Below the pieces are notes generated by a model, which had not been told where the DNA came from, made no database searches, and saw nothing but the letters and a program-made list of their open reading frames with translations. A DNA stretch of 64,000 bases from Sphaerodactylus townsendi (Eukaryota): positions 42,036,001 to 42,100,000 of the forward strand of contig NC_059428.1 in the NCBI RefSeq assembly GCF_021028975.2. Reading direction: 5' to 3'. Of this stretch, positions 1-64,000 are shown piece by piece; positions within the stretch are counted from its first letter, which is position 1, and each line of letters starts with the position of its first letter. Both the position numbers and the translations under genes were made by a program.

Positions 1-397
1 TCAAACAGTTGTTGGACAGATGTTAAACAGTTGTCCAATAGTACAGATTTTCTAGTAAATTACAAATAGACTGATAAAGGAATTACATAAATGTAAATAT
101 TGTGACATAAATGTTGAAAATAAATGCTGATTTGGTTAGGAGTTATAGTTTTATTGTCTCCTTTGTAAGAAGCTATATTTATAAACATCTCCCAAATTAA
201 TAAAACATACTTCCATTGCCCTGATACAGCTTGTTTATAGTGATTTCCACTTTGTATACTTCAGCTTAAAGAAAATACTGAAGTGTGACTCAGAATGAGA
301 ATTACACTTCTGCACTGCATGGACATGTAAAGTATTGAAGTTATGAAATAGACTTTAAAAAATCTTTAACATCTCTTATAATGTTGGGGCTTTACAC

Positions 398-550
398 AAG
401 AAGAGTTTGGATTTATAATCAATCTCCCCCCCCCCCCCCCCCCCCGGGTCTCTCCTGTAAGGAGATGCAAAGGGTCTTACAAACTCCTTTCTCTTCCTCT
501 TTTCACAAGAGACTCCTTGTGAGGTTGGTGGGGCTGAGGGAGTTCTGAGG
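398..550 (-). mobile_element. Sauria-type SINE 3' fragment
   Basis: Reverse complement resembles the SINE 3' end at 33100-33210 (ctcacaagg...tataaatccaaactcttctt). Confidence 0.55.
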
Positions 551-753
551 GATAGATTTTTTATTGGGTAGGTTTGGGGGGCAGGGCCACACCCCCAATC
601 ATCCCTGTGGTGGGCCACGCCTCCCCAAGGCCACCTCCAGCCTCAGTGCTTATACAAGCACCTCTCCCAGGCCAGGGATGGCAGACTCCCCTGCCCTGCC
701 CCCTACCACGGGCTGGGCTTGCAGCCGGCAGTCCCTTTTGCCCTCCCTTCAGG

Positions 754-1262
754 CAGAGGTGTAGCTAGGGGAAATGAAGCCCAGTGCAAAATATGAGTTT
801 TACACACATATACACACCCATGCACAGCCGCTGTGATACTGGAATCCCAAACAGCATCACTTTCAATAGTGTTTAGGGAGTCCAGATTCTCCTTTTAAAT
901 CCACCTTAAAGGGAGAATCTGGTGTCCCCAGTTAAAACATTGAAAGTGATGCTGTTTTGGGGTGGATTCTCCCCCACCCTGAAGTAGCATCACTTTCAAT
1001 GTTTAAACTGGGGACCTCAGAGACTCCCTTTAAATCCATGCCAAAGGGGTGGATTTAAAAGGAGAATCTGGGGAAATGTGGGGAGTGCCTGCTGTCAGGG
1101 GTGCAATTGTTAAGCTAGCAGCACCAAACTTTCAGGGATCTTTAGGAGACTCTCCTGATGATACCACCCAGGTTTGGTGAAGTTTGGTTTAGGGGGTCCA
1201 AAGTTATGGACCCTGAAAAGTGGGGTCCAAAGTTATGGACCCCCCCCCTTCTTCTATTAGCT
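754..1262. mobile_element. Non-autonomous DNA transposon fragment, same family as 50233-51559
   Basis: Shares the ggtccaaagttatggaccc, caccaaactttcaggg and gagactctcctgatgatacc modules with the large palindromic element; internal inverted cagcatcactttcaat repeats. Confidence 0.55.
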
Positions 1263-1439
1263 CCCTTTTTGTGCCACTGCCAGTCATTTCTTCTTAGCCT
1301 GGCCCACCTGCAAGACTTCTAAGGCCAAAATGAGCACTCTAAATTCCTTGAAGGAAGGGCAAAGATAATCCTATCAACAGGAATGCTATTCCTAAATGAA
1401 AACTCCGCTTTAAAAAAATCAGCTTCGTAATCAATGCGT

Positions 1440-1860
1440 AATTTATCCTGACGTCATTAATTCCCATTGTACTCCGTAGAGTTCAATCCCAGTCAGTCAC
1501 GCAGGACTGCAGCACCGGTGGCTTTATTAAAGATTCGTTATGTGGCAAGTGGCGGAATTTTCTTAAAACGTCCTGGTATTTTAATTAAAAAATGGAGGAA
1601 TGCGGGCAGCTAATCAATATATAGCCCAACAGCCTACACATCGGCTCTGCGACTGCTACTTAACATAATAAAACCACCGGAATTTACGCACATCCCAGGA
1701 GCCAGATTACTCTGAACGCGCAGGTTATAGACGTATAAGAGACGCCATGAAAACAAATCCTCCCCGCCCCGCTTTTTTTGCTGAGACGCCTGAGTGACTG
1801 CAAGGCGCATGCGCGAGACTCACAAGCAAGGTGGAGGCGGCGGGGGAAAATGGCGGACGG
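1440..1860 (+). promoter_or_regulatory. PCNP CpG-island promoter
   Basis: CpG-rich; CRE TGACGTCA 1449-1456, NRF1-type GCGCATGCGC 1805-1814, YY1-type AAAATGGCGG overlapping the ATG (1847-1856). Confidence 0.7.
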
Positions 1861-4800
1861 CAAGGGGGACGATGAGAAGCCGAAGCGACCGCAACTTGAT
1901 GGAGGTGAACACACTGCGTCACTATGCCTCCCCCCCCCCTTCCCTGCATGAGGGGCTCGAGGGGTGCTTGTGGGGAAGACTAGAACCCAGTTTAGAGGAC
2001 TCGCGGGTCAAGGGGTGGCGGAGGCAAAGGGGGGGGGGCGGAGGGACGCCAGACGTCCTTCGCAGCCCTCAAGGGCCTTGGTGCTGGCGGGTTTTCTACG
2101 GCCTTGTATCGGCCTGTAATTGGCGTGGCGCCTCAGCAGAAACAGCCCCGCCATCTGGTGCTTCGGATGGACTTGTCGCGGCCCAAAGCCTCGAGCGGGA
2201 AGTCCCGCGGCTTTCTGCTGGCTCGCCATAGCCCCCTACCTGACTGATGCCGGCTGCTTAGGGTGCAGGGTCAGAAACTAATAACCGGAAGATGTTTTAA
2301 TTTCTTTCACTTTGAGGGTGGGGTTAAGTGGGTAAAATGACTATCCCCTGCCTGCAAATATAACGCTCTGTGACAATGGCGAGATTGCAGTTACCATTTT
2401 CGCCTGCGATACCGCAGTGCTGAAATACGAAAACGTCAGAACGTTGACACACATAAATTTATTTATATATTACATTTCAACCCCGCCAATCTCCCAAGGG
2501 GACTCGAGGCGGCTTCTATGTAAACATATAATAAATACAATAATATAAAAATAGTATAAAAATATAAACATTAAAAGCATTAAAATGGTTCTACACTACC
2601 CGTGAGCTGGTTCATGTAATTAACATGCATTTTTTGACCATGATCAAATTTTTGTCCGTTGTCAGGGGACCAGCTGGACTGAAGATGCTATCTCCCATGA
2701 ACATAAAATAGTAATATATGACTAAATACTTGAACAAGTATAATATAACAATGACTTTCTTTATTCTGAATATCTGTTTGGTCAACTCCAAAGGGAAGCT
2801 TAAGAATAAATTGACTGTGATGTGAGCTGGAGGCTCACTAGCCTAGAGTCTACTTTGTCAGATGTGTGCTACCAATAGGAACTGGATCTCACTTGTCAGT
2901 GAAATAGATATTAATCTTACAGTACTGTGGATGTACTGCTGATTGGGGATGAAGGCTAATTGGGTAAATAAGTAGAAAATTACTTAAATTCTAAAATATT
3001 GCACAAAACTGTTCCAACAAATATTTACCTGAACACACTCACAGCAAGTGGTAACTTTGCTAGAATTCCCTACCCCCCAGTCACATCTGACTTAGGGTAA
3101 CCCCTGGTGAGTTTTTAAGGCTTGATTGACCCTTCTTAACTTCTGAGATTTGATTAGTTCAGGCTAGCCTAGGCTATCCAGGATTTTCAGTCTACTCCAA
3201 ATAAAAGTGTTAATGTACTTATTTTCAGGTTTCACAATGGTACATTGTTAGCATAAACACATATGTGTACTTCATACACTTGGAGTCCTGTCATCCGTCA
3301 TTAGTTGATGATCCAAGGTTTTCTCAAAAGAGGTTGGGATGGCATTTCTAAAGGTTGGCAGAGGGGCACAAAAAGATGGAAACAAAGGTCTGGTGATATT
3401 AGCTTGTCTGTATGGGACCTTAGAAAGTGCAGATTTCAAAGCTCAGTTGTACAGGGATTTTAAAAAGGGAAGGAATAGTGATTTTTAATCCCAGGGGATC
3501 CCCCAAAAACCATACAGAGAAAATGTGACTGTGGTTGCTTTTGACCATGATCATCATTCCACCCTCTCCTTCCCCATTTGAGTTTGGGTTTGTTAGGACT
3601 AACACCAGAACTTGTTTCTTCTGTTAGATGACCTCACAAATATGTGGCCTCTATTCATATAAAATGTCTTTTAACTTGGTAGCCATAAGCCATAAAATAA
3701 ACTTTGTAGAAAAACAGTTTCCAAGCTGTTTCCTTGTGATGAAGTTGCAGCTTCTGCAGCAGATACAAGCAGCTAATTAAACTTCATCCCATACCTTTTG
3801 CTGTAAAATGGGAAAGGAAAAATAAAATGAAAATAAATAGGAACTTTCCCCAAAAACGACACTTGCAAATCACCAAAGATACTTTTCCGACTCCGAATTA
3901 CCTTAATTTAGTGGATCTTGGTTTCTATGTTAACAGAACAGATCTATTTTTTTTAGAAATTCTTTGACCTCCCTCCTTTGTTTTGATGTTGTTTCTTTTT
4001 TAATCATTACGTGATTTTTGACTCTACATATACTTTTTAATTGTTCAAATATTTTTTGTTTGTCACTTTCGGGACCCTGATCAGGTACAAAGGCAACATG
4101 GAAATATTTCAAATGAAATTAAAGGGAGAATCTGCATAGACAAGAGTTTTTGAGAAATTGTTTGGTTCCCTTGGAGCATTTTTAGTTGCCAGTACCAATG
4201 AGACAGCTTTGTTAATTTAAAAAAATGCTTAATTGGGCTGGCTATACCCTCCAAAGCCCTCAGTGGTTTGGCCACAGAATACTTAGAGTCTATCTTCTGC
4301 CTAATTTCCCGTTATGATCTATGATGGCAGCTGAGAAATCCACCCTCTAAGTGTGTCTTAACAAAGATGTGCACTATTGTTGACTTGTGCCTCCAAACTC
4401 CATCTCATTGCAGTCTCTCCAAAATCCAGACCAAAGCAGCATTTGGAAGCTTTCTAAGACTTGCTTGTCATTTCTGATTTTGCCCTGAAACTCACAGGAT
4501 TTTTTTTTTGGCACTTCTGTTATCCACTTTGATCCATTAGGATTGGACAGGCTGTAAATCTAAATAAATAAGTGAATTCCTCCTGTCATCTGGTTAGACC
4601 AACACATGATGAAAGTAAGAACATTGGCACACTACAGTGTTTAGTGACCTGCTTTTGTACTTCCATGAACTTGTGTATCAATCAAATAAATAATTTTAAA
4701 AGAACTGTTTAGATTTAGTACATCTTTTTCTGCTGACAGAGTTAAGTTTTCTAATCATATAGCCATCTGAATATTCAAATACCTCAGTTGATTGCTGCTG

Positions 4801-7800
4801 TTTGATTAGTTCCACTAAATGAAAACTTCCAATGTTGGCTTACTTCTAATGTCTTGTGTTTGAAAGGGCAAGACTAAAAACTACTTGGCCGCTAGTTCTG
4901 GCAGCCATTAGGGTTCAAGCTTGGCAGTCCAGCAAATCTTCTGTTGGCCATATGTAATAAATACAGTCATCTCCTAACAAAAATGCAGTGATCTCAATCC
5001 AAAGGACCATGTAAATTATGCTTACCCAAAGAAAATTTGAATGTGATTCCATTTTTGTTTTTAGTTATTTCTTCTGTACTAAACAATTCTGTAAATTGAA
5101 TAGCCTCTTGTAAAACTCCACATTAATCATGATTGCAAAACTGTGAAGGGCCCCTGCTTTGTCTTGCCCTTCCCCCCAAAAACCATGATAAAACATGTCT
5201 TCTGAAATGCTTTTCTGATATTTTTAGAATCCATGCTTCACTCTTTGAGCACACAAAATGGCTTCTGTACAAATGCAGACAACTTCTTGTTTCCTATGCT
5301 AAGCTTCTGAAAAAAACATTTCAGAAGAGTAGCTGGACTAGATAGAATAGAGATGGAGAATCCTGCAGCACCTTCAAAGCTAACTACTTTATTGTTGCAT
5401 AAGCTTTTATGAGGCAATAGTGCTGCAGCCACCAATTTAAGCTACTGATCTTTAACTATCTGAGGGATCTTCAGTCTGGGATAGACAAGTGCTGGTACAA
5501 ATGGGGATTGTTTGGAGGTGGACTTTGGGTGTCTAATTGAGTAGTTTTCTCTAGATTTGGTCTTTGCAGTCACTGTAGAGGTGCCATAGGGCTCCAGGAT
5601 GCTTAGTTTCAGTAGTTTTATGTACAATTGAATATTTTATGTACTGCATTAGTTATATGATTGGAGCTTCTTTCACTGTATGTCTATATTCTTACAGTGT
5701 GCTCTGTATAAACAGTTGTGGAGGCGCTGACACTGTAAGTGCAAAAGTCTCCTCTTCATAACAGTGCTTTATGAGGTTGCTGCTCCCATNNNNNNNNNNN
5801 NNNNNNNNNNNNNNNNNNNNNNNNNNNNNNNNNNNNNNNNNNNNNNNNNNNNNNNNNNNNNNNNNNNNNNNNNNNNNNNNNNNNNNNNNNNNNNNNNNNN
5901 NNNNNNNNNNNNNNNNNNNNNNGTGGAGAAGAGGGCAGCTGATGAAGAAAATGAAGACTTCACCACAAAGCCTGCACCTGCCAAAATGTCCAAGTTTGGG
6001 TTTGCCATAGGCACACAGATTGCAAAGAAGGCACCTGCAATATCCATCAAACTTGGAGCAAATGTAAGCTGTAGGCTGTTTTATGAATAAAAATGTAGTC
6101 TTGTTGCTAAAAAGGAAGTTAGTTAAGATACCTTATTTAAATTTTAGCCTACAAGTATTTATAGTAATTTACTGTCACAAAGGTCTAAGGGAGAATAATT
6201 TCTGGAAGTTGTTAGTGGGCATAAAATTCACTTGAAACACTGAAATAGCCCCTCCCCCCACATACTCCCTTGCTGTGATTTAAGGGATTATAAAATAGTA
6301 TAACAAGTAGTATCCACCTAGATGTCCGTGGATACATGAAGGGAGAGCAGTTCCCCCTGCCAGAAATCTGTTCTCTTTCTAAGCTGTCCTCTTTCTAAGC
6401 TATCCCTGGGGGATTCTTTGTCCCCCAGGAACAGCATGTTATGGTATGTTTTGGGCTGTTGAGGAAAGAGGAATTGATGAAAATTACCTGAGCCCCTTTT
6501 ACCCAGAAAAATCTAGGCAGCATCCAAACAAGAAACTGCCTAACCTCTTCAGAATAAGAGTGTAGTCCTATGCTGCCTTTGTAAAAGAGGCAAATTATTT
6601 ATTTATTCTTAATACTTAAGATGCAGATAATGTTCAAGAATTTATTGGCCTGCATCCAAAGAGTTGCTTAGGCTTATATTAGGGCCTTGTTCTTAGATGA
6701 GTTGAATTGACTTTTTTCCTTGAAAGTTGGCCATGCCGTATTAAAAGTTGCTTTTGACTTCTCTAAGGCCGTTTCCGCACGAAGGCGGAAATGGCCGGGT
6801 TGGCGTTCGGCGCCTCGACCGGCGACGCTGGGACGTCCGCATGGGCGGTCCTGAGCCGAAGGCTAAGCCGGGCAGCCGAGCGCTGAAGCGCCGGGCGCCG
6901 TCGGCAATTCGCATGTCTCGGGCCTCCGGCGTCGCCCGAGGCCTGGGGACATCGCCCTCTGGTTTCCTGGCGCACCTGCTCCAGCGGCGCGGGCAGGGTA
7001 AGCGTAGTCCCCAGGCACCGGCCAGAGGCTCAAACCCGAAGGTTCAGTCGGCGAGGTGGGGGGGCGCCGATGAAGCGCAGCTGCCATTCGCTCGGCAGCG
7101 GCTTCACGGCAGCTCAAAAGAGCTGCCTGCAGCGCTCTGGGGAAACGCCGGCTTCAGGCTGGGCGGGCGGCGCGGCTGCGTTGCAGCTGCCCCCCCCCCC
7201 CCCGTGCGAATGGCGGCCTGGAGACAGCGTTTTTACCGTCTCCAGGTTGCCATTTAATGCCCGTGCGGAAACGGCCTTAGCTTCAGAGTTGATTGCTTTG
7301 AAGCAGGGAAAACCTGATTTTCAACAGCAATCTTTGTATCTGGGGCTTTATAGTGGTTTAGATCTTGATGGCATTTACTAAGGTGATAAATCTACCAGGT
7401 TTATTTCTTTATCAATCTGAAATTCTATAATATAGGAGCAGCAGTGTGCTTTAAGTTAATGGGCTAGGTTTACATTCTGGTGCTGAAATAATTGTAGCCT
7501 TTGCTGCTTTTTAGAAACCTAAAGAGCCTACTCCATCCCTTGCTCCAAAAACTCTTTCTGTAGCAGCAGTCTTCAATGAAGATGATGATGTAAGTAAATA
7601 TCTCCTCACTGAATGGAGAAAAACAATTTTTGATGTTTTTGATTAGAATTATGTTCTGAGAAATGGGAGTTTCATAAATGTACTGTTGATACATTGCTAC
7701 TCGGGAACTGGCCCAAGATTCTTCTAAATCACCAGAGGTGTAAATGTCCTCTTGAGGTCTTAGAATAATTCTAAGATTAACTCTCCAATTAGCGTTTCAT

Positions 7801-10690
7801 GGTATATTGAAGGACTACAGAATACCTGTCTAGTCCTTTTTCTTAATGACCTATTTAAAGGTAGTGTAGTAATTGTTTAGTATTTTCAGCTTCTTTTGTA
7901 AATAGAATAATACTCTTTCTCGGTAAAACATCAGAGTTGCCCATTTGACCTAGGGTTCAAGAAGTGTGACAGTTGTAGAATTTGTAGAATGGGGGTGGGA
8001 TTAATCTGATATTGGCAATATGGGTAGTAGCTTTGTGTTTGAGGAGCATGGGACACCCACATTCATTATTAGGATTAAATCAAAACATTTAATTATGAAA
8101 TTGAGTTCTACGGATGCAAGCCACTGTCTTTTATAAAATGTTGCTTTGAGGAGGGAGGTGTTGGGGATCCCAAGAACAAAATGGGGTGTGGTGTGGGGGG
8201 TCTATATTGGGAGGAGGGAATTGCCAGAAGTTATTCTCCCCATCTGTGAATGGGTACTCTTCTTCTCACAGAGGAAACATTTGGATCCAACCACAGGGCT
8301 AACATACAACTATAATGTCCTTTCTTTGGAACATAGAACAGTTGGCTTAATGATTCAAATAAACATGAAAATGGTTGTTGGCCCCTTTTTGTCAGGATTT
8401 CAGGGAAATTGTAAGCTAATCTTCTAAAATGGAGGGGCTGGTGGTGTTTTAGAGGAGGAAAAAGGAAAATAAAAATTTAAAAGCTAACTTAATTTAATTC
8501 TTACAGTATTGTGGACCCAGATGAAAATTAATTTGGTAGCATAATTAATGCCATTTTCATGTGTTCTTTGTTCTAAAACCATCTAGAAATTAAGGGGGGA
8601 TCCATGCTATCTCATGTCCACTGGTTCTCTCACACTGCAATAGTGAGTCCATTTTCTACAAAATGAAGATCACATAAGCTCCCTATACTATTTTTTGCTT
8701 TGAAGCATTTTTCTCTCAGCTCAGCTTCTCTATGGCTCATTCTGCACATGCAAAATAATGCACTTTCAAACTGCTTTCAGTGCTCTTTGAAGCTGTGCGG
8801 AATAGCAAAATCCACTTGCAAATAGTTGTGAAAGTGGTTTGAAAACGCGTTATTTTGCGTGTGCGGAAGGGGCCTATTAGAAGCAAGCTGCATTGGAAGA
8901 AAAGTGCTCTAAGTGAGGTGGAAAGGGGCACTCTTACATTTTGATTGTGAACTAGGGGACACAGATCAGCCTCTCCTTTATTTGTCACACCTAGTTTAGT
9001 CTTGAGTTTCACTAGCATAGTAAAGCAATGTCTGCTGAGTTGGGAAAAGTAGGTTATACTTTCTTAAAACGTTCTTTCCAATAGGTATTTCCAATATTTA
9101 TTGAATATTTCAGCTCTTTGGAGTTCTAGATCAAACAGCATTTATCTAGATTTTAAACTGCATGGTTGAAAGTACCAAGTAATATATTGATCAGAATGGG
9201 TATGATGGAAGTGAGGTACTTGTTCTTCTTTGACTGTTCATAACAGTACCAGCTGTGTCTTCAGATCCAGATGCTTGAGAAATTACTACTGCTTGCAAGT
9301 GATATCTGCTAGGCTCTTTTCCAGAAACAGGATCATTCTTTTAGCTAAGAGGACCTCCCTTTAGTTTCTGACAATCCCTTAGAACTACATAGTTGAAAAA
9401 TGTAGACATGTCCCTGTTGGAGCTTAACTGATTACATTTTAATGTAGTGAGATGTGCAGACTTTCATGACCTAGCCTGTGTCTGGCCTCTATACCACACT
9501 GACTCTTAGCAACTTGACTACACAAAAATCAAATTTGTGACTGGCTTACATTCATTTTTCCCCGTAGAGTGAACCTGAAGAGATGCCTCCAGAAGCAAAA
9601 ATGCGAATGAAGAATATTGGAAGGTAAAGTAGCACTATGTAAAAAATAGGAAAATAGATGTTCAATATGTGGGTGATTTAGGAGTATATGGAAGGTGAAA
9701 AATTAGTGGGTTTTATAGATTTGGATTTGCCAAATAAAAGCTGTAACAGTTTTCTACCTGAAAGACAAAATAGTTTTAATATTGGAATCCTGCGTGGCAT
9801 CTTACTGTTCTTTGGCGTTTTCCCTTGTTTTTTCTTAGTACATCCTTTGCTTTCTGATACATTTTTAGTACAATGTATTAAAAGCTAATTGAATCATAAC
9901 TTTTTTTGAAGGCTAATTTTGATACGTGACTTCATTTTGGAGGGAGAATGACCGTATATTTGTAGGGTTTAATCTAATCTCTCTTTTCTCCTCCACTTGT
10001 GTGAGCTGAAGTACATTTTGGCTGGTTTCTTGCAACAACATCCCCCAGTGTTCCCACAGCCCTTGGAATCTCAGGAGTGACTTTCCAAGGGGCTGAGGAA
10101 GGAATGAGAGGTGGGAAAGATTTGCTCATGATTCATTAGGTCTCATCTGAAACAAACTGTGCAGAGTGTGTCGGCTGAATGTTACAATTTCCCAGCGCAC
10201 TTCTATATGATGTTTCTTTTATTGCTGATTGCCAGATAGTTTATCCAAATTCAGTGGGTTTTTCAAAAAAAATTACATTGCTACCATGTATTTGCCTATT
10301 GTATTATCTATGTTGCAATAAGGCTGATATTTCATAGAGATATCAAAGACAGTTTACACTTCTTTTGGAGATTGTGTTTAACCGTGGAGAGATAGTATCA
10401 CATTTTCTAGAAGTATTGGGTATTTGCCACTGTTTGTAATAAACTTTTAAATATACTTTTTGGTGGTTGTTGACAACCTACGAATACCCTGTGTACCTAA
10501 GCCTGTAAATCATGAATAGGAGCGTTAAAAAAATTATCCTGTTGCTTTTGTTCTTTGTCATAGGGATACACCAACTTCAGCAGGACCAAATTCTTTCAAC
10601 AAAGGCAAGCATGGATTTTCTGACCACCAGAAGCTATGGGAACGGAACATGAAAAGTCACCTTGGAAATGTTCGCGAACAAGATGAATAA
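1850..10690 (+). CDS. PCNP: PEST proteolytic signal-containing nuclear protein, 5 coding exons
   Basis: Exons 1850-1904 ([18 protein letters not shown]|gt), ?-6063 (5' part lost in N gap; ...[32 protein letters not shown]), 7515-7589 ([25 protein letters not shown]), 9568-9623 ([18 protein letters not shown]), 10564-10690 ([42 protein letters not shown]). Visible splice sites are GT-AG with consistent phases; syntenic with ZBTB11. Confidence 0.96.
5790..5922. other. Assembly gap (133 N) covering the acceptor and 5' part of PCNP exon 2
   Basis: Run of N; PCNP coding frame resumes right after it. Confidence 0.98.
6766..7277. mobile_element. Young GC-rich MITE (512 bp) in PCNP intron 2
   Basis: Perfect 16-bp TIRs AGGCCGTTTCCGCACG / CGTGCGGAAACGGCCT, TA on both flanks, CpG-dense interior in an AT-rich intron. 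Confidence 0.85.
8734..8874. mobile_element. MITE (141 bp) with related GGC..TTCYGCAC termini
   Basis: Imperfect TIR ggctcattctgcacatgcaaaataa / ttattttgcgtgtgcggaaggggcc; flanked by TAT direct repeat (8731-33, 8875-77). Confidence 0.75.
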
Positions 10691-13600
10691 GTTGTGTATT
10701 GTGATTTGGGTGTTGGGGGAATGGGAGGGTGTAACATAAAGGAACAGTTTCCTTTTTTTAGAGCGGTATAAGGCTATTTTGGGTACCACTTTTAAAGTTT
10801 CTAGTGGTGCACAAAAAACTGAGTTTAAAAGTAGAGGTAATTTATGTTTTGTATACAGATTTCAAAGCATTTGCTAATTTTGTAGCTCCATGCGATTAAT
10901 TTCACAAGGTTATGGAAAATAAAGACATTGGAAGTGGTACCTTTTTAAGATTTTTCTTTTACAACTATTCTTATGTGAAGACAGATAAAAGGTTGCTGTC
11001 TCTTGAATTTGTTTAAGTTGAATGCTGCTTCACTGAGATTTCCAACTCCTCCTCTGTAATGAGTGACATGCTTGTTTCCCTCAGGCTACATAGAAGGGGA
11101 ATACCATGCTGTAGACCAAGTCTTGTCAGGCTGTTTGTCATTCTAGATCACATACAAACCTGAAAGTTAGACTATAGTCGTTTAGTTAAACCTCCACCAA
11201 ACTCGGACTTCTGGCTGTGGTAGTTTAGCTTTATAATCTTGTTTTGAAACTTGTGTAATCTTTGTGGCCTGTTTTACCGTTAGAAATGGGTCTTATGTGT
11301 GCATAATGAAGATTTCCAGCAAAGATTAATCAGTAATTTTGGTGTCCTCTTAATCATGAGTTTTGACCAGTGCTTGTTAGTGTTTCTTTGTCAGTTCAAG
11401 ACAAATTATTGCAATGATTATCAACATAAAAAGACATTACCAAAAGTGTGACTTCCTATTTTATCATGTTATCTTAGTTGGGTTTCAGTATTTTTAGCAG
11501 TCCGTTAAGGAGAATAGAAGCTACATGCTTAAGTAAATGAATAACCAATTGTTGATTTAACAACATGGTCATATTTATATGGCTTAAAATTCTACTTTAG
11601 ACCTTTAAAGTATTTTATTTTTAATTGACACTATCACACTGAAGGACAACCTTTTACTCCAGTTTAATTCCAGAAATTACTATTTAGTATTAATTAACTT
11701 TTCATTTTTATCTGTGGCTGATCATATCTAGTTCGGCTGGATCAGTGGTAGGCTATCTTTTCTTATTAGTTTTACAATGGAGATTGTAATATCACTCCTA
11801 TTTAGTCCTGATCTTGTCTGCAAACATAAACTACTTGTTTAAGGAGGACTGAATTATTTTTGGTTGTGTCAGCAGTCACTACTGACAGGTCTAGAAAAAA
11901 CAAGCACTTCTAAAATTATGTGATAGTGTGCGCCTGAATTAGCTAGTAACCTGGGGTGGCAAAATTGGATCTTGCAAGTCTAGATATCACAAACTTATTT
12001 CAGTTTACCTGCTATCTTTTAAGTCAACCCATTGTGTTAAATTGGAGGGTAGCTGGTGGAACAAAACTTCATCTAAGTTTTGTTTGTCTTTTTGCATTTT
12101 AAAAGAACCGTGACCTTATAGGCTTCTCTGTATAAGTTTTTTTTTAAATTCTTGTATTTGTATGTGAATTTTTTTTGTCTGAAGTTAAAAACAACAACAA
12201 CCCTGTAACATAATTTCTTTAAAGGCTTTGTTACAAACATTAGAAATGTACACGTTATTTCTTTTATAATTGAAGTTGTTCAAATACTTGTGAAAGTTCA
12301 AGACTTCAAAAAATGTGTTGCGTCTGATCTTGTTGGCTCCTTATCATTGAAGCCAGTGGTCCAAAGCCACTGGGTTGGATCTTATGGTGGTTTCTTGTAA
12401 ACCCAAGGTTGTATTCCTTTGAGGAGGAATATGCAATTTCACCAGTGCTTTCCCTGCCTCCGCATCATGCCCTTGTAGCAGTTTTATGAACCCTAGGGTA
12501 GCATAGCAGAGTACACTGTTACTGGGTGGGGTGCGGAGAGACAGAGGAAAAGAATTTACAGGTAAGCACTTAATGTTTTTGTATAATATTTAGAAATTGC
12601 CTTACCTTTGTTGTTCTGTCCCAGCACATGGAACCAACTTCTGTACTGGTGTTCGCGTCTTACTTTCCTGAAAATTGGTTACATATTCTCTCATACTACC
12701 TTTAACGTCTAATACTGTTTAGCTTTGTAAATTGTAAACAGTTAAGAACCGAGACATTTATATACACTATAGTTAGTATTTTCTATCATCTATATATTTA
12801 ACAGTGAGGTTAGGCCCCTTTTGAGGATATCTAAATCTATGAATTAGGGCCACACTGACATTTTCTTGGAAACTTGACTGACACCCCCCCCCCCCCCGTC
12901 TCTAGGGGGGGAAACCCTGAAATCATAAAACAACATATATTGGGGGGATTAATTTTCCCCAAAAATAAGAGGGTTGTCTTCACATATACAGGCAGTCATG
13001 TGCCTTCTCCAGTCACCTGTGGCAGTGATAGGGGGATGCCTAGGAGCTGTGTTGGCCCCAACGATGACTATGGCAATGTGGGTGAAAGTGTTCTAGCAGT
13101 GAAGCCGGGAGCCATGCTGCTTCTGCTGGTGGTGTTGGTAATAATCAGGGGCATGGGTAGGAACCACCATGGCATTGGCAGTGGAGGGGGGGGGGGACCT
13201 GTGGCCTGACTAGCAGCAAAATTGAGAGCTGCCATGACCCTGCCAGCATTGTTGGCAATAGTGGGGGAGGGTGGAGAGTCACGGCAGCACTGGGGACAAC
13301 AGCAGAAATTTCCACTGTAGGCTCAATAGAACACATTTGGGATCCTAAAATCCCCCATAGTGTTCAAGAATCCACTAGGATTCATAAGCCTTCCTGGCCA
13401 GACCATTTTAACAAGGCCCTCTCTCATGTAGGATGTTGGAACCACATTCACCTTGGGTTTAAGTAGGTACTGGTTAACCATGGTTCAGGGTGAACCTCCT
13501 GCTCTGAAATTAAACCTTCCTTGAAAGGCTGAGTACAAAAGGATAAGTCCCGGATATGAACTCTTTCTAGCATTGCACCAGTCACAATTTGAGAGATAAG

Positions 13601-14079
13601 GCAATCAAAGGTATAAAATTCTAGGCTGGTGTCAATGAGGTATCAGCAGCATGAATGTTGAAATCCCCTAGAGCCATCAGTCTAGGTGTCTCCAACAGTA
13701 CCTCAGTCTACTGAGAGGATGTCCACTGGGCAACTACATGGCCAGTAAACAACAAGAATGACTAATCTACTCTTTGTAATGTAAGGAGCATACCATCAAT
13801 TCAAGCGATAGTTGATGCTGGAGGATCTCATGGAGAATTATAGCTACACCTTTTCCCCTGCCCCAGTCAGTTGTGCAGGGCGGGTGGTGGAATGTGTAAC
13901 CAGGAAGTGTTAGCTGGAACAAACATGTCAATTTCTAGAGCACAAATTATACGCAATATATACTAGTGTGCAAGAGCAGCTTTCCATCCTTAGCATAAAT
14001 GCGGGGTTTTTTTTCTATTTCAAGATAATAGTTTATATCTAAATTTTGCTGAATATTTTGTTACTGATCCATAGTATTG

Positions 14080-14280
14080 CACCCTGACCTCGATAGCTAC
14101 AGGCTCATCAGATCTCAGAAAATAAGGCTCATGCTTGGTTAGAAATGAGATGGGAGCTCTGCAAGGAATACAGGAGAAGTTATGTGGAGGTAGGCATTAG
14201 CAAACCACCACTGAACTTTTCTTGCTTAGAAAATCCTACAGATCATCATAAATCAGCCATGACTTGGCAAGACACACACA
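14080..14280 (+). mobile_element. Degenerate 5S rRNA-headed (5S-Sauria-like) SINE
   Basis: ctcatcagatctcagaa...ggttag...gatgggag resembles the 5S internal promoter, followed by a gcaaaccaccactgaa...gacttggca tail; a similar reversed remnant at ~3080-3183. Confidence 0.45.
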
Positions 14281-15331
14281 GTATTGCACAGTTACAAACA
14301 ATTCTACTTTTCTGTTTAGACTCAGTCGTGACCTATGGCTTAGTAGCAGACACAAATCCAGCTGCAGGAAATATAATAATGTTAACCTAATCTGAATGTT
14401 CCACAAGAGACTTCAAAAACATTCGTTCTGTCATCTTATCAGCCAAACTTTATAATGTTCAAAAATAAGTTTTCATATATACAACACTACTTTAGTTCTT
14501 TAGTTCCTTTTGGTATTATATTTCTTTAATTACAGCATAATTTCACAAAAACTTCATATAAATAAAATGTACAAACATATTTTGTTTCATAAACTGCAAC
14601 CTTAGGTTATGCAAAAGACAACAAAAGGGGGAATTTACAAATGCATGTATATTAGTTTCTCTGTGAGGCTACCTGCCACTTAGTGGACAGTTGCAAAGAT
14701 CACACTTGATTACAACTTAATTTCCATCAGAAAACTTCACAAAACACAGCTTTCCACCATCTGTGTATGCTAGACTTAAGTACAAAAAAAAGTATAAATG
14801 AGCATATCAGACTATCTTACACAATCATGCCCATGACCACAATATTCACCTGTATTGGCAAATGACTCATGATTAGCTTCAAGAGCACAGCCCCATCCTG
14901 GCCTTCAGTATGCCTTGTGAGTAAGTATGGCTACCATGGGGGTGGGGGTAGAGTTGTGACTCACACAAATCTTTGGTATAATGAATTACTTCAATGAATT
15001 AAACAACTGTGTTTGCGTGTGTGTATACACACACAAAGTCTGCAAAGGAAGAAAACCTACGGCAAACCTACCACCATCACACAGAAGACTTTATTTTTAG
15101 ATTACTTTTTAATGAAGTGATTACAATGGATGCAGTAATCTTAGTACAAGATCAGTTTATGGTTCAGGCCTCCAATTTTATTTACACACGTTGGTATTAT
15201 ACAGTGAAGAAACTCAAACAGAGTTCTGATACTTTTGTATTACTTTAGACATCCAGCCATTCTGACTGGTAATAATTTGACAGCTGCATGCTGTTCCATT
15301 GAAGTCATCCTGCATTAGAGAACATTTGTGT

Positions 15332-18300
15332 TCAGTCCGGATCAGAAACATGTTCTACTTCAACTTCTACAGTCTGAATAGCTTCTGTAACCTCAGCTAT
15401 TTTCTGTCCTTGCTGTTGTGCCAACACATAATTGACTACCTGCATGATACTTTGGTCAGAAAGAGTAGAAACTGTTGTGCACTCTTCAGTAGCTGCAACA
15501 GAGTCAAGAGTTTCTTCAGTTACTACAACTGTCTCAATTTCTTCACCACACATCTCTTCACCACACATCTCTGTTTCTTGTTCTGCTGCATTAGATGTTA
15601 AAATACTGATGGCATGCTCCACTTGTGTCCCTTGATTGTGAAACTGCAGTGTGTCCTTTTCCAGCATAATTTTACAAGGTACATAATCCCGGTGGAATTT
15701 GGTCATATGCTTCCTCAAGGTACGGGCATCGATGTAGGCTTCGTTGCACACCGGACAAACATAAGGTCGTTCTCCAGTATGTGACCTCACGTGCCGCTTT
15801 AAAGAACGTGCATCAGCCCAGGCCACTCCACAGGTGAGACATTCGAAGGGTTTAACTCCTAGCCAACAAAATGTGACAAATAAAACAAGTTAAAACCTTT
15901 TGGGAGGCTGAGCAAAATCTCTGCAAAAGAACGTAGATAGCAAGCTCTCGAGGGGCTCAGTTTCCACAGACTGTAATGTAAGACACTGATTCTAAAAGGA
16001 TCTTTCTTACTAGTTTATGTCTTCATGCCAAGGTACATCATTCTCAGCCACAGCTGCTCTGAGTTTTTGCATCTGATACTTGATATGTAACATTCTTTAA
16101 CACTATCAAACAGATAAGAAACAGATCCTACTGGAAGGGATCATGAAATATACTTGGATGCTATTGTCTGTGCTACAAAGATACAAACAACTTTTATGGG
16201 GTTAAGACAGTAATAGATATCTAGATGTTGCATATTTATTTGTTCTGGACTCTGCAAAGAGAATATGTTTATATCAAACTCATAATGTTTCCGATAATGT
16301 AAAAGAAATATTAACAGGAATTATTTTTCCCTCCAACATCATAGTTTGGATCCGATTAATTACTAGCGGAAAGCAAACCCTGATGTGGACCTTTCTAGTT
16401 ATTACTGTCTCCACAGGCAACTCTTGAGTTGATGCTAGAAGCTGAGGGACCCATATGGACCAAAAAACCCACAAGTCAGGATGGAGTGGGGCAACAATGA
16501 AAAGAGAGAGCTGTGTGCCAAGTTAGTTGGAGGCAATTTCCCTCATTGTTGTCCTACTCCACCCCAGTTTGTCTGGGTACACAGAAATACTACTGAAAGA
16601 TGAGGTTTAGTTTGGCTCCATCTCACCACAGTCTCCAGGATCACTTTTTTGTCCATGTGTATTCTATGACTGCCTGTCAGCATCTTGGATGTATCACAGA
16701 ATGGGGGGGGGGGGGGGGAGAAGTTGAGGGAAGGAAACATCTGCATCTGCAAACGTCCTTGAACGTTCTTTTCTCTGGACCCAACAGGATACCTTGTTGT
16801 TTCTAAATTAAATAAACCGGATTATGATTTATTTCTCTAATCAAAATGTCACAGCTACCTTCATGGTTATTCATGTGTCTTCTGTATTCCCGCAGCTGAG
16901 TGAATTTCCTCCCACAATGTTCACATACACGTTCCAAGTTTTGTTTGGCTCTCCCTTTCTTTCCATGAGTGGCTTTTTTGACATGTCTTCTGAACAAAGC
17001 TTTCTCATAGAATTCTTTGCCACAGACATTGCACCTGAAAAAAGTGAAGGTTCAAGAGCTATGTGCAACATTTATGAGAAAAGGTTTTACAATTCATTTC
17101 ATCAGGCACCTTAGCTGTGATCCTGGAAACCCTTTAAAATGCATTCAAGGACTTCCCTATGGTGGAGCTCTGGTTCAATGGCAGAATATATCTTCTGCAT
17201 GCAGGTTCGATCCACAACATCTCCAGTTAAAAGGATGGCGGTAGATGATGGGAAGACCTCCACCTGAACCCTTGGCTGCTAGTCAGAGTAGATAATATAG
17301 ACACTAATGAATGGTTTGACTCTCAACAAGTTTCACCAGTGCATGTGTCCCATTCTGCATGAACCAAGTTACAAAATATAATCTTGCCCAGGGAACTTTC
17401 ATCTGAGCATTCATAACATGAGCAGGTTATCTTTACTTACTTGTAGGGATCTGTAACAGAATGTGACTTCACATGAGAATACCAATCTTTCTTCCAGCTG
17501 TAGCACTTTCCACAAAATTCACACTGGAATGGTTTCACCCCAAGATGCTTATTCATATGCTGACGGAGATCTCGAAGTTCGTAGAAACTTTTCTCACATC
17601 TGGAAGTACGCATGACTATATGTTAAAGGTGCTTATATGTTAAAGGAACAAAACACAGTTTACACTTCTTTATGTTCCAATGTAAAAACAATCCCAATGA
17701 AGACAGAACCAGTAGATTAGCATCACAGTGCAGTTTGCTATGTTATAGTAGATGAGTGTTTGAGTAATTACCTGTGTGGATTTTGAGTGAACAGGCTGAT
17801 TTTAAAGACAAAGTCTTTATTTGGCATCTTAGAACATGTTTTATTATCACACTTCTAACAGACAGATATTCAACTTGATTTTTTCCCACTGAAAATAGCA
17901 TCCATTCATCAAAGCACATGATAAACTGTTACACTATCACAGGTGGAATTCTACAAGCCATAAAAAAATGAGATGCCACTTTTGAAAGGCCTGCATAATT
18001 AATTGGCCTGAACTTTACTTCCCACACAAAGAGCCAGTAGATTTTCAAATTTGCTCACTGGTGCAAGTCCTCACACTTTCTCTTGTATATGATCTGAACT
18101 TTCTATGCACAAGCCAGAGATAACTTGGAACTGGCTAACTATGGATTCCTTGTTAGGGTTCATATGAAGCAGTGGATTGATTAAAATATTGTAATTAATT
18201 TAATGAGACTCACAGAACTAACGTTTTTGAAATGGTATGCTCTCCTTTATTTAAAAAGTGAGAGAAGAAATTGGATGAACTGAAACAAAAATTAAAACTT

Positions 18301-21300
18301 GCAGGGATTTCTTTATTTAATTTATAGCAATAAGAAGTAAAGCATTTTCATGTAATTAAAAAAAATAAGACTGTTTGAAGCTACTGATTTTCTCGGAGAA
18401 AGCTGGCACTCTTTCAGAAATAGAAATAACTTCAATCATTGTTCCCTTATCCAATTTGGGTCATCTTCACTGAAAGCAACAGACACATCTCTCTCAATAT
18501 CCAACGATATTAGCAAAATAAAACCTTACTTCTACTGGCTCAAATTTCTATTAAAACTTACTGAGTACATTGATATCCACGAATTTCAGGTTTTGGCTGG
18601 TGCTTCTTTATATGCTTACTAAGTCCTGAAGCTCTATGGAAAGATTTTCCACAGTGTGAACAAAAGTATTTTGATTCTCCTAATAAAACAAGAGTTGAAA
18701 TGCAATTAATGAACATTATACTGTGAAACACAAAACCTCACTGCAATTGATACTGTAGAACTGCATAAACATTAAACTGATCAAACTATGCTCAGCGTAT
18801 GTTCAGGCATGTAGAATCAAGAGTAGGTGGTCAATGCTAAATTTTAAAAGGTTGTTGCCTGCAGGCAAGTACTGTTGCTATCGGATTGGCTGATGTCATG
18901 TCATACAGACATTCCAAATGATGGTATTATTTGGAGATTTTTTTAAATAGAAAGCCCCCTGGGTCCCCCTCTCCTGGGAGGGTCTCCCAGGAGAGAAACA
19001 GCCATGGAGTTTTCAAAGATTCAGCCAGCCTGGGCTGCAAAGGGGCTAGGTTGGTCATGGCTCTGAAAACCCCATGGGTTCCCCTCTCTTGGGAGAGTCT
19101 CCCAGGACAGAACGAGCCATGGAGTGGAGGAGTGAAGAGGCTTTCCAAAGCCTCTTTCTGAAAGAAGCTACTGACTTCCCTGGCCTCCCCCCATCCCAAC
19201 ATCAAATTTTGGGGGTCAGCAGTCTGGTAAATGGGGGGAGGGGAGCTGTGGGGGGGAGGGGGCGAACCATCCATCCATCCATCCATCTAATTTCAATACC
19301 GCCCTATTTCCAAGGGGTTCCGGGGATAGGACGGTATAGAAATCTTTCCCTCATTCATCTGTTAGCTGGACCACTGCATATTGTCAAAATAGGCCCCAGT
19401 GGAACTGACTTGAGCTCTGGTAACAGGTTTATGATCGAGGCAACACGTGTCTGTTAGGGATGAGTGATGGCTCCTCAGCAATCCTAACTGAAAGGCTACC
19501 AAACCACCAGTGAGAGAATAAAAAGCTGACTGGAATCCAATACAGGACAGACAGAATGCAGTAGATTCCAACAATAGGGTGAATAAGTACCCACTGTCTC
19601 AGGTAATCTACCAGAAGAGAGTTCTAGTCTTCAGCTCACTCGGCTTTCTGGCCGAAAGTTTATGAAAAATCTAATTTCACATCTCCGTTTGAAATCACAA
19701 GCCAGATCCTTGTCTGAGGGTTTCTGGAAAAACATATTCAGTTTTACCTGTGTGAATGCTCACATGCTCCTGAAGGCTTCGTTTTGTGACAAATGACTTC
19801 TCACACAATTCACATTTAAACTGTTTCTGTGCCTCATGAAGTGCAAGATGCATCTTTAAACCATGCTTGTAGGTAAATGATTTACCACACATCTATAAGA
19901 CACAAAATTGTCAGCAGGAATGTCAATGCCTTCCCAAACAGACAAAAACATGTAATGATAAACGAACTTAATGGAATGTACTTGGACCTAATATAGCCTA
20001 TTTCCCTAATACCTTTTGTTGCAATAGGAACTAGATTGTTCCAGAAAAGGACAAAATCTGTATTGGCTGAAGATGACAAAATTCCACTGAAGAACAGAAA
20101 CTCAGAAGGAAGCGCAAGCTTAAGAATACTTAAGAGGTCTGTTTTAGGTGCATGAAAATATTGCCAATGTTTAAATTATAAATCAAACTGAGATGTTAAC
20201 CAGTACTTTTAGAATCCTCTTGAAAATGCATCAATTTTTATTTCAAACTTTCAGCTGCAAAGAGCACAGCTCCATCAACTATCCCACAACACTAACAGTA
20301 TACCTGCAAATACATAATGAACACCAAAAGACTCACTAACTCAGAGTTAGATCCTATGGATCCATTCCACTAACTGTGGCACCTTCTTCCCACACAAAAA
20401 CCTCTCACTGACCGATGAGTTTCCTTCGCTGGAGAAAATTGTTACCGTTAGTGGTGCAAGTCTATAGATTGGAACACAATGTATGAACAAGTTACCAGCC
20501 CTCATGTCGAAATAATAGTTAAGGCACCAGAGGAATCAGTGACTGTACTTTCAAAGATCTTAAATTTCAGTCCAGGTCAGTAAAAGGATAACAGGAATTT
20601 TAGTCCTTCTTGTGAAGTACCAAAAACAGGTACTGGGATGGTTCCATAGAGCAGTCAATAGAGGTTGCTAGCAGATGCAGACTTCTGCCATATCCCTCCT
20701 CCTCAGCAGTCTTTTCCAATCCCAGAAGTGTTGATTCCTTGGATCACAAGATCTGAATGGACTAAGAAGTCAGCTATTGCAGTGAGAGGGGAAAGTGGGA
20801 GAACTTAACAGTCCCCCGCCTGGCACTTCTGGTAAAAGGGAGATTTGGTGCTTTCTAGCCTCTGCACTGCAGCCTCCACCCCCCGCAAAACCATGCGGCT
20901 GTTTGTTCCCATAGAACTCACAATTCTAGAGATCAACTTTCCACAGAGTCAGAAAGCACTGGGAGAAAAATGTAACAAACAGTATCATTGCTCCTTCTAT
21001 GAATATAATCCATTAACTAATTTCAACAAAGATCCCCAGCACCTCTGCCTTTATTCCTAAAGCGATCCTTTTCCTGATTATTTAAGAATTTATATACAAG
21101 ATTTGAAGTTTCATCCTTTGTTAGTAATTGAGTTTTAGTAAAATGGCTAGAATAGGCAAAAGTTGCATCAAGAAAGTGAGGACATTAAGAAACAGTTTTA
21201 TTTTTACCTTACATGCATGTGGTTTTACACCTGTATGTTTCAGCATATGAATTCTCAGAGAATAGAATTTAGGCAAACTTCTTCCACATATGTCACATAT

Positions 21301-24300
21301 AAACTCCCGTTTAGTTCTGCCCTTTGCAGCTGTGCCACTCTCTTCAATACTAGCAGTCGCAACAGTCACTTCGTTTTTTCGGGTATGACGAACAAGGTGA
21401 GCTCGTAATGAGGCACCATACTGGAACTCTTTTTTGCACAGCTAGGACAACAAAAATGTGCATTAGTTTCTCACAGATGGTATAATTATGATCTCAGCAC
21501 AAAGTCACAGAAAAACATAGATACCACCTTTTTGAGTTATTTCCAGGTCTGCAAACACTATGTATGCAAAGGTGAGATTCTGATAGACCAGTGAAATCTG
21601 AAATTCTTAAAGACTATTCAAACTCAGACTAATGCGTATTAATCCACATATAGTACACAAAAGCTATATTTTCCACGTGATACTTCAAGACTGCGTGACC
21701 TATGCAATCATCAAAATGAAGGACTGTAACAAAGTCTTAATGTTTACTTTGGAATTGTTATTTTCTTCTAAGAAGCTAATCTGGGAAAAGACTGAAATAG
21801 ACACCAATCAGATCATCAGAATAAGCAGAGAATCAGAAAGTTTCCTGAAAAGAAAGCCAATGCACCTAACCAAAGAGTACTTCAAGTAATATTGCTAGAC
21901 TACAAACAACCAGATTAACCCAATACTTAAAACAGCAATTATGTAGGGTTGGATACAACCAGCTTCTCTGTTTGAGGGAAAAAAAATATATACTTATCTC
22001 CAAAAAGGCTCTGCCATTAGCTGTGGGACCCATTAATGAAAGAGTGCCACATGGGACACCGCTGCCGTGGGGAAATAAATCAGTTTTGACCACCTCCACC
22101 CCTCTCGAACTACTGGCAGGACCTCAACCCACAGATTAGCAAGATTACAGAAGATGCATCAACTCAGGATGTACTTCAAGCATCAACTCACTCGCATTTG
22201 TAATTTTTCGTCCTTTCATGTTTCAGTGTGTGCATTATAAGGGGCATAACGCCTCTGAAAAACCATTCCACATTCACTACATTTGTGCTGTGCTTCTGCC
22301 TCACTAGGCTCCTACAGGGTCTCTCTTGGGCTGCTTCATCTTTTTGCCTCTTTGCACTAACTTCATGGCAACCTAGTTAGAAAATAAGGTGTTAGCTGCT
22401 AGTTCAAATGAACACCCAATGATAAAATCAGTGACACAAAGACAGTATCAAAAAAAGCTGTTTGCATGACATAAGACATCATGAGAAACCAAAGAGAAGA
22501 TAACCTACTAGCAGTATTTCTTATACCTGTTGAATGGCTGATTTGTTGGCCGACTTTCTGTTCTGCAGTTTTTTCTCAATGCCCTTGTGCAACTTGATAT
22601 AGCCACCTTCGCTGACAGACCGTTGGCGAAGCTTGCTTTTGTAAGTGTCATCTTGACTGGAAACGGAGGTCTGTGACTGAGGCAGTGGAGCACTTTGTGT
22701 TTTACATGGCCTACCGCGTTTTCGCTTAAGTCCTTCCTGGGAATCTTCAGCAGCAGCATCTGCAGTTAATTCACTGCTTACGTTTTGTTCGCTGCTCACA
22801 TTTTTATCAGCCTCACTTTCTGCTGGCATGCTGACAACTTCTTGTTCTGTTGCTGGAGCCTCAGACTGCTCCACAGATACACTCTGATCTGTGATGCCTT
22901 CCTCCGTTGGTGTTTTTACATTACTTTCAGTTGTTTCTATATCAGTAGAATGCACCACAGACTTTGGAGAATTGTCCACAGGGGGTTCTGGTATAGTTTG
23001 CAGGACAGCCTCTGCTTGTGTCACCTCGTCCAATTTCAGTGCTTGAATATGCTCCATTCACAGTTGTGACTTCATTGTCTGTGGGTGAAGGCTGCTCAGT
23101 GCTGTCTGCAGGGTTTGCCCCATTTTCAGTCTGCTCTAAAAGATTCTGAGCTACTTCAACTACCTGAACATCCCCTTTCTGATACAATCGTGATTTGTTT
23201 GTCTTCCATTTGTTTGTGCAATATTTTCACAGATTTCTAGGACTTCACATGAAGAGATGTCGAGCCAGCACTGCCACTTCTCTGCCATGTTACAAAAAAT
23301 CAAAAAAAGTCACTCCTTGAGGTATAAGCAAATTCCAATAAAGGGAGAAAGCTGGCCTTGCAAAACCCTGCACCAAATAAGAAATAAGATGTCAGAAGAG
23401 TTGGCAGAGATGATCCCCCAGTTTAATTTAAAATGAATGAGAGTTTTTACTAGAAAATTACTGCCTGCAGCAACAATTTCAAACTATAGGCACAAGACAA
23501 GAGTATCTTGCTTCAAACAAACAAGAAAAATGAAGAGGGCTTAGAAGCTACAGCTGAAGGATTCCAGAAACCAGGGTCTGTGTGCAGTGGTGGCAGCAAC
23601 TGTGCACACACTGTGGAAATCCTTCATTGCACCGTACCAGCCTTCTGAAGCTATAATAGCCAGTTTTCACTTCTAGTAAAATTGAGACCTCTCTCTTCTT
23701 TTGGAAGCACTTACAAGCAGAAACAGCGGTTTTTTACATGTTTGTAGCCTCATGGAGGCATGCGTGGGAACCAATCTTTGCTCTAAAGCAAAACATAATT
23801 CCCCAAGTCTAAATATATAAAATGTAGGAAACTCTACTGCAGTACATCGTATGAAACCATCTTTGTATTACGTGCAACTTTATTTTGGAAAACGTGAGTC
23901 AGTGTTTCGATAATTATCTAGAGTTGGTTGTACAACAGCTGAAAAAGACACTATATTTCCATTCTCATTGGGTCAGCTTGTGCAATTACCACTTGTTCAA
24001 TGTAAGCAAAAGACACAGGAACTATAGCTGTGGCAGCTGCCAATTGCATGATTTGGTAACAGGCTCTCAACATTACAACTCGCATGATTGAGAAACACTT
24101 TTTCCCTCAGACCGGCGGAGAGCCTGGTCCAGAGCTAGGCAGAGTTTATATTCCTTCTACTGTAACTCCAGGAGATTTCCATAAATTCAGATGAAGCATG
24201 TGACAAGTCAGTAATCTAAATCAATACAGTTTAATTACATATTATTAAGGGCAACAACCTGCACTCAGCAAAGTCTGAAGGCTTCCTGCTGTCTATGAAG

Positions 24301-27300
24301 GCCTCATCAAGCGTCAGTAGCTCTTCCACTAAAGGAAGTTAAACTGGAGGAAGGCTGGAGGGAGGATTCAAACCTGGCTGAGTGGAGAGGCAGGATACAG
24401 GCTAGTAGAGAAAATTTGTTCAAATAAAGCACATTCCTACTTTAAACTTGGTCGATGTAACTGGAGAGGACAAGGACAAAAACAAGCCAAACGGCCAACA
24501 ATCTCAGCTCTGCTAGGAAAAAAATAATTCACAAGCTTTAAAAAAAAATACAGCAAGAAGTTGTCCACCACTTATATTTGATCAAACACTCTTTGAACAT
24601 ACTTATTCAATGAACTGATTTTCCTTATGGTTTTTGCCAGAAGATTTTACCTGAAAGATCCACGACAGCTTCGTGACTGGAAACAGCTCCTTTTTCGACG
24701 AAGAGTTCCCTGAAGTACTCGCTATTAGCTGCCAAAACGGATTTGTGCGCTTTGTACACTTCTCCTTCAATGAGCAAAGTGACGTCACAAAATTGACTGG
24801 AAAGCCGCTGTTGGTTCAGCTGGTTCAAGACCGACTGAGAATGCTTTGAAGAAGTCTGTTTCACCAGGCCTTTGCTATCCACCTGGCATTTAAAACAAAA
24901 TGCAACAAGCAGCACGTTAACTTTCAACAAACTGTTTAAAATGTTTGCAATAAATAGCTAGGAAATAAGTTTCCTTCCCAGGACTACATTTTGCATTCAG
25001 CATGGGCCACAGATTAGATTTAGCCTAAATTTTCGAGTCATGCAAGATACAAACAGAATTCCTGCTGCCCCAGCGCAGCCATGGATCTTCCTGAAATGCT
25101 GCTCCAGGGGGACATGGGACAGTCAGCGGCAGAATGGGAGGCAAACTGGGGGAGTCAGCAGCAGAAAGATAGGAGTCAGTGGAAACTACCCCATTTCTTA
25201 TGTTTGTGGAAATTTCACTTACTCCGCCCACCAGATTTAAAATTTTGTTAGCTACTCAGAGAAGGATGAAAATAAAGCTTTGTGTTTGTGCCACAGAATG
25301 AATTTATTTTGACTTATTTTAAATTTGTTTCTTTAAGGGAATAAAAAAATAAAAATCCAAACTAACCCCCTGTACAAGATATCCTAAATGCAACTTACAA
25401 ATACAAGCTCATGTTTGGCTATTGGCTTCTTTTTCACAGGCTTTGGTGAGGCAACTGGGAGCGAGGCAGAATTACTTAATTCATCATCTGTTTCATTGCT
25501 GTCTTCAGGCAATGCTGTGTCTAATCCAAGCTCTTCCAACATTTCAGAAGGATCTGACAAGGATCTGGAACGATCTAATTTTTCTTGGCACTTGCTACAT
25601 TCTTTAATGTAATCTTTGACTTGCTTTAGAATACCTAAGGAAATGCATAAAAAATCTTTTGAATTTTTGACTTCACTTACACAGGAAAGGATGGCTTTGT
25701 TCATCGTCTTTCAGGTATCTTCAGCAATAAATCAGGCAACCTAATTTGTCTTTCATGTAGATGATTAGTATTCTACAGAAAAAACTTAACTTGCGAGAGA
25801 TAACACTATTTTCCTTCATGACAAGTGCCTTTTAAAGCAAAGGAGTGTACTGCATAGTGCCTTTAAAATCTTTGCAATAATCAGGGGCGTATCTACAGAA
25901 AATGGAGCCCAGGGAAAGATCTTAAATTGCACACACGCAGTGGTGGGATGCAAATAATTTAACAACCAGTTCTGAAAGGACTCAGTGGAGGGATTACAAC
26001 CAGTTCTCCGAGCTTGACAAAAAATTAGCTACCGGTTCTACCAAACTGGTGCAAACAGGCTGAATCCCACCACTGTGCACCCCCCGCAAACATCTGACAC
26101 CTATCATTTACGTAACTACTATAATATTAGCTGCACCTTCTTTGTACCTTAGAAATTAAATGCATCATAGTAATATCCACCTAAGCAATGTCCTAATCAG
26201 TACTGAAACCATTAATGAAAGGACCCCACTCCTTAACAACTCACTTTAAAAACATATTAAAAATTACAATATTTTTAAAATTAAAAAGCACATTCCAGTA
26301 AACTATAAAGTGTAAAACAAGAACTGAAGCCTTTTAGCAAAAACAGTTGATAATTTATAATAAATTAATGAATGAGAAGGTAACTGCATCGCCCCACTCT
26401 TTAAAGGTGTGTGCACCACCACCTGCTGGAAGGTAAGAGCAACTATCCACTCTCTCAAAGAGGCCATCACTGTCTCCAGGACCCAGTCAGACATCCCCCC
26501 ACCCCTGCCCCCGGCAATATTCAAGTAACTAGGAGAATGACTTCAAATTGGTACAGGTGCAAGAGACTTTATTTGCAAAGTGCTGAATGAATAGGTCATA
26601 GCAGGCCACCAATAGTGCCAACTCCAGCATGGGAAATTCTTGGAGATTTGGAAGTGGAATCTATAAAGTGTGGAGTTTGGAAGAGTGGATCAAGCTCAGA
26701 AAGGATGTATTACCACAGCCATTTTCTCCAGGGGAACTCATATCTGCAGTATAGAAATAAATTGTAATTCTAGGAGATCTGGAAGCACCCCCTTCCCCCA
26801 AGGTTGGCAACTTTACAGTCAACTTCCTCCCACAGACAAGATCTCAGTAAGTCCCTGGGTAGTGCTTGTTTGATGTTGCTGGCCTGCCAGCACAGTGCGC
26901 ACACACTCGCTCAGTGGCCCCTGCTTCCTCTTCCTTAGCTTCTAATCTGGAGAACTGGGTTTGATTCCCTACTCCTCCACCTGAGTGGCAGAGGCTTATC
27001 TGGTGAACCAGATGTGTTTCCGCACTCCTACATTCCTGCTGGGTGACCTTGGGCTAATCACAGTTCTTCAGAACTCTCTCAGTTCCACCTGCCTCACAAG
27101 GTGTCTGTTGTATTGTCGAAGGCTTTCACGGCCGGAATCACTTGGGTGCTGTGTGGTTTCCGGGCTGTATGGCCGTGTTCTAGCAGCATTCTCTCCTGAC
27201 GTTTCGCCTGCATCTGTGGCTGGCATCTTCAGAGGATCATCCTGAGAATAGTAATGCATTAATAGTTTCTCACAGATGGTATAATTATGATCTCAGCACA

Positions 27301-30300
27301 AAGTCACAGAAAAACATAGATACCACCTTTTTGAGTTATTTCCAGGTCTGCAAACACTATGTATGCAAAGGTGAGATTCTGATAGACCAGTGAAATCTGA
27401 AATTCTTAAAGACTATTCAAACTCAGACTAATGCGTATTAATCCACATATAGTACACAAAAGCTATATTTTCCACGTGATACTTCAAGACTGCGTGACCT
27501 ATGCGATCATCAAAATGAAGGACTGTAACAAAGTCTTAATGTTTACTTTGGAATTGTTATTTTCTTCTAAGAAGCTAATCTGGGAAAAGACTGAAATAGA
27601 CACCAATCAGATCATCAGAATAAGCAGAGAATCAGAAAGTTTCCTGAAAAGAAAGCCAATGCACCTAACCAAAGAGTACTTCAAGTAATATTGCTAGACT
27701 ACAAACAACCAGATTAACCCAATACTTAAAACAGCAATTATGCAGGGTTGGATACAACCAGCTTCTCTGCTTGAGGGAAAAATATATTTTTATCTCCAAA
27801 AAGGCTCTGCCACAGGCTGTGGGACCCACACGGAAAGAGTGCCACATGGGACACAGCTGCAGTGGGGAAATAAATCAGTTTTGATCACCTCCACCCCCGG
27901 AACTACTGGCAGGACCTCAACCCACAGATTAGCAAGATTACAGAAGATGCATCAACTCAGGATGTACTTCAAGATCAACTCACTGGGCATTTGTAATTTT
28001 TCGTCCTTTCATGTTTCAGTGTGTGCATTATAAGGGCATAACGTCTCTGAAAAACCATTCCACATTCACTACATTTGTGCTGTGCTTCTGGCTCATTGTG
28101 CTCCACAGGGTCTCTCTTGGGCTGCTTCATCTTTTTGCCTCTTTGCACTAACTTCATGGCAACCTAGTTAGAAAATAAGGTGTTAGCTGCTAGTTCAAAT
28201 GAACACCCAATGATAAAATCAGTGACACAAAGACAGTATCAAAAAAAGCTGTTTGCATGACATAAGACATCATGAGAAACCAAAGAGAAGATAACCTACT
28301 AGCAGTATTTCTTATACCTGTTGAATGGCTGATTTGTTGGCCGACTTTCTGTTCTGCAGTTTTTTCTCAATGCCCTTGTGCAACTTGATATAGCCACCTT
28401 CGCTGACAGACCGTTGGCGAAGCTTGCTTTTGTAAGTGTCATCTTGACTGGAAACGGAGGTCTGTGACTGAGGCAGTGGAGCACTTTGTGTTTTACATGG
28501 CCTACCGCGTTTTCGCTTAAGTCCTTCCTGGGAATCTTCAGCAGCAGCATCTGCAGTTAATTCACTGCTTACGTTTTGTTCGCTGCTCACATTTTTATCA
28601 GCCTCACTTTCTGCTGGCATGCTGACAACTTCTTGTTCTGTTGCTGGAGCCTCAGACTGCTCCACAGATACACTCTGATCAGTGATGCCTTCCTCCGTTG
28701 GTGTTTTTACATTACTTTCAGTTGTTTCTATATCAGTAGAATGCACCACAGACTTTGGAGAATTGTCCACAGGGGGTTCTGGTATAGTTTGCAGGACAGC
28801 CTCTGGCGCAGTCACCTCGTCCACTTCAGTGCTTGAATATGCTCCATTCACAGTTGTGACTTCATTGTCTGTGGGTGAAGGCTGCTCAGTGCTGTCTGCA
28901 GGGTTTGCCCCATTTTCAGTCTGCTCTAAAAGATTCTGAGCTACTTCAACTACCTGAACATCCCCTTTCTGATACACCGTGATTTGTTTGTCTTCCATTT
29001 GTTTGTGCACATTTTCACAGATTTCTAGGACTTCCGTCATGAAGAGATGTCGAGCCAGCACTGCCACTTCTGCCATGTTACAAAAATCAAAAGTCAATTC
29101 TGAGGTATAAGCAAATTCCAATAAAGGGAGAAAGCTGGCCTTGCAAAACCCTGCACCAAATAAGAAATAAGATGTCAGAAGAGTTGGCAGAGATGATCCC
29201 CCAGTTTAATTTAAAACGAATGAGAGTTTTTACTAGAAAATTACTGCCTGCAGCAACAATTTCAAACTATAGGCACAAGACAAGAGTATCTTGCTTCAAA
29301 CAAACAAGAAAAATGAAGAGGGCTTAGAAGCTACAGCTGAAGGATTCCAGAAACCAGGGTCTGTGTGCAGGTGGTGGCAGCAACTGTGCACACACTGTGG
29401 AAATCACATTGCACTTGAAGCCTTCTGAAGCTATAATAGCCAGTTTTCACTTCTAGTAAAATTGAGACCTCTCTCTTCTTTTGGAAGCACTTACAAGCAG
29501 AAACAGCGGTTTTTTACATGTTTGTAGCCTCATGGAGGCATGCGTGGGAACCAATCTTTGCTCTAAAGCAAAACATAATTCCCCAAGTCTAAATATATAA
29601 AATGTAGGAAACTCTACTGCAGTACATCGTATGAAACCATCTTTGTATTACGTGCAACTTTATTTTGGAAAACGTGAGTCAGTGTTTCGATAATTATCTA
29701 GAGTTGGTTGTACAACAGCTGAAAAAGACACTATATTTCCATTCTCATTGGGTCAGCTTGTGCAATTACCACTTGTTCAATGTAAGCAAAAGACACAGGA
29801 ACTATAGCTGTGGCAGCTGCCAATTGCATGATTTGGTAACAGGCTCTCAACATTACAACTCGCATGATTGAGAAACACTTTTCCCTCAGACGGTGAGCCT
29901 GGTCCAGAGCTGCAAACAGAGTTTCTTATATATTCCTTCTACTGTAACTCCAGGAGATTTCCATAAATTCAGATGAAGCATGTGACAAGTCAGTAATCTA
30001 AATCAATACAGTTTAATTACATATTATTAAGGGCAACAACCTGCACTCAGCAAAGTTTGAAGGCTTCCTGCTGTCTATGAAGGCCTCATCAAGCGTCAGT
30101 AGCTCTTCCACTAAAGGAAGTTAAACTGGAGGAAGGCTGGAGGGAGGATTCAAACCTGGCTGAGTGGAGAGGCAGGATACAGGCTAGTAGAAAATTTGTT
30201 CAAATAAAGCACATTCCTACTTTAAGCTTGGTGATGTAACTGGAGGACAAGGACAAAAAAAACAAACAAGCCAAACTGACCAACAATCTCAGCTCTGCTA

Positions 30301-33300
30301 GGAAAAAATAATTCACAAGCTTTAAAAAAAAAATACAGCAAGAAGTTGTCCACCACTTATATTTGATCAAACACTCTTTGAACATACTTATTCAATGAAC
30401 TGATTTTCCTTATGGTTTTGCCAGAAGATTTTACCTGAAAGATCCACGACAGCTCGTGACTGGAAACAGCTCCTTTTTTCGAAGAGTTCCCTGAAGTACT
30501 AAGCTATTAGCTGCCAAAAGCAGTTTGTACACTTCTCCTTCAATGAGCAAAGTAGCGTCACAAAATTGACTGGAAAGCAGCTGTTGGTTCAGCTGGTTCA
30601 AGACCGACTGAGAATGCTTTGAAGAAGTCTGTTTCACCAGGCCTTTGCTATCCACCTGGCATTTAAAAACAAAATGCAACAAGCAGCACGTTAACTTTCA
30701 ACAAACTGTTTAAAATGTTTTGCAATAAATAGCTAGGAAATAAGTTTCCTTCCCAGGACTACATTTGCATTCAGCATGGGCCACAGATTAGATTTAGCCT
30801 AAATTTTGAGTCATGCAAGATACAAACAGAATTCCTGCTGCCCCAGCATGTGCCATGGATCTTCCTGAAATGCTGCTCCAGGGGACATGGGACAGTCAGC
30901 GGCAGAATGGGAGGCAAACTGGGGAGTCAGCAGCAGAAAGATAGGAGTCAGTGGAAACTACCCCATTTCTTATGTTTGTGGAAATTTCACTTACTCCATG
31001 CACCAGATTTAAAATTTTGTTAGCTACTCAGAGAAGGATGAAAATAAAGCTTTGTGTTTTGTGCCACAGAATGAATTTATTTTGACTTATTTTAAATTTG
31101 TTTCTTTAAAGGGAATAAAATAAAAATCCAAACTAACCCCTGTACAAGATATCCTAAATGCAACTTACAAAATACAAGCTCATGTTTGGCTATTGGCTTC
31201 TTTTCACAGGCTTTGGTGAGGCAACTGGGAGCCGAGGAGCAGAATTACTTAATTCATCATCTGTTTCATTGCTGTCTTCAGGCAATGCTGTGTCTAATCC
31301 AAGCTCTTCCAACATTTCAGAAGGATCTGACAAGGATCTGGAGCGATCTAATTTTTTCTTGGCACTTGCTACATTCTTTAATGTAATCTTTGACTTGCTT
31401 TAGAATACCTAAGGAAATGCATAAAAATCTTTTGAATTTTTGACTTCACTTACACAGGAAAGGATGAAGCTTTGTTCATCGTCTTTCAGGTATCTTCAGC
31501 AATAAATCAGGCAACCTAATTTGTCTTTCATGTAGATGATTAGTATTCTACAGAAAAACTTAACTAGAGATAACACTATTTTCCTTCATGACAAGTGCCT
31601 TTTAAAAGCAAGGAATTGTACTGCATAGTGCCTTTAAAATCTTTGCAATAATCAGAAGTATCTACAGAAAATGGAGCCCAGGGAAAGATCTTAAATTGCA
31701 CACCGCAGTGGTGGGATGCAAATAATTTAACAACCAGTTCTGAAAAGGACTCAGTGGAGGGATTACAACCAGTTCTCCGAGCTTGACAAAAAATTAGCTA
31801 CCGGTTCTACCAAACTGGTGCAAACAGGCTGAATCCACCACTGTGCACCCCATGAAACATCTGACACCTATCATTTACGTAACTACTATAATATTAGCTG
31901 CACCTTCTTTGTACCTTAGAAATTAAATGCATCATAGTAATATCCACCTAAGCAATGTCCTAATCAGTACTGAAACCATTAATGAAAGGACCCCCACTCC
32001 TTAACAACTCACTTTAAAAACATATTAAAAATTACAATATTTTTTTAAAATTAAAAGCACATTCCAGTAAACTATAAAGTGTAAAACAAGAACTGAAGCC
32101 TTTTAGCAAAACAGTTGATAATTTATAATAAATTAATGAATGAGAAGGTAACTGCATAAGCCCCTCTTTAAAGGTGTGTGCACCACCACCTGCTGGAAGG
32201 TAAGAGCAACTATCCACTCTCTCAAAGAGGCCATCACTGTCTCAGGACCCAGTCAGACATCCCCCACCCCTGCCCGGCAATATTCAAGTAACTAGGAGAA
32301 TGACTTCAAATTGGTACAGGTGCAAGAGACTTTATTTGCAAAGTGCTGAATGAATAGGTCATAGCAGGCCACCAATAGTGCCAACTCCAGCATGGGAAAT
32401 TCTTGGAGATTTGGAAGTGGAATCTATAAAGTGTGGAGTTTGGAAGAGTGGATCAAGCTCAGAAAGGATGTATTACCACAGCCATTTTTCCAGGGGAACT
32501 CATATCTGCAGTATAGAAATAGAATTGTAATTCTAGGAGATCTGGAAGCACCCCTTCCCCAAGGTTGGCAACTTTACAGTCAACTTCCTCCCACAGACAA
32601 GATCTCAGTAAGTCCCTGGGTAGTGCTTGTTTGATGTTGCTGGCCTGCCAGCACGAGTGGCCACACTTTCGCTCAGTGGCCCCTGCTTCCCTCTTCCTTA
32701 GCTTCTAATCCTGGAGAACTGGGTTTGATTCCCCACTCCTCCACCTGAGTAGCGGAGGCTTATCTGGTGAATCAGATGTGTTTCCGACCTCCTACATTCC
32801 TGCTGGGTGACCTTGGGCTAATCACAGTTCTTCGGAAATCTCTCAGTTCCACCTGCCTCACAAGGTGTCTGTTGTATTGTCGAAGGCTTTCCGGCCCGGA
32901 ATCACTTGGGTGCTGTGTGGTTTCGGGCTGTATGGCCGTGTTCTGGCAACATTCTCTCCTGGCGTTTCGCCTGCATCTGTGGCTGGCATCTTCAGAGGAT
33001 CATCCTGATGCTCTGAAGATGCCAGCCACAGATGCAGGCGAAACGTCAGGAGAGAATGCTGCTAGAACACGGCCATACAGCCCGGAAACCACACAGCACC
33101 CAAGGTGTCTGTTGTGGGGAGAGAAAGGGAAAGGAGCTTGTAAGCCACTTTGTGTCTCCTCACAGGAGAGAAAGGTAGGATATAAATCCAAACTCTTCTT
33201 CCTCTTCTTCCTGGCCTACATGGGGGTGGGGGGGAGAGGGAGGGAGAGAGGCGCCTGAGGGCTGTGGATCACCCCACCTGTCTTTCTTCCTCGCCACCAG

Positions 33301-36300
33301 CCTGCCTGCACATGCACTCTCATTCACCACCAGCCCCCACTTCCTTCTCCTGGCCTGGGGGAAGAATGCAGGTTGGGCAAATGCGCCTCCCACCTGACTG
33401 AGGCGAATGGTGCCTGGGTCGCATAACCCCCACCCACCCCAAGATACGCCCCTGGTAATAATAGATTTGCAGTCAATTTTTTATTCCAACTAAGGCTGGC
33501 AAGTACAACTTTACAAAAAGGCAAGTCTTACTAATAGCTGTCCAGAGCAATATAAATGCTCTCCCACCCCCACCCCCCACCCCCAGGTCTATGTTTAACA
33601 GTGCAGACAATAATGGTTTTGGTAGAGGCAGCACTTAAATAAGATTCTCTAATGCAAAAGAGAATCTGAACTATTTTCAGCAGTAGAAACATGCAGCTGT
33701 AACTTCTGCCACAGGCCGCCGCACTGTCATCTTTCCTTGAGACAGAGCATACCTATTTTTACTTGCAGAAAGGATGGTTGGATCCAAGCTCAAATACATA
33801 TCTTTTGTGGTATAAACAAAGACTAAAATATAAAGATGCGATGAACAGAAAATAATAGCCAGCTACTTTTTGTGAAACAGAGTAGATAATGACTCAGCTT
33901 TCCATTAGAAAATGGAACAAAAAAACGAGTGCCAAGACTTTCCTACAGACATCTCTACATAGCTTAGCCAGCATGAGAAATCCATGCATTCAATCCTGCA
34001 CCCCGGAAATTGTAATTGTCCCTCTATGTTAGCAGATGTGTCATATCATGGCAATCATGCACAAAGCGTTAAGAAACTTGCAGAATTTCTATAAAACACA
34101 GAATTTCCCTTTTGGGGGTTCTGCTAGTCTCTTGTTGAATCAGCAGAACAGAAAGCTCTTTGATAACACTTTGATTAGGCCACTTTCTAAATCCCATTCT
34201 CATTTGAGCAGAAAACTGTCTACTTGCTGGAGCTTGTCCATTTTACTGTTTGAACAAGGACAAATCTTGGCCTGTACGCCTTGAACATATTTGTAACTGA
34301 TACCTGCTTTTACAACCTCCGCCAAATCATCAGCTGCGACTGTGTCTAGAAAACAATAACTTATTCCATGTGAAATAAAAAAGGCTTTGCCAATGCTATT
34401 TTGAACCTATTGACTATGGGCTGGCCATCTTTTCCCTTGACCCTTATTACAGACTTCTAAAAACCAACACCCAGAGAAGGTAAGGTAATATAGAAACACC
34501 TCACTCTCCCCACCCCATAATAACAATTTAATAGATTTCACCAGAGCACTGTCTATTTCTTTGACACACATGCTCAGCTGCTCTACAATATCTACATTTA
34601 TTTATTCATTAAAAGTATTTATATCCTACCTTTGTATAACCATATTCAAGGTGGTTTAGGAAGTGAAATAAAATGGAATAAAATCAAGAACAATAAAACC
34701 AAATGAAATACAATAAAACACATTAAAATCATATTATACCATTTAAAAGTCACTAAAAAACCCTACAAAACCTAAAATGCTTCTTGCTAAAATCTAGATG
34801 TTAAAAGCTGCTGGATGTTAACAGCTAGATACCGGTAATTTAGATGTTAAAAACTAAATAAATAAGCCTTCACCTGACAACAGGAGAGCAAGGAAGGAGG
34901 ACACCAGAATTCTGTAGGAAGAGAATTCCAAAGTCTGGGTACCACCACCAAGAAGGCTCTCTCCCAGGTCCCCACCAGATGTACAGGTGGGATGGAGAGA
35001 TAGCCTTCTCTGGATGATCTTAGTAACCAGGCAGATTTGTATGGAAATAGGCGGTCCTTCAGGTAACCTGCCTCAAAGCTGTGGAGGTTTTATAGGCAAT
35101 AATCAGCACTTTAAATTGGGCTCAAAAGATTACTGGTAGCCAGTGCAATAGTTGTAGTAAAGGGGACACATGGTCCCTATACCTGGCTCCTGTCAGCAGT
35201 CTAGCTGTTGCATTTTATATGAGCTGAATACTCTTCAGAGATAGTCCTACGTAGAGTACATTAAAATAATCCAAATGGGACATGACTAAGGCATTTGTTA
35301 TAGTAGTTAGATTCAACAGTTCAAGGTAGGGACGTACTTGGCGTATAAACTGTAGACAGGAAAATGCATTTCTGGCTATCGCCAAGACCCTATTTAGAAG
35401 CACTCCCAAACCACAGACCTGTGTCTTCAAGTGGTATGCAACCCCATCCAAGTCTGGTAACCATTCCATTCCCTAGTTTGTCTTAAAAACAACCAGTAAC
35501 ACATCTGACTTGTCTGAATTAAACTTCAGTTTAATTAAACTTCAGTTTAATTCAGTCTGAATTAAACTTCACTCAGATCGTTACCAATCCCAGGCACTGG
35601 TTGAGGATTTCCACAGCCTCCCTAGCTTGCAATGAAAGTCAGAGGTAGAGCTGGGTGTCATACTGCTCCTCAAAACTCCAGATAACCTCTCCCACCAGTC
35701 TCATATAGATGTTAAGTACCTTTTTTTTTGGGGGGGGGGGAGTAGAATGGAACCCTAAGGGACACCACACATTAATGGCTAAGGTGTTGAACAGGCATCC
35801 TGCAGCCTCTGAAAATGGCCTGCCAGAAAGGACTGGAACTACTGTAATACAGTGCCTCCAAGACCTAGTCTGACCAGGCAGATCAGAAGGAAAACTTGGT
35901 CAACGGTATCAAAGGTCGCTGAGAGGTCCAGCCTAACCAACGGGGACACACTTCCCTTGTCTAGCTCCTGGCGCAGGTCATCCACTAGGGCAAACAAGGC
36001 TGTTTCTGTCCCCCACGTAGGTCTGAAGACACATTGAAATGGATCCAGAATATCTGCATCATCCAGAAATCCCTGGGTGGCTATCAACCAACCTGCCCAA
36101 ATACAGAATATTGGAGTCTGATCAATAGTTTACTAAAAGAGTGGGGTCCAAGGAGGACAGTCTCTCCTCTTCACAGTCTGGCATCTGAGGGATACATGGT
36201 GCTGAATCCTTGCCACTTCAGAGATGACTGTTTTTTTTTTTATTTTCAAACATGCTAGTAGAGGCACAAAAAGGACCTGTGTGCTAGCTGACTCTGACAG

Positions 36301-37571
36301 ATGGATGAAAAGAATCTGTGGGCTAGTGGTGGCCTTTAGGTAACAGTTTGGATGCTCCTAGAGAATCTTTGTAACCTTAATGTCCTCAAAGAATAATCCA
36401 ATCAAGATGCCCTACTGCAACGGTCTGTACCTTAACTTTCAAAGCAGATTCAATTACACAAGCCAGAAAACAGCCATTCTTATTTTTGCTCCAAATACTT
36501 CAACAAAAGAAGCTCTTTAATGATATGGAAAGCATTCCCAAGTTTAAAGATTAGATGCAGCTCAAATGCACAGCTAGCTGAAAGTCCACTCTACAGATAT
36601 AAATATAATTCAGCCAGCTGAGAATACTTACATGTAATACATCTGAGTAAGAGGGTTCAAGTCCAGGAAAAATGTCCACAAGAAACCTTTCAGTTTCAAA
36701 CATGCTTACCTCCCTCCCATAGTTACTTACTTGGGGTTTTACTTGCCACTGGATTAACTGTTAGTCTATTACAAGTCATAAATATCATTTTGCTTATTGC
36801 TGAATCAGCTTTCAGCGTCTTCACCAGATATATGAACCCTTAGTCAGTCCAGATCAGAACCAACTGATGGTTAAATGCAGACGGGATTGGGCTGTCCTGT
36901 TTAGGAATAACACTGGCTTCCGTAACATGACAGCTATAATATCTGCTGAGATAACGTAAAACATCTCAGACGAGAATTGTGCGTGGCAAATATTATGGCA
37001 AAAGGCCACCATTTCCGATGAAAAGACTGAATAAAAGGGAACCGATTCTCCAGAGCTGGAAGTGCTCCCATTCGAGGACGATTTGTGAGCGGAACCCTTT
37101 TTCCAGGGAGTTTATTCCAGGAGGCCAGCAAAGTTTCCTCCGGGGCGCATTCCGCCTGGACCAGGGGAGTCCTGCGCGTCCTGCATGCTCCCTGCCCCTT
37201 CCCACCCAGCAGGCACCCCGGCCCAACCTCGAGCCCTCCTGCCCTCGGCCCGCCGCCTCACCTCGCCACCAGTACCGCCTGGAGAGGCGCTGCCAGGTCT
37301 GCAGGCGGGTGCGGTGGGTGCCGTCGACCTCCAGGTGCGCGGCCCGAATAAGCCGGGCGCGGCGCTCGGCTTGCAACACCACCTCGAGCTCGGCGAAGCG
37401 CTGCTGGTCCCGCTGCCGGCGCTGGTAGTAGAGAGTGCCGCCGCGCACCACGTAGCAGGCGGCGGCCTTGCGGATCTTGCGCTTGGCGTTGCCTTCGGTG
37501 CCCGGCGCGTAAGGCTCCCGCTCGTTGGTCAGGTAGCGCAGGATGGCCAGGTAGCTCTCCTCGCTCGACAT
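15332..37571 (-). CDS. ZBTB11: Zinc finger and BTB domain-containing protein 11 (integrase-like HHCC N-terminus, BTB, C2H2 fingers); 11 coding exons, exons 2-5 present twice
   Basis: Exon1 37262-37571 (MSSEESYLAILRYLTNEREPYAPG...), ex2 25399-25634, ex3 24651-24882, ex4 28318-29150, ex5 27984-28163 (intact copies), ex6 21208-21441, ex7 19748-19892, ex8 18562-18679, ex9 17441-17599, ex10 16859-17034, ex11 15332-15858. Sum 3150 nt = 1049 aa, frame consistent, but the intact ex2-3 and ex4-5 copies are not colinear. Confidence 0.95.
17160..17350 (+). mobile_element. Degenerate tRNA-derived SINE
   Basis: A-box-like tggttcaatggcaga and B-box ggttcgatcc followed by catctccagttaaaaggat. Confidence 0.5.
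22192..23367 (-). pseudogene. ZBTB11: Frameshifted duplicate of ZBTB11 exons 4-5
   Basis: Exon 4 copy 22527-23367 is 841 nt vs 833; exon 5 copy 22192-22372 is 181 nt vs 180. Confidence 0.8.
25938..26075. mobile_element. hAT-like MITE (duplicate at ~31706-31843)
   Basis: TIR cagtggtgggat / atcccaccactg. Confidence 0.7.
30435..31408 (-). pseudogene. ZBTB11: Frameshifted duplicate of ZBTB11 exons 2-3
   Basis: Exon 2 copy 31169-31408 is 240 nt vs 236; exon 3 copy 30435-30655 is 221 nt vs 232. Confidence 0.8.
32705..33210 (+). mobile_element. Sauria-type SINE interrupted by a Penelope-like insertion (5' half duplicated at ~26940-27110)
   Basis: ggagaactgggtttgattcccc...gggtgaccttgggcta...ctcacaaggtgtctgttgtggggaga...tataaatccaaactcttcttc. 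Confidence 0.7.
32876..33100. mobile_element. Penelope-like element terminal fragment as inverted pair
   Basis: ~93-bp arms 32905-32997 / 33011-33104 (ctctgaagatgccagccacagatgcaggcgaaacgtcagg...); flanked by direct repeat caaggtgtctgttgt (32861-75, 33101-15). Inverted pseudo-LTRs are typical of Penelope elements. Confidence 0.65.
34596..36110 (-). mobile_element. 5'-truncated L2/CR1-clade LINE in ZBTB11 intron 1
   Basis: RT remnants LDPFQCVFRPTWGTETALFALVDDL...LDLSATFDTVD and ALVMSHLDYFNVLYVGL; AT-rich tail with AATAAA-like end near 34600. Confidence 0.8.
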
Positions 37572-38050
37572 GGCGCGCCCAGAGAGGGGGGCGGCTCGGC
37601 CCTTCAAGGAAAGAGGGTCGCCGCTAACAGGAGGGCGGGGATGGGGGGCATTGGCGGTCCCCCACAGGGCGATACCGGGGCGGGGGGGCCCTTGCTGAGC
37701 AGGGTGGGTTAGGGAACTCTCCTGGCACAGGGATTAGATAGAACCTGAACGAAGGAATAGGGGAGGGGGAGTAGCATGAAGCAAATAGGAAAATAAGAGG
37801 GGGGGGAGAACCCAAGTCTGGACTGAGTCGGGCTCCGGGAGGTGGAACTGGAGTTTCGCAGTCCGCGGCGACGGGTGGGAGGAAGAAGCTCGGGCAGCGG
37901 GATCAACGGAAAGACAAAATGGCTGCTACACAAGCGGAAGTGAAGTCCAGGAAAATGGGGACCAGCTCTTTGCGGAGCTGAGAAGGGAAGTGGGTTAGGG
38001 CTCCAGCGCCATTTTGGAACCGGGTTAGCGCTGCCAGGATAGAAGTTGTC
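37570..38050 (-). promoter_or_regulatory. ZBTB11 CpG-island promoter / 5' UTR
   Basis: YY1-type AAAATGGCTG (37917-26) and CGCCATTTT (~38008-16), ETS/GABP CGGAAGTG (37935-42). Confidence 0.65.
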
Positions 38051-39559
38051 CAGTGAATTCTGCTGCAGAACCGGCTGTAACTATCGCCACCATCTTTAAA
38101 TTGGGCAAAACTTGCTGCGTCCCTCTCCCCAGTGATGGAGGGAACATGGTCTTCGAAACAGAAATATCGTCAATATATCGCAAAGTTGTTCAGTTTGCGG
38201 ACTTCCCATTAACGTTCAAGCACAATCTCCTATAAGTGTCAACTAGGACGGTAATAACCCACCTTTTTAGTAGCACATTTCTGTCGTAAAATTTACTGAC
38301 TTTGACACTTTGCGTTGGATGATTCTAGGTTAGAATAATCAGAAAATTGATTGTTTTCCTATTTGCTTCATGCTACTCCCCTCCCCTATTCCTTCGTTCA
38401 GGTTATTACCTGGATCTTTTCTATGTTGAAGGATTTCCGAGGCAATTTACACAAAACTTTTAGATCGGCTCCGAGTTTTTATTTGAATTAGCAATACACC
38501 CCATCCCGCTGGATAATGGAAACCCTCCACTGGTGGAGGACTCAATGCTATAGTCCTGTACAGTAACGACATAGGCTTGCAGTATAATTCTGATTTCACT
38601 GGCCTATGTATGCGTACTTAGGGAGGAGTCCCACTGCTTTTTCAGTTACATCATAAGTGACTGTTTAGTTAGTAGCTGATAGCCCTTACTCTCCTTCCAG
38701 GCACAGAGGGCATTACTATCTACAACACTTGATCAACATCCATCTGTTAAGTTTACAGCTGAAACAAAATCTGAATATCCCATCTCATTACTCAACCTAT
38801 CCTATCCAGGTTTCATTTTGTTGAATTAGTTCTATTACCGGTAGTCTAAAATAGGTTTATTCAGTGAATTCCTAGGAAGTCATATGGCACTACAACAGCT
38901 AAATTGCATTTCATCTCGAGTCTTGAGAAATTAACTATTGGTGTGAAACTGGCAAAATGACAGGATACCTTCCAAAAGATCCAGGTAATAAAGGTATCCA
39001 TTTTCTGATAACATTAAATATCCCCCTTTTTAAAGACATATATTTTGTTTAGCTTTAACTAGTTCCCGGCTGTGTCTACATAATGTGGTCATAATGCTAT
39101 TCAATTACAAAATGCTTTCAAAGTGTGTACTTGCTGAGATTCCCCTTTGGATTCAAATCAGGCATTTCAAATGGTTTGTGATTTAAATCTACAATTAGCT
39201 AACTCCTAAAATAAGATGTGGGTGTGTGTACTGTCAAGTCACAGCTGACATGGCAGGGTTTTCAAGAGTTATGGCTTAGAGTTCTGGACTGACCCAAGCT
39301 CACTCAGCAGGCTTCATGTGGAGAAATCAACCCTGGTTCTCCAGTTAATGAGTGCTGGCCTCGAGACTCCATGAACACTCCCTACTATAAAAAGTAGCAT
39401 ATAATCTGTAATATCTGATTGATCTGAAACCATGTGTGCCTTGAAGTTTTTAAAACATAATGCTGCATTGTATTGGGTGATACTTTTCCCCTAGGAAAAA
39501 CAAGGAAGTATTTTTACAATCTGAAGACTGTGACAGCAAGAGACACTGGAGTGAATCCA

Positions 39560-40170
39560 ACTTTTCCACTCAGTCTCACTGAATTAGCCTTATTATTATT
39601 AGAAACAAGGGCATGGGTTGTAACTTTTAAGTTTTGGCTGCGTCTTTGTTTCTGCACTGACCCTAACAGTTTGTCCCAGTTAGAAATGAGAGAGCTTCAG
39701 CTTTCAAAATGGTGGCTACATATTGAAAAAAAGATCTTTTCCTTGGGCTTCTCTTGGGAGGCCCTACAAATGCTCACCGCTCCAGAGATTTACCATCGCT
39801 TAAAGACTTGATTATTCGATCAAGAATATCAATTTCTCCTGAGCAAAGCGCAAAGCTCTTGCTCTCCATTATTCTTTGGGGTTATCCCTCAGAAATCTAG
39901 CCCTGCTATATACCTGGAACAACTTGTTAATTACAATTGCAGATGGGTCACGACTAGAGCAAGGTGTAACTCTTTTCCGTCAGTACATCTTCAAGGTCGC
40001 TTCTCTAGTATTCACAAAATTAGCGTTGCTGTCGATTTTGTCCTGATACAACTGATACATTTTCTCATATTCTGCTTCACTGTTCAAAATACATCAGAAC
40101 TGATTTGAGAACTGTATTACCAACAGGATTTATACTCCTGATAAAATAAAAATGGCTAAGCTTCTAATTA
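39560..40170 (+). mobile_element. Degenerate non-LTR retrotransposon ORF2 C-terminal fragment (RTE-X-like)
   Basis: Reading through stops gives ETRAWVVTFKFWLRL...IYLEQLVNYNCRWVTTRARCNSFPSVHLQGRF, resembling LINE post-RT regions. Confidence 0.45.
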
Positions 40171-40761
40171 ACTCTAGTGTTGAAATCTCTGAAGCTGTTG
40201 CTATATTTTTACCCATGTACTGAAAGTTGCGCAATAATGATCTCCTTATTGTATTTGGAATTCTTGACACACACCGATTTTATGCCTAATAAAGGTTTTT
40301 GGGGAAATGCGGTCCCTCAGAGTTCCAAGCCAAAAGTAATGATGCAGTTTCCCTATATAACTCATTCTCAGTAAGTATTTACACACACACAAAATCAAAC
40401 AGCCCAGGCAACATTCACATGAATCATTCAAGCAAGGCAAAAATAATATTACGGGGAACTCAGTTACTATTCAATATCAGAGTCACTTCATCATAGAATA
40501 TGTAAACACAGGTTTTCCTTGATATCTTTTGCAGCTCTATAACGGAACTGTCATGTCACTGGAAATTTTTTGTATGTTCATCTTGCAATTCTAAGTTTCC
40601 CCATCAGACCTATCTGTTAATGTCATGTGTACAGAAGACTTTAAAGTTATTGTACATTCTGCCAATAATTCATTCGTATACATGTCTAAATGACTTTAAA
40701 TTGTTACAAGTAAAAAAAAGCTGTGTGCAATTAAGTCACATACACAAATTACAAGTCAGTA

Positions 40762-40767
40762 TTTATT
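40762..40767 (-). terminator. RPL24 polyadenylation signal AATAAA
   Basis: tttatt on + strand ~27 nt past the stop codon. Confidence 0.8.
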
Positions 40768-40793
40768 TGACATAACCAAAACAGAATGACAAG

Positions 40794-46208
<5,415 letters not shown>

Positions 46209-46519
46209 AATGGCGGCAGCCGCTCCTATGCTGGGAACTCCAGCGGCGAAAAGGGAGAGGATGATGGGAAACAGGGTTCTATACTCGCGCGGGGTATTAT
46301 GGGGAAATGCCCGTTTTCAGGGCATTATGGGACGCTTTTTCTGACAGCTATAATTAACGCCGAAAACGTTAAAAATCACAACTTATGAAGCCATAAGGTT
46401 TCAAAAGTCTCATGATTTCATATAAAATCTTTGGACAATATTTTTCGGGCGTTATTTTAACCAGCCAATCAGCATTCAGCACCGGTCCGGTTGCCTAGTG
46501 TCATTACCAAGCGGGAAGT
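46209..46519. promoter_or_regulatory. Bidirectional RPL24/CEP97 promoter with RPL24 5' TOP tract
   Basis: ATGs 312 bp apart head-to-head; minus-strand CCTCTCCCTTTTC at ~46248-46260; CCAAT at 46465; X-box-like GTTGCCTAG at 46490; TCGCGAGA motifs nearby at ~46077 and ~46807. Confidence 0.8.
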
Positions 46520-57128
<10,609 letters not shown>

Positions 57129-57331
57129 GTAAGAACTGCATATCTCAACCATAGCAAATGAGTCATTCTCTAGGTACCTTTTTCAGAGAGATCAAAATAA
57201 AGCTGAAAGAGAAGCACAAATAGCTATCACTGCAGTTTTTAGTTTCATATTTATATCCATAAATAGGAGGGGGAGCTGTGTATACGCACTGGCACAAAAC
57301 AGATGCCAGCTGTAAAATTCCAAAAAGAAGA

Positions 57332-57807
57332 TGTAGTCGTGACCGCGAGGTCAGCGCAAGAATGAGACGAGACCGCTTCGAATGAGACGAGACTGGTGGA
57401 GAGTGCCAGCAGCGGGAGCGCGGGTGTCCGTGTTCCTAGCGACTCTCCCGCGTGCTGGTTCCTGGCACCTTTTATTATGATTCTAACGGGGGCGTGTAGA
57501 AGGGCGGAACGGGGGGGATTCCGGGAGAGCGGGAGAGCGGGAGACTGAGAGATCATCATGTGATGCATGATCTCATCTGGCTGCTACGTGCGGAGAGGAG
57601 CATCAGCGTCTGGGCCTAATCCTCACCTGGGGGCAAGACCATTGTCCCTTTGTCCGGGACACCCGGTGGTTGTGAGCCAGGTAGTTCATGACCTGTGACT
57701 CATCGGGGGATGAGGGGTGTAGGCGCGGTGCGACCAGAAGGCCGTAGGAGCGCCGGTGTGCCAGCGCTCTACTTACGGTGCTGCTGGGTCAGCAGTGCAT
57801 CCCTACA
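57332..57807 (-). repeat. ERV 3' LTR (476 bp)
   Basis: TGTAG...CTACA termini; preceded on the minus strand by polypurine tract AAAAAAGGAGGAGA (~57808-57821). Confidence 0.95.
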
Positions 57808-57825
57808 TCTCCTCCTTTTTTACAT

Positions 57826-59357
57826 TTAGAAGGGAGGCCGAAATGCTAGGGGGCGATTTAAGGGGACGCTCGTCTCCTCCGCCGTTTGGCCAAGCTGGCC
57901 GAGCTGCTTGTGCAACATTAGAACTTGGTTGCGATGTAAGGGAAAGTCGAGGGGTTTCTTACACATGTTACAGGCAATATTAGGTATACATTGAATGAAA
58001 CAAGATCCGACGATGAGGCACACAATCAAACCAATGCAGAGCTGTACAATAACACTTAACCATCCCCCCAGTAGCCAGCTCCAAAGGGCTGACCACCAGT
58101 GGGGCAAAACGTCATACTTCAGATTAGATACAACATCTTGCAGTTCACGCACTTTCATATGAATCAAATGGGAATTATCAGAAAGATTAAAACAACACAT
58201 ATCATGTACATTCTCACAACCTTGGTGATGCAATAACAACAACTAATCAATAGCGATTATCTAAAGTCGCTTGACAAAGTTCCTGCTGCTCGGAGGCCAG
58301 AGCATCCAGAGCAATGGAGGTGGAGTTGATGGACTTCACAAGGGCACAGGCCAGCCAGCCAATGGTCTTAGCGTTGTAAGAAGCGAGTCCGGGGACTCCC
58401 ACTAGGGAAGTCGCGAGGGAGACGAACTCCGCTTCGGAGAGGGCAACCGCGTTGCTCCGGCAAGAGGGGTCGAGGGGCAGAGTGGAGCGGCGGCGACGGC
58501 GTCCGGGCTCCCAGGGTGGAGCCTGAGGCAGGACGATGGTGAGGCGGCTAAGGCAACAGAGAGTCCCGGCAGAAAGCCGAGCAGGAATGTAGTTGAAAGT
58601 TCTCTCCCCGCAAGTCCAGAACCAACCCTTGGGGAGCAAGATATTTCCATACATGGGGGGAATGTCCTCCATGCGCATGCAGTTCCAGTTGGCCGAGCCG
58701 GTGAATGGGCCCGGGTCAGTCTCTCGTCTTGCCGCGCCGGCAATGCGGGCGCAAGTATTGGACTTGTGATTGGCGACAGTCTTGGTGATGAGGGAGAGAG
58801 CGCCAGCCGGGAGGGTTTGGACTACGGGTCCCCAGTCAGCACTCATAGAGTACTTGATGGATGAAGCATTCATAAAGGGGCTTAAACCAGACTCCGCTAG
58901 GAAGTCTCCAGGGGCTTTGCAGACGGGGAGCAGGCAGGAGCTTAGCAGGCTCCCGACTCCTAGGTATTGGCCCAGGCAGAAGGACGAAACGTTGGCAGCG
59001 GCAGCAAATTGCTTCCAGATGTTGGTTTGGTCAAAGCTCGTCAGGGGGTGGCCGACTGCCACTGGCAGGAGGCAGCAGAGCAGGCAAAGGATGGTGGCCG
59101 CCGAGTTGGCAGTGATGATTGCAAAGAGGGCGGCACAGAGGTTCTCGGGCGTCTCGGGCTTGCTGGCGCAGCAGCTCTTGAGCTTGGCTGGCGGTTGCTT
59201 TGACATTCCCCCAGGTCATCCGGGTCCTTGGACCGTCTGGGCGTCGGTGGCGGCGTTCCCGTTGAGGCCGCTGGACGGGATCCTCCAGAGAGATGCGTTC
59301 CATCTCCGGGATGGGGTTGTTTTCCTCCTGGTGCCATTCCATGGGCTGGCCCGTCAT
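57826..59357 (-). pseudogene. env: ERV env, ASLV(alpha)-type SU/TM with long signal peptide; two lesions (~59160, ~58250)
   Basis: NIWKQFA...SFCL...SCLLPV, LPKGWFWTCGERTFNYIP, furin RRRRRS, internal fusion loop, LACALVKSINST, ISD remnant ATLDNR, CENVHDMCC (CX6CC), membrane span. Confidence 0.88.
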
Positions 59358-60430
59358 GGCGAGTCGGGATCTACTGGAGATCTGTAGGAAGAAGGACTGA
59401 AACACACCCCCTTCCCCAGGTTATAGGAGGGGGCCGGATCCTGCCAGGCTTGGAGAGCCGATGGCGGGAGGTCAAAATCAAGTTTTGTTGGATTTAGTGT
59501 TTGATATAAGACGACTATATACGAAGGCTTATCTTGCAGCCTGCGTAAGGGTTGCTTCTAATGCAGTCTACTGGGGGCCGCCCACTCCTCTTTCTTTAAA
59601 TTGTTTGACAGGAAGGGCAGAGGGTAGGCGATCCTGATGGAAGCTGGCTTCAGAGCGTCATCAGGGTGCGTCAAAGCGAGGGTCCGAGCCTCGAGGGAGG
59701 AGGGGGCAAGCGGACCCTGGGGGAATTGTGGGTATGCATGCTAAATTTGCAACACAAAAGAGGGCTTGGATGCGCTTTTGGGTGGTGGATGCATCCAGGA
59801 GACAAAGCAATTAGGCGATTAGGGGTGAATTTCACACACAAAAGGGGGAGGGGGTATTTCTTTGCAGGGAAAATATACTTACCGTGACCTTGGTGGTTAA
59901 CGCCGAGAGGCTGGAAATGGTGCTGAATTTGTAATCAAATTATCTTGGGGAATTGCCACCCGCCGAAACCGCTCCTTAAGGGGCGGCTTCGGCCAAGCGC
60001 CTGGCCTTGCACACTGTGTTCATACAGCCGCCAGGCGCTGGGCAACCACAACCCACACAGGTTATGTGTGAATTTGGTGCGGCAGCATCCCCTTGACTAG
60101 AGGCCTGCCCTGGCCGCCGAAACCATTCCTTAAGGGGCGGTTTCGGCTAAGCGCCCTGGCGATGGTAGCCACAAGCCAAACAGGTTTGTTAGGGGCATAG
60201 TGGCGGCAGCCTCCTTTTTAAACTGGGGCCTGTCCTGGCAGTGCTGCGGTACCAGGACGGGCCCAGATTTTAATCCAGGGAGGGCCAGTCAGCCAATTGG
60301 CCCTCCCGCTTTGCTGGTTGAAAAAATAGAGGGAAGAGAGAAGGAAAAAAAGGGGGGGAATAGTTTCCTTGCGGAAGTTCGAAAATGAGTTCAGAAGGCA
60401 CAATTAGGATCAATAATCTGTGTGATGGGT

Positions 60431-61203
60431 TTATCCATCCCAGACTAGGGTCGTTTTGACCTGGCTCATGAGATCCCTTCCCCAGAGATTGACATGGATG
60501 TCCAGAATGATGGGGCGGACTGTGAGCTGCCGCTCGAGCCCTGGGCTATGGACCGTGAGCGGGCGGATGCTCCGTCTTACGGTTTGTTTTCCCCCCACCC
60601 CCCAGATGTGCGGACAGGTCTCGGTTGGCCACTGGTCAGGCCACTCGGCTGCTCTGATGACGGTCACATCAGCACCGGTGTCCACCAGGCCCTTGAACAG
60701 ACACCCCTCCACGGTGAGCTCCAGATATGGGCGGGAGCTTCCGATGGGTGTCTCCACCGCTGCGATGGTAGTACTGGCTGCGCCCTGATGGCTGCCGGGG
60801 CTTGTGGCCTTTATTGCGTTGATGGCGGGCAGCGCATGGGGCAGGAGGATCAGCTGTGCGCAGCTGGTTCCGCTGGGCAACTCCTGCGGGATGTTCGTCC
60901 AGACTTGGAGATGGATGGGTCCCTGGTGCGTGGAGTCGATTACTCCGGGGACGATGAACAATTCCTGTTCAGCGGCGGAGGCCTTTGGCAGCACCAGCCC
61001 AATGGTCCCGGTAGGGATGGGGTCGCCATACTGGGTTGGGGCGACGAGGACCTCGTGGGGGAACTTGAAGGAGATGGGCTGGGTGCACGTGAGCGAGATG
61101 CCACGAGAGGGGGTGGTTTGGGTGTGGGTCTTGGTGTTTGGGCCTGTTCTAGTACTCTCCTCCTTGGTCCTGGGCTGGGGAGATGCCCGGGCGCAAGTTT
61201 CCC
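60431..61203 (-). pseudogene. pro: ERV pro: degenerate dUTPase-like domain plus aspartic protease
   Basis: PGVIDSTHQG and CAQLIL (dUTPase motifs 3/4), LVDTGADVTVI and LWGRDLM (protease); slippery GGGAAAC at 61197-61203. Confidence 0.88.
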
Positions 61204-62676
61204 GATGGGCAGTCGCTTCTCCAGTGGAAGCCTCTCTGGCACCGGGGGCATCGGGTTTTTGGCAGCCTCGGGGGCCTTCGTCTCTTGGGGGAAGACCCTC
61301 CTCCATCGGGATTGTAGGCCCCCCCGCCGGGCTGCCTACACTCCCTCCGGAAGTGTCCTGACCTGCCGCAATTAAAGCAATCATCCTGGGGCTGTCCCCT
61401 GGCGGTGGAGAGTGCTGCGGCGAGAAGGCTAGCTTGGTGGGCGGAGGATCCGATGTCCTGGCAAGCCTTAAGCATGTCGGTCAGTTCAGGATCTTTGCCT
61501 AGGCCCGTCATTGCTCTGCGGCACTCAGTGGAGGCGTTCTCCTTGGCGAGGCGCATGAGGAGCTCGTTTTGGGCCTCCTCGCTATCTACCTGCCTCTTGA
61601 GAGCCTCCTGGAGCCTGTTCACAAATTCAGCGTAGGGCTCTTGGGGTTTTTGCCGGATGGCGGAGAAACTTTGGGTTGGCTGGCCGGCATTGGGAACCTT
61701 GATAAACGCCTTGTAGGCGCATTCAGAGGCGACCGTAAGGGTGGCCTCTGGCAGAACAATCTGATCGTTGGGGTTGGCGAAGGCATCAAAGCCGTAAAGT
61801 TGCGCGGCGGTGTAGGCGCCGCCCGATGGCGGCTCCCCTAGAGACATTGCTGGCGGAACTCGCTTTCCTAGATCACATATTGTGCAGGGCTCAAAAGCAT
61901 GCGAAGGTGGTCTTCCAGTCATCCGGAACCATTAGGTGATTCCTTGCGACTGCCTCTAGCATGCCTCTCACATAGGGCTGGTGACTCCTACGTCTCGCAT
62001 CGCTTTGCGGAGCTCGGTGAGGATGTTATAGCCTAAAGGGCGGTACTCGACAACCTGCCGAATAACGCCATCCTCCCCTCGGTATCCGTGAAGTGAACGG
62101 GGCATAGAGCGAGGATATCGGCATCGTCTTCCGTCAGGGTTTCCTTTTTTCGCAGGTCGTGGCTAATACGTTCTGCGAGGGTTTTGAAACCCGCGCCATT
62201 ACGTGGCGCTGACGGAGGTGCTATGGCTTCAGAAAATGAAGGCGGAGCAAGGGGAGGCGGCCGAGCCGCGGGAGAATTTGAGGGAGGCAGGGGAGCAAGG
62301 GGGGCAGAAGGAGGACAGGCGTCCAATTTAGAGGATAGAGAAAATTCCAGGGGTGAAACTGAAGTTGAAAGATCGAAAGGAGGGCGGCCTACAGCAAGGG
62401 AGCCATAGGTCTGCAGGCTGATGGCGACATAGCATTGTCTCCACGTCAGTAGCAGTGACACCGGCGCGCGAGGCTCTGTGTGAAGAGTGCGCCCGATGTT
62501 TTCCCAATCCTTAAGATTCAATGTCCCCCCCCCTCCGGGTACCATGGACATTGAGCTTCAATCTCCTCAACCAATTTGCGCAGCTCCCCTCTCTTTACGG
62601 GCACCCTGCCGCGTTTCGCTAACGCTTTTAGTTCGTTAACGTGCTTGTCATAACCCCTGCTTTTGCAAGCTCCCAT
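61149..62676 (-). pseudogene. gag: ERV gag (several 1-nt frameshifts)
   Basis: MGACKS myristoylation start, CPWYPEGGTLNLKDWENIG matrix, two PSAP late motifs, MHR IRQKPQEPYAEFVNRL, two CCHC knuckles CFNCGRSGHFRREC and CPRCQRGFHWRSDC. Confidence 0.9.
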
Positions 62677-62847
62677 ACTTACCGGTGTTCCGTCGGACGA
62701 GAGAGTGTCCTAGGACTCGGGTCCCTGGATGTGCTGATCCAGCGGACGGGCGATACCAAAGGTAAGTCCCTGGATGCGACGATCCAGCGGACGTCGGTAC
62801 CGCGGCCCTTTCCCAGGCGACGGTAAGCAGGGTGGAGGTTCGAGGAT

Positions 62848-62865
62848 TCCCGGGTTTCGGCACCA
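62848..62865 (-). promoter_or_regulatory. Primer-binding site complementary to tRNA-Phe(GAA)
   Basis: Minus strand TGGTGCCGAAACCCGGGA, the complement of the vertebrate tRNA-Phe 3' 18 nt, 3 nt inside the 5' LTR. Confidence 0.92.
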
Positions 62866-62868
62866 GCT

Positions 62869-63338
62869 TGTAGTCGTGACCGCGAGGTCAGCGCAAGAAC
62901 GAGACGAGACGCGGTGATAACATCTGGTGGAGAGTGCCAGCAGCGGGAGCGCGAGTGTCCGTGTTCCTAGCGACTCTCCCGCGTGCTGGTTTCTGGCACC
63001 TTTTATTATGATTCTAACGGGGGCGTGTAGAAGGGCGGAACGGGGGGAATTCCGGGAGAGGGGGAGAGCGGGAGACTGAGAGATCATCATGTGATGCATG
63101 ATCTCATCTGGCTGCTACGTGCGGAGAGGAGCATCAGCGTCTGGGCCTAATCCTCACCTGGGGGCAAGACCATTGTCCCTTTGTCCGGGACACCCGGTGG
63201 TTGTGAGCCAGGTAGTTCATGACCTGTGACTCATCGGGGGATGAGGGGTGGGGGCGTGGTGCGACCAGAAGGCCGTAGGAGCGCCGGTGTGCCAGCGCTC
63301 TACTTACGGTGCTGCTGGGTCAGCAGTGCATCCCTACA
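62869..63338 (-). repeat. ERV 5' LTR (470 bp)
   Basis: TGTAG...CTACA termini; direct repeat of 57332-57807. Confidence 0.95.
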
Positions 63339-64000
63339 AGAAGATATGTTTAGGGGATATTAAAAGTGGTTTTCCCAGAAGACTCAGGGTCATTCTGTCA
63401 GACAGATGCAATTTCTATAATTAAAATATAAAGTTCCTTTCCATATAGGTGCATATCCTAATCCTTATCTAACTCTCATAATTATCCCAATTAATGGTGT
63501 GTCCTTACAAAACCCTGTTTAAGTTGATCCCTTTGGGGATGAGGCGGCCTATAAGTTTCATTAATAAATAAAAATAAATAAAATAAATAAATCCCAAATA
63601 TCCACATATTTTGATGCCTCTTTTCCAGGTTAAACAGTGATATCAATTTGTGCATTTGAGCTGTGGTCCGTGATTGTTTTATGGATCAGATATATTTACA
63701 TTCAGTTAATATTGTTAGAGCTAAGAGTTTTAGAATAGTTTGTGTTGTATGATCACAATGGCCATTTTTCCCATTAAGTAATGGCACATCCTTGATAGGC
63801 AACTGTCAAGAATATTTTGATTATATGTTGCTCTCTGTTAGGGCATGTAGTTGGGTTAGGTCTGGGAATCAGTTTATGTTAACATTTGTAGCGGTAGCTT
63901 GCTATCTGTGCACCTGTGACATTGTGTAGCTTTGAGGAATGCAGAGCAGCTGATAGCAGATTTAAAAACCAGAAATCAAAGGAGAGCCATGAGTGCAGGT

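Follow-up and report, generated by a model that had tools for sequence, protein, structure and literature searches.

How did a provirus without a working pol come to be inserted recently, with gag, pro and env preserved around the gap? This is the question raised by one locus on contig NC_059428.1 of the gecko Sphaerodactylus townsendi. Positions below refer to the window, i.e. the whole 64,000-nucleotide (64-kb) stretch of DNA that was analysed, and all features described lie on its minus strand.

Structure of the provirus

The provirus is real. It is 6,007 nt long (57332..63338) and has all the features of an integrated element, namely two LTRs with TG..CA ends, a target-site duplication (TSD), a primer binding site (PBS) and a polypurine tract (PPT, 57808..57821). 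The 5′ LTR has 470 nt (62869..63338) and the 3′ LTR 476 nt (57332..57807), and the 6-bp sequence TCTTCT stands on both sides (5′ copy at 63339..63344, 3′ copy at 57326..57331). The PBS (62848..62865), 3 nt after the 5′ LTR, is complementary to the 3′ end of tRNA-Phe, and 18 of its 18 nt equal the start of the tRNA-Phe 3′ oligonucleotide printed in PMC2063832. The preliminary description, made from the letters alone, had called TSD, PBS and PPT intact, and they are. Sites that match the splice-donor consensus only were found immediately ahead of the gag ATG (62677..62683) and within the dead pol (59877..59883). A putative splice acceptor for env lies at 59382..59400, and the equivalent position is a splice site in turtle gene models.

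The two LTRs had been said to differ by about seven substitutions plus one small rearrangement. In our analysis, 7 substitutions fell within the first 415 ungapped nt and 1 within the last 40, a divergence of 1.7–1.8% (8 of about 445), and one U5 block differed (15 versus 21 nt), where a 14-nt sequence is directly repeated in the 3′ LTR. The insertion of this copy is fairly recent. Within the 64-kb window neither a second copy nor a solo LTR nor a helper was found. An Rfam search of 57000–64000 with E up to 1 gave no matches, and thus no described export element or ribozyme in that region.

The gag, pro and env genes

All three genes align end to end with their relatives, at 39–48% identity. 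The gag gene (61149..62676) shows a beta-type MA, an MG...S myristoylation-like start, two PSAP motifs, CA and two zinc knuckles, and is 44–48% identical to three full-length Gags and 39% to a turtle model. Gag_p10, Gag_p24_C, zf-CCHC, dUTPase and RVP were above the Pfam cut-off; Gag_p24 and zf-CCHC_5, on broken pieces of gag, were slightly below it. A slippery heptamer in the gag frame was identified at 61197..61203. Its −1 frame is not that of pro, so that one more break or read error lies between the heptamer and ~61120.

The pro gene (60431..61120) comprises a degenerate dUTPase domain and an aspartic protease with DTG, flap and GRD motifs. It is unbroken internally, ends at the same position as the turtle protein and is 40–44% identical to sea-turtle proteins, in whose family the dUTPase motifs are canonical. 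The env gene (57826..59357) encodes a long Arg-rich leader, SU, a furin site (58501–58487) and TM with CX6CC at 58218–58192. Its identity to turtle Env is 44–47%, and the homology begins at the second ATG, 59342, rather than at 59357. The best PDB matches of TM are ASLV TM (E 0.002–0.003). In a T-rich block of TM with different codon usage (57958..58277) the third positions are 40 T:16 C, as against 60:141 (p 3e-8), and the block was probably recombined in from another ERV.

The motifs are as crisp as first described, but the frames of gag and env are broken as assembled. We counted 5–6 frameshifts and one stop in gag, mostly from ~62080 to 61820 (five or six frameshifts according to the reference used), and two frameshifts in env, near 59160 and 58250. 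The claim that the element still encodes its structural proteins, as a satellite-like element with open gag, pro and env frames would, is therefore not borne out by the assembled sequence. At LTR-level divergence about one stop would be expected in the structural genes, and 1–2 were seen. Some of the breaks may be read errors. They cluster in 260 nt where amino-acid identity stays high, which fits a noisy patch, and a 5.8-kb near-duplicate elsewhere in the window, noisy with 91 gap events and 63 mismatches, resembles an artefact of the assembly or the reads. However, read errors are not supported as the cause of all the breaks, since the LTR pair, pro and the SU part of env are much cleaner than that near-duplicate. 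Only one gag or env break lies in a long homopolymer, and another is a stop.

Class assignment

The Gag layout of beta-type MA, CA and two zinc knuckles and the separate pro reading frame with a dUTPase domain upstream of the protease are those of class II. The RT remnant described below scores above controls against one bird class II RT and is too eroded for a tree. The CX6CC in TM excludes a B-type Env and thereby the genus Betaretrovirus; according to the available part of PMC9967133, CX6CC is a mark of gamma-type Env, alpharetroviruses included. The genus Alpharetrovirus does not fit either. In that genus the protease lies in the gag frame, without dUTPase, whereas pro here has its own frame with a dUTPase domain, and Env alone is alpha-like. 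Jointly with the explanation proposed below, the provirus is probably a class II (beta-like) ERV that is non-autonomous and whose envelope resembles that of ASLV.

The region between pro and env

From the pro stop (60431) to the env ATG (59357) there are 1,073 nt, as the earlier estimate of ~1.07 kb had it. This interval had been described as free of RT and RNase H. Y[MVIL]DD is indeed absent from all six frames of the provirus, and an RNase H/connection remnant did not rise above controls (its score was reached by 85/100 and 67/100 shuffles), but a faint, heavily eroded RT remnant was identified at 59950..60392. It starts in the −1 frame of pro and covers fingers and palm up to but excluding YxDD. 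Since it lies 5′ of an integrase (IN) remnant, the interval is eroded pol rather than RT-free sequence.

The IN remnant (59345..59826) is also eroded, and only the piece of its C-terminal domain at 59446–59395, WQDPAP/ITWGRG, aligns at strict gap costs, over only 17 residues; an integrase piece had been noticed there before. Of the fainter traces in the preliminary description, the GIPxNPQG-like one was missed by frameshift-aware alignment, and the LKK-like one was placed, under relaxed gap costs only. The same is true of a TLN-like trace.

For the whole interval, the RT score was reached by 0/200 and 0/100 shuffles and the IN score by 2/100. In sub-intervals picked after seeing that result, the RT score was reached by none of 300 shuffles and none of 236 real-sequence tiles, and the IN score by none of 200 shuffles and none of 222 tiles at both gap settings; at strict costs one unrelated tile scored 56 versus 57. 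Each of the two calls depends on one reference protein. The first 230 nt of the interval are weak on their own (10/200 shuffles). No Pfam family was found in 12 translations of the interval with stops read as X, no PDB sequence matched its three frames, and tblastn of the RT and IN remnants was not significant (E 0.059 and 1.8).

Within the RT remnant there is a two-copy tandem duplication (59945..60215) with units of ~120–150 nt, 82% identical, each copy ending in a hairpin. A fold of 60220–59900 has a z of −5.0, which we discounted as a sign of function because the duplicated palindromic unit inflates z. A 9-nt match between hairpin and PBS is at chance level (149/2000 shuffles).

Age of the pol loss

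The tandem duplicates differ in 18 of 99 columns; in the LTR pair it is 8 of about 445 (Fisher p 5e-9). A duplication that has diverged by 18% inside a dead RT, beside LTRs that differ by 1.7%, indicates that pol died well before the insertion, as had been proposed, and the erosion of pol far exceeds that of gag, pro and env. This erosion starts directly after the pro stop and stops at the env acceptor. Between turtle and bat models IN is better conserved than pro (48% versus 38%), yet in the provirus no more than the 17 residues given above align at strict gap costs. The element was thus without functional RT or IN when it was inserted, and RT and IN must have been supplied in trans, so that this part of the preliminary description is supported.

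CpG is high across the whole element, both LTRs included (0.84–0.86 observed/expected). It is 0.63 in pro, 0.68 in env and 0.56–0.59 in the dead pol, with wide intervals (0.34–0.88), while the flanking host DNA has 0.21–0.31. Because the dead pol is not depleted like host DNA, decay during repeated copying is favoured.

RNase H and integrase occur in two of the 12 turtle pro models, which makes the pol loss derived; relatives with pol were seen in turtles only. These two models refute the idea that the turtle relatives are also pol-less, to which nine of nine Env-containing models without RT/IN domains had pointed; models without these domains splice past pol.

Proposed explanation and its alternatives

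What was observed directly is the anatomy, the pol remnants in their order and how far these are eroded in comparison with the LTRs and the other genes. These observations are best explained, we consider with fair though incomplete confidence, by a lineage that lost pol, was copied in trans over many rounds with gag, pro and env kept, and gave rise to a recent insertion. An ancestor would have lost pol function, and its RNA would still have been packaged, reverse-transcribed and integrated by RT and IN from a relative, virus or ERV, that carried pol and shared the cell. Particles receive retroviral RT and IN as part of the helper's Gag-Pro-Pol. Over many rounds pol would have shrunk to ~1.1 kb, gained the duplication and eroded; LTRs, PBS, PPT, splice sites and gag, pro and env would meanwhile have stayed nearly whole. 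These genes may either serve the element's own particles or be refreshed by recombination with the helper. The present copy would then have integrated fairly recently and gained a few breaks since, some perhaps only read errors. The helper, the repeated rounds and the reason for the preservation of gag, pro and env are what we infer here.

A stronger form, in which a long-lived lineage without RT and IN was selected to keep Gag, protease and envelope like a satellite virus, and the dead pol carries cis signals, seems to us rather doubtful. On that reading the element would build particles and borrow only the helper's polymerase polyprotein, with the duplicated hairpin and the new splice sites as the cis signals.

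The element appears to take in pieces by recombination, as the TM block of env and the U5 difference between the LTRs indicate, and the dead pol could then itself be an acquired piece. A competent young virus would have taken it by template switching from a co-packaged old dead relative, and the product would have integrated once or a few times in trans, with gag, pro and env in good state only through youth. The mosaic genome (the T-rich third positions of the TM block, p 3e-8, and the U5 block) is in keeping with this, and co-packaging and recombination of competent and defective copies are documented in the portions available of PMC10924933 for cattle ERVK and of PMC6407205 for canid ERV-Fc. 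An old genomic fossil should, however, be as CpG-depleted as host DNA, which the interval is not, and the two junctions would need to lie no more than a few tens of bases away from the pro stop and the env acceptor. We therefore hold such a one-off recombinant to be unlikely.

A deletion of pol after insertion, or a misassembly, is highly improbable. The noisy near-duplicate suggests that the window is not free of such trouble, but a deletion would leave well-conserved pol ends, whereas erosion has reached both ends and a duplication diverged by 18% lies inside. The interval is accordingly no clean internal deletion of an undiverged pol, a case that the preliminary description had named as one that would speak against it; it consists of eroded RT followed by the IN remnant. 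Misassembly would not give these remnants in the correct order, strand and position, and the LTR pair has zero 1-nt gaps where about seven would be expected at the near-duplicate's gap rate (P 0.0008).

An old provirus decaying in place, with gag, pro and env kept by host selection and the LTRs homogenised by gene conversion, would show the usual pattern of captured retroviral genes, eroded pol beside preserved genes, and alpha-like env capture is reported for lizards and bats in the accessible part of PMC13568524, but the perfect TSD, the 18/18 PBS, the CpG level of the whole element relative to host DNA and the broken gag and env frames make this very improbable too.

Comparison with known elements

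Among defective ERVs spreading in trans, the usual loss is that of env or of the entire coding capacity, and the preliminary description had set this element apart from such ERVs. That was overstated, because trans-complemented ERVs without pol are already known (chicken EAV-HP, cattle D-type ERVK). What is new is the extreme contrast between a dead pol and preserved gag, pro and env.

As described in the available text of PMC12523071, EAV-HP (ev/J) misses the whole of pol and keeps parts of gag and env; from this source and the available part of PMC4607243, it shares with our provirus the loss of pol, retained gag/env and an alpha-type env, and its spread is believed to need a helper. So far as these sources go, the gap of EAV-HP is a described deletion, with pol intact in a related bird, and parts of gag and env are lost, whereas in our provirus gag, pro and env have their full length, an eroded remnant is left of pol, and a beta-like backbone goes with a dUTPase domain and a Phe PBS.

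The D-type among bovine ERVK[2-1-LTR] elements, in the part of PMC10924933 available, has only parts of gag and env, on either side of a centre that aligns poorly, and no intact ORF, and is mobilised in trans by competent copies, with which it recombines. It resembles our provirus in being beta-like, ~6–7 kb long and with young LTRs and a shorter, poorly alignable centre. Judged by the same text, it differs in that the loss in our provirus affects pol only, pro has no break and env is of gamma/alpha type instead of beta type. Canid CfERV-Fc1(a), according to the available part of PMC6407205, also spread through trans-complementation, and its young copies carry frameshifts and stops that they inherited, but it is gammaretroviral, with a shared large deletion in env and a pol that is not eroded.

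The closest named proteins are those of sea-turtle class II ERVs (Caretta caretta, Lepidochelys spp., models P0001 and P0012–P0026), which share the long Env leader and the CX6CC TM. That family, with its RNase H and integrase members and canonical dUTPase motifs, is too distant to be the helper.

Satellite viruses have their own capsid and take the replicase from a helper. The provirus would share this division of labour only if its gag, pro and env were functional and, unlike satellite viruses, it arose through the loss of genes from an element of the helper's own kind, like defective genomes. Our literature search, which covered mainly open-access texts, found no report on this ERV family or on a pol-eroded lineage with selected gag, pro and env, and nothing of relevance in PMC10152393 and PMC6523648.

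Should the provirus be a one-off recombinant, it would count as an ordinary defective element from a reptile class II group that has been little studied. As it stands, this one sequence contains an internal clock: by the time the element integrated, pol had long been dead, while gag, pro and env have aged hardly beyond the LTRs. If the same layout, and selection on these genes, were found in other copies, it would follow that for a retrovirus to persist, its enzymes alone can be outsourced. Cis-preference in retroviral packaging would then become testable from genome data, and surveys baited with RT would undercount the active ERV lineages of reptiles by missing those without pol.

Provirus structure and age

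The provirus lies on the minus strand at 63338-57332 (6,007 nt). Its LTRs, 470 and 476 nt long, both start with TG and end with CA; they showed 7 differences in the first 415 nt and one in the last 40, and one dissimilar block in U5, with a 14-nt direct repeat in the 3′ copy. TCTTCT is present on either flank, the 18-nt PBS equals the tRNA-Phe 3′ oligonucleotide given in PMC2063832, and a PPT lies immediately upstream of the 3′ LTR. The CpG observed/expected ratio was 0.84-0.86 in the LTRs and 0.21-0.31 in host DNA. All of these indicate that the insertion is young in relative terms (LTR divergence 1.7%), and the preliminary description, which listed few LTR substitutions, one small rearrangement and an intact TSD, PBS and PPT, was correct on these points.

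Gag, pro and Env

Pfam search of 17 ORFs identified beta-type matrix, capsid, zinc knuckles, dUTPase and retroviral protease, but no RT, RNase H or integrase match. The nearest named proteins were sea-turtle ERV gene models, which made up 7 of 11 matches for pro (40-44% identity) and, among the best 8000 candidates scored, all nine for Env (44-47%). For Gag, another full-length Gag was nearer than the turtle models (57% over CA-NC). Gag has an MG...S N-terminus and two PSAP motifs, and the protease retains DTG, flap and GRD. The catalytic motifs of dUTPase are degenerate at 61120-60800, although the frame is open; this erosion is shared with one relative (P0048) but absent from turtle and stork proteins. 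The Env leader, which matched no Pfam family, is long and rich in Arg, like those of the Rec/Rem type. TM contains CX6CC, and its top solved-structure matches were ASLV TM. This motif is described as a mark of gamma-type Env, alpharetroviruses included (PMC9967133).

Judging from the Pfam domains, the relatives and the CX6CC-bearing, ASLV-like TM, the provirus appears to join a class II backbone to an alpha-like envelope, the same combination as in the turtle family. Sea-turtle genomes contain this young, multi-copy class II family with alpha-like Env as gene models without names (proteins P0001-P0026), and no published account of it was found in the part of the literature searched. Alpha-like env is reported to be common across saurian genomes (PMC13568524). 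The relatives of the provirus, along with repeat signatures, suggest a vertebrate host that is probably a reptile.

The eroded pol

The pro stop (60431) and env ATG (59357) are separated by 1,073 nt, matching the roughly 1.07 kb first estimated. Standard searches of this interval gave no domain or structure match, and tblastn reached no better than E 0.059 for an RT piece and 1.8 for an IN piece. In frameshift-aware alignments against a single bird class II RT model, the whole interval scored above 200/200 and 100/100 of its shuffles at two gap settings; its plus strand did not. The matches are ordered as in RT, from about 60392 to 59950, ending before YxDD. Turtle integrase beat 98 of 100 shuffles, and an integrase C-terminal motif lies at 59446-59395. 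In sub-intervals picked after the whole-interval result was seen, RT beat 300/300 shuffles and 236/236 real tiles, and IN 200/200 and 222/222, at both gap settings and with a single reference protein each; one unrelated tile reached 56 against 57 at strict gap costs. RNase H was not above its controls. The first 230 nt of the interval, taken alone, were weak (10/200 shuffles reached the score).

Because RT and IN remnants exceed their controls, the interval is taken to be a collapsed, eroded pol. Integrase had been thought the sole visible remnant; it is indeed there, but a faint RT remnant accompanies it. Erosion begins just 3′ of the pro stop, whose position is shared with turtle, and extends as far as the env acceptor. 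RNase H-integrase models accounted for 2 of 12 turtle matches. Between turtle and bat models integrase is better conserved than pro (48% and 38% identity), whereas in the provirus the order is opposite.

A pyrimidine tract ending in CAG (60360-60313) and a donor-like site (59883) flank about 430 nt of dead pol containing both hairpins, and a Kozak-like ATG lies near 60197. By consensus resemblance, the flanked stretch could form an extra exon. Elsewhere, a weak RT N-terminus match (33438-33584, plus strand; tblastn E 0.078, several stops) is probably due to chance.

Reading frames and host surroundings

Against four Gag and two Env references, frameshift-aware alignments placed 5-6 frameshifts and one stop in gag. 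Env has two frameshifts, the second next to a stop, and pro has none. At the gag slippery heptamer, the shift does not enter the pro frame. Most gag breaks fall within 260 nt where amino-acid identity is still 45-80%. Since they cluster where identity persists, and the window holds a noisy near-duplicate, part of the gag and env breaks may be read error. This tandem 5.8-kb repeat (21464-27245 and 27263-33008; 96% identical) has 91 gap events against 63 mismatches, many in homopolymers, and palindromic ends near 32905-33104. It spans an exon of a BTB/zinc-finger gene, shortened from 297 to 178 codons, and resembles a read artefact or a misassembly. The whole provirus is far cleaner, the LTR pair having no one-nt gaps against about 7 expected. 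About one stop is expected in gag/pro/env at LTR-level divergence. Our reading is that all three were complete or almost so at integration; the statement that they are still encoded is not borne out for gag and env, which are broken as assembled, and pro has no internal break.

The host gene (15332-37733, minus strand) combines an N-terminal exon of Integrase_H2C2-like type with BTB and C2H2 fingers, and it resembles ZBTB11. Some 20 kb upstream of it, and oriented the same way, is the provirus. Nested, MITE-like inverted-repeat elements at 50230-51562, 43219-43591, 846-1228, 54546-54710 and 55867-56090 resemble typical host repeats.

Origin of the pol-less provirus

Within the RT remnant lies a tandem duplication whose copies show 18 differences in 99 aligned positions, against 8 in about 445 for the LTRs (Fisher p 5e-9). 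We infer that a working RT could not carry such a duplication, and pol would therefore have died some ten LTR-divergences ahead of this integration. Both RT and integrase thus came in trans. The early proposal of long-preceding pol decay is supported. The CpG ratio of dead pol (0.56-0.59; intervals 0.34-0.88) is like that of pro and env and unlike that of host DNA, which favours decay in the course of repeated reverse transcription rather than long dormancy in a methylated genome.

A one-off recombinant, formed in a single event instead of belonging to a maintained lineage, seems an unlikely though serious alternative. It gains from the mosaic nature of the element: in the env TM block at 58277-57958, third codon positions are T-rich (p 3e-8), the C-to-T changes falling mainly there with the frame kept, and the block was probably acquired from an ERV whose codon bias differs. 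No second copy or solo LTR was found within the 64-kb window.

Helper dependence is itself a known way of life, with three precedents. Chicken EAV-HP has lost the whole pol, retains gag and env in part, and is believed to rely on a helper for its spread (PMC12523071, PMC4607243). D-type copies of cattle ERVK[2-1-LTR], 85% of all copies, have a 6.2-kb centre swapped for a poorly alignable 2.7-kb segment and no intact ORF, and are mobilised by competent copies (PMC10924933). Canid ERV-Fc spread through complementation (PMC6407205). Unlike these, the provirus has lost only pol, with gag, pro and env full-length, and this loss is very old relative to those genes. The part of the literature covered gave no account of its family or a comparable lineage. 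Our best reading, held with somewhat more confidence than doubt, is a class II ERV lineage that depends on a helper and whose pol died long ago; in this view pol would have eroded during successive rounds of reverse transcription by enzymes that a helper supplied in trans.

Follow-up and report, generated by a model that had tools for sequence, protein, structure and literature searches.

Alpha-type envelopes are known well beyond birds. According to the available text of PMC13568524, they occur in lizards, geckos, turtles, crocodilians, amphibians and mammals, and the Mabuya-like envelopes among them are ubiquitous in reptiles, with gecko and Caretta loci listed. Endogenous retroviruses (ERVs) that pair a beta-type pol with an alpha-type env have been described in caecilians (PMC12690878, 10.1101/2024.07.05.601823), and beta-related ERVs are documented in squamates and turtles (PMC6001957). 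As both the alpha-type env outside birds and the caecilian pairing had already been reported, the surprise at meeting such an envelope on a beta-like core in a gecko is smaller. A search of the literature within reach, weak in that it took in few subscription journals and supplements, found no report that joins the core described here to this envelope in reptiles, and the available text of PMC10152393 and PMC10536682 held nothing further on the pairing.

We analysed a stretch of 64,000 nucleotides from Sphaerodactylus townsendi (contig NC_059428.1, positions 42,036,001 to 42,100,000; hereafter the window), in which a preliminary description had placed an envelope of the avian leukosis type on a betaretrovirus-like backbone. 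Our reading, to which we assign a probability of about three in four, is that the window holds a defective and young provirus from a reptile class II lineage that is itself old, with a beta-like core and a Mab-Env3-like alpha-type envelope.

The envelope resembles Mab-Env3 and Mab-Env4 of Mabuya (PMC13568524, 10.1101/2021.11.05.467493) in its clade, compact SU, Cys-flanked fusion peptide and CX6CC motif, whereas the signal peptide of Mab3 is short, without a match to the leader profile presented below, and the window copy is broken. For the Mabuya-like group, the available text of PMC13568524 assigns gamma or ERV-L backbones to the bat-related clade and mentions none of class II for reptile members. 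The caecilian ERV-AB-Mun, compared by its description, is similar in having a class II backbone with separate gag, pro and pol and an alpha-type env, but its host is an amphibian, and it is intact, with pol present and LTRs of 325 bp. The Env of ASLV (ALV/RSV) shares the order of the TM motifs and gave the best PDB match, but the SU of ALV is much longer, its Env lacks the leader and falls in a separate clade, and Pfam Avian_gp85, which reached 254 bits in the ALV-like protein P0083, had no match in the window. ASLV also lacks a dUTPase, which was found in 0 of 34 alpha ERVs (PMC1224870), and Alpharetrovirus proper carries its protease in the gag frame without a dUTPase, whereas the dUTPase-PR of the window lies in another frame. 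HERV-K(HML-2), MMTV and JSRV are alike in their beta-like MA, NC and dUTPase-PR and in a long signal peptide, where a TW..K helix comes after a basic stretch, but their TM is beta-type, with neither ISD nor CX6CC; many mammalian betaretroviruses also have a G-patch, unlike the window. PyERV (python) and TgERV-F (songbird) likewise carry an env of the covalent type on a non-mammalian class II backbone (PMC3758190, PMC10536682), but that env is of the mammalian gamma type, and PyERV lacks a dUTPase.

The provirus and its gag-pro core

The provirus lies on the minus strand and spans 57332-63338 (6,007 bp). Its 3′ LTR (57332-57807, 476 bp, with TG...CA termini) and 5′ LTR (62869-63338, 470 bp) enclose all parts, and the 6-bp target-site duplication that had been proposed was found as AGAAGA at both flanks (57326-57331 and 63339-63344). 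The duplication had also been taken as a beta-like feature, and this use was dropped: ASLV, MMTV and HERV-K each generate duplications of 6 bp, so the length does not separate beta from alpha. The polypurine tract (57808-57827, minus strand) overlaps the env stop. The primer-binding site (62848-62865, minus strand), 18 nt long and 3 nt from the LTR, was identical at 18 of 18 nt to an oligonucleotide complementary to human tRNA-Phe(GAA).

The LTRs differed at 8 of the 456 nt compared (1.8%), plus one 14/20-nt patch. The sequence of this patch is unrelated between the copies (57373-57392, 20 nt, and 62910-62923, 14 nt), and the patch in the 3′ LTR duplicates the sequence immediately preceding it. 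At an assumed neutral rate in reptiles of 1-3 × 10^-9 per site per year, the LTR divergence would correspond to an insertion age of roughly 3-9 million years.

The insertion is antisense within an intron of a host gene for an LRR protein, which we take to be CEP97. Exons of this gene were seen on the plus strand at 52477-52644, at about 55190-55291 and in a third exon whose end lies some 200 bp ahead of the 3′ LTR; an Atlas search with a host exon returned generic LRR names only. The same region holds a MITE-like element of 1.3 kb (50230-51562) with terminal inverted repeats of about 100 nt and internal repeats of about 390 nt in both orientations, and short palindromic elements with arms of 50-78 nt (43219-43591, 54578-54681 and 55867-56090), which are probably non-autonomous DNA transposons. 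When sequencing runs were searched, 11 of 13 rows contained part of 57826-61900, and nine rows, from five organism codes and four studies, had a share of at least 0.2. RNA runs carrying this interval were absent from the rows listed, and the search is uninformative on expression. Scans of IMG/VR and of metagenomes found no relative, and an Rfam scan of the provirus gave no match.

The gag gene (61149-62676, minus strand) is spread over several frames. It opens with MG at 62676, stops at 61149 and encodes a beta-type MA, a CA and two zinc knuckles by Pfam. MA scored 25.2 bits with Pfam Gag_p10 (cut-off 23.9) and matched 8c9m, presumably HERV-K Gag, and MPMV MA (E 0.002), while no ASLV MA was among the 12 matches of the window MA. 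The zinc knuckles reached 25.8 bits with zf-CCHC and 25.1 bits with zf-CCHC_5, slightly below the cut-off of 27 for the latter. The best match of CA-NC was again 8c9m (93.7), followed by HIV. With MA and CA-NC both scoring best with HERV-K/MPMV, the view of gag as beta-like was upheld.

Past the second zinc knuckle lies the slippery heptamer GGGAAAC (61197-61203, minus strand). The heptamer is present at 61203, where one would be expected and as the preliminary description had it, but its −1 frame does not lead into the dUTPase, and a further frame change falls between 61197 and 61117, ahead of the dUTPase. Pro is therefore broken too.

By Pfam and alignment, pro (60431-61117, minus strand) encodes a degenerate dUTPase and then a protease with DTG. 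The dUTPase is N-terminal to PR, in a frame separate from gag, and this position is beta-like, as had been noted. The best score of PR was 68.8 bits, with MPMV PR; ASLV-type PR gave 37-42 bits and monomeric HIV PR about 30. A G-patch at the end of Pro was absent from the window and from the turtle rows and present in P0022-P0024. The dUTPase itself (60800-61117) has an altered motif 3, as in the gecko model P0026, and is missing the C-terminal Gly-rich motif; turtle relatives retain both motifs. Activity of the dUTPase was possibly lost at the level of the lineage.

Database relatives of the dUTPase-PR numbered 12, namely seven sea-turtle models (40-44% identical), one gecko model and four others. 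The nearest piece, from a gene model of Sphaerodactylus, covered 25% of the dUTPase-PR at 73% identity. In a tree of 12 rows, the window grouped with the gecko (99/97) beside the turtles and apart from the G-patch-type rows (100/99). Avian alpha-beta intermediates, too, are marked by a dUTPase-Pro that lacks the G-patch (PMC1224870; Jern 2005), so the sequence comparisons assign the core no further than beta-like class II.

About 1 kb (59400-60430, minus strand) separates pro from env. Pfam searches in three frames found no RT, RNase H or integrase in this interval, and tblastn with two avian class II pol models gave a best score of 26.9 bits versus a maximum of 27.3 bits in 100 shuffles. Apparent RT-start and integrase motifs at 59340-60430 were discarded as no better than shuffles. 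The interval contains two 42-nt repeats (59960-60001 and 60114-60155, in the region 59900-60260) in a stable fold; they are 154 nt apart, and each is a hairpin whose arms resemble the primer site and the complement of that site (tRNA-Phe acceptor-stem-like, 9 nt). The repeat region folded with z −4.8 and −4.4 on the two strands, and another segment, in gag, with z −5.2; as the scores are alike on both strands and a comparable value occurs in gag, they are not taken as evidence for an RNA element. At 1.8% LTR divergence, remnants of pol would still be expected in the copy, so the loss of pol would have preceded integration.

The envelope, its leader and its relatives

All env motifs are on the minus strand, and the full alpha-type set is present in a broken gene. 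The interval first given for env, 57826-59206, was too short, the start lying upstream at about 59342. The gene is frameshifted within the signal peptide, after which 58253-59188 encodes the end of the signal peptide, SU, the furin site, the fusion peptide and the HR1 sequon. The ISD lesions (58243-58252) follow, and 57826-58242 encodes a C-terminal TM piece with the end of the ISD, CX6CC, HR2, membrane anchor and tail. The SU motifs that had been noticed were recovered, with NIW at 59023, FCL at 58981, CLLPV, and LPKGWFWTCGERTFNYIP...CCLSRLT from 58636. The furin site RRRRR lies at 58501-58487 (residues 239-243), and the fusion peptide downstream of it is bounded by Cys at 58462 and 58348. 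The first of these (C252) is nine residues past the cleavage site and the second is C290; both are invariant in 12 of 12 alignment rows. Next comes LACALVKSINST, after the fusion peptide and before the broken ISD, and the sequon at the start of HR1, N297-S-T, lies at 58327, its N and T invariant in profile A1. The ISD remnant was likewise confirmed, interrupted by a frameshift (about 58250) and an in-frame stop (58243-58245). Directly after the ISD, HQGCENVHDMCCFNLSD carries CX6CC at 58218-58192 (C333-X6-C340-C341 in a read-through with X at the frameshift and the stop). SU is compact, about 185 aa, and residues 56-240 of the read-through contain no CXXC/CWLC isomerase motif. The env fits the definition of the avian gamma-type (alpha-type) Env in the available text of PMC3758190, in which a Cys-flanked internal fusion peptide begins about nine residues past the cleavage site. 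The relatives of env reach E 1.5e-93, so the motifs are not due to chance. This copy of the provirus is broken and makes neither Gag-Pro nor Env now.

Pfam found no env family in the env pieces of the window or in the read-through, and a PDB sequence search with SU alone gave no match. A predicted structure covering SU and the first part of TM (pLDDT 78, pTM 0.62) was searched against BFVD folds, and the top three matches were EAV-HP (E 9.9e-6), an echidna ERV and ALV ev/J (5.6e-5), so two of the three were avian alpha Env. In the PDB, the fold match of the predicted SU model was filovirus GP1. By VIA-align, GP1 reached Z 6.5 (rmsd 4.2, 112 aligned) with syncytin-2 tied at 6.0, both below the threshold of 8. 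A GP1-like fold of SU would agree with 10.1101/2021.11.05.467493.

For the TM alone, a PDB sequence search gave 32.6 bits for ASLV TM versus 30 for full-length syncytin-2. Profile A1 scored 81 bits with ASLV TM, 46 with filovirus GP2, 28.4 with the syncytin-2 ectodomain, 25.6 with an MLV-related protein and 21.8 with 4jf3, and no beta-type TM was recognisable among the 57 PDB matches listed for it. The order of motifs is as in ASLV Env, as had been claimed, with ASLV TM the best PDB match. Mab3 was 44% identical to the window Env, Caretta P0027 43% and Elgaria P0002 46%; among the 11 first relatives of this Env, lizards, a snake, a turtle, a caecilian and a rabbit stand at 39-46% and one bird at 30%.

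The env profile search returned 1,338 proteins at E 0.001, of which the best 150 were used; protein names were determined for 30 (26 env, 4 pro), including Mab3 and ALV Env. The TM tree was built from the 77 rows covering TM, out of 166 env proteins. It placed the window inside a 21-row set with Mab3 (support 98/91), and a split of 100/99 separated the Mab3 set from 43 rows with ALV and all seven named birds. When the window was forced to the avian/ALV side on TM alone, the grouping was not rejected (p-AU 0.139), whereas it was rejected in the SU+TM tree of 28 chosen named rows (p-AU 0.00175). Among the starred sets of the latter tree that span at most half of its rows, none contains the window, and finer placement is unsupported. 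The trees lacked a true root and any outgroup of the gamma or beta type, and gamma, beta, ASLV-core, PyERV and filovirus sequences were in none of them, so comparisons with these are score rankings only. A special closeness to ASLV was rejected on the SU+TM result, and the reptile envelopes are nearer; by these alignments the env belongs to the Mab-Env3/4-like reptile group and not to the avian/ALV group. An alpha-type env on a beta-like backbone was thus retained from the preliminary description, while the label of ASLV type in the narrow sense gave way to the Mab-Env3/4-like clade. An ordinary gamma or beta TM with a congruent Gag/PR was not obtained, as TM scored best with ASLV and the core with HERV-K/MPMV. 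The Mab3-like clade also holds lagomorph proteins named syncytin, P0007 and P0209 (rabbit, hare), at about 40% identity.

The env leader (59154-59342, minus strand) is a basic N-terminal extension of about 60 residues in a frame that differs from that of SU, with the frameshift near 59170. It reads MxWH..NPIP, an Arg-rich stretch and TWGxxK, and was found at E 1.3e-9 by a profile of the leaders of six relatives from which the window was excluded. Among 211 proteins and six window frames, the other matches of this profile were turtles, lizards, one further env and one pocket-mouse env, and neither ALV Env nor Mab3 matched. The leader is carried by envs of Mauremys, Podarcis, Sceloporus, Anolis and Caretta, and the basic cluster is present in the window leader and in five of the six relatives. 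Pfam HERV-K_REC matched five of seven leader-bearing relatives (E 1.6e-5, 4.9e-4, 0.019, 0.075 and 0.14), all under the cut-off, with a best score of 25.3 bits in a relative versus 27.5; P0020, P0027 and the window's own leader had no Pfam match to HERV-K_REC. By these scores the leader weakly resembles HERV-K Rec. An Atlas search with the leader returned only sub-0.9 TLV_coat clusters. Ahead of the leader, a pyrimidine tract and CAG at 59382-59400 (minus strand), in a TWGRG-like stretch whose resemblance to an integrase end was not significant, form the probable splice acceptor of env. In the available text of PMC9967133 and PMC2649029, a long basic signal peptide is a betaretroviral trait and those of ALV and MLV are short. 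The signal peptide of JSRV regulates RNA (PMC3185594), and that of HML-2 is described as without export activity (PMC2649029). No report of a reptile leader of this kind was found in the literature within reach, a weak result as most subscription journals lay outside it. A rodent env model, P0058 (Perognathus longimembris, XP_048220100.1), has a weak leader match, an alpha-like TM and, inside SU, an immunoglobulin-domain match (Pfam E 2.7e-4, under the cut-off).

Origin of the pairing and its meaning

The linkage of core, leader and envelope was seen in other reptiles, in automatic gene models (spliced chimeras) and not in genomic DNA. The Caretta model P0027, which represents a cluster of seven turtle proteins, aligns with the dUTPase-PR, leader, SU and TM of the window in that order. 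Models P0020 and P0021 join dUTPase-PR to the leader, and the gecko model P0026 has pieces of dUTPase and of SU together. As judged from these models, the pairing of core and env is common to turtles and squamates, and since the sea-turtle models join the same dUTPase-PR, leader and env, an old reptile lineage is indicated and not a one-off recombinant. The models P0139 (swallow), P0160, P0172 and P0077 fuse gag or pol domains to an alpha-like TM and show that a class II core with an alpha-type env is present on the avian side too.

A recombination in this host lineage alone, in which a beta-like virus recently took up a Mab3-like env, would account for nearest env rows (Anolis, Elgaria, Mauremys, Mab3) that differ from the nearest core rows (gecko, sea turtles), and env exchange is common in the group (PMC13568524, PMC12690878). 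The mismatch is uninformative, however, because the core and env rows were sampled from different proviruses, and the leader is shared by the envs of Mauremys, Podarcis, Sceloporus, Anolis and Caretta, with the Caretta model tying it to the same core; we regard such a recent event as improbable. An artefact of assembly, either a chimera of two elements or an intact element with frameshifts from sequencing errors, has in its favour one gag frame change at a homopolymer run (about 62525). It is very improbable, given that a single LTR pair with perfect target-site duplication, primer-binding site and polypurine tract encloses all parts, that pieces of the core and of env are found together in gene models from gecko and turtle, and that errors cannot account for the missing pol.

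Somewhat more plausible than either, but still unlikely, is a basal alpha/beta intermediate near the ASLV ancestor, in which core and env were inherited together without an env swap and ASLV later lost the dUTPase and the leader. The caecilian ERV-AB-Mun, with pol and env both nearest to alpharetroviruses and a separate pro kept (PMC12690878), points this way, as do the dUTPase-Pro without G-patch of avian alpha-beta intermediates (PMC1224870) and the window core and env, each about 43% identical to turtle relatives. The scores of MA, CA-NC and PR, higher for HERV-K/MPMV than for ASLV, argue against it together with the SU+TM rejection of an avian/ALV grouping, and the env group moves freely, being found on gamma, epsilon and ERV-L backbones too (PMC13568524, PMC12690878, 10.1101/2024.07.05.601823).

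Under the preferred reading of a defective class II provirus with an exchanged envelope, the parent virus would have used −1 frameshifting for Gag-Pro and a spliced mRNA for Env, as in known families. Furin would have cleaved Env, SU would have been disulfide-linked to TM via CX6CC, and fusion would have proceeded by the Cys-looped internal fusion peptide, as in ASLV and filoviruses. The leader would belong to the class II backbone and have been retained when the ectodomain was exchanged, since it has no match in relatives that share the env clade (Mab3, rabbit, rattlesnake). If pol was replaced before integration, the copy would have been mobilised in trans by a helper.

As a dead pol-less insertion, the window copy itself adds little beyond flagging the family, and the parts worth following are the leader and the linkage between turtles and lizards. 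Reptiles join the hosts in which a beta-like core is found with an alpha-type env, a pairing that we otherwise found described only for caecilians, and the intact turtle and lizard relatives could serve to test the alpha/beta split and how signal peptides of the Rec/Rem/Rej type originated. A tentative extension, which we consider possible though not probable, is that an undescribed class II lineage with a working Rec/Rem/Rej-type signal peptide on an alpha-type env is widespread in lizards and turtles. If so, the signal-peptide RNA regulator of betaretroviruses would predate the mammalian beta-type envelope and be independent of it, and the reptile class II lineage would be the best living model of the alpha/beta split.

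Follow-up and report, generated by a model that had tools for sequence, protein, structure and literature searches.

A conserved stem-loop in a splice-motif-bounded cassette that stands in place of most of pol in an amplified, putatively class II endogenous retrovirus of Sphaerodactylus townsendi

The 64,000-nt stretch of Sphaerodactylus townsendi DNA analysed here (the window) contains a pair of hairpins that arose by recent duplication of a single conserved stem-loop, and the comparisons presented below support the view that this stem-loop is a selected RNA hairpin, conserved above all at its palindromic apex. Being duplicated is not what defines it: the majority of copies are single-unit, and the pair marks a minor lineage. 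The hairpin belongs to a structured, non-coding cassette of about 300 nt, bounded by splice acceptor and donor motifs whose use is predicted, and the cassette occupies the place of most of the pol gene in a retroviral lineage that has been strongly amplified. Our tentative reading, to which we would give a little under an even chance, is that the hairpin is a conserved arm of a multi-hairpin RNA domain, probably an export or splice-balancing signal, and that the 5' block of the cassette probably acts at the DNA level.

The provirus spans 63338-57332 on the minus strand (Table 1) and is bordered by a 6-bp target duplication (TCTTCT). Gag, dUTPase-protease and env are present and pol is absent; between the protease stop (60431) and env lies approximately 1 kb of non-coding sequence with an integrase remnant at its end. 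Judged from its sequence, the element is probably a pol-less beta-like (class II) endogenous retrovirus: it has TG...CA LTRs, a PBS and the target duplication, Gag contains two zinc knuckles, the dUTPase is fused before the protease, and the pol of its relatives contains RVT_thumb. The best PDB matches for its proteins are, we presume, betaretroviral. The earlier note had likewise taken the element for a defective genome with a tRNA-Phe PBS, and this description stands. The putative env was assigned by homology to the env region of relatives, and a Pfam scan of the window's env gave no match. An Arg-rich stretch is present in the signal-peptide region of env (59031-59420, minus strand); it presumably resembles the Rec/Rem export proteins and could be a partner of the cassette.

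Table 1. Parts of the provirus, in window coordinates
Feature	Position	Strand	Remark
5' LTR (TG...CA)	62869..63338	-	453 matches and 14 mismatches to the 3' LTR
PBS for tRNA-Phe	62848..62865	-	contains GCCGAAACC
Leader, two repeated hairpins	62677..62847	-	ends in major splice-donor motif just before gag start
gag	61149..62676	-	several frames here; Gag_p24, Gag_p24_C, zf-CCHC
dUTPase-protease frame, beta-like layout	60431..61480	-	
Polypyrimidine tract and CAG splice-acceptor motif of cassette	60314..60360	-	
Cassette 5' block, most constant part	60222..60313	-	three predicted hairpins
Variable arms of unit 1	60148..60221	-	13 clusters among 40 copies
Hairpin copy 1	60116..60147	-	32-mer
Duplication joint and variable arms of unit 2	59994..60115	-	joint repeats 5' block end
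Hairpin copy 2	59962..59993	-	32-mer
Splice-donor motif CACG/GTAAGT ending cassette	59877..59889	-	in 38/40 copies
Pyrimidine-rich non-coding stretch	59640..59876	-	unmatched in pol-bearing relatives
Decayed integrase C-terminal remnant with env splice-acceptor motif	59382..59639	-	
env (putative)	57826..59360	-	several frames here; Arg-rich signal-peptide region
3' LTR	57332..57804	-	matches 5' LTR

To sample the lineage, 40 of 150 listed protease matches, spread down the ranking, were picked regardless of the hairpin, and 20 of 83 RT-thumb matches served as the pol-bearing sample. All 40 protease-selected copies are without pol motifs and carry the same cassette 5' block, i.e., the element is non-autonomous in that it has multiplied without pol, with the same replacement in every copy. 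The pol-bearing relatives share the LTR and the leader with it, and a Phe-type PBS was found by pattern in 18 of the 20; neither the cassette nor the hairpin was found in any of the 20 examined. Because older pol-less lineages retain a decayed RT start, pol appears to have been swapped in its middle for approximately 650 nt that are unmatched in the relatives. A 26-mer from the cassette has 500 exact genome matches, copies within a transposon (see below) included, and its control has 0. The pol-less genomes would borrow Pol from their pol-bearing relatives. Several copies are noisy with indels, possibly through assembly error. A sub-lineage (L101, L106, L118, L204 and L229) has a different sequence of approximately 1.1 kb, common to its members, in the place of the protease region, directly upstream of the cassette; one pol-bearing copy (L075) has an inverted internal segment; and small contigs such as C662, C570, C1504 and C486 hold two protease or RT matches 5.1-6.6 kb apart, perhaps collapsed or tandem copies.

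The acceptor ACCAG of the cassette is in place in 37 of the 40 copies, and the tract preceding it is 88-97% pyrimidine despite its varying sequence; the closing donor GTAAGT is kept in all copies except one in which it is deleted and one that is truncated. The exon so predicted measures 431 nt in the window copy (60313-59883), 266-329 nt in 34 one-unit copies and 481 nt in one two-unit copy, and is unmeasurable in five. The 5' block (91-92 nt) varies least within the aligned interior, with a diversity of 0.049 vs 0.10-0.16 in the coding regions, and shows one two-sided change (5/41). It contains motifs that we label GC-box-like, CCAATTGG (CCAAT) and GGATTA, as well as an 11-mer that we take to be A-box-like. 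The variable arms lie between fixed anchors, and neighbouring arms have been exchanged between lineages. A closing stem is predicted to join the flanking strands, with -11 to -30 kcal/mol for the majority of lineages and weak pairing in one. Folding of the cassette from 14 copies gave z values between -2.0 and -8.9, and the antisense strand often folds equally well or better; the strand assignment is therefore based on the splice motifs and a single edited copy, described below. A search of the cassette against Rfam, which may not include RNA transport element models, found no match, and searches of viral and metagenome contigs returned nothing. The leader-to-cassette and cassette-to-env joints of spliced genomic copies gave 0 matches, and there was no retroviral joint among the 15 listed of 73 splice joints in contigs.

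Several other identities of the cassette were considered and rejected. Its likeness to a second copy of the viral leader has a local score of 33, which was reached by 132 of 1000 shuffles. It is not decayed pol, given that only its two ends match pol and its middle is unmatched in 20 pol-bearing loci in profile and protein searches. A Trp-rich frame in the 5' block, taken as a candidate RT start, failed to align; the genuine RT remnant is located upstream in older lineages. The ends of the 5' block may resemble a leucine tRNA, and the two-sided change favours another pairing. An anti-methylation role was also set aside, since CpG sites have decayed no less within the cassette or around it than elsewhere: the ratios of CpG to other changes are 2.1-4.0 across the pol-less element, 1.0-3.0 in the pol-bearing elements and 2.0-3.4 in the transposon outside the block.

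Both 32-nt hairpins of the earlier note are confirmed on the minus strand, 154 nt apart, as is the longer diverged direct repeat that contains them, whose units start at about 60239 and 60114. Each hairpin folds at z about -3.1, with 0 of 200 shuffles equally stable, and the 301-nt region around them folds at z -5.3. The two-unit form was found in one of the 40 protease-picked copies (another has unit 2 truncated) and in 5 of 70 position-picked loci, and the duplication joint has 34 exact genome matches. Given that the joint is a second copy of the 5' block's end and that the window's two units resemble different one-unit lineages, the duplication likely originated in a template switch; such a switch would have joined two cassette variants, in an arrangement that is tolerated rather than needed. 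In two-unit copies, the two hairpins are predicted to be able to pair with each other inside one molecule. A two-unit module corresponding to window 60272-59942 stands alone within non-retroviral DNA at L023:1489-1807.

A search pattern recovered 38 hairpins from 37 of the 40 protease-selected copies, and three copies gave none. The apex CCTTAAGG is intact in 35 of the 38, which bears out the 8-nt palindrome that had been proposed, but the predicted loop is UUAA alone, with the CC/GG bases paired; the provirus contains 18 palindromes of 8 nt. The 5' 9-mer is kept in 21 and the 3' 9-mer in 13 of the 38 hairpins. In 34 distinct rows, 91.6% of the cells of the stem pair, vs 30-44% in slid controls. 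Two-sided changes occur at 2 of 13 stem pairs, the covariation score of 0.119 is within the shuffle range (123 of 500 shuffles as high), one stem pair is mismatched in 11 of the 34 rows, and wherever the stem commonly deviates from perfect pairing, the change is a transition. Sites with shared variants number 2/19 in the apex and 9/32 in the hairpin, vs 37/52 just downstream and 133/231 past the donor, and the apex persists even where both arms and every neighbouring arm have been replaced. Diversity is 0.113 in the hairpin, 0.087 in the donor and 0.049 in the 5' block, vs 0.23-0.33 in the adjacent non-coding parts; an early dip in conservation was disregarded as biased by the query. One copy (L047) is without the hairpin, and DNA contigs show copies missing 59948-60277.

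The hairpin arms had been proposed to match the acceptor stem of tRNA-Phe and thereby to act as a tRNA mimic or a PBS-pairing element. The match is partly correct: the genome's tRNA-Phe genes carry GCCGAAA/TTTCGGC (three of eight pattern matches are tRNA-Phe by sequence), but the exact 5' arm is present in copy 1 only, and that of copy 2 reads GCCGAAG. The recurrence of the arm sequence in the PBS was also correctly seen (as GCCGAAACC, at 62865-62848). Since neither the two arms within a hairpin nor the two copies are independent of each other, the tRNA and PBS matches count as one 9-mer; judged from 300 shuffles each, the chance of such a 9-mer is approximately 0.35 anywhere in the 5-kb interior and approximately 0.01 in a single 320-nt cassette. 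The latter value speaks for a tRNA-Phe mimic or a PBS-pairing switch that recruits helper reverse transcriptase, as do exact arms that are common in the older lineages keeping an RT remnant and in the captured copy of the transposon. As a current function, however, this explanation is largely refuted, and we consider it very improbable. Both 7-nt arms are exact in only 10 of the 38 hairpins with the PBS type unchanged (Phe-type in 32 of the 40 pol-less copies, no other type seen), and four copies carry GAGAYC/GTCTC arms, altered on both sides; what has been kept is therefore the apex sequence and a stem, and not the tRNA identity. Pairing between the 3' arm and the PBS is predicted at about -17 kcal/mol, which is no better than the hairpins themselves (-16.8 and -23.0), and the full 18-nt primer duplex, at -39.9 kcal/mol, is far stronger. 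In addition, ARAGORN reported 0 tRNA genes, no Rfam tRNA match was obtained at E<=5, and the hairpin has neither a cloverleaf nor a CCA end. Co-packaging with a helper RNA through the palindrome, also suggested in the earlier note, fails because none of the 20 pol-bearing relatives carries the hairpin. A fragment of a PBS or primer may have been the source of the arm.

An indication of an RNA fold comes from one copy, L065, in which A>G changes are present at 16 of 72 A sites in the cassette vs 4 of 625 elsewhere (p 1e-13), with a U or A as the 5' neighbour at 12 of the 16. Such a clear cluster was found in 1 of 121 cassettes screened, and weaker ones in L013 and L017. In the predicted fold of L065, the edited A's are not paired more often than the unedited ones (0.40 vs 0.37), and A's of the apex have turned to G in L065, L003, L015 and L017. 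In bovine leukaemia virus (BLV) proviruses, A>G clusters are ascribed to ADAR1 in the accessible text of PMC8025556. By analogy, the L065 cluster points to an ADAR-like footprint on a folded sense-strand RNA that would later have been reverse-transcribed.

Another finding is that a multi-copy Harbinger DNA transposon carries the cassette, antisense, within the intron of its transposase, in approximately 750 nt of retroviral sequence that includes an integrase-derived tail. Among 70 loci from the first 100 listed matches of the cassette 26-mer, 68 have retroviral and 2 have Harbinger flanks; the best 20 of 40 matches to the Harbinger cassette variant all share the transposon body, and seven lower matches comprise four Harbinger and three retroviral loci. 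A Harbinger-specific 22-mer has 29 exact matches. The transposase (DDE_Tnp_4) has two exons, with 436 aa open after splicing in L125; TIRs and 3-bp target duplications are present in 3/3 copies checked, and a second frame shows a Myb-like spacing, recognised by eye. The family (L125, from 243 onward, and L125-L144, L158, L160-L162 and L230) is approximately 9.2 kb long, with the TIR GGGCGTTTTCGC, and has a third frame on the opposite strand. Among the best 30 transposase matches, 11 are with and 19 without the cassette, the latter including four relatives at 93-96% amino-acid identity. In a midpoint-rooted cassette tree of 20 retroviral and six Harbinger rows, the six Harbinger cassettes form one clade (100/100) beside older retroviral variants. 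Because this clade lies inside the retroviral variants, we infer one capture from the retrovirus by the transposon, followed by spread.

The captured cassette allows conservation to be compared in the second carrier. In 18 Harbinger copies (L140 and L144 being excluded as interrupted or partial), variants shared by at least three copies occur at 0 of 91 sites of the block vs 84 of 802 elsewhere in the intron (p 1.7e-4), and at 60 of 1307 exon sites. The hairpin has 3 of 32 such sites, and copies with stem-breaking changes have spread. The AG and GT of the splice motifs survive in Harbinger lineages with altered neighbouring bases. Private mutation rates are also lower in the block, about half in Harbinger, and low mutability therefore explains part of its conservation; since these rates are halved and the lineages are few, the conservation of the Harbinger block is good but not final evidence. 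In run X4, whose kind is not on record, a contig skips the 935-nt Harbinger intron at GT..AG; this spliced contig, which is absent from X1-X3, carries four exon-2 variants of the cassette-bearing lineage, a hint that the cassette-bearing Harbinger is transcribed.

Based on the results presented above, the two parts of the cassette may be assigned to different levels. A post-transcriptional RNA element is the most likely assignment for the hairpin, because it is conserved only where an RNA stage exists, and the 5' block fits a DNA-level enhancer or promoter, because its conservation holds in both orientations and extends to an element without an RNA stage. In the mechanism that we propose, the hairpin would act on the viral RNA to keep splicing and export in balance in a genome that no longer has pol; the fixed apex would be read by a host or viral protein, the splice motifs of the cassette would be used, and the 5' block would be an orientation-independent enhancer or promoter. 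It is somewhat unlikely, but conceivable, that the cassette as a whole is a portable booster, for which pol was traded against copy number, with a 91-nt core that an active DNA transposon then took up and maintained under selection in the opposite orientation. The main rival for the hairpin is a role in self-dimerization, an unlikely one in our judgement: two pol-less genomes would make a kissing contact through UUAA, extend it into a longer duplex and so promote their own packaging. The intact apex palindrome, the A>G changes in the apex (as if it had been paired) and the lack of hairpin conservation in the DNA transposon are all in keeping with such a contact, and the homoduplexes are predicted at -46.0 and -58.4, vs -33.6 and -46.0 for two separate hairpins; a favourable homoduplex is, however, expected of any near-perfect hairpin. 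Moreover, the hairpin lies 2.7 kb downstream of the usual site, the leader has conserved hairpins of its own, and the two-unit lineage has spread, as its 34 exact joint matches show, although its hairpins can pair intramolecularly.

Two further explanations concern the cassette as a unit and the origin of its hairpins. Quite unlikely is a small non-coding RNA unit, either a spliced or circularised exon or a separate transcript, acting on host silencing or RNA metabolism. The exon-like size, the strong bounding splice motifs, the AG and GT retained in Harbinger lineages, the presumed A-box and the fixed anchors with swappable arms would suit it; on the other hand, no conserved B-box or T-run was seen in the cassette, and its stems, at 10-20 bp, are short for microRNA precursors. 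The CpG decay described above also argues against it, and a trans-acting product would give a Harbinger copy little private gain among hundreds of retroviral copies. Alternatively, the hairpins could be neutral inverted-repeat by-products of error-prone reverse transcription, with only the env splice acceptor, and perhaps the 5' block, of importance. The transitions in the stem, the covariation within the shuffle range and the copies without the hairpin are consistent with this, but the scarcity of shared variants in the apex and hairpin relative to the sequence downstream, together with the survival of the apex when both of its arms and all neighbouring arms are replaced, makes it improbable.

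There is precedent for a non-autonomous class II element being more numerous than its helper: according to the accessible part of PMC6466679, mouse ETn exceeds its pol-bearing relative MusD in number and shares its LTR family. The pol-less lineage described here is similarly more numerous, shares the LTR family and has internal sequence that is not recognisably retroviral; unlike ETn, described there as having no coding capacity, it retains frames for gag, dUTPase-pro and env, pol being its only loss. ETn is demonstrated in the same source to be mobilised in trans, whereas this is presumed for the present lineage. Structured export elements are used by known class II elements, and the RNA transport elements given in the accessible text of PMC5767303 are the musD MTE, the IAP RTE and the MLV PTE. 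The cassette is comparable to these in being a predicted multi-stem stretch of some hundred nt within a retroelement genome, a likeness of layout and of predicted export role only and not of compared sequence; as far as that text describes them, it differs in being splice-bounded, with modular arms, absent from pol-bearing relatives and partly conserved in a DNA transposon. Retroviral dimer sites are mostly found in the 5' UTR; in MMTV and MPMV they are close to the PBS and the start of gag (PMC5874298, in part). The hairpin resembles MMTV Pal II, MPMV Pal SL, MuLV SL-A/SL-B and HIV-1 SL1 in its conserved apex palindrome and predicted extended duplex, but, compared with the sites in the accessible part of that paper, it lies outside the 5' leader, is not in autonomous relatives and has an AU-only 4-nt loop. 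PIF/Harbinger transposons have a DDE transposase, a Myb-like protein, TIRs and 3-bp target duplications (PMC9179366, accessible text), and the second carrier shares the transposase, TIRs and duplications and has, by eye, a candidate Myb-like frame; unlike the PIF/Harbinger elements in the literature searched, it holds the retroviral DNA with the conserved core in its transposase intron. Neither the cassette nor its capture by Harbinger is described in the literature searched, and subscription journals, supplements, Repbase and Dfam may list the families. What appears new within that literature is a lineage that swapped only pol for a splice-bounded modular cassette, together with the capture and partial conservation of the latter in a DNA transposon.

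Non-autonomous retroelements often outnumber their helpers, for reasons that are mostly unknown, and the present lineage offers a short sequence with defined limits as the candidate cause. The two carriers also constitute a natural experiment, in which the same DNA is placed in a retrovirus with an RNA stage and, on the opposite strand, in a cut-and-paste transposon with none; the comparison separates selection at the RNA level (the hairpin) from selection regardless of stage (the 5' block), and both parts are testable in small non-viral reporters. If the portable-booster reading were true, one cis element would serve both class I and class II elements. In addition, hundreds of strong exon-like cassettes may affect the host genes whose introns hold them. 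In the window, leucine-rich-repeat exons of a host gene, which we take to be CEP97-like, lie at 49726-50025 and 56859-57161 on the plus strand, and the provirus is antisense to this gene, downstream of the second of these exons. Between the two exons, at 50230-51562, are nested inverted repeats with arms of up to 166 nt and 75-100% complementarity, resembling a foldback element.
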